A DNA stretch of 64,000 nt. Origin: Massalongia carnosa. Taxonomy: Eukaryota. The translations under genes and the position numbers were made by a program. The notes below the pieces were generated by a model. The model was not told the origin of the DNA and did not search any database. It worked only from the letters and a program-made list of their open reading frames with translations. Within the stretch, counting starts at the first letter, position 1, and each line of letters starts with the position of its first letter. Below are positions 1 to 64,000 of the stretch, piece after piece. Location of the stretch: assembly GCA_965645245.1 (NCBI GenBank), contig OZ287069.1, forward strand, positions 2,604,001 to 2,668,000, written 5' to 3'.

Positions 1-2105
1 TCGGAGCCGGTGCCTTGCCTGTGCTTGTAGCATGTCGAGATGCGTGTCTATGGGCGCTATGAATGTCTCTGCTTCTAGTACTGAGATGGGAGTGGCTTTA
101 AACGCAACGGCTATGGTGCGAAGGCAATTGTTTTGCATGACGGAGAGCTTGCTCGTTGACGTTTTTGACTTTTTGACTTCTTTGGGCATGTGCCATACGG
201 TTGACCCATATGTCATGGCCGGACGCACCACGGCACTGTAAACCTGCCTTGCCTTGGCGAAGGTGGCACCCCAGGTTGATGTGGAAATTTTTGCCAATGC
301 CATGGATTGTTTGACCATTTTCTCTTGCGTTTTGCGAACGTGCGGTCCCCATTTCAATTTGGTGTCGATTTGTAGGCCCAATACTCTGATGTCCGTTTTA
401 GGTTCAATTTCGGTGCTAGCAATATTGATGGATGCAGTCATGTTGAATCTTTTGGGATTTCTGGACAAGTGTATGAGTTCGTACTTCGTCGGAGCGAATA
501 CGGACCCGTGCCGGGAAGCCCACGTCTCACATTGTCTGTGTATTGCCTCTAGAGTTTTGCAGTTTTCATCGGTGCTTTTTCCATATGCCAAAATGTTTGC
601 GTCGTCTACGAATCCTATGGCACTTGTGTTTTTGCCTGGTCGATCACATATTTCCAATAGATCTGCATTGTAAAATAGGTAAAGAATGGATGACAGGGGA
701 GAGCCCTGCGGGATACCCGTTCTTACCGCAAACCGCCCGGTGACTTTTCGATTTATTGCTAAAGTGGTGCTTCGATCGCCCAGAAAGCTGTTTAACCAGT
801 CGGTGATCCATTTTGGAATTTTTCTTTTCCGTAGGTTGTGCGTTGGTCGTTGATGTGATACCGTATCGAACGCGCCGGCGACGTCCATGCTTAGCAGTGT
901 GGCTACTTTGTCTTTTCCCTTTCCCCAAATCGTGTGAACCTGTTCAGTTAGCAGTTTCAGTGCTGACTCTGGATCTGCCCTTCCTTGCTCCCATCTGTGT
1001 ATCGGGTAGGAGCCGGTGTTTTTCCGCCAGATAGGTTATTTTCGATTCAATGATGGATTCCATAACTTTACTGAGCGTGTTGAGCAGTGCAATTGGTCGG
1101 TAGGCTTTCGGCGTGGTATAGTCTCCTTTGCCTATTTTTTTCAGCGCTATTGTGTTTGCCATTTTGAAGGCCCGCGGGTGGTACGAGTGTGACGCACGCC
1201 TGAAACAGAGGTGTTAGTAGTTCGACAAGTTTTTCGCTGCATGCTTTGCGTATTCTGTTAGATATGCCGTCTGGGCCCGGTGCCTTATCGGACTTGAGCC
1301 GACTCAGGGCCGTCGATACTTCTGACTTGGTGATGATTATTGGGCAGTGCGGCGATGTAGGATAGAAGGATCCTTCTATGTCGCTTAGGTCGGCCGGTGG
1401 TGGTGCGGGAAAGAAGACACCTTTCAGCATTTCGGCTTTTTGGTCAAACGTGTCTGCTACTTGGTCATTGAATTTTAGCATCGGCATTTTGGATACTTCT
1501 CTAGATTGATGACTTTTGTCTTTGGCCCATTTCGCTAGCCGCCATAGTCCCTGAGGCGTTTCGGTGGCCTTATTGATTTCTTGACGAAAGTTTGTTCTCT
1601 TTGCCTTTTGAATGGTTTTCTGTTTCTTATCATTGGATTTCATATAGTTAGACCAGTCCGTTAGGTCTAACGTGCTGGACCATATGCGGCGTAGTTTCCG
1701 TGTGGCTTTGGTGGCAATGCTGCATTCTTCTGTCCAGAATGGCTTAGCATATTCGCTAGATTTTGCCCATGGAACTGCTTCGTTGATGACATTTTGTAGA
1801 AAATTTTGAATCGATTCCGTGTACGCATCAATCTCGGCAGTGCTACGGGGAGACTCCGGTATAGGGGCGTGTCGTTCGGCCTCCCTTAATTTTTCTAGGT
1901 TTAGAAGTTTCCATAATCGTCAGCTAGTCGCTCGCCTAATCCTCTCCCTCCAAGAAGCATTTTAGAAGCGAATGCTTCTTGGAGGGAGAGGATTAAGCGA
2001 GCGACTAGCCGACGATTACTCTGCGTTTGATTTTCGGTTGCGGCCCGCTTCCGAGTAGGATGCGGGTTGATATCGGCACGTGATCGGACGATTGATTCAA
2101 TTCTC
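1..2105 (-). mobile_element. Degenerate, 5'-truncated Tad-clade LINE (ORF2: end of the endonuclease region plus reverse transcriptase); 3' end lies outside the window
   Basis: Minus-strand fragments KAPGPDGISN, YRPIALLNTLSKVMES, LLPDTQMGARKGRS and GIPQGSPLS. They are colinear with the LINE ORF2 at 19002-22343 and broken by frameshifts. Confidence 0.92.
1916..2016. mobile_element. 101-bp fold-back MITE with TA target-site duplication, nested in the LINE
   Basis: Two 46-bp inverted arms (2 mismatches) around a 9-nt loop, with TA at 1914-1915 and 2017-2018. Removing it plus one TA restores the LINE frame K-R-R-V-W-K-L-L-N-L-E-K-L-R-E-A-E. Confidence 0.88.
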
Positions 2106-2435
2106 GATCACGTTTTCCTCTTAAGATCCTTCCGAGTTTCTGGTCAGGCTGCGACACCGTTCCGGAGCATCATGTGTGTAGATCACCTCCAACGATCGTC
2201 GGTCATCTTCACTTGACACGTAATTAGAGTATTTCCCTTATCGCTTGCATTTCTTTCGGCTTTTGTCGTCTGTCTTCTTTGCCACACTTCCTCATTTACC
2301 CGGTTCGCTACCTCCCAAGTCTCTAAGAGTAATTAGGGCGCTCAAAGAATTTTGTCACATGTTTGGATCATAATGAGTTATCATGCGCTTTTCGTACTTG
2401 TGTAATTCTCCTAAGTCCATCTTCTTTCTCTTCTT

Positions 2436-3305
2436 TGTTAAATAAACAGTTGACGGCATAATGTTGAAATTACTACGGAGGTGACTGCTTATAGTAGTCA
2501 TGGCAGCCTGCAGGGCTGAGCTAGAACTAATGGGGCTAAGCGAGTATTCCAACACCCTTCGCCTCCAAAATTGAAACTATCCAGCTTTTATCACTCCCCT
2601 TGCGAAGTGATTCATCCAGCTGTGTCCGATTCGCTTCCCTTGCGGAACGAATCTAGCTCCCTCTGACTCCATTTTCCCTAAGCACGTAGTTCTTTCTTAT
2701 GTCTTTTGTTGTCCTGCTTTGTAGCCTCATTAAACCCATAACCATCTCTCGAAACGTAGCTTTTGTGAGTGTATGGGTGGATGGGAAGAGTACTATGGAC
2801 GTGTTTTATTGATGGCCTGAGCAGAGCTTTTCTCGATGTCTCTGTTAGACATTTTCCCGCAGACCATTGACGTTGGTGGCCTGATCGCAGGGCTTTTATC
2901 TCCCCTTGCTGATCTGACCAGTAATGCAAGATGTGAAGTCTTCGAGGCACCGCCCGTTGTAGATGTCCTCCTCAGCACGTTTCGTACGTACACCACTTTC
3001 GATGACGTTTCCGCTTCGTTTCCGCTTCATTTCTCATCCCTTTCGATGTCGTTTCCGCTTCGTTTTCGCGCTTTCCACGTCTGAACTTTCACCTCATCAT
3101 CTTCTTGATACGACATGATAGTACGTAGTCTATGCATGAAGGATGCCGTCGGAGGGGCGCAAAGCACAAACCCGGGACTCATAACCTGTTAAATAAACAG
3201 TTGACGGCATAATGTTGAAATTACTACGGAGGTGACTGCTTATAGTAGTCATGGCAGCCTGCAGGGCTGAGCTAGAACTAATGGGGCTAAGCGAGTATTC
3301 CAACA
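2436..3305 (-). mobile_element. TRIM-like miniature non-autonomous LTR retrotransposon with a Copia-type PBS
   Basis: Two identical 119-bp LTRs (2436-2554 and 3187-3305, TGTT...AACA). On the minus strand, PBS GGTTATGAGTCCC follows the 5' LTR and purine tract GGAGGCGAAGGG precedes the 3' LTR. Flanks are TTCTT/TTCCT. Absent from the right arm. Confidence 0.9.
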
Positions 3306-3346
3306 TTCCTTCCTTTTTCCATTAAGTCTTTGCCGCAATAGATCAT

Positions 3347-3854
3347 TGTCAGGCGATTAGGGGTCACATGACCCGCCATGGGTCACATGACCCACGAACC
3401 CCTATGAGATATCCCTCAGTTAGCTAGCCTAGACCTCCCATATATCAATACACACCACTCCTTTTCACCTATATTCCACATTAGCCCATACAGCTTGATA
3501 GTTATGAGCCCGGAGAGCATAGAAGCTTCAATTCCTACTCATTGATCTAGTTGAATAAAACCCTCTTCCCAAAACGATCCAACAAAACGATCAAAATGGA
3601 GGAGACCAACAAAGCAACGATGATCGCCCTAACTCCCAAGAATTATCATCTATGGATTAGGGAATTACAAGGAATATCCAAGAAAGCGAAGGTATGGCAA
3701 TATGTGGACCCCAATGGTTCAAAACCGGAGCCCGAAGAGGGAGAATATCCGGAAGTTTCACAATATCAAGTCCCTATTCAAGCACAGCCAGCAGGTGGAA
3801 TTGCTTACCCCATTATAGAAGGTGGAGTTGTAATAGCCACCAAATCGGCTGACA
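3347..3854 (+). mobile_element. Truncated Copia-like element (LTR, PBS and gag N-terminus) with 5-bp TSD
   Basis: Starts TGTCAG and ends CTGACA, with ATCAT duplicated at 3342-3346 and 3855-3859. PBS-like GTTATGAGCCC at ~3501. Gag-like LTPKNYHLWIRELQGISKKAKVWQYVDP from ~3596. Empty site in the right arm at ~30616. Confidence 0.8.
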
Positions 3855-4771
3855 ATCATTTACTGCTCAGCAATGCATAAATCGTTTTCTGAATGCACTC
3901 GTTTTGCGCTTGCCTGTTCCATTAGCTGACACATGAACCAATGCAGATGCGATGTGGAATGATGACTCAATTTTACAATTTCGTTGGTTAATACAGATAT
4001 CTGGGGCTTTCAGAGGAAAGCATTCATCTTCAACTCTCATCAAGCACCCTACTGTTTCAAGACGCACGGAACGACCTAGCCTACCGTAATGTGAACCGAG
4101 GTGTCCCGAAATCCAAACAGATACGCTGGAGAGTCTGCATTAATTAACATGCATATAAGGAGAGCAGAATGTTGTGCAGTTGAAACTCGGATATGCCCCA
4201 GCGTGAGCCACCCACGGCAGCGCATTCTTATATCATCTGATGCTTTTGCTGCGCATTATCACAAGTTTTTGGTACCGGAATAGCGGATCAACTAAAATGT
4301 TGTATGCAAACTACCGATAAGCCGTGGAAGTTGTCGATATGAAGCTTTTACATTAAGTTGGCATATACGCCTCCTGGCTATAGGGATTTTGAAGATGAAG
4401 TACCGACATGATGCTTGGCTGCATGTGTAGCTGTCTGTCTGGGTGGGGGTGGTTTTTGAAACTCTACCTACTCGATCGATTGCCAGATGAAAGCAGGCTT
4501 CTATGTTGAAAAATGACGAGAAACAATGAAGGCTTTAAATAGTTTGGCTATCCCACGTCCACGGTGAGCTTTTGATTGGAGGAAGTTGGCTTTGCCTCTC
4601 ATGTTTGCATCTAAGAAATGGCCTAATTATTTGCAGTCGTTTGGGGTATAAACCCACTTATAGGTGTGACCCTGCAAAATTGTCGCACAGTAAGTCTTGC
4701 TAGGGCCTGAGGCTGAGCTTTGACGAACTTGTAGGACGCCGGTGCCATCCAACCAAAAGCCTGTTCTTGCC

Positions 4772-4811
4772 CTTTCAGACTTTCAGGCTTTCAGGCTTTC
4801 AGGCTTTCAGG
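4772..4811. repeat. (CTTTCAGG)n short tandem repeat upstream of calpain
   Basis: Five units here (the first imperfect) versus four in the right arm at ~29665-29697. Confidence 0.85.
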
Positions 4812-5115
4812 CGTCCTATTGACGGAGCCGCATGAACAGCTCCCCTAGTGGTGGGCCAAGTGCGGCGACGTAGCTTCATGGATAGAGCACTAGAGATCTA
4901 CTAGTGAGTGTTTACTCTATATAAAGTCGTACATGATCCCCCGTTGAAACGGTTAACTAGCTATCACAAGAACACGCAAAGTATTTCGGCTACAGCTATT
5001 TCTCAATTCAGGCTTACTATTGTACAAATCATTTGCTGTATCAATATACATCTGCGAGGGTGATATAAAGCCGTCATCAAATTGACGCTGCGTGAACATC
5101 GCAGCAATCCGAACA

Positions 5116-8100
5116 ATGGACTGTCGTGCCGAAGCCCCCTCGAAGGCCACAGCGCCTGAACCCATAAACAAGGCGAAGAAGCGCGTACCCCAAGCGAACG
5201 TGGACGAGTTCTGGACCAAGTTCAATACCGCGTTTCCGGGAAAGGTGCACACGATCTTACCTAAAGACGCCTATGCCCGAGCAAAAGCTGCCAAAAATCC
5301 CAAGGGTGCGGTGCACAGTCAAGGAGCCGGAAAATCGTACGAGGAGGCATCGGCCGAATGCGTCGCTGCCGTCGAGAAGATTGCCGCCGAATGCCGACGG
5401 GTGAACCTCAAGTATAGGGACCCACACTTTGACATCGAATGGGATTTGAAGCGCCGTCGCCGCGACTGCTTGGATGGGTTGGTGTCGCGTGGCCGGGATC
5501 TCGCTCCCCGGTCGGTCAAACGTATTTCGGTATGAATTGGAATATCTTGCAGGCCCATAGCTTCTCGGGGATTTAACGGTCATTAGTATATATTCAATGA
5601 TCCAGTTTTCTACCAGGAAGGTGCTAGCGCCAGCGACGTGCGCCAGGGAGGGAATGGCGATTGCTGGTTTATGTCTGCGCTCTGTGCGCTGGGAAACAAA
5701 AAAAATCTCATCGACAAAGTTTGCGTGCATCGCGATGAGCAAGTAGGCGTGTACGGTTTTGTGTTCTATCGAGGTAGCAACAAGCATCTGAAGTGGTTGG
5801 AACGAATGAGGCTGACTTGGATTAGATGGGGAATGGATCCAAACGATTATTGATGACAAGCTATATCTCATTGCAGCTGATTTTGACGAAAGCGATGATG
5901 AAAAACGCATATGGCAAAAAGTCAGTATGCAAGATCCAGAGGAAGAATATCGAATATCATGCCAGAACGGCTCGCGTGCCCTGTTCTTTGCTCAATGCAG
6001 CAGCGAGAACGAGACATGGCTACCTCTGCTTGAAAAAGCATATGCTAAAGCCCATGGTGATTTTAACTCTATTCAAGGTGGATTTACTGGGTCCGCCCCT
6101 TCCCTCCTTCCCTCCCCTATCGAAACCTGTCGTCTTGCTTGATTATCAGCTGACAATTCCTAGTGAGGCCATCGAGGATCTAACTGGTGGAGTAACTACT
6201 GAACTTTTCACCTCCGACATACTCGACACGAACAAGTTCTGGACTGAGGAACTTTTAAAAGTCAACAAAGAGTTCTTGTTCAGCTGTTCGACTGGCATCT
6301 TTGATAATTGGCAAGGAACCGACGATGATACCGAACGTAGAGGTATCGAGCCAATGCATGCATACTCTATTATGCAGGCTAGGGAATTAAAGGGAGAAAA
6401 GCTGCTGCTGGTTAGGTCCGTTCGCTCATCTCTCTCGATGACGCTTCAGAGTCTGACGTTACTTTAGAAACCCATGGGGCAAAAGTGAATGGACCGGTCC
6501 TTGGAGCGACGGCTCTGAGCAATGGACACCGGAGTGGATGCAGCTTTTGGGTCATAAATTTGGTGATGATGGCGTAAGGCTTATCCTGGAGAAGCGTTAG
6601 ACCGGTAACTGATGCATACAGATGTTCTGGATCTCGTACAAAGATCTTCTACGCAAGTATCAGTGCTTTGATCGGACTCGGCTTTTTGGAAACGAATGGA
6701 ATATTACACAGCAATGGACGACGATAGACGTACCTTGGTCGGCCGACTATAGTGACACTAAGTTTAGCATAACACTCATCAAGCAAAGCGCTGTTGTTAT
6801 AGTTCTATCCCAAGTAAGTGAATTCCCTGGTACGCTGAATCATGGGTTTAACCTTGATTAGCTTGATGACCGCTACTTCCAAGGACTGCAAGGGCAATAT
6901 TCTTTTTCACTGCACTTCAGGCTTCACAAAGACGGAGATTCTGACTACATCGTGCGGAGCCACGGTAATTATCTGATGAACAGATCTGTTAGTACAGATT
7001 TGGAATTGGATGCGGGCACCTATTCGGTCCTCATGAAGATTACAGCCAAGCGATGGACAGATAGATCCACTCCGGAGCAGGTCATCAAGAAAAATTGCAG
7101 AGATAAGCAGGACAAGCTGATACAAATAGGACTAGCTTATGACCTTGCACATGCAAAAGGGCAAATCAAGGAAACAGAGGGCGAGAAACAGCTACGCAAA
7201 GAGCGAGAAGAGAAGAAGAAAGCCGCTGAAAAAATCAAGTGGCGCAAGGAGTTCCGCGAGCAGAAGTTTAAACTGTGGCAGATCAACATAAAACAAAAGG
7301 CTCGGGAGAAGCGTCATGCGAGGAGGAAGGAAGAGCGGCATAGGAAAAGGACTGATGCTGCAAAAGCCGCAGTCGTCTCAGAAGGCTCCGCTACGGGAGG
7401 AGCCGCACACCCCGAATCTGATTTGACGCCGGAGAATCTAGCTGGAAGTGCTGCCCCTCCAAAGTATGATGCAGCACCCGATACTGCAGCTGCAAATGAT
7501 AGCAGCAATGCAGAGCAAGAGCCAACCCCCGCTAGCTCCCTTGAAACTAAAGCTCAGGAGCCCAGCTCTGAAGCTCAAGAGCCCAAATCTGAAGCGGCAG
7601 CACTACCATCACCTCCTGCTGAATCGATTTCCTTGGAGCCTACCCAGGACCCGACTAGCGAAGCCCCGATCGAAACATCAAGCGCCCACGAGCTTTCTCA
7701 AAAATTTCACGCTGCCCTCCAAGCCATTCCTTCTGTCCTAATTAACGGCAGCTCTGCTCCGGCCTTCGATCCCGCGCCCCCTTCAACTGCTGCACCTCCA
7801 TCCATAGCCGGTCCACCGGCTCTTGACTCGGACTACGATTCCGATGCCTCTTTTAACTCCTCCATCGATACTGATCTTGATTTCCCTTCTTCCCCCGTCA
7901 TCTCCCCCGCCGATATTGCAGTCCCAGCTGCAGCAGAGAATGACGATGAATACGCAGAATTTGAAAACGATCCATGGAACGCGGTGTGTGTGGTGGGACT
8001 GAGAGTCTACAGTAAAGACACGGAAATGTGTGTGGAGGTGGTGAGGCCCAAGGAAGATGATGAGTCGGAGTCGCCATTGGATGTGGATGACGTTAGCAAA

Positions 8101-8190
8101 GGAGCCAGCGGGGAGAAGGTGGAAGATCAGGTAGAGGAAGTTATAAAGAATCAGGCACAAGAAAAGGCTAAAGAAAAGGCGAATGAATAG
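5116..8190 (+). CDS. Calpain-like cysteine protease (CysPc domain, C2L-like domain, charged and low-complexity tail), copy A, multi-exon
   Basis: Catalytic motifs RQGGNGDCWF (Cys), MHAYSIM (His) and RNPWG (Asn), plus WLPLLEKAYAKAHG, EDLTGG and W.GPWSDGSEQW. GT-AG introns join the ORF pieces. Confidence 0.92.
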
Positions 8191-8508
8191 TCAGAGGAGA
8201 CACGTGATAGGAATGTCAGCGTTGGGATAAACAATTGTTGGAAAATTATTGAGGTGAGATTGCGACGATAGGATGGAGTAGCGATTAGTATGGAAGGTCA
8301 AAAGCTGTAGGAACCGTACGAGTCTATTCGCCTTGTATCATGGTTGAGTCGTTTACTTCTAAGAAGTAGAACAAAACAACCTAGCGCATTTTTAGACAAA
8401 TACATTGTTGGATGTTAGAGACGTCTTAGCCTGCATATATCCATCGCGTTGAGTCCCTGAGGATAGAAAATGGGACTTGAAGGATAGCTCGCCGCATTTA
8501 ACGCGTAT

Positions 8509-10643
8509 CCCTCTAAGCTAATCTATATTGGACTAGCTTCCGCACTGATGAGTCATCAGAACATTAGTTTTCTCTTGAGTGTTTGCGCGTTTGTTAAGAA
8601 TAACTTACTATTCGGTCATTCAATCAAAATAAATCACATAAATTACTATTCTTCTAGCTTCGGAATTGATATTATAAGTATGACGCTCAATGAAGAAGAA
8701 ACCCCGAGTGTATCAGAAAAATCTCCCATTTCAGCGAAGCAACATAAAATAAATCGCAAAAGAAGTGTTCGAGTTATTTTAATCGACCTTCCCCCTATTT
8801 CCTCAAAATATACCCCCATTCGGGTTGAAAACAGGCCTTTTGTTCCGCTCGTTGAAAACGATTCTCGAAATCCTTTGGGATTATTTCGGTTATTTATAAC
8901 AAGGCAGTATTGTCGTATCATCGCAAATCATACCAATATCAAGGCATATAACTACATGGAAAAGGAGAAGGCGAACAATCATCGGGTTTGGACTGACAGT
9001 ACTGACTCGGAAATTGAGTTTTTTTGGGCATAATAATTCTTATGGGACTCGATCATCTACCTGCTACAGAGGATTATTGGAATCAACGTCCTGACAAACC
9101 AGTCATCATGCCTATTCTGTCCGCGATGTCGCTTGGTCGATTTCAACAAATCAAACGATTTTTGAAAATCAATAATGGACGGACTGAGCCTATCGGACTT
9201 GGTCAAGGACCTGATTGGTGGAAGAAACTGGAACCGTTGGCTACTGATTTCCGAAAGACTTCATTGAAACATTGCAGACCAGGAAGTATGATATCTATAG
9301 ATGAACAGCTGGTGTTATTCAAGGGCCGTTCTCGACATACCTTGCAGATTACTACAAAAAGTGCCCATAAAGGATTCAAAATCTACAGTCTCTGTCAGGA
9401 TAATTATCTGTTGTCATTTATGTTTGCCTCGAAAAGTAGCAGAATAAGTGAATTGAAAACAGTCAGACAATTGGGATTTTTGCCAAAAGATAAACTAAAT
9501 CCTAGTGCTTTGCTAGTGATTCGGTTATGTAAAGAACTTCCATCCTCACTGAATTATCATCTTTTCTGTGGTAATTTCTTTACTAGTACGAAATTATTCA
9601 AGGCACTTCGATCAATCGGAATAGCTGCCAGTGGAACTGCTAAAAAGGGCTCGGGCTTTCCAGAAGAATTGTTGGCCATACGGGACGTCACTTTAAAAGA
9701 AAAAGACTGGGGTCTTCAGGCCCATATGGTGGTCGACGATAAGGTGCTTTGTATGGGCTGGGTGGATAATAATGGTGTGCAGTACATGACCACCGGTCAT
9801 TCTTCTCAGGACTTGTACGAAATGCACTATATAAATCCGCACAAGAGATATGGAATTCCCGAGACCTCTCTTCAACCTATTGTATCGTATTTCCCATCAA
9901 CTCTGGCTCACTCCATTCCCTTGCTCAATCAAGAGGTTCAACGGCCCTTAGGATTACCGATACCAGCCCCAATCAAAGAATATAATCTTCATATGGGGGG
10001 ATCGGATGGAAACGCTCAGCAACGAGCGATTTACTCATACAATCGTCGAACGGATCGTTACTGGTGGCCTTTGTTCATTTTTATTTTAGATGCAGCCGGA
10101 TTGAATGCCTATAAACTTTACTCGCTGAACTCTTTCGATTCCGAGGAGATAAAATTTACTCGTTCTGAATTTCTTCGTCGGATTGCTCTTGAACTGATAT
10201 CAAATCAAGCGGGCATCAGACCCGGCTCATCAAAGATAAGCATCAATACCGCGATTGATGCTTTAGTACCATCTCCCATTCATCATTACGTTCGTCTTGA
10301 AGGCAGAAAAAGATGTGTGCAATGTAACGCCGAGAAAAAACGACCTTCAAAGCGGAAGGGAGAGCCACTGGCTGAAATAAGTGTCGATGGGCGAAAAAGA
10401 AGGCGAAGGGGTGCTCAGACTATATGGGCTTGTGGAGGATGCAATCCAATCAGGCCCTGCTGTAAGAAAGCCAGCTGTTGGGAAGTTATTCATATGATAG
10501 GGGACGAGTAAATAGGTATCTGATACTCCGAATATGAACTTCTTGTGAATAGGAATAACATTGATTGGTCAAAATTTTAAGGTTTAGCGCTTTCTAACCA
10601 ACAATAATTTAGCTTGGGGGGTGCTAGAATGACAGCGAGAGGG
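8509..10643 (+). mobile_element. piggyBac-like DNA transposon, defective
   Basis: Transposase in two frames (~8680-9033 and 9024-10511), shifted at a T run. Motifs SIDEQLVLFKGR, GNFFTS (normally DN.FTS), YNLHMGGSD and a C-terminal Cys-rich domain. Candidate termini CCCTCT...AGAGGG are tentative. Confidence 0.88.
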
Positions 10644-10890
10644 ATAAATACTTCGTCAGCCATTGTGGCTGAAGCGCACCCGTTACGCAAATAACTTACG
10701 GTAAGTTTTGTATTGGCTGATTACGGGGCTAATACGAATACCAAATAAAGCTTAAGTTACAGAGTAAACTCCGTACGAAATATCTTGCTTATCCGACTAC
10801 TCCATAAACCTTCAAAAATGGCCTTTGCATCCTCTAGTTAATATATAATGATAAATTTCTCCTTTTCATCATCATCCCAGATTTGCCACC

Positions 10891-12429
10891 ATGCCTCTCG
10901 GAATCAACAACCCATTCCCCACTTCCATGAGCAGTGAGTGTAAGAAGGCGGGCAAAGTAAGCTTCAACTTCGGAATTGTTCGCGTGTGACGAGTTCTATG
11001 ACTGACACCACGACGTAAGGTTCTCGCATCTTTCGTAGATCCAAAACAAGCGTTCGGGCCAGACAAGATAATACCACCGCAAATATTGGCAAATGCAAAG
11101 GTGTGTGGGTTTGCTCCCGACGAGTACAGTCATACTCCTACTTCTCCCGCCATTCGCATGCTTTCCGTTGTATTTTTGGCAAGGGGGAGCTGTGTGCAAC
11201 TCAGCTTAACGTGGTTGTATTTTGGCAATGCTGATGATCTCATCCAGGGCCTTGCGATTCTTACAATATTCAAGGCCGGGTTTCTAGGCTCGGCCCGATT
11301 CGGATCTGGAGTAGTTGTTGCCCGGCTCTCGGATGGCACATGGTCTGCACCTTCAGCTATGGCGGTCGGAGGCGGTGGCTTTGGGGGACAAATAGGCTTC
11401 GAGCTGACCGACTTTGTGTTCATTCTCAACGATGCGGCAGCCGTCCGAACATTTTCGCAAAAGGGTTCGCTGACGTTAGGAGGCAATGTATCCATTGCTG
11501 CGGGTCCTGTGGGAAGGAATGCGGAGGCTGCGGGGGCTGCGAGTATGAAAGGGGTCGCGGGGATATTCTCGTATTCGAAAACCAAAGGATTGTTCGCAGG
11601 CGTCAGTCTAGAAGGGAGCGTGTTGTTTGAACGAAGAGATGCAAACGAGAAACTCTACAATAGCCGCATCACCGCAAGACAGTTACTAGAGGGTGGGGTG
11701 CGGCCGCCACCAGCAGCGGAGCCGCTGATGCGGGTCCTGAACTCCAAAGCCTTCACTGGCGTGGCCCCGCACGCTCGTGATTCGATGTACAACGACATTC
11801 CCATCTACGACGATAGTCATGATATCGTTGTCTGGGAAGGTCGCCAGGGGCAAGGCTATCAAGAAGGCTTGCGCACCAACCGAACCGGCACAAGTATCGC
11901 TTCCCCTACCAGTGAGTACGAATATCACGACCGCCCTCGACGTGCAACCACATGGGCCGATGATGCCTTCGACCGCTCATCGGGCGGCGGCGGAGGCCCC
12001 CACCCCAGCCGCTCCCTCACTACACGCGCCAACCCAAATGAAACATTTGATCGGCTCGGAGCGGGGGGCCGGAACCGAGGCAGCACAGTCAGCGACGATT
12101 ACTCTTTCCGGGACCAGAAGCCTGGCCGACCGACGGCGCCGAAGCCCAAGTTCACGCCGAAACCCAGCGCGGCAACGCTTGGCAAGGATCAGGCTATTGC
12201 GCTTTTCACGTTCGACGCGGACCAGCCTGGGGATCTAGCGTTCAAGAAGGGCGAGGTGATTACAATTACAAAACGCACAGAAAAGGTGACGGATTGGTGG
12301 ACGGGGAGAATTGGCGACCGGACGGGGATTTTTCCGAGGTAGGGATTCTCCTTCTTTGATCTTGCTCCATTCCAGAGGATGAGAGAGAAGCTGATGAAAA
12401 ATAACAGTAACTACGTTGAAGCTGTGTAG
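10891..12429 (+). CDS. YSC84: Ysc84/Lsb3-like actin-patch protein (SYLF/YAB domain plus C-terminal SH3), 4 exons
   Basis: MPLGINNPFP..., KAGFLGSARFGSGVVVARL, YSKTKGLFAGVSLEG, and SH3 ALFTFDADQPGDLAFKKGE...WWTG...GIFPSNYV. Introns ~10957-11019, 11101-11247 and 12339-12407. Confidence 0.93.
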
Positions 12430-13818
12430 TTATGTTTGAATTGGGGCTCTGAGATCCAGTCTGAGCAGGTCGTTCGTGTTACAGAGATATTTGGAAGCTC
12501 AATCTTCGGTTTCCAGCTTGTGGTTTGAGAGGGACAAGTAAGGAAACGTCACGGTCCGAAAGATGTCTAATATGGGAAGGTGTTTGGGCGTTTCGGAAAG
12601 CGCTGTCTAGGTTTTGTCTTTTCTTTCCCGTTGCCATTTCCACAAAGTCCTTCCTAGCCTTGAAACTTGTAGCGGTCGTCTGCTTCTCAATCCCCCGCTA
12701 GTTAGTCACTCACGACATACCTATTCTCCCCCACCCCCCAACAGCGCGTTGTCCCTCTTCTAGTTCCTTTCTTGTACGTGCGCAGATACCACTAGGATTT
12801 ATTTCCAAGAAGAACGATCTATCGAGGCAAAAGAGATTTTTTACCGCTCCCTTCTTGGCTTAAGCCGCAGTCGCGTGCAGCGATGTTCTATTCTTCTATC
12901 AATCATTCGGATGAGACTGACGAGACGGGATGGGATGGGATGGAGCGGAGTTGGATAAGATGAAATAAATGCCCTTTCCTTATCTCTCTTTCCCCTAATT
13001 TGTCCCGTAGCTAAAGACTGAGAAAGGGACGAAGAAGAGCCGGGGCCTGACTACCTATCTCTCTACCTACCTGACCAATTCCAAGAAAGGAAGAACCTTC
13101 ATTCGTTCGTCCATTCATCCATTCCTCTATCTTTCTTCCCCCCACCCATCCTCCAAATTCCCTACTTCTCCCGCTTCCCGCTTCCCCAGCTATCCATCTC
13201 TAGCTCACCTCTTCCCCCAAACCCCCCAAACCAAACATGAAGAACCAATTTCCCCCCAATTCCCTCAAGTATCTGTTTCTTATTGCTGAGAGCAAGCAAC
13301 CCAACCGAACCGAATTCGGCTATCAGCGAAGAATGGTACTTACCTGATTAGCTGTGGGAACCGGGGAGGGGCAGAGGGTTGGGGAGGATGGATGGATTGA
13401 TGGTTTGGTTTGAACAGGAACTGTCGAGGAATAAAGGGGTGGATAAATAGATTACCTAGATACCAAGATAGGTAGATGGTTTTTTTGGGCGGGTCCCCCT
13501 CAAGGTTGTCTACATACTACCTAGGTACATTTTCCAGAAAGAAATGGAAAAAAGAAGCAAAGGTAGGGGGTACCTACAGTACTAACCTCCTCATCCTCTA
13601 TATGGACCAAATCTACCGAAGAAAAAAACACCAACACTAAGATTCCGGCCCTCTATGCCAACGGACCTTGACAGGACTCTTCGTCGTAGCGCGCAAGTAT
13701 CCAACCACCAAGAAGGGGCAAAGAAAATACGCACATTAATTCGAGGGCCTCTTTTTTAGGGAGGGAAAAAAAACCTCACTGCCCCTGCAAGAAAATGTCC
13801 CACCCATAAACATCCGAC

Positions 13819-15476
13819 TCACCTTCTCGTTCTCCCTACGACCGTCACCACCCCCTCTGTAACCTCCACTTTCCACCCCTCCTTCAACAACATCGCCCCC
13901 ACGGCCGGCCCTAGCTTCCCCTTCCCACCCAGGCTGTGCTTCCCTACCCCCGTCACGATCCTCAGCCCAGGCCCCATAACTTTCCCTTCCCTCGCCCACT
14001 CGCTCCCGCCTTCCAGGCCCCACCACTGCTGCACGCGCTCCCGCGCGATGCGCACTCCCTCCTGGACGTTCACGCCGTGCAAGTCCACCTCGCCAGCTCG
14101 CGACTGCGACACCACCAGCGCCTCGGCCACGGCCGCTTCATAGCGCTTCAGCGCGGCGGAGGCGTCCCGACCGACTGCGCTGTAATAGCTTGCTGCGCCG
14201 CCCATCAAGGGAGTGGATTTGGCTTTGCGGTGAGCGGCGCTAGCTTGAGTGAATGCGGCTGAGCGGGCGGAGGTGAGGTAGCTGACTGTCGACATGGGAA
14301 GGGGGTATTGTGATGGATGGGGACGGATTGGTGGGGCTTGGGGTGATTTGGGCCGAGGGCGGTAATGCGGGGTGATTTTTAAGGGGGTGGCGGATGGATT
14401 GCTCTCGAGGACCCGAGCAAGTTCATGAGCCCAGACTGTCGAGGGATGGGTTAGGCGAATGAGAGCGGTGGCTTGGGAAGATGAAAGGGCGGAGAAATCG
14501 GATGCGAGTTCGGAGATATGAGCTTCGAGGACGGCGGGAGAGGCGGATGATAGGTAAGGATTACAGTCTTGGGAGGCGTAGAGAGTCGCTATGGTTGCCG
14601 GAAGAGAAGCGCCCGCTTTGTGGTACGCTGAAGTGACAGTTTCCCGCGAGACATGAGTTCGCTGTGATATGAACTCGATATCCTCCTTGGCGTGGTCCCA
14701 TCGGCTGCGTGGCTCTTGGGGGGCATTTTTAGCGTTGACAGCAAGAGAATTGGGCGTAGAGCTCGTACGACGGGTTTCTTTCTCTCTTTTGCGTCGGGCT
14801 TTGCGGCCTCGCGAATTGAACGGCTCGGCGAATGCGTCAATACCCTTCTTCAACGTAGGCTCGCCATTGCTGATTTCCTCCTCTTCAAAAAAGGCATGGT
14901 TGAGGAGCTCCTCGACCGCTCGTCCAAAGTTATAGCCTACCTTTTTCAAGACGAAGCTAACGTCAAAGGGCTTCATGGAAGGGAACATGACAACGAGCAC
15001 TGCGTTCTTTGCATCATTGGTTAGCTCCTCTAACTCCTCAGTATACTGTTCTCTTGGTTCATCATCAATTCTTTGCGCTTCACTGTCAACATCGTTATTT
15101 AGATTGAGCGATCGCAAAGAATGTGATATAGTGGTGAAATCCGTATCCTCTGACCGTAGCTCTCCTTGCCATGATTGCGCTCGCTCGGAAGGGTCTTGGC
15201 TGCTTGAACCCTCCTGTAATCCACTTGCGCCTGACGGGTCGAATGATGCATTGCCCTCGGCTGTCGCACTGTCCTTGAGGGTTTGCAGGGTAGCACGAAG
15301 CTCAGCAAGTGACTCGGAATCCGATATGTCGTAATCAGAAAATATTGCAAAAAAAAGGGCAGGATCTATGGGCGGACAAAACTCCTTCTAAAATACAATG
15401 CCAACCCGATCAGCAATAATCAAAAGAACTCAAGATTTTTATTCACCTCTAAATGTAGAATATTATCGTCATCCAT
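13819..15476 (-). CDS. CUE/UBA-like plus DUF1771-Smr domain protein (Cue2/N4BP2-like endonuclease family)
   Basis: C-terminal Smr motifs EVDLHGVNV and LRIVTGVGKHS. CUE-like LVVMFPS...AVEELLN. Short first exon MDDDNILHLE, then an intron, then KEFCPPIDPALF. Confidence 0.85.
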
Positions 15477-15770
15477 TTTCCAAAGTTGAAAATAGATTAT
15501 GTATGCTAGCAAAAGAGGGGGAAATCATACCGAAAAGATGTAGATCGTCACTATGTACAATAGGGTCTGAAGGTATCAACAACGCCTGTGGCGAACTTGG
15601 TTGTTCAGACAATAATACGCGCACTAACTACGAGACGCGTTTTGGATCGTCTCTTGACGCTCTAAGCCTATGATTTACGGTTCAGAGTACAGAGTACTGG
15701 ACCATACAAGTCTTTTGAAACCACGTAGGTATTACTGAAGAACGACAAGTTAGTATTTCTTCCTAGCTTC

Positions 15771-17403
15771 ATGGATATGTTAACCACGGAGCTTTTGAGA
15801 ACCTATCAAGTTCCTGATCAGAACGTCCAAGCCTTTCTCATAAAGGTTCCCCAATCACTTACCTATATACTTACACTCCCAATAGGCCGGCTCAGCGTTT
15901 CAGAGCGATCCTTCCATGTCTCACTAGACCATTCTTTGGCCAAGTATGGAACCCTCCGCCTTTTTGCAAGAAGCGTTAAACGCTTCGAAAAGCCAGTAGA
16001 CGCCGGCAAGAAAGAAACCAAGCAGTTGCCATGGTGTACGTTTTGTAACCTATTCTTCGAAGCCAAATCTGTCTAAATTGGGGTAAACCTAGTGTTATAT
16101 TTAAAGGGTAGGTAAACTACCATCATCGGAACTACCAAGGAATACACTTTTTGATTCTATAGGTGGCCCCGGTAAATCATGTAGGCCTCCTCAAAATTAC
16201 CCTTGGATCAACACGGTCTTAGATAAGGGGTATCAGGTTCGTGCTTGAAGTATGATCCGAACCCTGCTACTCATATTGCATGGCAGATATTATTTTTGGA
16301 CCAAAGGGGTAATTCAGCCTTCATTCTCCAAGAGGAAGCTACCTAGCATCACTAAGAAGTTTTCTGTGAGAAGGCACAGGCTTAAGCAGCACCCTGACCG
16401 CCAAAACCCTTGCCAGGGAGGGCGGACCTGCGGCACAAGCAGTATACTTCAGGCATTTCCGTGCTGATAGCATTGGCAGGTTTACCCAAGACACGTGAAG
16501 TTTGGTGGTTGATTGAGCTAAGAGCGTGCCAGTGCGAGACTGCGAAATCATCCGCAAAAGTCTGACAGCCGACTATCCAGAAGAACAGCAGAAATGGTCT
16601 CTCCTAGGACAAAGTTTTGGCGGTTTTGCTAACCAAGGGAGTTGCAGGCTACATTGACGTTGTGCATGGTAAGAAACAATTTGAGTCCCATTGTCCCTCT
16701 TACTAACAAGCTCCTTGGTATGATTTTTCGCTTAGCTAGCGATTTAGAACAATTTGGCTGGTTTACTCGCCCTATACTTTCTGACTTCGGGTCTTTATCT
16801 CCATTTGATACAGCGCCTCTATATGCCTTAGTGCATGAACTTTGTTATCTCCAAGGGTGAGAAGGGTTTATGAGTAATTTTTCCTGAAAGCTGTGCTAAA
16901 TGTTTCTGCAGAGCTGCGTCTTGGTGGTCTGCCGATCGAGTAATAAGAAATTTTCCAAATTTATGGACAAGAGCGCAGATAGTGAGGAACCGATTTTATT
17001 CACCGGTGAGATGGTAAAGCACCGAAATCTTCCCTGCAAATATTCCCTAGATGAACTATCTACCTCCTAGAATTTTGTATCTTACATCTGAATTTGCCAC
17101 AGATCTTCAAGGATGTTTGATGACTATGATGAGCTCTCTCAGCTCAAAGATACAGCCGACATGCTTGCTAATTTCGACGGCTGGCCGGATCTGTATGACG
17201 AGGAAAAGCTTGTCAAGAACGAGGTACCAGTATACTAGTCTATTTACTTCGATGACATGCACTTTGACTTTGCACGAGATACAGCAACCAAGATCAAGAA
17301 CTGCAGGTATTTCGTCACCAATACTTTGTATCATAATGCTCTTGGTGAGAAGAGCAACGTACTCATGAAGCAATTTTTTGCGCTGAGTTATGATGTTATT
17401 GAC
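15771..17403 (+). pseudogene. Proline iminopeptidase (peptidase S33, PapA-like) with internal deletion and LINE insertion at its 3' end
   Basis: GGPG, LFLDQRG, HFRADSIVRDCE, nucleophile motif LGQSFGGF, FTGEM, WPDLYDE, YFDDM and YHNAL. The segment that normally follows GQSFGGF is missing. The native stop codon is displaced to 22607-22609. Confidence 0.82.
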
Positions 17404-17523
17404 GACGCTTCCCAAGCTTATATAACCCAAAGTGTCGAGTTTTAAAAATGTATTAGTATATAAAATTTTATCAACAAAATATCTACGAAAACCGTGGGGA
17501 TAATCACCGAGCGAAGGAACAAC

Positions 17524-19005
17524 ATGAACGCTGAATTCGAAGAATCGTTCGTGGTCGCGCACACGCAGCAGAGAGATTATCTGCTGGACAAGATAAATGA
17601 TTATCTTGTAAGAATAGGAGATGAGGGTGAACCGGAGGGGACCATGGTCCTGCAGGAAGTGAAAAATTTTCTCGAAAATCAGAGAAATTTCGACAACGAC
17701 AACGACGATGACAAGACGTCGAAGACTCTAAACGTCACGTTAACAGAAATCCAGAAAAGCCTTGCTCGCATCGAAGGAGCAAAAGCAGTCACAACAAACT
17801 CGGATAACTACGCAGCCGCTGCCACCATAGGCCAGGCCGCTCAAGCCCCACCGGTCCCACGTCGCACGAAGCCAACTGCACACTTAAAGCACACCGAGCC
17901 CTCGCCTCAAGAGATTCGAAAGGCCAGGGAAATAACCATCGTCGTCCCGAACACAATAGACAAAGAAAAACTAAAGAACGTGACAACAAAAGATCTCGTG
18001 GAGACACTACAACGTGAGACGAAGGGGATTCGGGGAATATCACGTCTCATGAGCGGAGATCTCAAGATTCATACCGAATCTTTAGAGGCCAAAAAGCTCC
18101 TACAAGAGAAACCGGAGTGGGTTCAAATTGTAGCCGAATCAGCCGCGATAAAGACACGAACGTACTCTATCAGGGTAAATGGTGTCAAGGTCGAAAATAT
18201 CAAAACCGCCAACCAATCGCAGGCTATAGAGTACCTACAGGCCGCTAACGCACGTCTGCACCCGAACCTGAAGATCAAGAAAATAGCCTGGTCCGTCAAA
18301 GCTATAAGGGAAAAAAAGACGTATTCTACGCTACATATGGAAGTCGCAACCGCCGAAACGGCCAACCGGATCATAGCCGAAGGCCTTGTGGTCGACTATG
18401 AAATCAAAGATTGTGAAAGGTTCACCAAGGGATGTACCATGACGCAATGCTTCAACTGTCACAAATACGGTCACATAGGTCGCTCATTTCCAAATCCTAC
18501 CGCCTGTGGCCACTGCGCCGGGGACCATCCCAGCACCGAATGCAACATGGAAACGACGGGTAGATACCGAAGATGTGCTGCATGCAGTGAAAAAGGCCAT
18601 GAAGCCTGGTCCACATCCTGCGAAATCAGGAAATCGGAAAAACGCAAAGCAGACAAGGCTATGCAAAATCGGGTTCCGTTTTATCCAGTCGCTGTCCCAA
18701 CACCAACAGTGTTTAGATTTCAAGAGGAAACAACAGTCATAAATTCAACCGATACAAGCAGCAAAAAACGAAAGACCGCACCCCCACCAGGTTCACCGCC
18801 GATTCCCCCTAAAATCGGAATCACATGGGCGGACACGGGCATCATGAATCCAGAGAACATGACAAAAGCTCTTGCAAAACCAGTTGTAGGCAGACCCCCA
18901 ATCAGGCCGCGAGACGAGTCTACAGCTCCGATTACGCCTAGCTCCAACGCATCAATCAGCGCCGTTTCCTCGACTTCTCAGGTCGAAATCATGGACGTCT
19001 TATGA
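17524..19005 (+). CDS. LINE ORF1 (gag-like, three zinc knuckles)
   Basis: CFNCHKYGH, CGHCAGDH...C and CAAC...GH...C. The stop overlaps the ORF2 ATG (ATGA at 19002-19005). Confidence 0.9.
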   Translation: MNAEFEESFVVAHTQQRDYLLDKINDYLVRIGDEGEPEGTMVLQEVKNFLENQRNFDNDNDDDKTSKTLNVTLTEIQKSLARIEGAKAVTTNSDNYAAAATIGQAAQAPPVPRRTKPTAHLKHTEPSPQEIRKAREITIVVPNTIDKEKLKNVTTKDLVETLQRETKGIRGISRLMSGDLKIHTESLEAKKLLQEKPEWVQIVAESAAIKTRTYSIRVNGVKVENIKTANQSQAIEYLQAANARLHPNLKIKKIAWSVKAIREKKTYSTLHMEVATAETANRIIAEGLVVDYEIKDCERFTKGCTMTQCFNCHKYGHIGRSFPNPTACGHCAGDHPSTECNMETTGRYRRCAACSEKGHEAWSTSCEIRKSEKRKADKAMQNRVPFYPVAVPTPTVFRFQEETTVINSTDTSSKKRKTAPPPGSPPIPPKIGITWADTGIMNPENMTKALAKPVVGRPPIRPRDESTAPITPSSNASISAVSSTSQVEIMDVL

Positions 19006-22000
19006 GGGATAAAAATTCCCTCTCTATATTGCAGTATAATGTCAGAAATGACAGAGTAAGTACTATGCTACCTCTCTTAGCAGACCCGAACACTCAGGAC
19101 TACGATATCATTGCTATTCAAGAACCCTGGCGTAATCCCTCAGCTCTCACCACATTAAGTCCTCATCAAAGCGGCTTTCACCTACTATACCGCCCGAGCG
19201 GAGAAACAAGAGTATGTTTCTATATTAGTGACTCAATTGACCCTGATAGCTAGGAAGTAAAATTTCCATCACCCGACATGTGCACGCTAATAATTCGCAC
19301 AAAAATTGGAGAAACGTCAGAAGTAATTCATATTCACAACGTGTACAACCCTTCTCCCGCCTCTTACTCCTCCGTAGACTGTCCGTCCACTCTACCAACC
19401 GTGAAACGTCAATTAACGGCAGGCGTAAAACACGTCTTATTAGGGGATTTCAATTTACATCATCCTCTTTGGAACGACTCAACGAGAACAACTCAACATG
19501 CGAGTGCAGATCAGCTGTTAGACGTGATTGAAGAAGCTAACCTTTCACTGACATTACCAAAAGGCACCATGACCTGGGAGGCAAGACAATCGTTCAGCAC
19601 TATCGATCTTGTATTCATGTCGGACGACCTAGTCGCGAGACTAGAACATTGCATGTCAAGACCTGAACTTAATCAATCGTCCGATCACATATCAATCTCA
19701 ACTCGAATAACGCTTAACAGTGAGCCTCAAACAATTGTTGAACGCAAGGCCTAGAAGCGGGTAAACATGGAAAAATTGAGGGAAGCCGAAAAACGGGCTC
19801 CCCTTCCGTTCTCTCCCCGATCTCCGGACGAAATCGAAGCCTACACGATAACGATTCAAGAATTCCTTCAAGAAGTCATAAACGCTACTGTACCATGGGC
19901 AAGACCCAGTAAGTACGCCAAGCCCTTTTGGAATGATGAATGCAGTGTAATCACGAAAGAAACTCGCAGGCTTAGACGCGCCTGGACGAACTCCAGAGAT
20001 CTTTCAGATTGGATAACGTACACGAAGTCTAATCATTCAAAAAGCCAAGAGACTGTCGTTCCGCAAGGAAATAGAAAAAGCTACTGAATCGCCTATGGAA
20101 TTATGGCGGCTGGCTAAGTGGGCGAAGGACAAAAGTGAGAAGCCAAGAGAAATTCCAAAAATGCCTAGCCTCACCCGAGACGATCAAATAGCTTCCACGT
20201 TCGAGGAAAAAACGGAGATGCTGAAACAGAAATTCTTTCCACCTGCACCTCCTGCCGATCTCAGCGACATAGAGGGCTCCTTTTATCCTAGTCCTCCTCA
20301 CTGTCCCACAATCGTAACCAGATCGGAAGTAACAGAATCGATACGCCGACTCAAGCCCGACACGGCCCCTGGTCCGGACGGAATAACCAACAGAATTGTA
20401 AAGGCGTGCTCCGAAAAGCTGTCCGATTTACTAACTCCTTTGTTTCAAGCATGCATAGATCAGGCGTATCATCCACGCGCGTTCAAGACCGCAAACACAA
20501 TCACACTGGAAAAGATAGACAAAGATGATTATACGGCTCCGAACGCCTATCGTCCTATAACACTCCTGAACACGCTTGGCAAGGTTATGGAATCCATCAT
20601 GTCCAAGAAAATCACCTACATAGCGGAAACACACCGACTTCTACCCGATACCCAGATGGGTGCCAGAAGAGGAAGATCAACAGAAACTGCACTGGAATTG
20701 TTAACGGAACAAATCCACACAGTATGGGGACAAGGCAACGACAAAGTAGCCACTCTGTTGAGCATGGACGTAGCAGGAGCTTATGATACAGTGTCACATA
20801 GACGTTTAATCCATAACCTGCGCAAACGGAAAATCCCAAAATGGATTACTGACTGGGTAGACAGTTTTTTAAACGAACGAAGTACCACGCTAGCAATACA
20901 TAGCCGAGTCACAGACATATTCGAAGTAAGAACCGGAATACCACAAGGCTCTCCTATTTCTCCTATCCTCTATCTTTTCTATAATGCAGACCTACTAGAC
21001 ATATGTCAAAGACCCGGAACCAACACGAGCGCCATAGGTTTCGTAGATGACATAAACGTGTTAGCATATGGGAAAAGCACGGAAGAAAATTGCAAAACGT
21101 TGGAGGAAATTCACAAGAAATGCGAAAGATGGGCCATTCGGCACGGATCGGTTTTTGCACCGAAAAAGTACGAACTAATACACTTGTCAAGAAATCCGAA
21201 GAAATTTAACATGACTGCTGTTGTTAAGATAGAAAACAGCATCATTAAACCAAAAACAGACATTAGAATCTTGGGACTCCGAATCGACACCAAATTGAAA
21301 TGGGGTCCACATATCAGAAAGATTCAGGAAAAACTGACAAAACAATCCAGGGCACTGACAAAAATTTCTACCTCCACATGGGGCGCCACCTTTCCAAAAG
21401 CCCGCCAGATATACACCGCTGTAGTTCGCCCGGCCATAACGTATGGTTCTACTATATGGCACATGCCAAAGGATATAAAAAAAATCGAACGGCATCTCAA
21501 ACAAGCTAGCCGTCATACAGAATAAATGCTTACGAACTATAGCTGGAGCATTTAAGGCGACCCCAATAGCGGTATTGGAAGCAGAAACGTACATAGCTCC
21601 TATTGACATACATCTAGATCAACTTCAGACGCAGGCTAGACATCGCTTGTGTCAGGGAGGTCAAAAGAAATTCATCATCAATGCATGCAACTCTATTGCA
21701 AACAAACTCAGAGGCCGGGCTGGACGCAAACGAGCTCCTGCGAGTACCCCGGGAATGCTGAAACACGCATGGGCCAAGAAAATAATATCGGACACATAAA
21801 ATCGCGTCGCCGGTAGCGCACCCACCATGGGCCGAACCCCCCCCGAATACAGCTCGAGAAATTGAAGAGGCGCGGGCGGCTCAAGGTAAAATAACCGCAA
21901 AAATAAAAAAACGATATATAGACGCATGGCAGACCTCATGGAAAACATATCAGAATCGCACATCTACGCCTACTCCAGCACAGGCAGCCCCACTAACCAA

Positions 22001-22343
22001 AAAACGCATCAAATTACACAAAACTCTAGCCAAAGCAGAAAGCGCTCTAACTATCCAGATACGCTTAGAAAAGATAGGCCTAGCCGACTTTCTATTTAGA
22101 CGTCACGTCCCCGACGTCCTAACACCAAACTGTCCATGTGGCTGGCCGAAACAAACCGCGAAACATGTAATCATGTTTTGCAAACTTAACAGCAACAGAC
22201 AGTCAATGTTACGTTCTATAGGCACAAACAACTATCGACTAATTACCGACTCATCCAGAGCGATGAAACTAGTCACCGCTTGGTTAATGAAGACCGGCTT
22301 ACTGACTCAGTTCTCAATGACAGCACAGCATTTATATCATTGA
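19002..22343 (+). pseudogene. LINE ORF2 (APE endonuclease, RT, CCHC), disrupted
   Basis: ILQYNV, IAIQEPW, LLGDFNLHH, TIDLVF, SDH; RT motifs GIPQGSPISP and FVDD; CPCG...HVIMFC. TAG stops at 19251 and 19752, frameshifts near 20033 and 21480. Confidence 0.92.
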
Positions 22344-22565
22344 CAACCACACGTCAAGTCGCTAAAAGGCGACTTTCCTTTCCTTTAACCTGTCACCGGT
22401 CAACTGTTCTTCAGATAGATCCCTCGACCGAGACTCGAAAAGTATTCGGAGAGATGTCGGATTACTTGGTTTTTCTTCCTTGAAAGGTTTTCCATGTATT
22501 ATATAATTCCATAGATTTGCCCGCATGGGCCGGCCTTCGGCCGGTACCACATCGGAATAAGAATT

Positions 22566-22597
<32 letters not shown>

Positions 22598-23130
22598 GTT
22601 ATTGACTAACTTGGCTGAGTGGGTTTTCAGTGAAGGGATAGCTGAGATGAGGAGATGGATTCAAAGCAAGGTGCCGAACACGTGGATCCTGGATCGCCCA
22701 GATGAGCGAGTTTTGATTGCTTCTTATTGTCATTAGCGATGCTGGGTGACTGTCGCCTCACCGCTTTGATCGGATTGATTACTGTAAAGCAGACCTTTGC
22801 ATTAGAATAATGTTCTGGCATACATTTGAAGCGTTTTTCCATGAAATGGGTCGGTTTCGTCCCCCATTTGACTGAGCCATAATCGTCACATTAACATATT
22901 ACACTTGGCTATGATTATGCTTCAGCTCTGATACTCATGGCCCCGTGCTTAAACCTAATATCGTGTGGGGCACGGATAGTAAATAAATAACACCTACCTG
23001 AACAGCACTTTAACATTATAAATTTCTTGAATAAAACATTATGAGAGGCATTGAAATTGAGGTTCCTGATCAATCTGATGTCTTGCCTCCCTCGGTGCTG
23101 AAAGAACAGGCCAAAAAAAATTAACCCAGC

Positions 23131-23511
23131 GTGCAAAGTATTATTGACTCCATTCCTCCCCCTTCTTCAAGATATTCTCCAGTGTCTGTCTCATTTCGTC
23201 CACCTCAGGCAGACGAGATGCTGCGCTTGAGAACTCAGACTCCTTTCAGTCTATTCTCCCTCTTCTTTTTAGCTCTGAACTTCTTGAAATCATGGCCCAG
23301 AACACGAATCTAAAAGCGAGTAAGGAGTACTCCACCAACAACTTCAAGCATCGAAGTCTTTGGCACAGCACCTCTGCTGCTGAAATAGGTGTTTTTCTTG
23401 AAATACTATTATACATGGGCTACACGCTAATGCCTCGTACGACTGATTACTGGATAACGGACCCTAAGTTTGCTATTCATGAATTGGTTTTTCAGAGTAT
23501 GGCTCGTTGCC
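23131..23511 (+). mobile_element. piggyBac-like transposase 5' fragment, truncated by the MULE
   Basis: FSLFSLFF, IMAQNTN, W..TSAAEIGVFLEILLYMG...DYW and MARCR parallel the N-terminal part of the piggyBac transposase at 8870-9150. Confidence 0.78.
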
Positions 23512-25152
23512 GAGGTGCTTAGGGACAGTCCCCCCCCGACCGTCCCCCCCCCCCCCCTGTGTAAATCTTTGCTAGTAAACAGCCATTTCACAGCTCATCC
23601 AGGGTGCGTACAAGCTAGTATTGCAACTGCCAACAGCACATTAAACTCTTTTCGGTTTAAATCGTATGACGTGTTATTGCTACTAATAATTACCCTACTC
23701 GGTCTGATAAAGCATACCCTCACCCCCACCCTCACCCTCACTTACCATTTGCCCTTGCCCTTGTCCTAATCATTTGCCCTTCCTAAATCTCCCCTTCCAC
23801 TTATGCTATACCTCATATTATATATTTTACTACTCCTAATCGCGATGGAGTTCGATCCCACTTCTTTGGATGCACGGAAGCAACATGCCATTGCCCTTCT
23901 ACCCCCACCTCACCTCCTCCCTCCGCAAGAGAATGAGTTATTTTCGTCTTGGGAGGAGGCAAAGACTCGTCTTCAAGACCATGCCTTCACCCAAGGCTTC
24001 GCGTTGGTCACAGAAACTCACGATAAGAAAAACCATTTAATCGTATTAGACTGCACACGCCACCACAAAAGAGTTAGAAACACTAGAAAAGTAGAGGAGG
24101 AAGACCGGGTGCGAGCCAATACCAAAGTTTCGTTCAATGAGTGCCCTTATCGCCTCCGTCTCAAAAAAAACAAAGACAATGCATGGAGACTAATAGTCAC
24201 TAACTCCGAGCACAATCATGAGATGGCCACTGATCCCTTTGCATTCAGAGAACATCATAGTAGGGATCCTGATCGAACAGATGCCCTAGAGCAAGGGAAG
24301 AGTCTCCGTGCATCATCAACCCAATATGGCCAAGCAGCGAGAATATTAGGAATCCAAGGACTCCGTCTGTCGAGGAGCGATTATTATAATCTCGCTCATT
24401 CGGAGGGAGCTCACACGCCTGAAGAAGAGCTTCTTTTTGCCTTGGGCTCGTTGAAAGACAGGGGCTTTCATGTACGGTGTAAGGAAAAATATATTAAGAA
24501 TAATGTGCGTGAGAGACGGGTGATAGAACAATTTTTTTTTTGCAATGCAGAGCAAATTAGGCTGGCTCGACGTTTCGTGGGTGGGTTTTTATTAGAAACG
24601 GATGCAACGTTCAATACTAATAAATTGAACTTGCCTTTATCCGTTTTGGTTGGAATCACTAACACTGACCTTTCGTTTCCCGTCGCTTATTGCTATATAA
24701 CTTAATCCTACCTCAGGCAGCGCCTCCATCTCTTTATAGTCTTAGCCAAAACGTGCGCGCCAGTCAAATTCTCCCTACTTCCTCTGCAACAACGCGAAGG
24801 TCTCGGGGTGTGGCGAAGAAATCAAAGGCTCAGTTGGAGTTGAGATCTCAGCAAAGAGTCGAGAAATCAGTCAAACAGGCTAGGGCTCAAGCGAAAAAGG
24901 AAACGGCGATGAGAAAGGTGGCTAAAACCATGAAGCCTAGAAAAGATGATGTATCGCAATTGGCTGACGAGTTTTGGAGTTGAAGTCATCGCAATCGGTA
25001 GATTTGTAGGTGTTAATACACTTAGTCAACATTATTAATACGTAGTGTAACTGCTAGCTTGTACGCACCCTGGATGAGTAGCAAAATGACTGTTTACTAG
25101 TAAAGATTTACACAGGGGGGGACGGTTCGGGGGGACTGTCCCTAAGCATCTC
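23512..25152 (+). mobile_element. Internally deleted Mutator-like element (MULE) with ~95-bp TIRs
   Basis: TIRs GAGGTGCTTAGGGACAGTCCCC... and ...GGGGACTGTCCCTAAGCATCTC. ORF ~23845-24705 has FAR1-type AFTQGF...C..H...CPY...HNH and the start of the DDE domain (TDATFNTNKLNLPL), then jumps to a C-terminal fragment. Confidence 0.9.
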
Positions 25153-26162
25153 GATTTAAGTTGTTTGTCTCCTTCCAGGTGCGTACGATGTTTGATTTGC
25201 CTGGTCCATGACCGGAATCACCGTCTTCCAAAACGAACTTCTGACCTGATTGTAACCATGGAAGAACGACTGGGTCGAGAATTTGTTCAATGTAGGCTTT
25301 TTGACTCATTTTGCCATTGAAATTACCCGGCACCTGATAAAAATGAATATCTGATTTGAAATTGTGGCCTGCTGAGGCCCAACAATGATGACGTTTTTTA
25401 TCCCTTTCATCTGGTTCATTGGCCTCCTGAATACAGTCCTGACAGCATCTTTGACCGGGTTTGCGTATGATTCGAAGCTTGCCTTGGGGACCCCAGCCGT
25501 AATGAACTTCATCGCTGAATCGTACTTTATGCCAGTCTTCTGACTCAGGATATCTATTCAGCATGACTTGGGCCCATTCAACTCGATGAGCGGCTGTTTT
25601 ATTGTTTACCCAGCCTCTTCTACATGAGAGACACTTGTGATAATCCATCGTACCCATTGCGCGTTGAATTGTTCGACCACTGCAGTCGAGGCCTATTTCA
25701 TACCCCAATTGACTCCATGTAAGCCCATGACCTTCAATGCCTTCAGTCTCTAAAATTCGCTCCATTTCTCGTATTTGTTTAGGCGTGATTAAGGATTTGC
25801 GACCTCGAGTCTCTTCTGCATCGGAATTGTTTTCTAGTCGTCTGGCAGAGTCGTTGCGTAAGAAAGCATAGCCTTGTTCACGCGAAACGTCGAAAGTTCG
25901 AAAAACATCCTCTTTATAGTAAGAAATTCCCATTCTCTCGCAAAATTCGATAGCTCCTTGAACTTTGGCCTTAACAGGAGTAGTATAATACTTTTGTCGC
26001 TCACGAGAATCAAATATGGGAGTCCTAGATGGAGGCATATTGATGGAATAATTACTGTTGATTATGGGTGTGGAAGGGTTTTGGTGGAGTAAAAATTTTG
26101 ATTACCCCTACTACTAACGGACCACCCTATAAAACCAGGGTCTTATATGTCAATTAATACGG
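25153..26162 (-). mobile_element. Tc1/mariner element, 3'-truncated by the MULE
   Basis: ORF from 26038 has HTH region RGRKSLIT...TIQRAM, VRFSDE and FVLEDGDSGHG. The third catalytic residue is missing. The probable 5' end CCGTATTAATTGAC... is flanked by TA at 26163-26164. Confidence 0.87.
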
Positions 26163-26286
26163 TAGACTCGTACAGTTCATACAGATACTAAGCGCTACTC
26201 CATCCTATCATCGCAATCTCACCTCAATAATTTTCTAACAATGGTTTATCCCAACTGCTGACATTCCTGTCACGTGTCTCCTCTGA

Positions 26287-29200
26287 CTATTCATTCGCCT
26301 TTTCCTTAGCCTTTTCTTGTGCCTGATTCTTTATAACTTCCTCTACCTGATCTTCCACCTTCTCCCCGCTGGCTCCTTTGCTAACGTCATCCACATCCAA
26401 TGGCGACTCCGACTCATCATCTTCCTTGGGCCTCACCACCTCCACACACATTTCCGTGTCTTTACTGAAGACTCTCAGTCCCACCACACACACCGCGTTC
26501 CATGGATCGTTTGCAAATTCTGCGTATTCATCGTAATTCTCTGCTGCAGCTGGGACTGCAATATCGGCGGGGGAGATGACGGGGGAAGAAGGGAAATCAA
26601 GATCAGTATCGATGGAGGAGTTAAAAGAGGCATCGGAATCGTAGTCCGAGTCAAGAGCCGGTGGACCGGCTATGGATGGAGGTGCAGCAGTTGAAGGGGG
26701 CGCGGAATCGAAGGCCGGAGCAGAGCTGCCCTTAATTAGGACAGAAGGAATTGCTTGGAGGGCAGCGTGAAAATTTTGAGAAAGCTCGTGGGCGCTTGAT
26801 GTTTCGATCGGGGCTTCGCTAGTCGGGTCCTGGGTAGGCTCCAAGGAAATCGATTCAGCAGGAGGTGATGGTAGTGCTGCCGCTTCAGATTTGGGCTCTT
26901 GAGCTTCAGAGCTGGGCTCCTGAGCTTTAGTTTCAAGGGAGCTAGCGGGGGTTGGCTCTTGCTCCGCATTGCTGCTATCATTTGCAGCTGCAGTATCGGG
27001 TGCTGCATCATACTTTGGGGGGGCAGTACTTCCAGCTAGATTCTCTGGCGTCACATCAGATTCGGGGTGTGCGGCTCCTCCCGTAGCGGAGCCTTCTGGG
27101 ACGGCTGCGGCTTTTGCAGCATCAGTCCTTTTCCTATGCCGCTCTTCCTTCCTCCTCGCATGACGTTTCTCCCTCCCCTTTTGTTTTACATTGATCTGCC
27201 ACAGTTTAAAATTCTGCTCGCGGAACTCCTTGCGCCACTTGATTTTTTCAGCGGCTTTCTTCTTCTCTTCTCGCTCTTTGCGTAGCTGTTTCTCGCCCTC
27301 TGTTTCCTTGATTTGCCCTTTTGCATGTGCAAGGTCATAAGCTAGTCCTATTCGTATCAGCTTGTCCTGCTTATATCTGCAAGTTTTCTTGATGACCTGC
27401 TCCGGAGTGGATCTATCTGTCCATCGCTTGGCTGTAATCTTCATGAGGACCGAATAGGTGCCCGCATCCAATTCCAAATCTGTACTAACAGATCTGTTCA
27501 TCAGATAATTACCGTGGCTCCGCACGATGTAGTCAGAATCTCCGTCTTTGTGAAGCCTGAAGTGCAGTAAAAAAGAATATTGCCCTTGCAGTCCCCGGAA
27601 GTAGCGGTCATCAAGCTAATCAAGGTTAAACCCATGATTCAGCGTACCAGGGAATTCACTTACTTGGGATAGAACTATAACAATAGCGCTTTGCTTAGTG
27701 AGTGTTATGCTAAACTTAGTGTCACTATAGTCGGCCGACCAAGGTACGTCTATCGTCGTCCATTGCTGTGTAATATTCCATTCGTTTCCAAAAAGCCGAG
27801 TCCGATCAAAGCACTGATACTTGCGTAGAAGATCTTTGTACGAGATCCAGAATATCTGTCTATATTAGTTACCGGTCTAATGCTTCTCCAGGATAAACCT
27901 TACGCCGTCATCACCAAATTTATGATCCAAAAGCTGCATCCACTCCGGTGTCCATTGCTCAGAGCCGTCGCTCCAAGCACCGGTCCATTCACTTTTGCCC
28001 CATGGGTTTCTAAAGTAACGTCAGACTCTGGAGCGTCATCGAGAGAGATGAGCGAACGGACCTAACCAGCAGCAGCTTTTCTCCCTTTAATTCCCTAGCC
28101 TGCATAATAGAGTATGCATGCATGGGCTCGATACCTCTACGTTCGGTATCATCGTCGGTTCCTTGCCAATTATCAAAGATGCCAGTCCAACAGCTGAACA
28201 AGAACTCTTTGTTGACTTTTAAAAGTTCCTCAGTCCAGAACTTGTTCGTGTCGAGTATGTCGGAGGTGAAAAGTTCAGTAGTTACTCCACCAGTTAGATC
28301 CTCGATGGCCTCACTAGGAATTGTCAGCTGATAATCAAGCAAGACGACAGGTTTCGATAGGGGAGGGAAGGAGGGAAGGGGCGGACCCAGTAAATCCACC
28401 TTGAATAGAGTTAAAATCACCATGGGCTTTAGCATATGCTTTTTCAAGCAGAGGTAGCCATGTCTCGTTCTCGCTGCTGCATTGAGCAAAGAACAGGGCA
28501 CGCGAGCCGTTCTGGCATGATATTCGATATTCTTCCTCTGGATCTTGCATACTGACTTTTTGCCATATGCGTTTTTCATCATCGCTTTCGTCAAAATCAG
28601 CTGCAATGAGATATAGCTTGTCATCAATAATCGTTTGGATCCATTCCCCATCTAATCCAAGTCAGCCTCATTCGTTCCAACCACTTCAGATGCTTGTTGC
28701 TACCTCGATAGAACACAAAACCGTACACGCCTACTTGCTCTTCGCGATGCACGCAAACTTTGTCGATGAGATTTTTTTTGTTTCCCAGCGCACAGAGCGC
28801 AGACATAAACCAGCAATCGCCATTCCCTCCCTGGCGCACGTCGCTGGCGCTAGCACCTTCCTGGTAGAAAACTGGATCATTGAATATATACTAATGACTG
28901 TTAAATCCCCGAGAAGCTATGGGCCTGCAAGATATTCCAATTCATACCGAAATACGTTTGACCGACCGGGGAGCGAGAGCCCAGTCACTCGACACCAACC
29001 CATTCAAGCAGTCGCAGCGACCGTCCTTCAAATCCCATTCGATGTCAAAGTGTGGGTCCCTATACTTGAGGTTCACCCGTCGGCATTCGGCGGCAATCTT
29101 CTCGACGGCAGCGACGCATTCGGCCGATGCCTCCTCGTACGATTTTCCGGCTCCTTGACTGTGCACCGCACCCTTGGGATTTTTGGCAGCTTTTGCTCGG

Positions 29201-29361
29201 GCATAGGCGTCTTTAGGTAAGATCGTGTGCACCTTTCCCGGAAACGCGGTATTGAACTTGGTCCAGAACTCGTCCACGTTCGCTTGGGGTACGCGCTTCT
29301 TCGCCTTGTTTATGGGTTCAGGCGCTGTGGCCTTCGAGGGGGCTTCGGCACGACAGTCCAT
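26287..29361 (-). CDS. Calpain-like cysteine protease, copy B
   Basis: Same exon structure and intact Cys/His/Asn motifs as copy A. No stop or frameshift seen on manual comparison. Confidence 0.9.
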
Positions 29362-30663
29362 TGTTCGGATTGCTGCGATGTTCACGCAGCGTCAATTTGA
29401 TGACGGCTTTATATCACCCTCGCAGATGTATATTGATACAGCAAATGATTTGTACAATAGTAAGCCTGAATTGAGAAATAGCTGTAGCTGAAATACTTTG
29501 CGTGTTCTTGTGATAGCTAGTTAACCGTTTCAACGGGGGATCATGTACGACTTTATATAGAGTAAACACTCACTAGTAGATCTCTAGTGCTCTATCCATG
29601 AAGCTACGTCGCCGCACTTGGCCCACCACTAGGGGAGCTGTTCATGCGGCTCCGTCAATAGGACGCCTGAAAGCCTGAAAGCCTGAAAGCCTGAAAGGGC
29701 AAGAACAGGCTTTTGGTTGGATGACACCGGCGTCCTGCAAGTTCGTCAAAGCTCAGCCTCAGGCCCTAGCAAGACTTACTGCGCGACAATTTTGCAGGGT
29801 CATACCTATAAGTGAATTTATACCCCAAACGACTGCAAATAATTAGGCCATTTCTTAGATGCAAACATGAGAGGCAAAGCCAACTTCCTCCAATCAAAAG
29901 CTCACCGTGGACGTGGGATAGCCAAACTATTTAAAGCCTTTATTGTTTCTCGTCATTTTTCAACATAGAAGCCTGCTTTCATCTGGCAATCGATCGAGTA
30001 GGTAGAGTTTCAAAAACTACCCCCACCCAGACAGACAGCTACACATGCAGCCAAGCATCATGTCGGTACTTCATCTTCAAATCCCTATAGCCAGGAGGCG
30101 TATATGCCAACGTAATGTAAAAGCCTCATATCGACAACTTCCACGGCTTATCGGTAGTTTGCATACAACATTTTAGTTGATCCGCTATTCCGGTACCAAA
30201 AACTTGAGATAATGCGCAGCAAAAGCATCAGATGATATAAGAATGCGCTGCCGTGGGTGGCTCACGCTGGGGCATATCCGAGTTTCAACTGCACAATATT
30301 CTGCTCTCCTTATATGCATGTTAATTAATGCAGACTCTCCACCATATCTGTTTGGATTTCGGGACACCTCGGTTCACATTATGGTAGACTAGGTCGTTCC
30401 GTGCGTCTGGAAATAGTAGGTTGCTTGATGAAAGTTGAAGATGAATGCTTTCCTCTGAAAGCCCCAGATATCTGTATTAACCAACGAAATTGTAGAATTG
30501 AGTCATCATTCCACATCGCATCTGCATTGGTTCATGTGTCAGCTGATGGAACAGGCAAGCGCAAAACGAGTGCATTCAGAAAACGATTTATGCATTGCTG
30601 AGCAGTTAATGATCTATTGCGGTAAAGACTTAATGGAAAAGGAAAGAAGATGGACTTAGGAGA

Positions 30664-30939
30664 TGTTGAAATAGGTATATGACTATGGCTATATGGCTAT
30701 GTAATAATAAAGGTATGTATGACCGTGATTAAGGATGAAGAGTTGCTAGGCAGCAATATTTTCCTATTACTGGTCACCCCCTTCTAAGCGAGGTGATCTT
30801 ATCTTATCTTGGGATTAGTTAAGCCTAATGCGGCATCTACGGTTTCCGTAGATGATCTGTCCATCTAGGGCAGCCGTAGGTGCTATGTTCATCGTACTGA
30901 TAGGTGTTCATTGTGCTGGTAGGAATTGGATATTCAACA
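30664..30939. mobile_element. Solo LTR (276 bp) with 5-bp TSD
   Basis: TGTTGAA...TTCAACA termini, with GGAGA duplicated at 30659-30663 and 30940-30944. Empty site in the left arm at ~2407-2411. Confidence 0.9.
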
Positions 30940-31804
30940 GGAGAATTACACAAGTACGAAAAGCGCATGATAACTCATTATGATCCAAACATGTGACAAA
31001 ATTCTTTGAGCGCCCTAACTACTCTTAGAGACTTGGGAGGTTGCGAACCGGGTAAATGAGGAAGTGACAAAAACCGAAAGAAATGCAAGCGATAAGGGAA
31101 ATACTCTAATTGCGTGTCAAGTGAAGATGACCGACGATCGTTGGAGGTGATCTACACACATGATGCTCCGGAACGGTGTCGCAGCCTGACCAGAAACTCG
31201 GAAGGATCTTAAGAGGAAAATGTGATCGAGAATGCGCGTTGCAGACATGGGCACGCAGTTCAGTAATGAAATGACATAACTCTTCTTCAAAACTCCGCAC
31301 AAGGCAGAAGCATCAATGAAAAGATAGGCCTCGTAAGAGAATGCAAACAAAAATTGTGCCTGATGAGGGACCCGAAAGCCACTCAATGACTTCCGCCACC
31401 GCGTTGTGCAATGCAGAGCAGTGAATCATAGAAGACCGCCTTCTTGATCGCGGTCTCTCCGAAGGTAAGTATGAAGAAGAAGTAGAATTGATATTTTAAA
31501 GTATTCGGAATGCACTACCCTGGTGCAGCTGCACGCCGTATGGTCACCGTAGGGGTCAGGCTTTTTGCAAATAGTAGTAATTTAGCAACATACATTTAAT
31601 TCAATTATATTATGCCAGTTCAAAGGTGAGGTCGTGAAGTGAGTCCATCGTTGGCCAGAAAGGCAGCCACCCCGAATAGGCTTAGTTTAATACAATAAGG
31701 CTAAGTCACTAACATCAAAAAAATTTACCCCTTTTTTTCGCGCGTATCCGTGTTCGCTCAAATTTTTACCCACCACCTTTGAAAGTTCATAATCCACCAC
31801 CATC

Positions 31805-33563
31805 ATGCCTGAATCTTGTACTATAATTGACTATCGTATTTCAAAGGTAATTGACACCTTAAACTCGCGCAAGAACGCCAAACTAAGCGCAATTGCGCGA
31901 GAATTTAACGTGCCCAGAGAAAGACTTCGTTCTCGAGTCAAAGGAGTTCCAATCCAAAACGAAAGTACGAGGACTGCATAATCAACGTCTGAAACCCGAT
32001 CAGGACCTGGCCCTACGTCTATATCTTCTGAAACTGGACTCTTTTGGCATACCGGCCCGCTTGCACATGGTGAAAAGTACTGCAAACTCCATCCTTCGAC
32101 AAACTGCTCCCGATTCAGTGTCTCCTCCCCCTCTCGGCTTGCATTGGACCAAAAGATGGTTGAAACGTCATCCGGATCTTCACAAGGTTAAACGCAAGCC
32201 TCTAGCTGCTGATCGCAAAAATGCGCATGATTTGGAGTTGTTTAAGGCACATTTCGAAAAATATCAAGAAGTGGTGAACAAATATGGCATAATCTCGGAC
32301 GATCAGTGGAATTTTGATGAAACGGGTTATCGTATCAGCATGGCACGAAATGATTGGATAATTACTGCTAATAATTCTCGAAGATCATACAGTGCTGATC
32401 CATCGAATCGAGAATCGCTGACTGCGGTGGAGTGTATCAATGGTGCCGGGCAGGATATCCCCCCTTTTCTAATTGTGACTGGCGTTAACATACTCGCTCC
32501 CTGGGTAAAACATGACCTGAATGATGATGTTGTCATCTCTACGTCTGACTCGGGTTGTACCAATGATTGGTTGAGCTTGCAATGGATAAAACACTTTGAT
32601 AAACACATTGAAAAAATCCGGAAAGGGGCTGGGAGACTTTTGATTATGGACGGTTTTGGGTCACATCATACTCGTGAATTTATAGAGTATTGTGAAATCA
32701 AAAACATTGTTCCATTCGGATTACCTTCTCATACCACACATCTCTTGCAGCCATTAGATGTGTGTGTGTTTTTAGTCTCTGAAACACTGGCACTCCGAGG
32801 CCGTCAATGAGGCAATTCAGAGCGGAGACGAAACGTTCTCCAAAGTCGAATTTTTTGCTGCATTTAACTCGTTTCGATCGCGAGCGTTTAAATCATCAAC
32901 AATAAAGTCCGCCTGGAAAAAAACGGGCTTGATTCCATACAATCCGGAAATTGTTCTCGATAAAGTTCGAGAACTTCTTCCTCGTCCTCGTGAATCAACT
33001 CCAACTCCAACTCCGTCTCATATAGCACCTCAATCAGTACAAAAAACTCCTCGAACCGTGCGACAGTTGGCCGAGGTAGCCACAGAAATCATGATGCATC
33101 CGGCTTGCTCTGGTGATCTTGCACAAATGGTCAGAAATTTTTTGAAAGGAGCTGTGGCCGAAGTACGAAAAGGCGATCTTCTCGAACAACGCTGGGAACA
33201 GCAAACCGCGGCCAGACTGCTCGAAAAGCTCGTAAACGAGAGTCCAATAAGATTCTCCATCGCGGAGGTGTACTTACTGTTGGAGAGGCCCGTTCAATGG
33301 TTCGAGACAGGGAGGAGGTAGAGGAGGTAGAGGAGGAGAGAGAGGAAGAACGAGGGGTCGCATGGGAAAAGCGCTATTGTACGGCTCTCACCAAGGTGGG
33401 TAGACAGTCAAAAGCGCATAGAAAGATGCTCATGACTAGGCGAATGAATAGTCATAAAAGATGGATGGTGATCATGAAGGAATTGTTGAAAAAAACCCCG
33501 ATGTATGTAGAATAGTTGATTTTTGGTTGTATGGCTGGTCCTGGTTGTATGGCTGGCTAGCAC
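31805..33563 (+). mobile_element. Fot1/pogo-like DNA transposon, frameshifted, left TIR not found
   Basis: HTH AIAREFNVPRERLRSR, WNFDETGY, LIMDGFGSH, HLLQPLDV and PYNPEIVL. The right end has TGGTTGTATGGCTGG twice, then GCAC|TA. Confidence 0.88.
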
Positions 33564-33629
33564 TAAGCGAGGCCGACCGAGCGAAAGTGTGGGGCACGGA
33601 TATATGGGATGTTTCCCCGGTGTTGATTC

Positions 33630-34750
33630 TCAAGCGTCCAGCTCTCCAATGAAGTCTACAAGACGTAATTTTCTAGCATCCTGCGGATGAAACTGCGCCA
33701 CTTTCGCGCGGACCAAGAATCGTACAGCTGCTGTCTCCTGCGGAATCCTGACATAGGGATCTGAACCATCATCACCAGCAGCCGCATTTAGGAGATCTTC
33801 GCTTAACGTTCGGAAAGCTGCTCCAGCAGCACTCTTTTCAGTTCTCCGGTCTGCCTCGGCCTCATCGTCTTCGCCTGCTGGACCCCAAGTATCTTTAATC
33901 CGACGCTGACGTTCCGATTCGCTACTTGCAGTGTCTACCCTATACTTCTTAGCTTTCCCCTGCTGGTTAAAGCCTGCTTTCAAAGTTGCTTCGTCAACTT
34001 CAAGCATATCACCGACCACAGGTCCGCCTAGTTCTTCGACGGCCAGCATGCCAGCAAGGTGTTCTTCAGTGAATCTATTGAATACTCTCACAAGGTTTCT
34101 CAACTGCCTTACGTAGTGACGTTTCTGCGTCTGCTCATGAAGAATGAAGCCTTGGACTAACTCAGTTGGCGAAATTCGCGAATCGACCGCCTCCTCGGCC
34201 TGAAGTTTTTCAACCCGCTCTTTGAGCGCGTTGGAGAGTAGGTGTGCATCCTGTAAATATTTATTTTCTTGAAGAAGCAGAGCACGCGCTTCGGACAACT
34301 TTATTTTCGTGGTCAGGAGCGAGGCCTTTGTTTCATCAATCAAACTATGTGTGCTACGAAGTGCAAGTAGCGCGGGTAAGGGAGAGTCCGCCAATGGTAG
34401 GATTGGCTCAGCAATTGATAAAGACTTATAGGCCGCTGTGATGATTTTCAGTTGATGAATCCGGGATGAAGGGTCATGCGACGGTTCCTTGATGGTCGAG
34501 TTTGGGAAATTGGCTCGTAACTGTTTCTTTTGCTTAGTGAAAGATTGGCTCTAACATGCTCTTTGTGGGAATATACCTTCTCAAGTGCATCTTTATGCTG
34601 TTGGACTTGATTTTCTAAATGATAAAGAGTCTTATTTAAAAGGGTTTCATATGCCTTCTCTCCGTCCTTGGATGCAGCACCGTAGTCCGTTTCAGCGATT
34701 TTTTGGGCATACTCTTGCACTTTTGCTAGTACTTGGCTTTGGCTACCCAT
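33630..34750 (-). CDS. Probable inner-kinetochore CENP-K/Sim4-like protein, 2 exons
   Basis: Coiled-coil protein ending RFLVRAKVAQFHPQDARKLRLVDF, which resembles the CENP-K C-terminal motif. Intron ~34521-34576. Confidence 0.7.
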
Positions 34751-35604
34751 AGCATCAAGGTATTGAATATTATGGTGGTGACTATTTGCTCGAATGGACC
34801 TGCTAGATACTTTAGCGATTATACCTGATATACGTGGATGAAATGTGATAAGGCATAACATAATGCACTGTGAATCTATGAAATACTGAAATCTAAATTT
34901 TTGATTCATTTCCTTTATATCATTGGTCACTTACGTATTGAGTTAGCCATATTTGGTTTAGCTGAGTCTCAACAAGACCAAGTTCCTTCTTTTGCTCCTC
35001 AATTTTCTTCTCTCGGTCTCCCGTTCACAATCTCACTTCAAGACACCCCTTCTGTTGACTGCCTCGATCGACCACCTACCCACTTTCACTTCTAGTTGTT
35101 TGATGTTGTAAAAGCAGCATTCGCTCCGCTACTGTCCAGAGGTTTGAAAGAGCTGTGTCCATCACACAAAGGTTTGAGTCGAAAGGGATCTCGCAGGGCC
35201 CCCGTTGATTTAGGACTTTGTTAAATCCTCTGGCGTTTCCCTGACTCGATCACGATCTTAAGCAACTTACAGTTCACGTTGCACACTTCGCCCTGTACCA
35301 TTGCACAATACTACACCTCTATCTGCTGTAGCTAGCGGTCAGAGTCTCCTGTCATCGCCCATCCATCACCTCCGTCAATCACAGCACCATCCCGATCCTA
35401 CTCACAGCCTCGTCTTCTGCTGTCCAGTCCAAAACCTTCAGATCACCTCCCGTTCACTCCATCGATATTTTGCACCAGCACGTTTTCATTCGGAATCCCC
35501 TGGTGTACATAGTGGAACAAATTCAAGATTGTCAAACCACCAGAAATTCATTCACGTCCCTTAACCGAGCGATAACGTACAAGGTTCGTTAACCAGTAGG
35601 CATC

Positions 35605-37192
35605 ATGTCTGCATCTCCTTCAGCACTCGCAACCCCTTCCACCAACACCAAGCGGCCTCTTGATGATGAGTCATCGCCTTCCGGCCTAACCGACCAACCC
35701 GATGCGAAGCGACCTGCACTTGATAAGGTCGTCAAAGCGGAGGAGCAAGAGGACGGAACCAAGGGTGAAGCAGCTCCAACACCGCTAACCCCTAGTGAAG
35801 ATATTAAAGATGAAGCAGCCACTGCAGCCATTCCTGTTGAAAATGGCCATAAAGATAATCAGGGTGATACAGTGGTCCCGGATGCTCCTAATGGGGCAGC
35901 CCCTTCTGCGGCGTCTGTCTTGGAGACCCAGCCTATTCAGTCCACAGGTGGTCAGTATGACCGAGCAACATCGCATGGGCCATCGCAGCACCAAGGGCAT
36001 CAAGATGAGACAGGCTGGATTCATGTCCGCGCTGTGATCTCAAGTGCTGAAGCTGCTACAGTAATCGGCAAAGGTGGAGAAAACGTTTCCCAAATCCGAC
36101 GTTTCTCAGGTGCAAAATGTACCGTCAGTGATTATTCTCGCGGCGCGGTTGAAAGAGTTCTAACCGTGAGTGGTTTGGTGGATGCTACTGCAAAGGTGAG
36201 GCTTTTTTTGGCCGTAAGTCTATGACGCTGATTGGAACAGGCTTTTGGGCTCATTATCCGTACGCTTAACAATGAACCGCTCGAGTCTCCTTCTACCTCG
36301 CAGTCCAAGACTTATCCTCTGCGCCTCCTCATACCTCATATCCTGATTGGATCCATTATTGGCAAGTCTGGTGTGCGCATTCGGGAGATCCAAGAAGCTT
36401 CTGGAGCCCGTCTCAATGCATCTGATTCTTGCTTACCTCTTTCAACTGAACGTTCCTTGGTTGTGCTAGGGGTTGCCGATGCAGTTCATATTGCTACATA
36501 TTATGTTGGGCAGACTCTTGTGGAGCAATTGACCGAAAGATTCGGAGGACCGGCAGCTTCTGCATATGCTACACGTAGTGGTGGGCCTGCTGGTGTTATT
36601 CCAGGTGGTATGCAAGTGGTCCCATATGTACCTCAACCCGCCGGTGGACAGTACGGTCATCCTGATAATTACAAACGGCATAACAATCAGCCTCAACGTA
36701 CGCCTGCAAATCCTTACGGTGTCCCTTATCTTCATGGACAACCTCCTCAGCAGCAGCCTCAATCGGCTGTACACTTTGGTGGATCGCCTCAGCAAGGCTA
36801 TGCTGGCGCCGGGCCTCACCAGCCACAACAGCATGGCGCCCATCCTCCTCAACATAGTCATGCCGGACCGCCCGCTCAGCCTATCCAAGGCATGGTGCCA
36901 GGACAACCTTTGACGCAACAAATTTTCATCCCAAATGACATGGTTGGAGCAATCATTGGCAAGGGAGGCGCGAAAATCAATGAGATCAGACAGCTTAGCG
37001 GGAGTGTTATCAAAATTAACGAACCCCAAGACAACAGCAACGAAAGACTTGTAACTATTACAGGGACATCAGAGTGCAACCAAATGGCGCTCTACATGCT
37101 CTATTCAAGGCTTGGTATGTTTTCAAGACTTATTCATAACCAGCTGCTTTGTTGCTAACAAATGTATAGAGAGTGAAAAGCATCGGATTTAA
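35605..37192 (+). CDS. Triple KH-domain RNA-binding protein (Pbp2/Rnc1-like)
   Basis: Three GxxG KH loops (VIGKGG, IIGKSG, IIGKGG) and a Q/P-rich linker. Introns ~36196-36240 and 37115-37169. Confidence 0.92.
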
Positions 37193-38119
37193 GGTAGGAT
37201 CACGTGAGTATGGGATGCTTAAATAGGATGACGTTTCACTGGCTTGTATTTTTAAAAAAAATCGTTTGTGCAAGGAATGAAAGTTTTTAACACCACATTC
37301 ATTAGATGTCTCATTCCGCGCTTTTTTCTAATGAATCTAAGATGGCCCTCTCAATGTTTATCTGTTCGACGCACCCCTTTGTTTCAATCCATTTCCGCAA
37401 ACGGAAATAATTTCATTTCAACATCGCATCCCCCCCAAAAAATCTCAGTAAGCCGGCGTAATCAAAGAACCAAGGCGTTATGCTCCTTTATGCTCCATGC
37501 TCTGGTGCTAGAAAATACCTAAAGATGTCCTTGCAACTGCAAACAGCCATGCTTTCTTTATCCCCCCTTCCTATCATGTGGTCAAATCCCCTTAAAGTAA
37601 CCAAGCCTTTCTTTCACTAACCCATCAGAAGTGGGTATTCACTCACTCACCCGGAATGCGGTTCGCTGGAGATTCTTTTTGTTGCTTTCAGCGGAAGAGA
37701 AAAGGGGCGGGGCCATGGTAGGTCTCTTATGTAGTTAGATGGGGAAGCTGGGTGATGATGAATGATAGATATATAGGTATCTAGGGTGGAATATGTAGGG
37801 GAGTATGTTCCACCGTAGATAACTACCTAGGTATGAAGGGTGCCCGCTGAACCTAGAGCTTCCGGTTTCGCATTGCGCTTTCATAGACATCTCCAGATGC
37901 TTTCGTCTGGTTAGGGATAGGGGCTACTTTTTGGCGTGATGCTCGTTTGTACCTTCCATTGCTAGCTGGCATAATTCGATTGCTCTATCCCGTGAACAGT
38001 TCCATTCTGTTTATCTGTCTGATGAATCAATTGCTCCATCGTTGTCCTAATTGATATTTTTAGCCTACCTATCTAATCAACCTGCCTTACCTACCTAACC
38101 CTACCGAAATCAACCAGCC

Positions 38120-39162
38120 ATGCCAGGGTTCATGGATGGCGCTGAAACTGCGACTCCTATTCCGCGGGAAGCTAATACCAGCGACGATGCTCAAGGGACG
38201 GCGCCTTTTCTAGTGATCACTCCTACAAGGTGGTTCTCCAAGCCCGGGAATATTCGTTTTGTTACCCCTCATCCACCATTCAGTGAGCTTATCATTCTCC
38301 GATCAGGGAGCTCTTCAAGACCGTCATACCGATCCTGATCGGACCGGCCAAACACGTCGTCCCCGTGCACCAGGAGATCCTCACCTCGGTCTCCCCCGTC
38401 TTCGCCGCCTCCATCAACCCGGCCTACGGCTTCCGCGAAGCATGCGAAGCCCGCTGCTGCATGCCGGAAATGCGCATCGACGATTTCCGATACTTCGTGC
38501 AGTGGCTGTACACGCGCACGCTCGATCACGAGGAACTCGAGGGGCGGCACCCGGCCTATTTTCGTATGTTCCGCTTGTACACACTCGCGGATCAGCTAGG
38601 GGTGTCGTTGCTCAAAAACGCAATACTGGAGACGGTAGCGCGCGTAGCAGATCGGTCGAATGCGTGCCCGACGCCGGCGGACACGGTTTTTCTATATGCG
38701 CAGACGGTGGAGTCGGCGCGGCTAAGGGTTTTGGTGCTGGATCTGTTCGAATATAAGAAGGTTGATAAACTAATCAAGACGCACGAGGATCATTGGTAAT
38801 TTTTAGACACATCTCGCCTCAAAGGTGAAGCTGAGTTTAGTAATAGGGATGAGAATTTCTTCAGAGACTTAATTGTTCGTCTGAAGTGCAAGAAGGATGG
38901 TCAATTGCTGTTTCCTTGGAAACGCGAAGCAGCTGAATTCTGTCGTCGATACCACGAGCACGATAATTGGGCGCCGCTTGAGGGATGCGTGCGTCAATGG
39001 TGAGTGTGGAGAAGGTTTGATTCAGGACCAGTGCTGACCCATAAATAGGCCGTTAGCTCCTTCCGAAATACCGAGGCCGAAAAGAAAAAATTCAATACAG
39101 AAAGTCAAAAAGCGTATGCCATAATCACGGAGGCGTTGGACACCGAGGAGGGAGAAGCTTAA
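38120..39162 (+). CDS. BTB/POZ-domain protein, multi-exon
   Basis: VHQEILTSVSPVFAAS...FRE...DDFRYFVQWLYT...LYTLADQLGV..LKN; C..YHEH near the C-terminus. Confidence 0.85.
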
Positions 39163-39207
39163 GAATTGGTATCGCTATTTTTGAAAAGTAAAACAACACG
39201 CTCGTCG

Positions 39208-39934
39208 TTAACCCTCCTGAAACTTCACATGGTGCATCTGCCTGCCTTTAGACGCATCCCGCAGGGGTTCGATGGCTTCCTTGAATTGATCTGTATTTCT
39301 AAACGCTGTATGCTTTTCAATACTTTCCCATTCAAACACCGCTGTGTATGCAATACTGTTTCCCTCGACACTCTCGTGCTGAAGCTCTTCAACAACCCAT
39401 CCCTCAGCACCAGCTTTAAAGCCCTCAGCATGTTGAACAGTTTTCTTAAAGCTAGCAAATGTGTCGTCCCAAGAAGATCTATCTATATCAGATAGGGGGG
39501 AGGGAAAGTAGAAAGTTAAATGTTCTGCTGCAGGCGACGAGGCACCAGCCAGGACTGAGGAAGGAGGGCTGGGGGAGAAGTGCGTATGATAGATGAGTGC
39601 ATCACCGTCGAGCAGAGAGGAGAAAGTCTCTAAAAATGGTTTAGAGGCTGCGTCAGCAATGAAATCTTTGTAGGCTTGGACGGAGTCCCAATCTAAAGCA
39701 TAGCGCACATCAGCAAAACGACAAACACCGAGTTGAAGTCCAATTACCAACGAAGAAATCGACGATAGTGGGGCTTTCCACTTGACGGCCCCAATAGACA
39801 CGGCGAACGCCTTTTTGAGCGGCGATGGTACTCAGAAGCGATTGCCACACTTTGCTTGACGGAGATGAATGTTCATCTATGTTGATATCTAAAGAGATGG
39901 GGAGGATAGCTATTTCTGTTGCTGGAGTATACAT
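39208..39934 (-). CDS. Tandem ABM-like (dimeric alpha/beta barrel) protein
   Basis: PATEIAIL...QKGVRRVYWGRQVE...DWDSVQAY and second repeat GWVVE...FEWESIEKHTAFR. One intron at ~39693-39747. Confidence 0.78.
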
Positions 39935-40709
39935 TCCAGAAGCGTGCTTTGAATGTGCGGAACAGAGATGGAATGTGAGGAATTAAAGTGGTCTGAAAGC
40001 TAGCATTAGACAGTAACGTTACAGATATGTATGATATGAACTATGAGCTAGTCGGTCAACAGGATCTCCAGAATATCTTTTACGTTGGTGGAGTGTGTAC
40101 TCTCGGGCTGTGTATCATACATATGTACGGAGTACACCTATTTTCTTTTCTCTTGAAGCTTAAAACCCATTGACTAATCAGGTAAAGGTGTACGGAGTAA
40201 GAACCTAAGTAAGAGGTCTTATGTTACACCCAAGACACTCTAGAGCTTGCTGAGGGCAAGTAGCCTTCATGTCTTGCATCTCGCCTATGTGAGTGAGCCA
40301 CCCAGTAAACATCTGATAGGACTTCAGACCTTCCTTCAATACTTTCTAAGAAGCTGAAAGCTAAAATGCCTCAATGTGCAAATAAGAATACAAGGTGGAG
40401 AGCTCATGCAGATCGGAAAGACAGTGTGGATTGAAGCCGGCCCATTTCAGTGGCGTTTGTTGCGCCATAGGCTGTTCCAGGTCTTGACGGTTTTACGTAC
40501 GTATGACTGGTAGGACAAGACCCAAGAAAGTGGTCTACATATCAAGCCGACTAATTAGTGCACCACTGTTAGCACGAAAATCCTCGAACGACATCGTAAC
40601 GCACGTAAGACCACGCAGCCACCATGATGCACCTCACAGACACGGGCAAACCCCTGGGTTTCAAATCAGGAGTCAATGCCAGGACAGCTTACCTATACAG
40701 CCGGAGCGG

Positions 40710-43242
40710 ATGTTATCAAATGGCTCTGGTTATAATTATCCAGCGCCTTCTGTCACTGCCGCTCCTCGCATCCGAAGACGTAATCGAATGATTACATCTT
40801 GTCTGGAATGCCGGAGGAGGAAATTGAAATGTGACAAGTCCCACCCATGTACCAGCTGTGTGAAAACCGCTCGAGACTGCCTTTTTCTTGCCCCATCGCT
40901 TGATTCTGCTTCGCAGCTGAAAATTACCGAGATAAAGGAGAAAATGGGCTCTCTCGAAAGAGTGTTGGAACAAGATGTTGCAAAGAAAGGAACCAACTCA
41001 GGATCCTCTCCCGGTCGCGGGATACGAGATCCAGACAACGAAGATATAGACTTTGCCCCGGAGCCGGAAGATGAAAGAGATCTGGAAACCACACCGCTTG
41101 CTCTCAGTGATGCTGCATACGATGATGATGCCGATGATGATCTCAATGATCTTGGTTTCATGATGGGTAAACTAAGGGTCACCGATAGAACAGGGGGTTA
41201 CTTCTGGCCAAAAATGGCCGAAGAGGTGAGCGACAGAGCATAATTTATCTATTTATTCTGCGTGAAGATTTGCTTATAAGAGAACAGCTGACCGTCACGT
41301 TGAACGACCGAAGGAATGATCACAGATCACCTTTGGAAAAGGCAGGATCACCGGATCCTCCGACTCCTTTCTTTCCTCCGTCGGTCAACCACGCATTCAT
41401 GGCACCTGGACCAACTTATCTAGCGCCTTCATCAAGTTTTTGTTTTCCCATAGTACTTCATCAACCTCATTGATTGATTTTCTGCCGTCAAGAAACGTAT
41501 CAGATCGATTATTGGACCAGTACTGGAAATCAGTACACCCGATTGCTCGAATAGTACATAAACCTTCGTTTATCAGAAGATACAATACTTTTTGGGAAGA
41601 TGTACGTTTAGGTATAGAGCCCGCAAGCTCCCTGCAAGCTGTAGTCTTTGCTGCTATGTTCTCGGGTGTCGTGAGTATGCTTGAGGACGTTGTATTGATG
41701 GAGTTTGGAGTGTCTAAGAAGGAATTGGTAAGCAATTTTCAAATGGGCACAGAAACTGCCCTTGTTCGGGCAAACATGATCAGAACAACCAAAATTGAGA
41801 CCTTGCAGGCTTTTGTTATGTATATGGTAGGTAAAACTCTATACTTAAGAACTTACCAACCTTGATTATCTAGACAGCTCGCGTCATTCGGCTCGGATTG
41901 TCCTAATTCTTCGCAGATACCACTCTGTCGAGGCGAAATTTCACGTTCTCATTCTGCACTTTGCGGCACAGCGATCCGTATAGCTGAATGCATGGGACTA
42001 CATCGTGATGGAACAGGATACAGCCTTGGCTCTGTTGAGACGCACGTAAGGCGCATGATTTGGTACCAGTTGTGTTTCTTGGATATTAGAACATGCGAGG
42101 CCCAAGGCCCAAGGCCGGGAATCAGAGAAGATGAGTTTGATACACGGTTCCCGCTCAATGTCAACGACGTGGAGCTGGAGAGTCCCAATCCTCCAATAGA
42201 GTCCGCCACTCGATGGACAGATATGACGCTTTCACTAATTCGTTGGGAATGTGTAGAGATGCATCGGGTTGTCTGGTTCGACAGGCCCCGATTGGAGAAG
42301 AAGAAGATTACCCTCACCGCAGCACTTGGTAAAGTGGAAAATTTTCGCAGGACGATGAAAGAAAAGTATCTTCCTATGATAGATGATTCCATACCCATCC
42401 AGCATGAGGGTCGGCTACTCCTTGAGATCCTTACTTTAAGGATGCACGCTATGTTACTCCACAAATATCACAACAGTGTGTCCCAGACAATACCTGGTAA
42501 GTCTTTCGTTCAATGCAGGAATTTACAGAAGGCTTATGAGTTGTTCATAGATCGGTTACGCCAAATAATTATAACTTCAGGTGTAGAGGCAATGGAAGCT
42601 GCGATCGAATTGGAGACAGCCCTAGCGCTGAGCCCTTGGGCTTGGTACGTGGGCGCGCACCAGCAATACCAATACGGATTGTTGCTACTATTGGAGATTT
42701 TCGCATTTCCCATGCGTAAGGAAGCAGACCGCATCTGGGCATGTCTCGATTATATCTTTGAAGTCCCGTCGCAACTGTCTCGAGAACAAAAGGGTCGGTG
42801 GATACTCACCGAGGTGCGGGACAAAACACGAATATATGCCAGCGCGCGGAAAGTTCGAGCTCCGACTGGTCTGGTAGACCGATTAGTACAGCAACCATCG
42901 CGAAATATAGACGTGACGATTGATATGCGACCTACGCGAGAGAAAGTACGGCAATTCGACCCTTACCCTGCCAACCTTTCGCAAGGGCTTGCAGCAGGAG
43001 ATGCTGGATACTCGACAGGGGACGCTGACCCAAAACATTTCAACATCGGGCATTTCCCCGAAAGAGTGCCAATGCCGATGCCACCTTTGAATGTTGATCG
43101 TATGATCGATATTGATTGGGTGAGTTCATCTTCCGTCCACTATTGACGAAACTTTGTGCTAACTAGAACCAAGCGTGAGTGGGATAAGATGTTCCCGCTT
43201 CATCAAAACACTGGCAAAATCACTATTTTTCCAAATCATTGA
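40710..43242 (+). CDS. Zn(II)2Cys6 transcription factor with fungal-specific TF domain (apparent 1-nt frameshift at ~41440)
   Basis: CLECRRRKLKCDKSHPCTSCVKTARDC; VHPIARIVHKPSF; AIRIAECMGLHRDG...RRMIWYQLCFLD. Confidence 0.9.
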
Positions 43243-44055
43243 AAGTTGCCTGGTCGTGATAGAACTTTGCTAATTTCTCTCTGATTTTTACAGCTCTAAT
43301 TTTTAATACTCGGGCTCGGGGAACGGCCGTACCTTTTTGCTTTTATTGTCATCCTGATCATGCTCGTTCACATACCTCATCTCCAAATATCCAAAAAATG
43401 TACATAGAATGGTAATCGTACTACAAATATAGAGAGTATATCAACGGACTCCTAGGCTTCTCCCTCCAAACTCAAGCATGGGCTTAGAAAAGGTTTGAAG
43501 GGTTTTTCTTAGTCAAAAAGATGCTCTACCTGGCTATTTGCGGCTTTCCTGGTAACCGGCCATCCTATCTATCTATCTATCAAGAAGACAACCTTTTCCT
43601 TAACTGCAGTCCCCGTTTCAAGATGATCAGCATCCCAGAGCGTTTCCTCCGCTTGTGCAGGTGCAAAACATCTTCCAATCAAATTCGTGTGAGGGTCTGA
43701 AGGAGTGTAGTTATACTATAAATCTTCGTTTGTCATGTCGGGTTTCAGCACGGACAAAGGGGATTTCCCTCATCCATTATTTACTTCTCAATGCGCCCTA
43801 TTTTTTAACCTGTTGCTCTTTTGATTTAAGCTCGTGGCTATGCTCCGAACTCCAGTATGTCGGAGAAACAAAAATATCAATGTTCTGGTAGATATCGGAT
43901 CTTATTAAAACAACCAGAGGAAATCCACTTAAGGATCTTCCTGGCTTGGCAACCGTATTACTATTTCGTCTTTGGTTTTCTATCTGATCATTGTCTATAC
44001 CCCTTGACTATCTAAATTCCCAGACTTCCCAACATCTAGCACCGAACAAAAGACC

Positions 44056-44962
44056 TTATGCTTTGCCCTGAGTCTTTATCCCTTTGCTCTCCTATGTTGC
44101 ATTGGCCGTCTTCCGCAGTTCTAAACGCTCCGCTTCGGTCAACGGCTTCTCGCTGCCTTTCCTCCGTTGCCTCGATTCTGCAGTCTCGATCATGGAAGCG
44201 TTGTCGTTGCCGTCCTTAAATTGATAGGAGCGGAATTCTGCGTTTTCCCAACCAGTACCTAAGGCAGAACTCAGTGACGGATCCTTGCAAGGTGATGCGA
44301 GGAATTCTTACCTGCAAATTTCCCGCTATCGGTCCAGTCCTCAGTGAGGGAGTGCAGCAGCCCACCATGCGTGACCACAATGATTTCTTTCTCCGGCCGC
44401 GCTTTGAGCCATTGCCTTGCCTCCTTTGCTCTTATTTCGATGGCCTCTTCTGTCGGCGCCCACCGCCCCTGTTTGCTATTCCACCCGGCATGCACCAAAG
44501 TTAGATCCACAGGCTTGCCCTCGAACTCGTGCTTCAGCTTGTCTTCATCGGTGCCAGTGTCGCAAGCCAGATCGCCGACTTCTTGCAGCTCAGGGAGAGC
44601 AATGATTTGCACGCCTCGCTCCAATTCCGACTCGAAACTCAGAAGCGCGGTGTAGAGTGTTCGGCGCAGGGGCGAGGCGACGATTAGCCCGATGGATTGA
44701 TGGTATGGAAAGTGCCGGGAGAGTAGATGACTTTCCCCTTCGCCCTTGGGCGTTAGGAGAGGATCATGGATGGTGTGGTTCTCGGTTCTGAGGTTGTGGT
44801 ATCCCTGGGCCAGTCAGCGTTTGATTCTCTCGTAAGAATCGTGAACTCCGCTGGGGCTTACTTGGGCATGCCGAACGCAGTGAATGACTGGCGCCACTGC
44901 GACGATGTCAATTAAACTCTGTGTTGTTCCTCCTGGTCGTCGAGCAGGTATATTGACTCACT
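44056..44962 (-). CDS. Histidine phosphatase / phosphoglycerate mutase-like protein
   Basis: IHCVRHAQGYHN, DPLLT..G, VASPLRRTLYT, LQEV...CDTG and IIVVTHGG. Three introns. Confidence 0.88.
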
Positions 44963-45445
44963 GTTTATGGAAGCGCTGATTTTTAACAAAACTATAGGAT
45001 ATCGAGTGCCGCAAGATGGATTACGATAGACATGACTTAAAAAAGTCGAAATGACTCAACGTATGCGTAGCACGTTATGTAGCACTAGGAGATCATTGGA
45101 CGGCCCACTGGAACTGCTTTGGCATGTCTACCCTCTCCTATAACTAAGGGAGAGTGTTTAGGTTTGGTTTTTCATAGAAAGGACATCATATTTATTCAGC
45201 ATGCTGGACCCTTCCGTTGCGGCATTATCCACGAAGGATTTAGGAATCTCAATTGAACTCACTTTTGTTTTTATACCCTAGAAGAGTTGCACATATCACG
45301 TGGGTATAGAGAATAATGCAAGCCTAATCACGTTGAGTCACTTTACACCGTTGAATTTGAGTTTTAACCTCCACCGCAGACCAGAGAGTTCCTTCTAGCA
45401 AACTAAAACCACTGCGATTCCTAGCCACATTATTATCAACATGAA

Positions 45446-46663
45446 ATGCGAAAGCGTTTCGTTGCCATTCATTCTTTCAGACGGATGCGAGTAGGTTCGA
45501 GGTGCTGGATTTCTCAGTCTACTCGATCATGGCGACAGTTTTCCTTCCGCCCTTTGGTCTCCCCGCAGAACGACGAAGTGACAGTTAAGGTTAGGGTAGG
45601 GTCTAGTGGGCATATACTGTTGAAGTAGAACCTCTGTTCCGCGCCGATAGACTTGTCTGATAGATCCTTCAGCATACACCATCCGCCTAGGCCCGCATCC
45701 GATGGACCTATCATTATATATCTACCGCGAGGACCATTGGCTTCTCCGGAGCCAAATCTCCTCCCGTCTTTAGCCACAAGTTCCAACAGCACCGTGGTTC
45801 GTTTGAACTACCGCCTCTCAGCCCAATACCATTTTCCTATTCCCATTCATGATGTTCTGGCCGGCTATGACTGGATCAGGAAGCATCTTGGTGCAAGGCC
45901 AAACAAGGGCCATGAGGAATCCGAGAATTCCGGAAGGGCCAAGTTAGGCGTGTGTGGAGAACACGTTGGGGGAAGTCTTGCAAGTATGCTTGCCTTGACA
46001 GAATGCCATACTAGCAAGCAAGGAATTGCCGCAGCTGGAATCGGAAACCCGATCACGGACTGGACCTTGTTATCTCTGGAAAGTCAAAAGGCTAGCTCGA
46101 TTTCTACCACTTCAGCACGATCCGGTGATTTTACTACGAAGCAATTGAGCACACATCTTGGGCCCGTTGTGGACCAACCCCTGACAACTCCATCGCTGTT
46201 ATCATTACGTGATAGTATTTTCCCCAAGGCTGAAAGATATTATGACCCATTTGCAAGCCCTATCCTGTTTTTTCGCACGCCGAGCTTCGATCTACCATCT
46301 CAGTTGCCCATGTTTCGATATGGGGTTTCCACTCCTAAGTCCCACGAATCTGAAGATGATACTTCTGTGCCGCTGGCGAAGAAGCGGCGTTCCCATCGTA
46401 AGTACCCGCCACTCAGCTCGGATCTCCAGCTCCCCAGAATGCGCGTCGAGATTGGCAATGGTAGCATCCTGAAGAAGCAAGGTCTCGAGTTTGTGGAGCT
46501 GATGCGGAGGAGCGTGGACTTGTGGAAAAACACAGAGGGACAAAGCTCAAGGCATAAGGATGGGAAGAATCGAGTTGAGCTGGTGATGCGAGGGGGTTCA
46601 GGTTTATGGGAGGGCAAAGAGATCGTTGAGATAGGCAATTGGTTCGATGAGGCATTGCACTGA
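45446..46663 (+). CDS. Alpha/beta-hydrolase-fold protein, probably non-catalytic
   Basis: VVRLNYRL...FPIPIHDVLAGYDW. The nucleophile elbow reads GEHVGG and lacks Ser. Arg/Ser-rich N-terminus. Intron near 45600-45665. Confidence 0.75.
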
Positions 46664-47601
46664 CTGGGGTGAAATCAGCCGTTCTATGTATGTGACTGAA
46701 GTAATTCCAGGCATTGTCATATATCGTCTTTAAAGTCCTTGAGTAAAGCTCGATATGTTACTTCACAATGAACCATCTATACGGAGATAGTCGGTGAAAC
46801 GAGGTAGAGTAAATCGCGTATGAAGGAGTCCTTGATCGGGCCGCATCCAGGCTGAGGCTGTAAAAGCACGCCACAGTGCCACAGTGCCACAGTGCCAAGC
46901 CGGCACATGGCGGCAGTACTCCGAACTCTGTAGTCCAAGCTTTAAAGCTTTTGTGATTTAATATCCTTGTCGGTTAGCTTTCGGCTGTTGTCCAGCCATC
47001 CCCAACCTTTTGTTTTGTTTTCGCAAAAGGCTGGGAGAGTGCAATTTAGCTGCTTCATACAAGATGGAGGAACTGCACGTCTTTCAGTTCTCATGCTTCA
47101 CCTCAGACCACAATACTCTGTCCTCTGTCCAGAACTTTGCAGATCAAGTCTTCGCTCCGACGTTGTTCCGTTTACCATTTCAGCCTCCAAACTGATCTAC
47201 AAAGCTCTCCATTCCATTTATAACATCCAAAGCTTCCGCGCGTGTATCCACCATTGTCGTTACACCATCTCGTCAATTCTAGCAGTGTTTATAAAACCCT
47301 AGACTACGAAGCGAAGAACTGTGGATTGAGCTCAGACTTCTTCAAACAGCACAAACAAACGATCATACCTCACTGATACTTCTGCGCGTTCTGCTTGTCC
47401 TGCGATCAATCGACAACATCCAAGCCAAGCTTCTCTCATCCTTTTAAGCATCAGTCCATAAAATTGCCCTACAACAAGCCCTGATCAGAAGAATATTGTT
47501 TTGCAGATCATCCCAAATATCTTTCATTTCTCTCAAGACCTCTCCCTAAACCTTAACTCCACCACACTTCCACCGCCCCTCACCTCTCGGCCACCGCAAA
47601 G

Positions 47602-47745
47602 ATGGTCAAACGCAACATCGTCATCGCCATCATCATCATAATCCTCTTCGTTGTCCTTGCCATCGTCGGCTACGTCATCTACGCCCTACAAAACCAGATC
47701 TCGCTCTTTGGAAGTCGGCGAGTCATTGACGAAGAAGATTCTTAG
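47602..47745 (+). CDS. 47-aa single-pass membrane microprotein (not in the ORF track)
   Basis: MVKRNIVIAIIIIILFVVLAIVGYVIYALQNQISLFGSRRVIDEEDS*. Good start context (CAAAGATGG) after a C-rich leader, with strongly C-ending codons. Confidence 0.68.
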   Translation: MVKRNIVIAIIIIILFVVLAIVGYVIYALQNQISLFGSRRVIDEEDS

Positions 47746-48871
47746 TCGCCTGCCTCTCAGAGGAATCTCTCTTTCGGCGGAACTAAATGATCGACGGTCA
47801 ATGGGATGCGTGCTGTTTGCTCTGGGACTGAGCAAGACGCCCCAGATGAATCACGCAAGCTGTGCATATAGAATTGGAGCAGGGATGGATTAGCGAAGGG
47901 CGAACTGCATGGGAAGGGTCTGATCGGGGCGTTATCGACGGACGGCTGTCTCTTACCTGCCATGATGATGGAATGGCAATCAGCGCATTGCATTGGTGAA
48001 TTCGAAAGGGATTGGGGCTTTGCAGCGGTTTGGTCGTGCAACGGAGAAATCTCATGGAGGTATGAACCACCTTCGATTCCAAATCATAGCGTACCTGTAG
48101 AGGACTTCATAGATACGTTGTACCTAGCTCCGATTCTCCCCAAATCATAAGACAAATAACAAACCAAGTTTCGCGATTTCCGTCCGACAGAATTTCGTTT
48201 CCGGCAAAATATCTCCCTGCTAGTTTTCCCCCCGAAAAGGGTCAATGCAAGTCGGTACGCACGTAGGGCGTAAGTTACAACTACCTTTAAAAAAGGCCTG
48301 TGGAAACTATACCCCTCCTCACCCTTCTTCAACCTGCTACTTATACCTCTATATCTCGAACTGCTAAGTTGTTTCCCCCCCCAGCCGGGATCAGAACCAG
48401 GATCCGAGCGGCCAGACATAATAATAGCCAGACACTGGAAAGGTTAAGTAACTGGCTGGCTAATCAATCTCTATATGTATGTATGTATGCAATCACATAT
48501 CAATAGCTAGCTAGCTAGCTAGCTATAGGGGAAACCGAGTAGGAGCTCTCCCAAGTCCCATTCCGCCATCGCTGGCTAGCTTCCAAGAAAACGCCAGGGA
48601 CGCCCACCTAAATCTTACTAGCTACTTACATAACCACTGCTCGTACGTACGTACGCCAAAAGGAACCCCTTTTGTCCTTCTCCAAAAAAGAAAGGAAGAA
48701 TAGATGAAGAAAAAACTCCCGCTAGGAATAACTGGGTATCACAGGCTTAGCCAGGACAAGACGCAGGGATGCGCAAAGACCCCCGTTCGTAAGTTGCTTA
48801 GTCCCACCCACCACCTAACCACCATCGTAGCCTAGGTAAGACCTGAGCCTTTCGCATTTTCGCAAGAAGCT

Positions 48872-50024
48872 TCAAAATCCACCGGCACCAGCACCAGCAC
48901 CAGCATCACGAAGCACCATCCCTCTCCTCGCGCCCCCTCCGCGCTCCACTCTCCCGCCGGGTCCCCAGACCTCCTCGTCATCCTCCGTTTCCTCATCATC
49001 ATCATCATCATCATCATATGCCTCCGACCCCGTCTTCCCCCATCCCCGTTCCTCCCCCTTCCCCTTCCCGGACACTTCACTCTCGAGCGCTTTATCCGTC
49101 CCCGTCTCATCGAGCTGGGTTTCCAAGTCTCCGTGTACGCCGCCATCGCTCTGCGTCGTGAGTTCCATGTCCTCGGACACAAAAAGTGGGCTCCGCGCCT
49201 GTGCGTCCTGGCCCCATTCCTCGTCGTCGATTTCGGCCTTAAGCGTGGCCTCAGCGCCGGCGCTAGTGTCGAGGGGACGGAGAGGCGCGGAGACAAGGGA
49301 GGAGGCGTTTTCGAGACGGTCGAGGTGTTCGGCTGCGTGGAGGAGAGCAAGGATACCGTCGTGGTCTGTGTAGATGATGGATGTGCTGCTGGAAGGGGGC
49401 AAAGTGGGTGCGGGGTTGGAGGTTCCCGGGGCTATTTTAGAGGCAGGGAGGTTGGAGGGGGTGTACGGAAGTGTGGATTGGGTGGTAATTTTGCTGCTCT
49501 GAGAAATGGTTACAAAGACGGGCGGTGGTGACGAACCGGCAAACGGAGACAGCTGGTGGCCGTATCAGCGGACGTTCAGAAAAGGATGAATGACGGTGGG
49601 AACATACCCTTTTCGCTGTAATTGAGTTTGGAGCCCGGAGCTGATATCTAGCAGGTCTCTGGATTCCTACTAGCGGTTCAGCTGGTACAGGCTGTTTGTT
49701 TTTTCCTACGCCTTTGGGATCTGCCCCATCATCTCTATTATCACCCGATAGTGCCAGTTTCATCCCCCTAACTCTTTTCTCCACCTTCACTTTAGGTCGC
49801 TGTTTCTTCCCAACCGCGATGCTCCCCCGAGGCACAAACCCTTTATCCCCTCCATTAAGCACATGATTGTCATCTCCACCCTTGCGCAGCCAACAAGGCG
49901 TGCAGCACTGCTGGCCGCAGTCCATGCATCGGTAGATAATAAGCGTATTGTGCTTGTTGCAGTTATCGCATTTTGCCGTGTGGATCTTAATTTCATCAAA
50001 TCGGTTGTGAATTTGGCGGGGCAT
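48872..50024 (-). CDS. Hypothetical protein with N-terminal Cys-rich zinc-binding motif and acidic disordered tail, 2 exons
   Basis: CDNC...CMDC...CCTPC...H. An intron GTATGT...CTGAT..CAG (~49608-49553) joins ORF 49437-50024 to ORF 48872-49402 in frame. Confidence 0.7.
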
Positions 50025-50881
50025 GGCGAAGAGTTTAGAAGATGATTTTCAACTAGCCTGACTTGGGCGCAAGGAGACAGGCAGGTAAAGGGAACAAGTG
50101 GAAAATACACGTTAAAAAAGGTATGGGAGAGATTGGGTGAAGATGTTCGAGCTTGAGGGACGGCGGCTCGACGGTGATGGCGGAGTCGATAGAAATAAGT
50201 TTTGAATAAAGGAAATGTTGGAAAGAGAAATAGGTGGGAGGTGTTTTGCAAAAGATAGCAGTTTATAGTGTCGGTATGCTGAGTTGAAGGAATATTTCCA
50301 AGGTAAGGTTGCCAGAAAGAGTAGTAATAATACATAGTCAGAGGAGTAGAAATATATGGAAGATAAATAGAGAGCTGAAACGTTGAGTAAAGGTACACTG
50401 AAAGCTCCAAGGTAAGAGGAATTTTGTTCACTTAAGGTGTGAATGTAGTTTCAAGCTTGAGATATCAATGTTTAAAGCGTCGTTCAACTATTCACCGAAT
50501 GAGAGGAATATAAGAGCTGTTGAATCAGAACAATTGAAGGTCTGATACTCGTTTTCCTACTTAAAAAGTTCCGAAGGAGCTCTCTGTCGTCGGGATGGGG
50601 ACACCTTTTGTCGTTAAATCCGCCTTGACTTCATCACTAAGGGCCCAAATGCTCTTTCGGACGATCTAGCATTGAGCTTTACACCTTGAATTAAAGCACT
50701 GCACTAAAGCGGTTTGATGCCTTCTATCCCTCCAAGAGAGTAAGCGCTAGGCGAGGTGAATGAACGAATTTTGGCTTCTATTATTGCCGTAAACACAATA
50801 CTGATCAAAAAAGGTCTCTCGAGCTAGAGGGACGATTCGTGTTAAAGCGACACATCAAGCAGATTAGATCTTTCTAAATTC

Positions 50882-52869
50882 TTAGTTCTGAGAGAAGTCT
50901 ATTTGTGCGTTGTATAATGCTAGATTAGGAACGACGTTAACACGTTTCGCCGTGGTAGACTCACCGATTCCTTCCACTGCTTCCGGCTTCACTCCCACAA
51001 CCTCTGCAGCCAGCTTCTTCTCCTTCCCTTGGCCTAGCTCTTCTTTCATCAAGGGAAAGGCTAACACCTCCTTGATACTATAGTGGTCCGTTAGAAACAT
51101 GACTAATCGATCAATCCCCATTCCCCATCCACCTGTTGGAGGCAAGCCATATTCTAAGCTCGTGCAGAAATCTTCGTCTACCATCTGCGCCTCATCGTCG
51201 CCTTGGTCTTTCTGCCTAGCTTGTTCTTCAAACCGTAAGCGCTGATCAAAAGGGTTGTTCAGCTCTGTGTAAGCGTTGACAATTTCTTTCTTGCAAACAA
51301 AAGCCTCAAAACGCTCACAAAGACCGGGGAGTTCGCGGTGGTATTTGGCAAGAGGCGACATCATTTGGGGATGGCCAGTGATGAATGTTGGATCGACACA
51401 TTTCTCTTCGATAAAGTCACCAACTAACTTGTCCAACATGCGAGCATTCGTTTGTGGAGGCGAGCAGTCCACATTCATTTTCTTGAGCATGCGCTTCAGA
51501 AACTCATTTGTATCGCTTGTATGGAGTTCTTCTCCAGGTGGGAACTTTTCCCCACAAGCATCTTCGAGGGCTGGTATCATTTCGATGCGCTTCCAAGGTT
51601 TGTCCCAGTTTACTTGATATTCTTCGCCAGTTTGCGTATGAAAGGTAGTTTGGTAGTCTCCAGTAATGCGCTTGACAAGACCCGAGACGAGTTCTTCAGT
51701 CATCTCCATGACGTCGTACACGTCGGCATAAGCCATGTAAAACTCGCACGTGGTAAATTCAGGATTGTGTGTCAAGTCAATCCCTTCGTTTCTGAATTGT
51801 CTGCCCAGCTCAAAGACACGCTCTAGGCCTCCCACCACAAGCATTTTGAGATATAACTCCGGTGCTACACGCATGAACAGATCCTTATTCAGGTCGTTAT
51901 GATGGGTTATAAAAGGCTTGGCTGTAGCTCCTCCAGCTATTGCGTTCATCATTGGGGTTTCCACTTCGATGAAATCCCGGTCTTCGAAAAATCGTCGGAT
52001 ATAAGAAACCATCTTAGATCTTGTGACAAAAACATTACGAGAATTATCGTTCATGATCAGATCCAAATACCTTTGTCGATATCGTTGCTCCTGGTCCTTA
52101 AAGCCATAATACTCGGAAGGGATTTGATGTAGGCACGGTGTCAGTAGAATTATCTGTCTAGCAAATATTGAAAGCTCTCCTTCTGACCGATTCCTTGGCG
52201 CTGTCCGACCGGGATAGCCTATTATGCCAATTATGTCTCCTCTTCGCAAATGTTCGTGCTGCTGCTCAAATGGAACAGATCCCGATGATTCTTGTAGTTG
52301 ACACATGACCTGGACCTTGACGCCCTCTGCCTTGATATCGTAGAATACGAGCTTCGTTCCAGAGCGCCGCTTGGTGTATATTCGACCGCCCACGCGTACT
52401 TCAATGGATTTATCGTGCTCTCCAGTCTTGATGGTTTCATGAGTTTTGAGGAATTCCCTCAAATCTGTATTAACATCGAATTTGTGAGGATACGGGTCTG
52501 GGCTCTTAGTATCGAGGAGTTTCTTAATCTGGCGACATCGTATCTCATAGTATTGCTAGAGGCTCGTGTTAACAGCGATCCTCTGGCTATGGTTTTCCCA
52601 GATGGATCAGAACCAACGGACATTCGGGGTCAGATTGCCCTCCTCCTCTTCGGCAGACACTAGCTTTTCTGTTTTAGCAGGAGTAGCAGCAGATTTTTCT
52701 TTCTTCTTTGCTTCAATGGCGCGTTGCTTCTGGCGCTTCTTTAGTTCTGTCTTGCTGTTGGAAAATAAGTTAAGACATATTTAGGCTGAGTTGCAAGAAC
52801 TTACCTGACCATATCACCAGAGACATGGTCTAGATGCAGCGAGGCCATCTGGTCAGATGCTTCAGCCAT
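50882..52869 (-). CDS. KRS1: Cytoplasmic lysyl-tRNA synthetase (class II)
   Basis: [44 protein letters not shown] and [17 protein letters not shown]. Short 5' exons start MAEASDQ. Confidence 0.96.
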
Positions 52870-53361
52870 ACTGATATAAAACTTTCGCTACTCGCTGGTT
52901 GATAGTGGATGCGTGCAACAAGATCTTTGAATAAAGTCAATGCGGAGGGGGACAAGAGTGCGATGCATCAGGTAAGTATTTGCCTAAGTAATTACGCGAT
53001 CTGATATACGGAACATCTTCTCAGTTCTTCTCTACTTACCCTAAACAAAATACTAGTAGTCGCTTAGAAAGTATCTGTCTATCCGTTACGATCTAAGTAT
53101 TAAGATGCATTGCTTCCAGACCTAGAAAAAATCCAACCTCAGGCACTACGACTCTTATCGTGCAGAATTTATTGAGGCAGAGTTGATCCCTCTCCAATAC
53201 TGTAGCACGGCTGGTTTCCTATTCTGGTCCATCATCCTAGTGCTTGAGATACATACAGCACACGGAATGTAAACAGGAACATGGAGCTTAATTCACACCT
53301 CCAACAATAAAGCCGCAATCTTTGACGCTGATCAGGAAACCTAGCAAATAACGATGCACAT

Positions 53362-56300
53362 TTACAGGGGGCCATTGCTAGGCATCTCATCACTAGGATA
53401 CCTCGTCAACCCTACCAACCGATCCCGCGCCTTCTCAAATTTTGCTTTCTCCTTTTTGAGTTGAAGTCTTCGCGCCTGATTCTCTGGATCTACTTCCAAT
53501 AGTATCACGCAACGTTCATTCGCTTGGAAACGATCAATAGTTATTTTGAAAGGGGGGTAGGCTCCGAGACTCACCTTCTGGCTTCTCAATGCCAATCTCT
53601 TCTTTGATTGCCCTGCCCATTTCATTGCGGCATTTAACAAAGAGTTCCCCTTTTATGCCTTGACATACCACGTCGACGAATCTGGAGAAGGCATATTCGT
53701 AATAGGCCCTAACGTTCTAGCAGTCTATTAGCGTGCCATTAAAACAAGGTCTCTCTAGATTTACTTACACTCATAAGCTCAACTTCCTGACTATAAGGGT
53801 CTGGTCCAAGTTGCGTATCGGTAACCTTGGCAAGGTTTTCCTCACAAAACTTGGCTAGCCGTTCTTTAGGCGGTGCGCCGTTGCCCTTACTGTTTCGTGA
53901 AAAATGTTTTGACAAATAAATCTTAGCTCGAAAGTTGCGACGAGCATCTTGCACCTCAATGCGAGAGCGATCGTTAATCAGTCCTAACGCCTCCTTGTTG
54001 AAAGCTGTCGGTCTGTGAAGCTCCAACTGCTGTGATCGTTTTGCAGCCTGACGCTGAGAGTTCATTGCATCCTTCAAGAACGATGCACATATCTCCACAA
54101 CTCGATCGTAAAATCGAGTCCGTCGCCAACGTCGGAACATATCACCGATTTGCTCCACAAGCATATTCTCACATAGCTTCTCCGTTTCATCTAGAAATCG
54201 ATCGAGAGGCTTCTCCCAAAACATTAGACTCAACTTAATCATTCGGTCAGTTGCTTTAGGGTCAATCTGGCCCGGCAAGCCAATATGAGCATCTTGAATG
54301 ATGCCCCGAATTTCATGCAGTTCGAAACGCACCGCGAAGGAGCGATCACGGGGAGGATTTCTTGCTACACTTCTGTCCGGGGTGCAAGAGGGTATGTCAG
54401 TCATCCGACGTTTCGAAGGAGTCTCTTCGGCTTCTTCAGCTACTCTCTTGGAAGGAGTAGACTGGAAAAGCTGTCTTTTTTCAGCCTGTGGAGTGCTAGC
54501 AGCGTCTGGAAGACACTCATCTTCTTCCCCTGAACTGACGGATATTGGCTCGACATGTTTTAGTCTCGAAGGTGTTGATGATCCGAAGAGATCACTTGAA
54601 CTCTGCATGTTTAGTATGGGTCGAGACTCGGCCATAACTTCCCGAAACCTTAATGCTATGTTATTCCAGTCTTTTTGGAATGGATATTCTGGGGAGCCTC
54701 CATCTAGATGGGCTTTGACACGATCTTCAAAGTCACGAATCCCCTCAACAATCATCACCAGCAGATTACCAGCAGGGGGCTCCGGTAATGTGTTTAGCTC
54801 GGCGTCAATAGCAGCAGCTTTCTGCTCGACCTGATCCGTAATCTTTGGTAGACTATTAAGATTTTGTTAGATCAACTCTCCGTGTCATCAGTAGGAACTG
54901 ACCTAGCTTTGATCTGAGCTGTGAGTTTGTGTGATAGAAAGGTCTGTAATTTCAAAGTTCCAAACTGATCACCGTACTGCCTGAGATCAGTAGCCCATGG
55001 CTCTTCAGTTTCAAAAAAATCGCACTCCTCTTTTCTAGCACTTGTATGATCAACAGCGGTATCGGGGTTATTCTTGATCACATGGTAGCCAAAGCCAAGC
55101 CTAAATCTTTCTCCGTTCAGTATCTGAACCCATTGCTCTAAGGATTCACCATGTTGAACACGGTCAGGTTTCGTGAGAACGCCAACCGTTCGGGCTTCTG
55201 CTTTGACCTTCCTGATCAAGTCTGATGCGGTGGAGTTTGCCGGATCGTCTGTCATCGTCAATGCGAGGAGATTGATGCAGCTTTCATCCTTGATGTACTC
55301 CTTAACCAGATTCTTAACCAAATCAACCAAGTATGCCTCTTCTTCAACCTCAGGGACACTGATGACTCCGGGCAGGTCGTAAAAATACATGTTTGGAAGG
55401 TGTGGACCAGAAATGTTAAGCCGCACAACATTTGGCGAAAACTTGACTTGAATCAGTTCGCTTGGGTCAGGCCCTCCGGGACGGTACCTTTGCCATGAGC
55501 TGCCGGGATTCAACGTGGCCAGCTGAGCCAACCTCAACGCAGCAGCGACATTGCTTTGTGACGATACAGTGGCGAAGTGGAAGTCTTCGACTTCTTGTAG
55601 CGCCCATGGGCCCAAGGGTCGCGCACGGGTCGCCCCTTCGGACCTTGCAAACGTGAGTTTGCTAGTCCTCATCCCTGCACCACCGCCAACAACTTGCGAT
55701 CCCTCATAGATGTATTTTTTGGATAGCCAGATTTCGCATTGCCATTTGACGCCCTCCGTAAGATTGATCTCCAGAGGACACTAACATGTCTAGTCAGCAA
55801 TCTGATTCATGATCGGAGTAGCATCTTCATACTCGGGTGCATGTTCCGCTACTACGTGGAACTTTGATCCCACTATTACTTTCAGTTAGCAAAACTTAGA
55901 GATTTTCAAAATAGTAGCCCCACCTCATTCCCTCAATCAATGAACTTTTACCAGTGCTTTGATCCCCTACAACAACTATCTTTGGCAATGGAAGTCCGAG
56001 ATCTTCGATACCCAGATGTCGTAAATCTTGTACCGTGTGCACAAGGGCTTTGACTCCCCTGCTCATCAATTCAAGACCGCTTTCTATGTTTGGATTTTGA
56101 TTTTGAATCGAGTTTCTCCGGCTATCTCTTATATCAACTGTTAATCATTAGAATTTAGCAGTGTTGGGAAGGTGGATCGATGAGCGGGAGATAGATGATA
56201 CAAGAAACGTAAGCCAAAGAGTAGAGCATACCTATTGATACATTAACTTGCCCACTCAACGAATCATGAAGTTGTTGGACGTCTCTCATCTCAATCTCGG

Positions 56301-56412
56301 GCGAAGCAATTGCTTGAGCAGAACTCTCTGAAGGGACGAGTATTTCTGGCATCTGATCATCTAAGATGACCTCAACACTAGCTTTTTCGCGCTTAATTGC
56401 TTTGCGGGCCAT
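53362..56412 (-). CDS. Dynamin-superfamily GTPase (Mx-like / atypical fungal dynamin-like protein), multi-exon
   Basis: LPKIVVVGDQSTGKSSLIE (G1), GTCTRCP (G2), DLPG (G3) and TKPD (G4). GED-like C-terminus LLEVDPE..ARR..LK.EK. Confidence 0.88.
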
Positions 56413-57727
56413 GCTGGTTGAAATAATGGTGAGTCTTCAAGGGGAAGCGAGTGGAGGTCGTGCTAGAAGCTTGGACGGCGGAACTTCAATGCTTAACAAA
56501 ATGCGATGATGATGAATTGGCCAGAGTACTCCCTTGGACCTTTAATGACACCAAAACTATCGAGCTTAAAGAGGATCAGTAGCGAGCAGAGAAAGAGATC
56601 TTAAGACACTATGAGTCCAATTGAGTTCTTTGGTCAAGCTAAGTGGTGGGAGTGAAAAGGGAAGGAGTAGAGCATAGTGGGTTTGGTGGTTTATGCCAAG
56701 CAAATAGAAAAGAATATACGGAGTGAGAAGTTTTGGTCCCAATACTCTTGAATTGGGTGACATTCTGGGTCCGAGTACGACTCCTTTATACAACTCGGTC
56801 ATTAACGCGTCTTCCCCATTTCCAGACCAGCTCCGCAATGGAGATCATTCTTCCTATCAGCACAAGTGCAACTGCAAGGCGCGTCTTTGCAGTCATGTTG
56901 GTGAAGCCCGTGCACAAGAGAGTCACCAATGGCAGTCTTGTTGAGGGACTCGGTGCTCATGATGTGAGAAGCTCGTCCTCCGTCCCAGGCCGTTACAATG
57001 AACAACAAGCGGTCCCGTAAGCGAGGGTGACTAAGCCTACCTTTGGTTGCACCTAAACTCCATCTTTCACTCTCCACATATGGGACATCTCATTGTCCAG
57101 AGCTGTATCAAGCTACGTAGCAATAATCCCTACATAGTGACGAAGGCTTGCAGCAGTGCATGAGATGAGACGTAACTAAAGCGTAAACCTGGTTTCTCAT
57201 TCTACGCAAAGACACAGAGCAGAACGGGCTTGATGAGCAGTTTCTCACCCTGAACAAACCCCTTGGCGTGGGCTTTTGTATTTGTCTACTTTTGAAGGGG
57301 GGTTTTGGATACAGTATGTAAGCAGAATCCGGTATGTAATCAAGCCTCATGCACAAGCAAAAAAAATCTCACACTACCAAATTCACTAACCTCAGCAATG
57401 CACATTACTCTCATGCTATATACTTATTCTATATGATTGCTCTTTTCAGCTATCGCTTGGACGCTTTCGTGCTTCAAGCCCCAACGTTGACGTAAAACGG
57501 AGGAACTTTAATGGCCCGAAATGGCTGTGCATTGATATGTTAACGGTTGCCCTTATGGAAGCCTTGCTGGAGCACGAAAAGTCCGGCGACGGAAGATCCT
57601 GAGGCTGCTGAGCGTAAAAGTTTCTTTACATAGCAGTTGCCCATTTACCTTGGTTCTGCCACAGGATGACGTCTGGACACCACACAGAAAAGACTTCGTG
57701 TGAGATTTCCGACCACAACCCTTTAGT

Positions 57728-59395
57728 TTAAAGTAGTCTACTCGATCCTTCGGAAGATAGAATCGAAATACTTCGAGAGTTAGTGCAGGGAAAAGCCGTA
57801 AAATAGCGTCTTTGGTGGTTGAGTGTAAAACCTGGCTTCAACCGTACCCTACTTAGATTGCTGGACGGAGGGGTTGAGCCCAATGCTCCAAGTCTTTGAG
57901 CTACTAATCGCGAAGCTCGTCCTGGAACCCAGGTTCTGCTACCCAGGATGATAATGGAGGAGAGTAATGCCAGACTTCCGGCTTGGTGGGCAGAGGCCAA
58001 CGGTAGTGGCACCATGTAAATCAGGGTACTGATACCCAATATAACCTGTAGGAAGACAAAACCTACAACCCCATGCACTCCCTTCCTGCAAGCGACTGGT
58101 AGTGCTTTATTCACCGTTGGCGATAGTTTGGTATATGCCCAAAGACTCATAACCGAAATAAAAGTTGTCGTTGCAAGAATTCGATGGTTCAATTGGACCA
58201 AGGACGGATTTTCAAGTGGATTTCGCCACCAAACATCACTCTTATCTGCGGTATGGGAGTAGAAGTCAGAGAAGAGCTCAGATCTTGCCGGCGTCAAACT
58301 AGAGCCCATGTAGGGAAATTCATTATAGATTAGCCCTGCGTCTAGACCAGCGACGAGTCCACCTGACATGGCGGTACAGAATACAAGAACCGCTAGTACA
58401 CCAACTGATCCTCGAAAGATTTTCAGCTCGCCCATTCTAAGCAGATCGAGGGTGCTCGCGGCCTTGGTAGGATCAGCCAAAAGCCTGTGGGCGCGCAAAA
58501 TAGATAACCCATTCCACAGCATTGCTGTATAGCACGCAAAAGCTGTACCAAGGTGGGCAGTAAGTCGGTATTGACTGACTCGTGGATGGCTTCCCGGGGC
58601 AAAGAGATCATCTTTCAATCCTGATTTGACCATCCACCACCCCAACACCCCCTGAAAACCTATCAAGCCTGCTATTCCAATGACTTTCGCTGCCATTGGC
58701 GCTGAGAGCTTTCGCCGTGCAATAAAATATGCAGCAGGGAGAACAAAGCTTATTCCTACGATACGTCCCCAGATCCTATGCGTCCACTCCATGTAGTATA
58801 TAGACTTAAAATCAGACAAACTCATATGTGGATTAAGAAGCTTTGCTTCTGGTGATGCTCTATACTTCGTGAATTCAGAGTCCCATGCTGCATCGTTGGT
58901 GGGAGGTAGAGAACCTGTCACAGGCTTCCATTCTGTGATACTTAGACTTTGTCAAATCAGCAAAAATAACACGTGGGGCCACGGTCGCACACACCCAGAT
59001 TCTGTAAGTCTCGTCAAGCCACCGAAAACCACGATTCCAAAGACGCTTACTGCACTCCCCAGAAGCCAGTAAGCCACAACTTTATGGCTAACTTCAGGGA
59101 AAAATCCTTCTTTTGCCTTGGTTGTAGGAGTTCTCCTGCTGATTTTCCTACTCAACGCAGAAAGCGGGGACTGTAGTTGAAGCTCACCCCCTACTGCAGC
59201 TGAACCTGCATTCAAAACACGGAAGGAGCTATACCGGAAAGTTCTCAAAGACGGCTTGATGGACGTTCTTTTGGAAAGGCTGAAGTGAGCTAAAGTAGGG
59301 GTATGTCGACAACTACATGTAATGTTGAAGAGCTCTCTGGTAATCCTTGGAGAAAAACCTTTCAGTTCAAGGTATTTAGAGAGGATTGAGGCCAT
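57728..59395 (-). CDS. COX15: Heme A synthase COX15, 2 exons
   Basis: [68 protein letters not shown], QLNHR and AHQ. Confidence 0.95.
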
Positions 59396-59823
59396 TAGAA
59401 CAGATCATATCTGGTGGCGTAAAGCTTTCAGGCAGTAGATGGTACACCTGCACGCGCGTGACAAAACTCGCTTGACAGGCGATTTTTACTAAAGATTTTT
59501 CCAATATCTTGCTTTGGAAAATTTTCTTAAATAACCACGCTTCAGTAAAAAATATCATAAGGTTAAAAACGAATGTCAAACAAGCTGAACTTACCAAATT
59601 ACAAGTTTGAAAAGCTTGTAAAATAATCTGATGTTTTTTATCAGACTGCAAACATAGTAAAGTTTGGTGTTCGGTGCACCTGCAGCTTGGCGGATCGTAA
59701 GCCGACGGTAGCCGACGGTAGCCAGCGAACCCTTGCTTTGACGTCCTAATCAACCTCAACTTCAAGAAACCAACGGTTTTTCTCTCACCTCCATGGAGGT
59801 CAGAAATTGGAGAAATTATAGAC

Positions 59824-61108
59824 ATGTGTTTGCTCTTTCAATCTTTCTATCGGAAAGCTCTATCTATACCGACTTCACCCCTCTCCTCTGTTCCTCAGCG
59901 GATCTACTCAACTCACCCTTCAATCGCCCGCCTAAACATCCCCATCGATTATTCCTCACATACCCTCCTACACCAAACCCCTTCTTCTCTGCAAAAATTT
60001 CTTTCCCTTTCGAAAAGCTCCCCAACGACCCGTCAAAATCTCTTCCAAGCTATCAATAGCGCTCTGACCCATGCGCTTCGATCCGACGAGCGCGTCCTTG
60101 TCTTCGGTGAGGATGTCGCGTTTGGGGGCGTTTTTCGCTGCAGTATGAACCTCGCCGCCGAGTTTGGAGCAGAGCGGGTATTTAACACGCCATTAAGCGA
60201 GCAAGGCATCGTGGGGTTTGCGATTGGATGCGCCGCGCAAGGGATGAAACCCGTGGCGGAAATCCAATTTGCGGATTATGTATATCCTGCCTTTGATCAA
60301 CTGGTGAATGAAGCTGCCAAGTGGAGGTATAGAGAAGGCAATACCGGAGGTAATGTGGGAGGGTTGGTGGTTCGGATGCCTTGCGGGGGCGTTGGACATG
60401 GCGCTTTGTACGTAGGTGTGCGAATCTATAAACCATATACCGAAGCTGATGTAAGAAATAAGATATCATTCTCAATCGCCCGAGTCTCTTTTTACGCATA
60501 TTCCAGGTTTACGAGTTGTCATGCCTCGCTCGCCCTCTCAGGGGAAGGGTTTGCTCCTGTCCGCCATTGCATGTCATGACCCTGTTATTTTCATGGAGCC
60601 AAAGATGTTATACCGGGCTGCAGTAGAGCACGTTCCTACGGAAGCGTACGAGATCCCACTCTCGCAAGCTGAAGTATTGAAAGAGGGAAAAGACGTCACG
60701 ATCATTTCTTACGGGCACCCTCTATACACATGCTCGTCAGCAATTGCCGCAGCAGAAAAGAAACTCGGTATTACGGCAGAGCTAATTGACCTCCGTACTC
60801 TTTACCCTTGGGATAGAGAGACAATATTGAGCAGTGTACAGAAGACAGGACGTGCCATAGTCGTACACGAGAGCATGGTCAACGCAGGCGTTGGCGCTGA
60901 AGTGGCAGCTACGATTCAAGAAGGAGCTTTTCTGCGGTTGGAGGCCCCGGTGCAACGAGTTGCAGGATGGAGTACGCATACTGGCTTGACATATGAACGA
61001 TTCAACCTTCCAGACGTTACTCGTAAGCCATTCTACAAGCACCATGCAGCCAAGCTAATGCTATACCCAGGAATTTATGATGCTATCAAACGCACGATTA
61101 CATATTGA
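59824..61108 (+). CDS. Branched-chain 2-oxoacid dehydrogenase E1 beta subunit
   Basis: [63 protein letters not shown] and FMEPKMLYR. Two introns. Confidence 0.94.
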
Positions 61109-61288
61109 GCGTGATGTTCCTTTCAAACTATATCAAAATAATGCCCGCCCTGCTTGTATCTTAGTTAAGGTAAACATTTATCTACCCTGGGTAGATATGT
61201 ACATAGTGGTAAGAATCCTTGACGACTTCCAGCATTTTCAACTTCTAGGAAGCTTACTACACACGCCTTTATATGGTTGGGTCTGATA

Positions 61289-61524
61289 AGGGGAATGATG
61301 AAGAAGAGTAAAGTCAAAGACTTCAACCAATAGGGTCTACTTCCATTATTTTAAGAACACTATATTAAAAGCGAACAAAGGCAAAACCTTACTATGACGC
61401 TTTATCTATCTGGGTATGTTTGGGTACCATGAGGGGAATTGTGAAGAGGAGTAGGGTCAAAGACTTCAGCCAATGGGACCTAGTTCCATCACTCCAAGAT
61501 CACCATAACAGAAGTGAACAGAGG
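61289..61524. repeat. Diverged ~95-bp direct repeat pair (period ~143)
   Basis: AGGGGAAT..TGAAGA.GAGTA..GTCAAAGACTTCA.CCAAT...TTCCAT...GAACA.AGG at ~61289-61381 and ~61432-61524. Confidence 0.75.
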
Positions 61525-62355
61525 TAGCTTCGGCACTAGTCTGTGGTTTCGAGGAATATGCCATCACTATCACCAAACCGAGACACCCAAAAAATGCCCA
61601 GCTCCGAGTCTAACCACTCTCTATTCCTTACTAGATAAGTCGAGACACTTCACACAATGCCCCTTTTAAAATCCTAGGCACCCTACTGGCTGCAGTGAAT
61701 GCTCTCATTCCGAAACTTGCTCATGACTCCGAGTTATCACCAAATTCACCATATCATAAGACTAGGCCAACACTAATTTATCCGCTCCTCGTCCACTACA
61801 AATATCCTTCTTTCCTCCCTTCATCTCTTCTTCTTCTTTCTTCCCTTCCAACCCACAAGAGTTTCTCGTATCCGTCACTTTCTAGTTTTTAAATCAGAAA
61901 GAAATCAAAGGATATTATCTCTCTTTTACCCATTCCCTATCAAACTAGCTTGCCATTCATTCTAAAAACCGTTTAGCTTTCTTGCTGTCGGCCTCTCAAG
62001 CTTGGTTGATCGCCTTCTTCGTCCAGATCCAAGGGTTCAACTCTCTAAAAATATTATACTCCCCTCATTTCTCACCTAAAGACTTGTGTGGTCTCGGCTA
62101 CTACCTCCTTTCGCACTTCTTACCTTCGGACACACCTTGAGCACATAATTACCTTGTCTTTGTCGCGTCCTTCATCCAAGAACGAGCTGTCGACCTTGAG
62201 CTATCGTTGATCCCCTTCTCCATCAGGATCTAAGTCTTTACCCGTCGCCATAGATACCTTGTGCTCTTTACCTCCTCCCCTATCTCTTCGAAATCGAAAA
62301 CCTTCACATTCGACCTCGATATTACCTCGCATCGCCTTCAGTCTACCTCATAAAC

Positions 62356-63030
62356 TTAGAATTTGTCGTATTTGATTCTTCTGGTCATAGAAGAATTCGA
62401 GCTGGCATCTATAGAGTTTACCGCATTCTTAGCATTTGCTTTCTCTTGATTCTTTTGGTCATAAAAGAGCCAGAGTTAGCATTTACAGAGTTTGCGAGAC
62501 AGAACAAGCTTGGTTGTTTCCAGATCTTGTCTTACGCATTCTTAGCATTTGTTGCGACTTGGTTCTTTTGGTCATAAAGGAACTTGAGCCAGCATTTACA
62601 GAGTTTGCAGCATTCTTAGCATCTGTTTCCTCTCGATTCTTTTGGACATAAAAGATCGGGGTTAGCAGTTACAGAGTTTGCCAGACGCATTCTTAGCATT
62701 TGTCGCGATTTAATTCTTCTGGTCATTGAGGAATTCGAGTTCGACATTTACAGAGGTTGCAGCATCCTTAGCATTTGTTCTCTCTCGATTCTTTTGGTCA
62801 TAAAAGAGTCAGAGTTAGCATTTACAAAGTTTGCTAAAAAGAACGGATTCACTTCTTTTTAACTCTCGACATATGCATTCTTAGCATTTTTTGATTCGGT
62901 TCTTTTGGTCATAGAAGTATTCGGATCGATATTTACAGAGTTTGCAGCATCCTTAGCATTTGTTTTCTCTTGATTCTTTTGGTCTTAAAAGAATCAGGGG
63001 TCAACATTTACAGAGTTTGCTCGAGAGAAC
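62356..63030. repeat. Degenerate tandem array of ~74-nt units with higher-order structure
   Basis: Core GCAT(T/C)CTTAGCAT(T/C)T at 62423, 62536, 62610, 62687, 62762, 62875 and 62947, plus a partial unit at ~62356. Each core is followed by TTCTT(T/C)TGG(T/A)C and ATTTACAGAGTTTGC variants. Confidence 0.9.
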
Positions 63031-63095
63031 GGACTTACTTATTCTCACATCAATATTTCATGGGATCTTTTCGCCGCCGGGAGCTGTTAGGAACC

Positions 63096-64000
63096 ATGCC
63101 GACGTTTATGGAGATGCAAGTTGTTTTGTTTTGGGGGATAATCTCAGCAATCATGGAACGTGTTATCAGTGTATATTTATTCATCGAATCACATTTCGAG
63201 AGAGAGAAAGATTTTGAGAAACTTGACGACCTCTATAGAGTAAGTGTTGGAACTTCCTCATACTCGTAAACTTCATAGCTAACACATCATTTTAGTTCGT
63301 CATGTTTTATGGTGTCAAATTCTTGTGCTGTCTTCTCTTCGTCGCCTGTTTGCTTGTATGTACCTGGTACAAATGGCCAATTGAGCGGATTTCTCGCGAG
63401 GACTTACGACAAACAAAAGAGCATGCTCTAGCGAAGGCCAAGCTGCTCGAACAAGAAAACGCCAGGCTTCACGGGATGGCTCTGCGGGCAGATCAACACC
63501 GAATGAACTGGATGCAAGAACACGCCAAGGTTGCGACCGAAAAGATCATACTTGGCAACCAAATCGCAAATATGGAGTTGAAGCTCGCAGAAGTCCCCCG
63601 TCTAGAAGCGGACATCGAGGCTTTGGAGGAAAGCCTCGAGCGCGCACACTGCTGGAAAAGAGGAAACTGGGAGGATGATTTCACGGTACTCAAGCGCAAA
63701 GCGGCAAGATTTGCCGCTGATGCGCGAGAGGCCGAGCAATCATTGTCCGAGTTCCAATCGGAGTCGCTCTCGAAGCTAACCAAGGTGCGAAAGGAGCGGG
63801 ACGAAGCTGTACGAAAGCTTAAGACCGCTACCAATTGCAACCATCAGGACCTGTTTGAGCGCACGAACGCTCAAAACAAGGAGATCGTTCGCCTGAGGAA
63901 AACCTTGCTAGCCGAGAGAGCGGCTTCCCACGACCGCCTGGCGGAGAGGATGTCCGAGAGCAGCCAGCTCCAGTGGGATCTCAAAGCGGAACAGCTCCAC
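63096..64000 (+). CDS. Membrane-anchored coiled-coil protein, runs off the window end (start may be 63060)
   Basis: Exon MPTFMEMQVVLFWGIISAIM..., intron GTAAGT..CTAAC..TTTAG (~63240-63295), then hydrophobic FVMFYGVKFLCCLLFVACLLVCTW and an open E/K/R/A/L-rich heptad region to 64000. Confidence 0.72.

Follow-up and report, generated by a model that had tools for sequence, protein, structure and literature searches.

A narrow peak of divergence among three young, near-identical calpain genes of Massalongia carnosa

Organization of the calpain locus

The stretch of DNA considered here, referred to as the window, comprises 64,000 nt of the Massalongia carnosa genome (assembly GCA_965645245.1, contig OZ287069.1, positions 2,604,001 to 2,668,000) and contains two calpain genes, copies A and B, that lie within duplicated blocks of opposite orientation (Table 1). 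A first-pass annotation, made from the letters of the window, described these genes as calpain twins; a search of the genome instead recovers three intact copies, the third of which (copy C) is found 12.6 kb before the window. Besides these three matches, the search yielded one distant calpain with a PalB-type layout at G000:C3:1127060, which we take to be the PalB calpain, and no fourth close copy was found in the genome. All introns of copies A and B are of the GT-AG type and the frames are open over 914 codons, and no stop, frameshift, splice lesion or catalytic lesion was found in any of the three copies. The residues Q158, C164, H354, N374 and W376, which represent the Cys-His-Asn triad of the CysPc core, the oxyanion glutamine and the tryptophan that follows, are kept in A, B and C.

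The exons score above the PF00648 cut-off and the protein aligns to chain 1TL9 and others, which places it within Peptidase_C2. The triplicated gene groups with other proteins named 'calpain-like' and was not found to be an ortholog of PalB/Rim13 (calpain-7). Non-PalB calpain-like proteases of the Pezizomycotina (PF00648, for example in Aspergillus) possess the same core, beta-sandwich, long helix and acidic tail, and these proteins share 47-60% identity with P0001 of Pseudocyphellaria over nearly the full length. A CDC28 neighbour is likewise present in L024, one of five metagenome loci, and in P0022, where kinase and calpain form a fused gene model; this shared adjacency indicates that copy C marks the ancestral site beside CDC28. 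The N-terminus of copy C is 15 nt longer and different (window 5123-5143; L008:3392-3420), and C-like N-terminal forms both with and without the 15-nt insertion are encountered in sequencing run X4.

Copies A and B also carry an upstream segment that matches the upstream region of a NAD-kinase gene, a locus 360 kb beyond the window. Over 784 nt this segment provides a neutral clock, with divergences of 3.2% between A and the donor, 4.1% between B and the donor and 2.2% between A and B. The chimeric upstream region as a whole (3855-4639, 2100-2436 and 29830-31265; donor L030:1501-2686, which is G000:C3:3024415-3025600) is made of about 1.2 kb of donor copy, 92-97% alike and in the same orientation, and about 430 nt of native calpain upstream sequence; the borrowed region may have changed the regulation of A and B.

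A and B are surrounded by DNA transposons and by LINE-like elements, several of which are related to one another (68-70% alike); such related elements are found in both orientations between the calpain copies, in the upstream 40 kb (L004-L007) and in the window at 35-1903 and 17464-22343, and may have helped the duplications. A solo-LTR-like element of about 509 nt (3347-3855), bounded by TG...CA and an ATCAT target duplication, is present upstream of copy A only and has more than 35 matches at 94-100% among 40 candidates scored. Also upstream of copy A is an exact 119-nt direct repeat (2436-2554 and 3187-3305); an 8-nt tandem repeat (CTTTCAGG-like, 4772-4811) in the upstream region differs in copy number among A, B and C, and near the window end (62355-63043) there are degenerate tandem repeats with 65-81% similarity. 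An alpha/beta-hydrolase (PF07859, 45629-46663) is 30-35% similar to a domain that is fused to calpain in four Aspergillus gene models, a resemblance that suggests an old linkage of the two.

Table 1. Coordinates of the calpain copies and associated features (window positions unless prefixed by G000)
Feature	Position	Strand	Remarks
Calpain copy A	5116..8190	+	914 aa, 7 exons; exon model inferred from splice signals and homology, not RNA
Exons of copy A	5116-5529, 5587-5773, 5826-6090, 6164-6415, 6468-6573, 6622-6813, 6862-8190	+	
Calpain copy B	26287..29361	-	914 aa; exon structure as copy A
Calpain copy C	G000:C3:2591392-2594480	+	919 aa, intact; outside window, directly after CDC28
Duplicated block A	3855..8326	+	97.6% identity to inverted block B
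Duplicated block B	26163..30613	-	Inverted duplicate of block A
Upstream segment of A and B, from NAD-kinase gene upstream region	3855..4639	+	Donor G000:C3:3024415-3025198
Homogenised tract before patch	4989..5451	+	A vs B, 0/463 nt
Patch of copy A, RRRRDCLDGLVSRGRD	5452..5499	+	Codons 113-128
Patch of copy B, DGRCDCLNGLVSSDWA	28978..29025	-	Translation of 29025-28978
Homogenised tract after patch	5500..6288	+	A vs B, 2/789 nt
Catalytic Cys164 codon of copy A	5662..5664	+	36 residues past patch
Second divergence island	6570..6617	+	Intron 5 and one silent site; 7 A/B differences/48 nt
Third island, codons 607-622, coiled coil	7266..7311	+	7 A/B differences, silent and amino-acid-changing mixed

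A divergent patch between homogenised flanks

Within exon 1, a 48-nt patch differs between copies A and B by nine substitutions, none of which is silent, so that 8 of 16 residues are changed; these counts were given by the first-pass annotation, and retranslation of both copies returns the same figures. The corresponding patch of copy C reads RGRRDCLNGLVSSDWD. The annotation had noted that about 450 nt ahead of the patch translate identically in two frames; the tract that precedes the patch is identical in A and B, and codons 13-112 are identical in all three copies; farther out, A and B differ at 24 of 1125 nt upstream and at 31 of 1112 nt beyond the tract that follows the patch. Under uniform scatter, nine differences within 48 nt have a P of about 2e-5 among the 47 coding differences and of 1.2e-4 among the 86 differences of the 4473-nt block (100,000 shuffles in each case), for a segment that was picked because it looked extreme.

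The three copies are mosaics. Odd-one-out labels over 104 informative sites fall into 48 runs, where 68.9 are expected (0 of 20,000 shuffles), and the change D120N unites B and C, whereas by their flanks A and B belong together. The mosaic is attributed to gene conversion as the homogenising force. Conversion of the flanks had been put forward as an alternative to diversifying selection; the run count speaks for its reality, and the two proposals are best combined.

Several mutational sources of the patch were considered and set aside. The best inverted matches near the patch are only 3-7 nt long, no donor of the patch was found in 104 kb, and the best match elsewhere is a chance 12-mer inside CDC28, so a template switch or an outside donor was rejected. 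Folding of the patch region reveals no unusual hairpin (z +0.2 to +0.6 against mononucleotide shuffles), and hairpin mutagenesis was rejected on this basis; RIP was likewise rejected, as the C>T changes show no clear preference for CpA (12 of 39, with crude polarity). The patch is rich in CpG (6 against a mean of 2.7, within the top 5% of segments), and CpG transitions account for only two of the nine changes.

Further clusters of differences among the three copies are located in the beta-sandwich domain, at 7061-7102 (codons 539-553) and 6881-6908 (codons 479-488). Codons 538-553 hold 8 differences in 48 nt when counted over the three copies, and run X5 has a contig with 15 other letters at this cluster, beyond what any single copy explains.

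Direction of change in the patch

The ancestral patch, as reconstructed from four outgroup proteins, equals the patch of copy C with D120, and is carried exactly by P0148. Derived changes in A are G114R, S125R, D126G and W127R, with the ancestral D120 kept; those in B are R113D (two nucleotides), R116C and D128A; and D120N is common to B and C. Four nucleotide changes are thereby assigned to the A branch, four to the B branch and one to the branch of B and C. As the changes fall on three branches, a single template switch, the event by which the first-pass annotation thought its own reading might be overturned, is excluded. The annotation had further read the A/B contrast as a loss of five arginines, whereas the outgroup polarity shows that A gained three and B lost two.

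The patch has a net charge of +3 in A, -2 in B, 0 in C and -1 in the ancestor. Among 41 distinct patches of relatives the charge extends from -4 to +1, and the +3 of copy A is outside this range. All four changes in A raise the charge, for which the post hoc P is about 0.01, or about 0.008 allowing for GC bias. Derived residues are most numerous in copy B, where some of them (R116C, D188E, A619G, E840A) replace residues that are invariant elsewhere; 15 of 52 variable residues are derived solely in B, including several in invariant columns (8 unresolved, tail noisy).

Probable position of the patch beside the active site

The annotation correctly assigned the patch to the start of the protease core, and alignments put it at a loop next to the active site. 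The alignment of K135-R136 to C164 with K61-C90 of chain 1TL9 is free of gaps; with the catalytic cysteine of calpain-1 numbered 115, as in the available part of PMC6271145, extrapolation from this alignment makes the patch equivalent to calpain-1 residues 64-79. A folded model of the relative P0029, which is about 71% identical over residues 21-640 and has a mean pLDDT of 70.8, displays the calpain protease-core fold (residues 80-432 against calpain-1 33-353; Z 32.5, rmsd 2.7, 304 aligned), and here the patch corresponds to calpain-1 residues 69-84 and forms a coil that follows a short helix, with pLDDT 70-86. Both registers overlap calpain-1 loop 69-82. Since HMMER leaves the patch itself unaligned to calpain-1, the loop position is derived from the anchors on both sides of the patch, which together point to a probable surface loop of the first core subdomain, beside the cleft.

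Loop 69-82 of calpain-1 we take, partly after what Moldoveanu 2004 reportedly described, to be one of the two gating loops. In the parts of the sources available, it is named as one of two flexible loops of calpain-1 (PMC4350077), two flexible loops are said to gate the calpain active site, with loop variation hypothesised to confer specificity (PMC7001764), and variation in the PC2 loop is likewise thought to set specificity (PMC4391918); a modelling paper, again in its available part, places the domain-I gating loop at 96-108 instead (PMC6271145). The patch would thus resemble calpain-1 loops 69-82 and 251-261 in being a flexible cleft-side loop whose variation is thought to set specificity (PMC7001764 and PMC4391918, in part), yet in the fungus the segment has about 5 additional residues and no relationship in sequence. 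The CAPN5 G1 loop mutations that have been studied concern the other (PC2) loop, not the patch loop. In or beside the second loop, ahead of H354, the copies differ by S331W (B), D342E (C) and K351E (A and B), encoded at 6289, 6323 and 6348; K351E is a charge reversal three residues ahead of the catalytic H354.

Relatives and other samples

Variation among relatives was evaluated in 64 distinct exon-1 sequences of more than 70% identity (73 passed the filter, from 325 proteins fetched), with copy C included; among named relatives, Pseudocyphellaria aurata and Sticta canariensis come closest, which suggests a lichen fungus, probably of the Peltigerales, as host. The patch takes up 74 of 420 parsimony changes over residues 20-137 and is therefore only mildly variable in this set. 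Pairs with at least eight patch differences do occur (539 of 2016), and each has at least 16 differences outside the patch, against none outside for A and B. Positions 114, 124, 125, 127 and 128 vary among relatives, and R116 (63 of 64), D120 (63 of 64) and D126 (60 of 64) are kept, R116 and D120 also in 37 of 37 full-length matches. Apart from single shared residues, the A patch is absent from the exon-1 sequences of the 64 relatives, and a metagenome scan returned five distant loci (38-54% identity) and no close alleles.

Nine sequencing runs, none on record as RNA, were available, five of which contain the stretch; four of these (X1, X3, X4 and X5) were compared as contigs, which collapse the copies and so show the presence of versions, not their phase. 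All five A-type letters are present in X4 and X5, which stem from two further studies (2 of the 4 runs compared), and one A-type source run carries another organism label. X1 and X3 have B/C-type letters at the same five sites, and exon 1 of copy C is also found in a separate assembly (P0144). Among the rows listed there are no B-specific patch letters, and B-specific flank letters are present. In X4 the A-type patch is surrounded by C-like sequence and private alleles, which hints at a shuffling of versions between backgrounds; X1, X3 and X5 are compatible with a collapsed mixture of the three copies, and reshuffling of the patch was dropped as evidence.

Selection, relaxed constraint and other explanations

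How strongly the patch departs from neutrality depends on how its changes are counted. Taken alone, nine non-silent changes out of nine have P 0.05-0.08 under neutrality, and pN/pS between the copies over the whole gene amounts to 0.76-0.90 (0.92-1.09 when transitions are weighted), a sign of loose constraint along its full length. With the donor clock of 3.2-4.1%, the P for a 48-nt segment in which nine or more differences are non-silent and none is silent is 0.0005-0.004, which becomes 0.03-0.12 when the patch is counted as seven events; with neutral divergence as deep as that of intron 5 (6/48) the patch has P 0.04, and older alleles at the parent locus could have raised the true neutral background. 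Segments of 48 nt with seven differences are within chance at the same clock (P 0.29-0.71), and the second island serves as an internal control against reading every island as selection. Outside the patch, more differences than expected lie within 2 nt of each other (9 among 75, P 0.0007), which shows that mutations do cluster at this locus, and multi-nucleotide changes can fake positive selection (10.1101/165969, in the part available). Merging of neighbouring differences gives the patch P 0.0007 with a gap of 1 and 0.04 with a gap of 3, the latter being an over-merging that joins changes from different copies. The localized diversifying selection proposed by the first-pass annotation is upheld in one part: purifying selection is rejected at the patch, and for positive selection as against relaxed constraint with clustered mutation, P runs from 0.0005 to 0.12 with the way in which events are counted.

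The divergence peak in this young triplicate is real, and selection is likely to have contributed to it. In the proposed sequence of events, a conserved non-PalB calpain of filamentous ascomycetes gave rise to two further copies, which came to lie among transposons close to the original site beside CDC28; copy C is the parent and A and B are daughters with a borrowed upstream region, the order of events being conjectural. Ongoing gene conversion among the copies would keep the start of the protease core nearly identical, and selection would have favoured different loop versions and protected these from overwriting. With a loop that is strongly basic in A (+3 against -1 in the ancestor) and that lacks two arginines in B, the copies are predicted to accept substrates or partners of different charge. 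The outcome would be a peak of divergence that forms under gene conversion, here on a surface governing protease specificity, by analogy with the primate opsins. Diversifying selection on a specificity loop under conversion, in the manner of the opsins, is the preferred reading, although it could equally well prove right or wrong. Relaxed constraint is a quite possible, if somewhat doubtful, substitute: redundant A and B would evolve near-neutrally, clustered mutations would strike a tolerant CpG-rich loop and conversion would clean the flanks, leaving an island that looks selected. The loose gene-wide pN/pS (0.76-1.09) agrees with this, as do the excess of near-adjacent differences, the two other islands with 7 differences per 48 nt (one of them largely intronic), the five patch positions that vary among relatives, the P of up to 0.03-0.12 for seven events, and R116C and D120N, which alter nearly invariant residues as in decay. 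However, relaxation needs several independent clusters on three branches within the same 48 nt, and leaves the consistent direction of the charge change in A, the freedom of all three copies from inactivating lesions, the small share of CpG transitions and the want of a hairpin or template donor to be accounted for.

Two further readings carry less weight. The annotation had likened the patch to fungal allorecognition or immune proteases; patch versions would then be recognition types under frequency-dependent selection, with mismatch or cleavage of a partner leading to cell death. This is improbable, in spite of a narrow, radical and charge-changing divergence in a transposon-rich spot, an A version common to samples of two other studies, the hint of movement in the X4 background and the precedent of proteases as het determinants (PMC11138114, in part). 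Against it, three versions coexist on paralogs within one genome, and the absence of the A patch from the 64 relatives leaves nothing that points to old trans-species alleles. Neither the window nor the 40 kb upstream yielded a recognisable gasdermin, HET or NLR partner (Pfam on 11 window ORFs), although an unlinked partner or one of an unfamiliar kind may exist, and the word 'calpain' is absent from three papers on fungal gasdermins, cell death and immunity; an allorecognition or immune role of the patch is unsupported and held to be unlikely. That the patch stems from erroneous assembly or base-calling of GC-rich sequence, or from a single template switch, is highly improbable. The B version is known from this assembly alone, as B-specific patch letters are absent among the rows listed, but X4 and X5 contain the A version intact, B/C-type letters are found in X1 and X3 and the C version in P0144, and a switch is opposed by changes on three branches, by inverted matches of only 3-7 nt and by the 12-mer in CDC28 as the best match elsewhere.

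Comparison with known systems

Primate red and green opsins, as treated in the model of Teshima and Innan (PMC3924837, in part), are likewise nearby paralogs homogenised by conversion with a narrow amino-acid peak at a functional surface; in contrast, the present case involves three young copies (2-4% neutral divergence) and a 48-nt peak whose functional effect and fixation per copy are putative. Compared with other calpains of the Pezizomycotina, the locus stands apart in that its three copies are clustered, intact and recombining and show a peak of divergence in a loop, and no such case is present among the matches listed.

Proteases with sharply differing versions are known from fungi, namely the CHAT protease at hetB of Aspergillus fumigatus and, in Podospora and Neurospora, a serine protease that controls a gasdermin; each such set of versions occupies a single locus as alleles or idiomorphs, shows trans-species polymorphism and, in some cases, has a gasdermin partner (all from the available part of PMC11138114). 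The calpains, in contrast, come from another protease family; they are paralogs with 98% identity, and no partner of theirs was recognised. In Magnaporthe, calpains have effects on conidiation, sex and the cell wall (PMC4977516, in part). Searches on calpain with heterokaryon incompatibility, lichens, fungal cell death, Magnaporthe, gasdermin/NLR and positive selection returned no report of such a cluster, nor of a calpain in fungal allorecognition, within a literature that holds few subscription papers; term searches of the main texts of Peltigerales preprints gave no match (a count of 0 for 'calpain'), and the available parts of PMC13413365 and PMC12134995 add nothing on the calpain family.

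Implications

To our knowledge, the substrates of the widespread fungal calpain appear to be unknown, and the rules of calpain specificity are poorly defined. Three near-identical natural enzymes that differ mainly in one putative cleft-side loop (+3, 0 and -2) represent a ready-made experiment on loop function. A more far-reaching idea, and a long shot, is a calpain-based self/non-self or defence system in which loops of opposite charge are shuffled by conversion among copies and individuals under frequency-dependent selection, each with a differing partner or antagonist. If it were true, the cluster would add a new protease class to fungal recognition and offer a molecular handle on thallus fusion in lichens, and calpains would join fungal immunity if the recognition reading held. 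If selection is confirmed, the triplicate would provide a young example of paralogs that diverge against gene conversion in a lichen symbiont.
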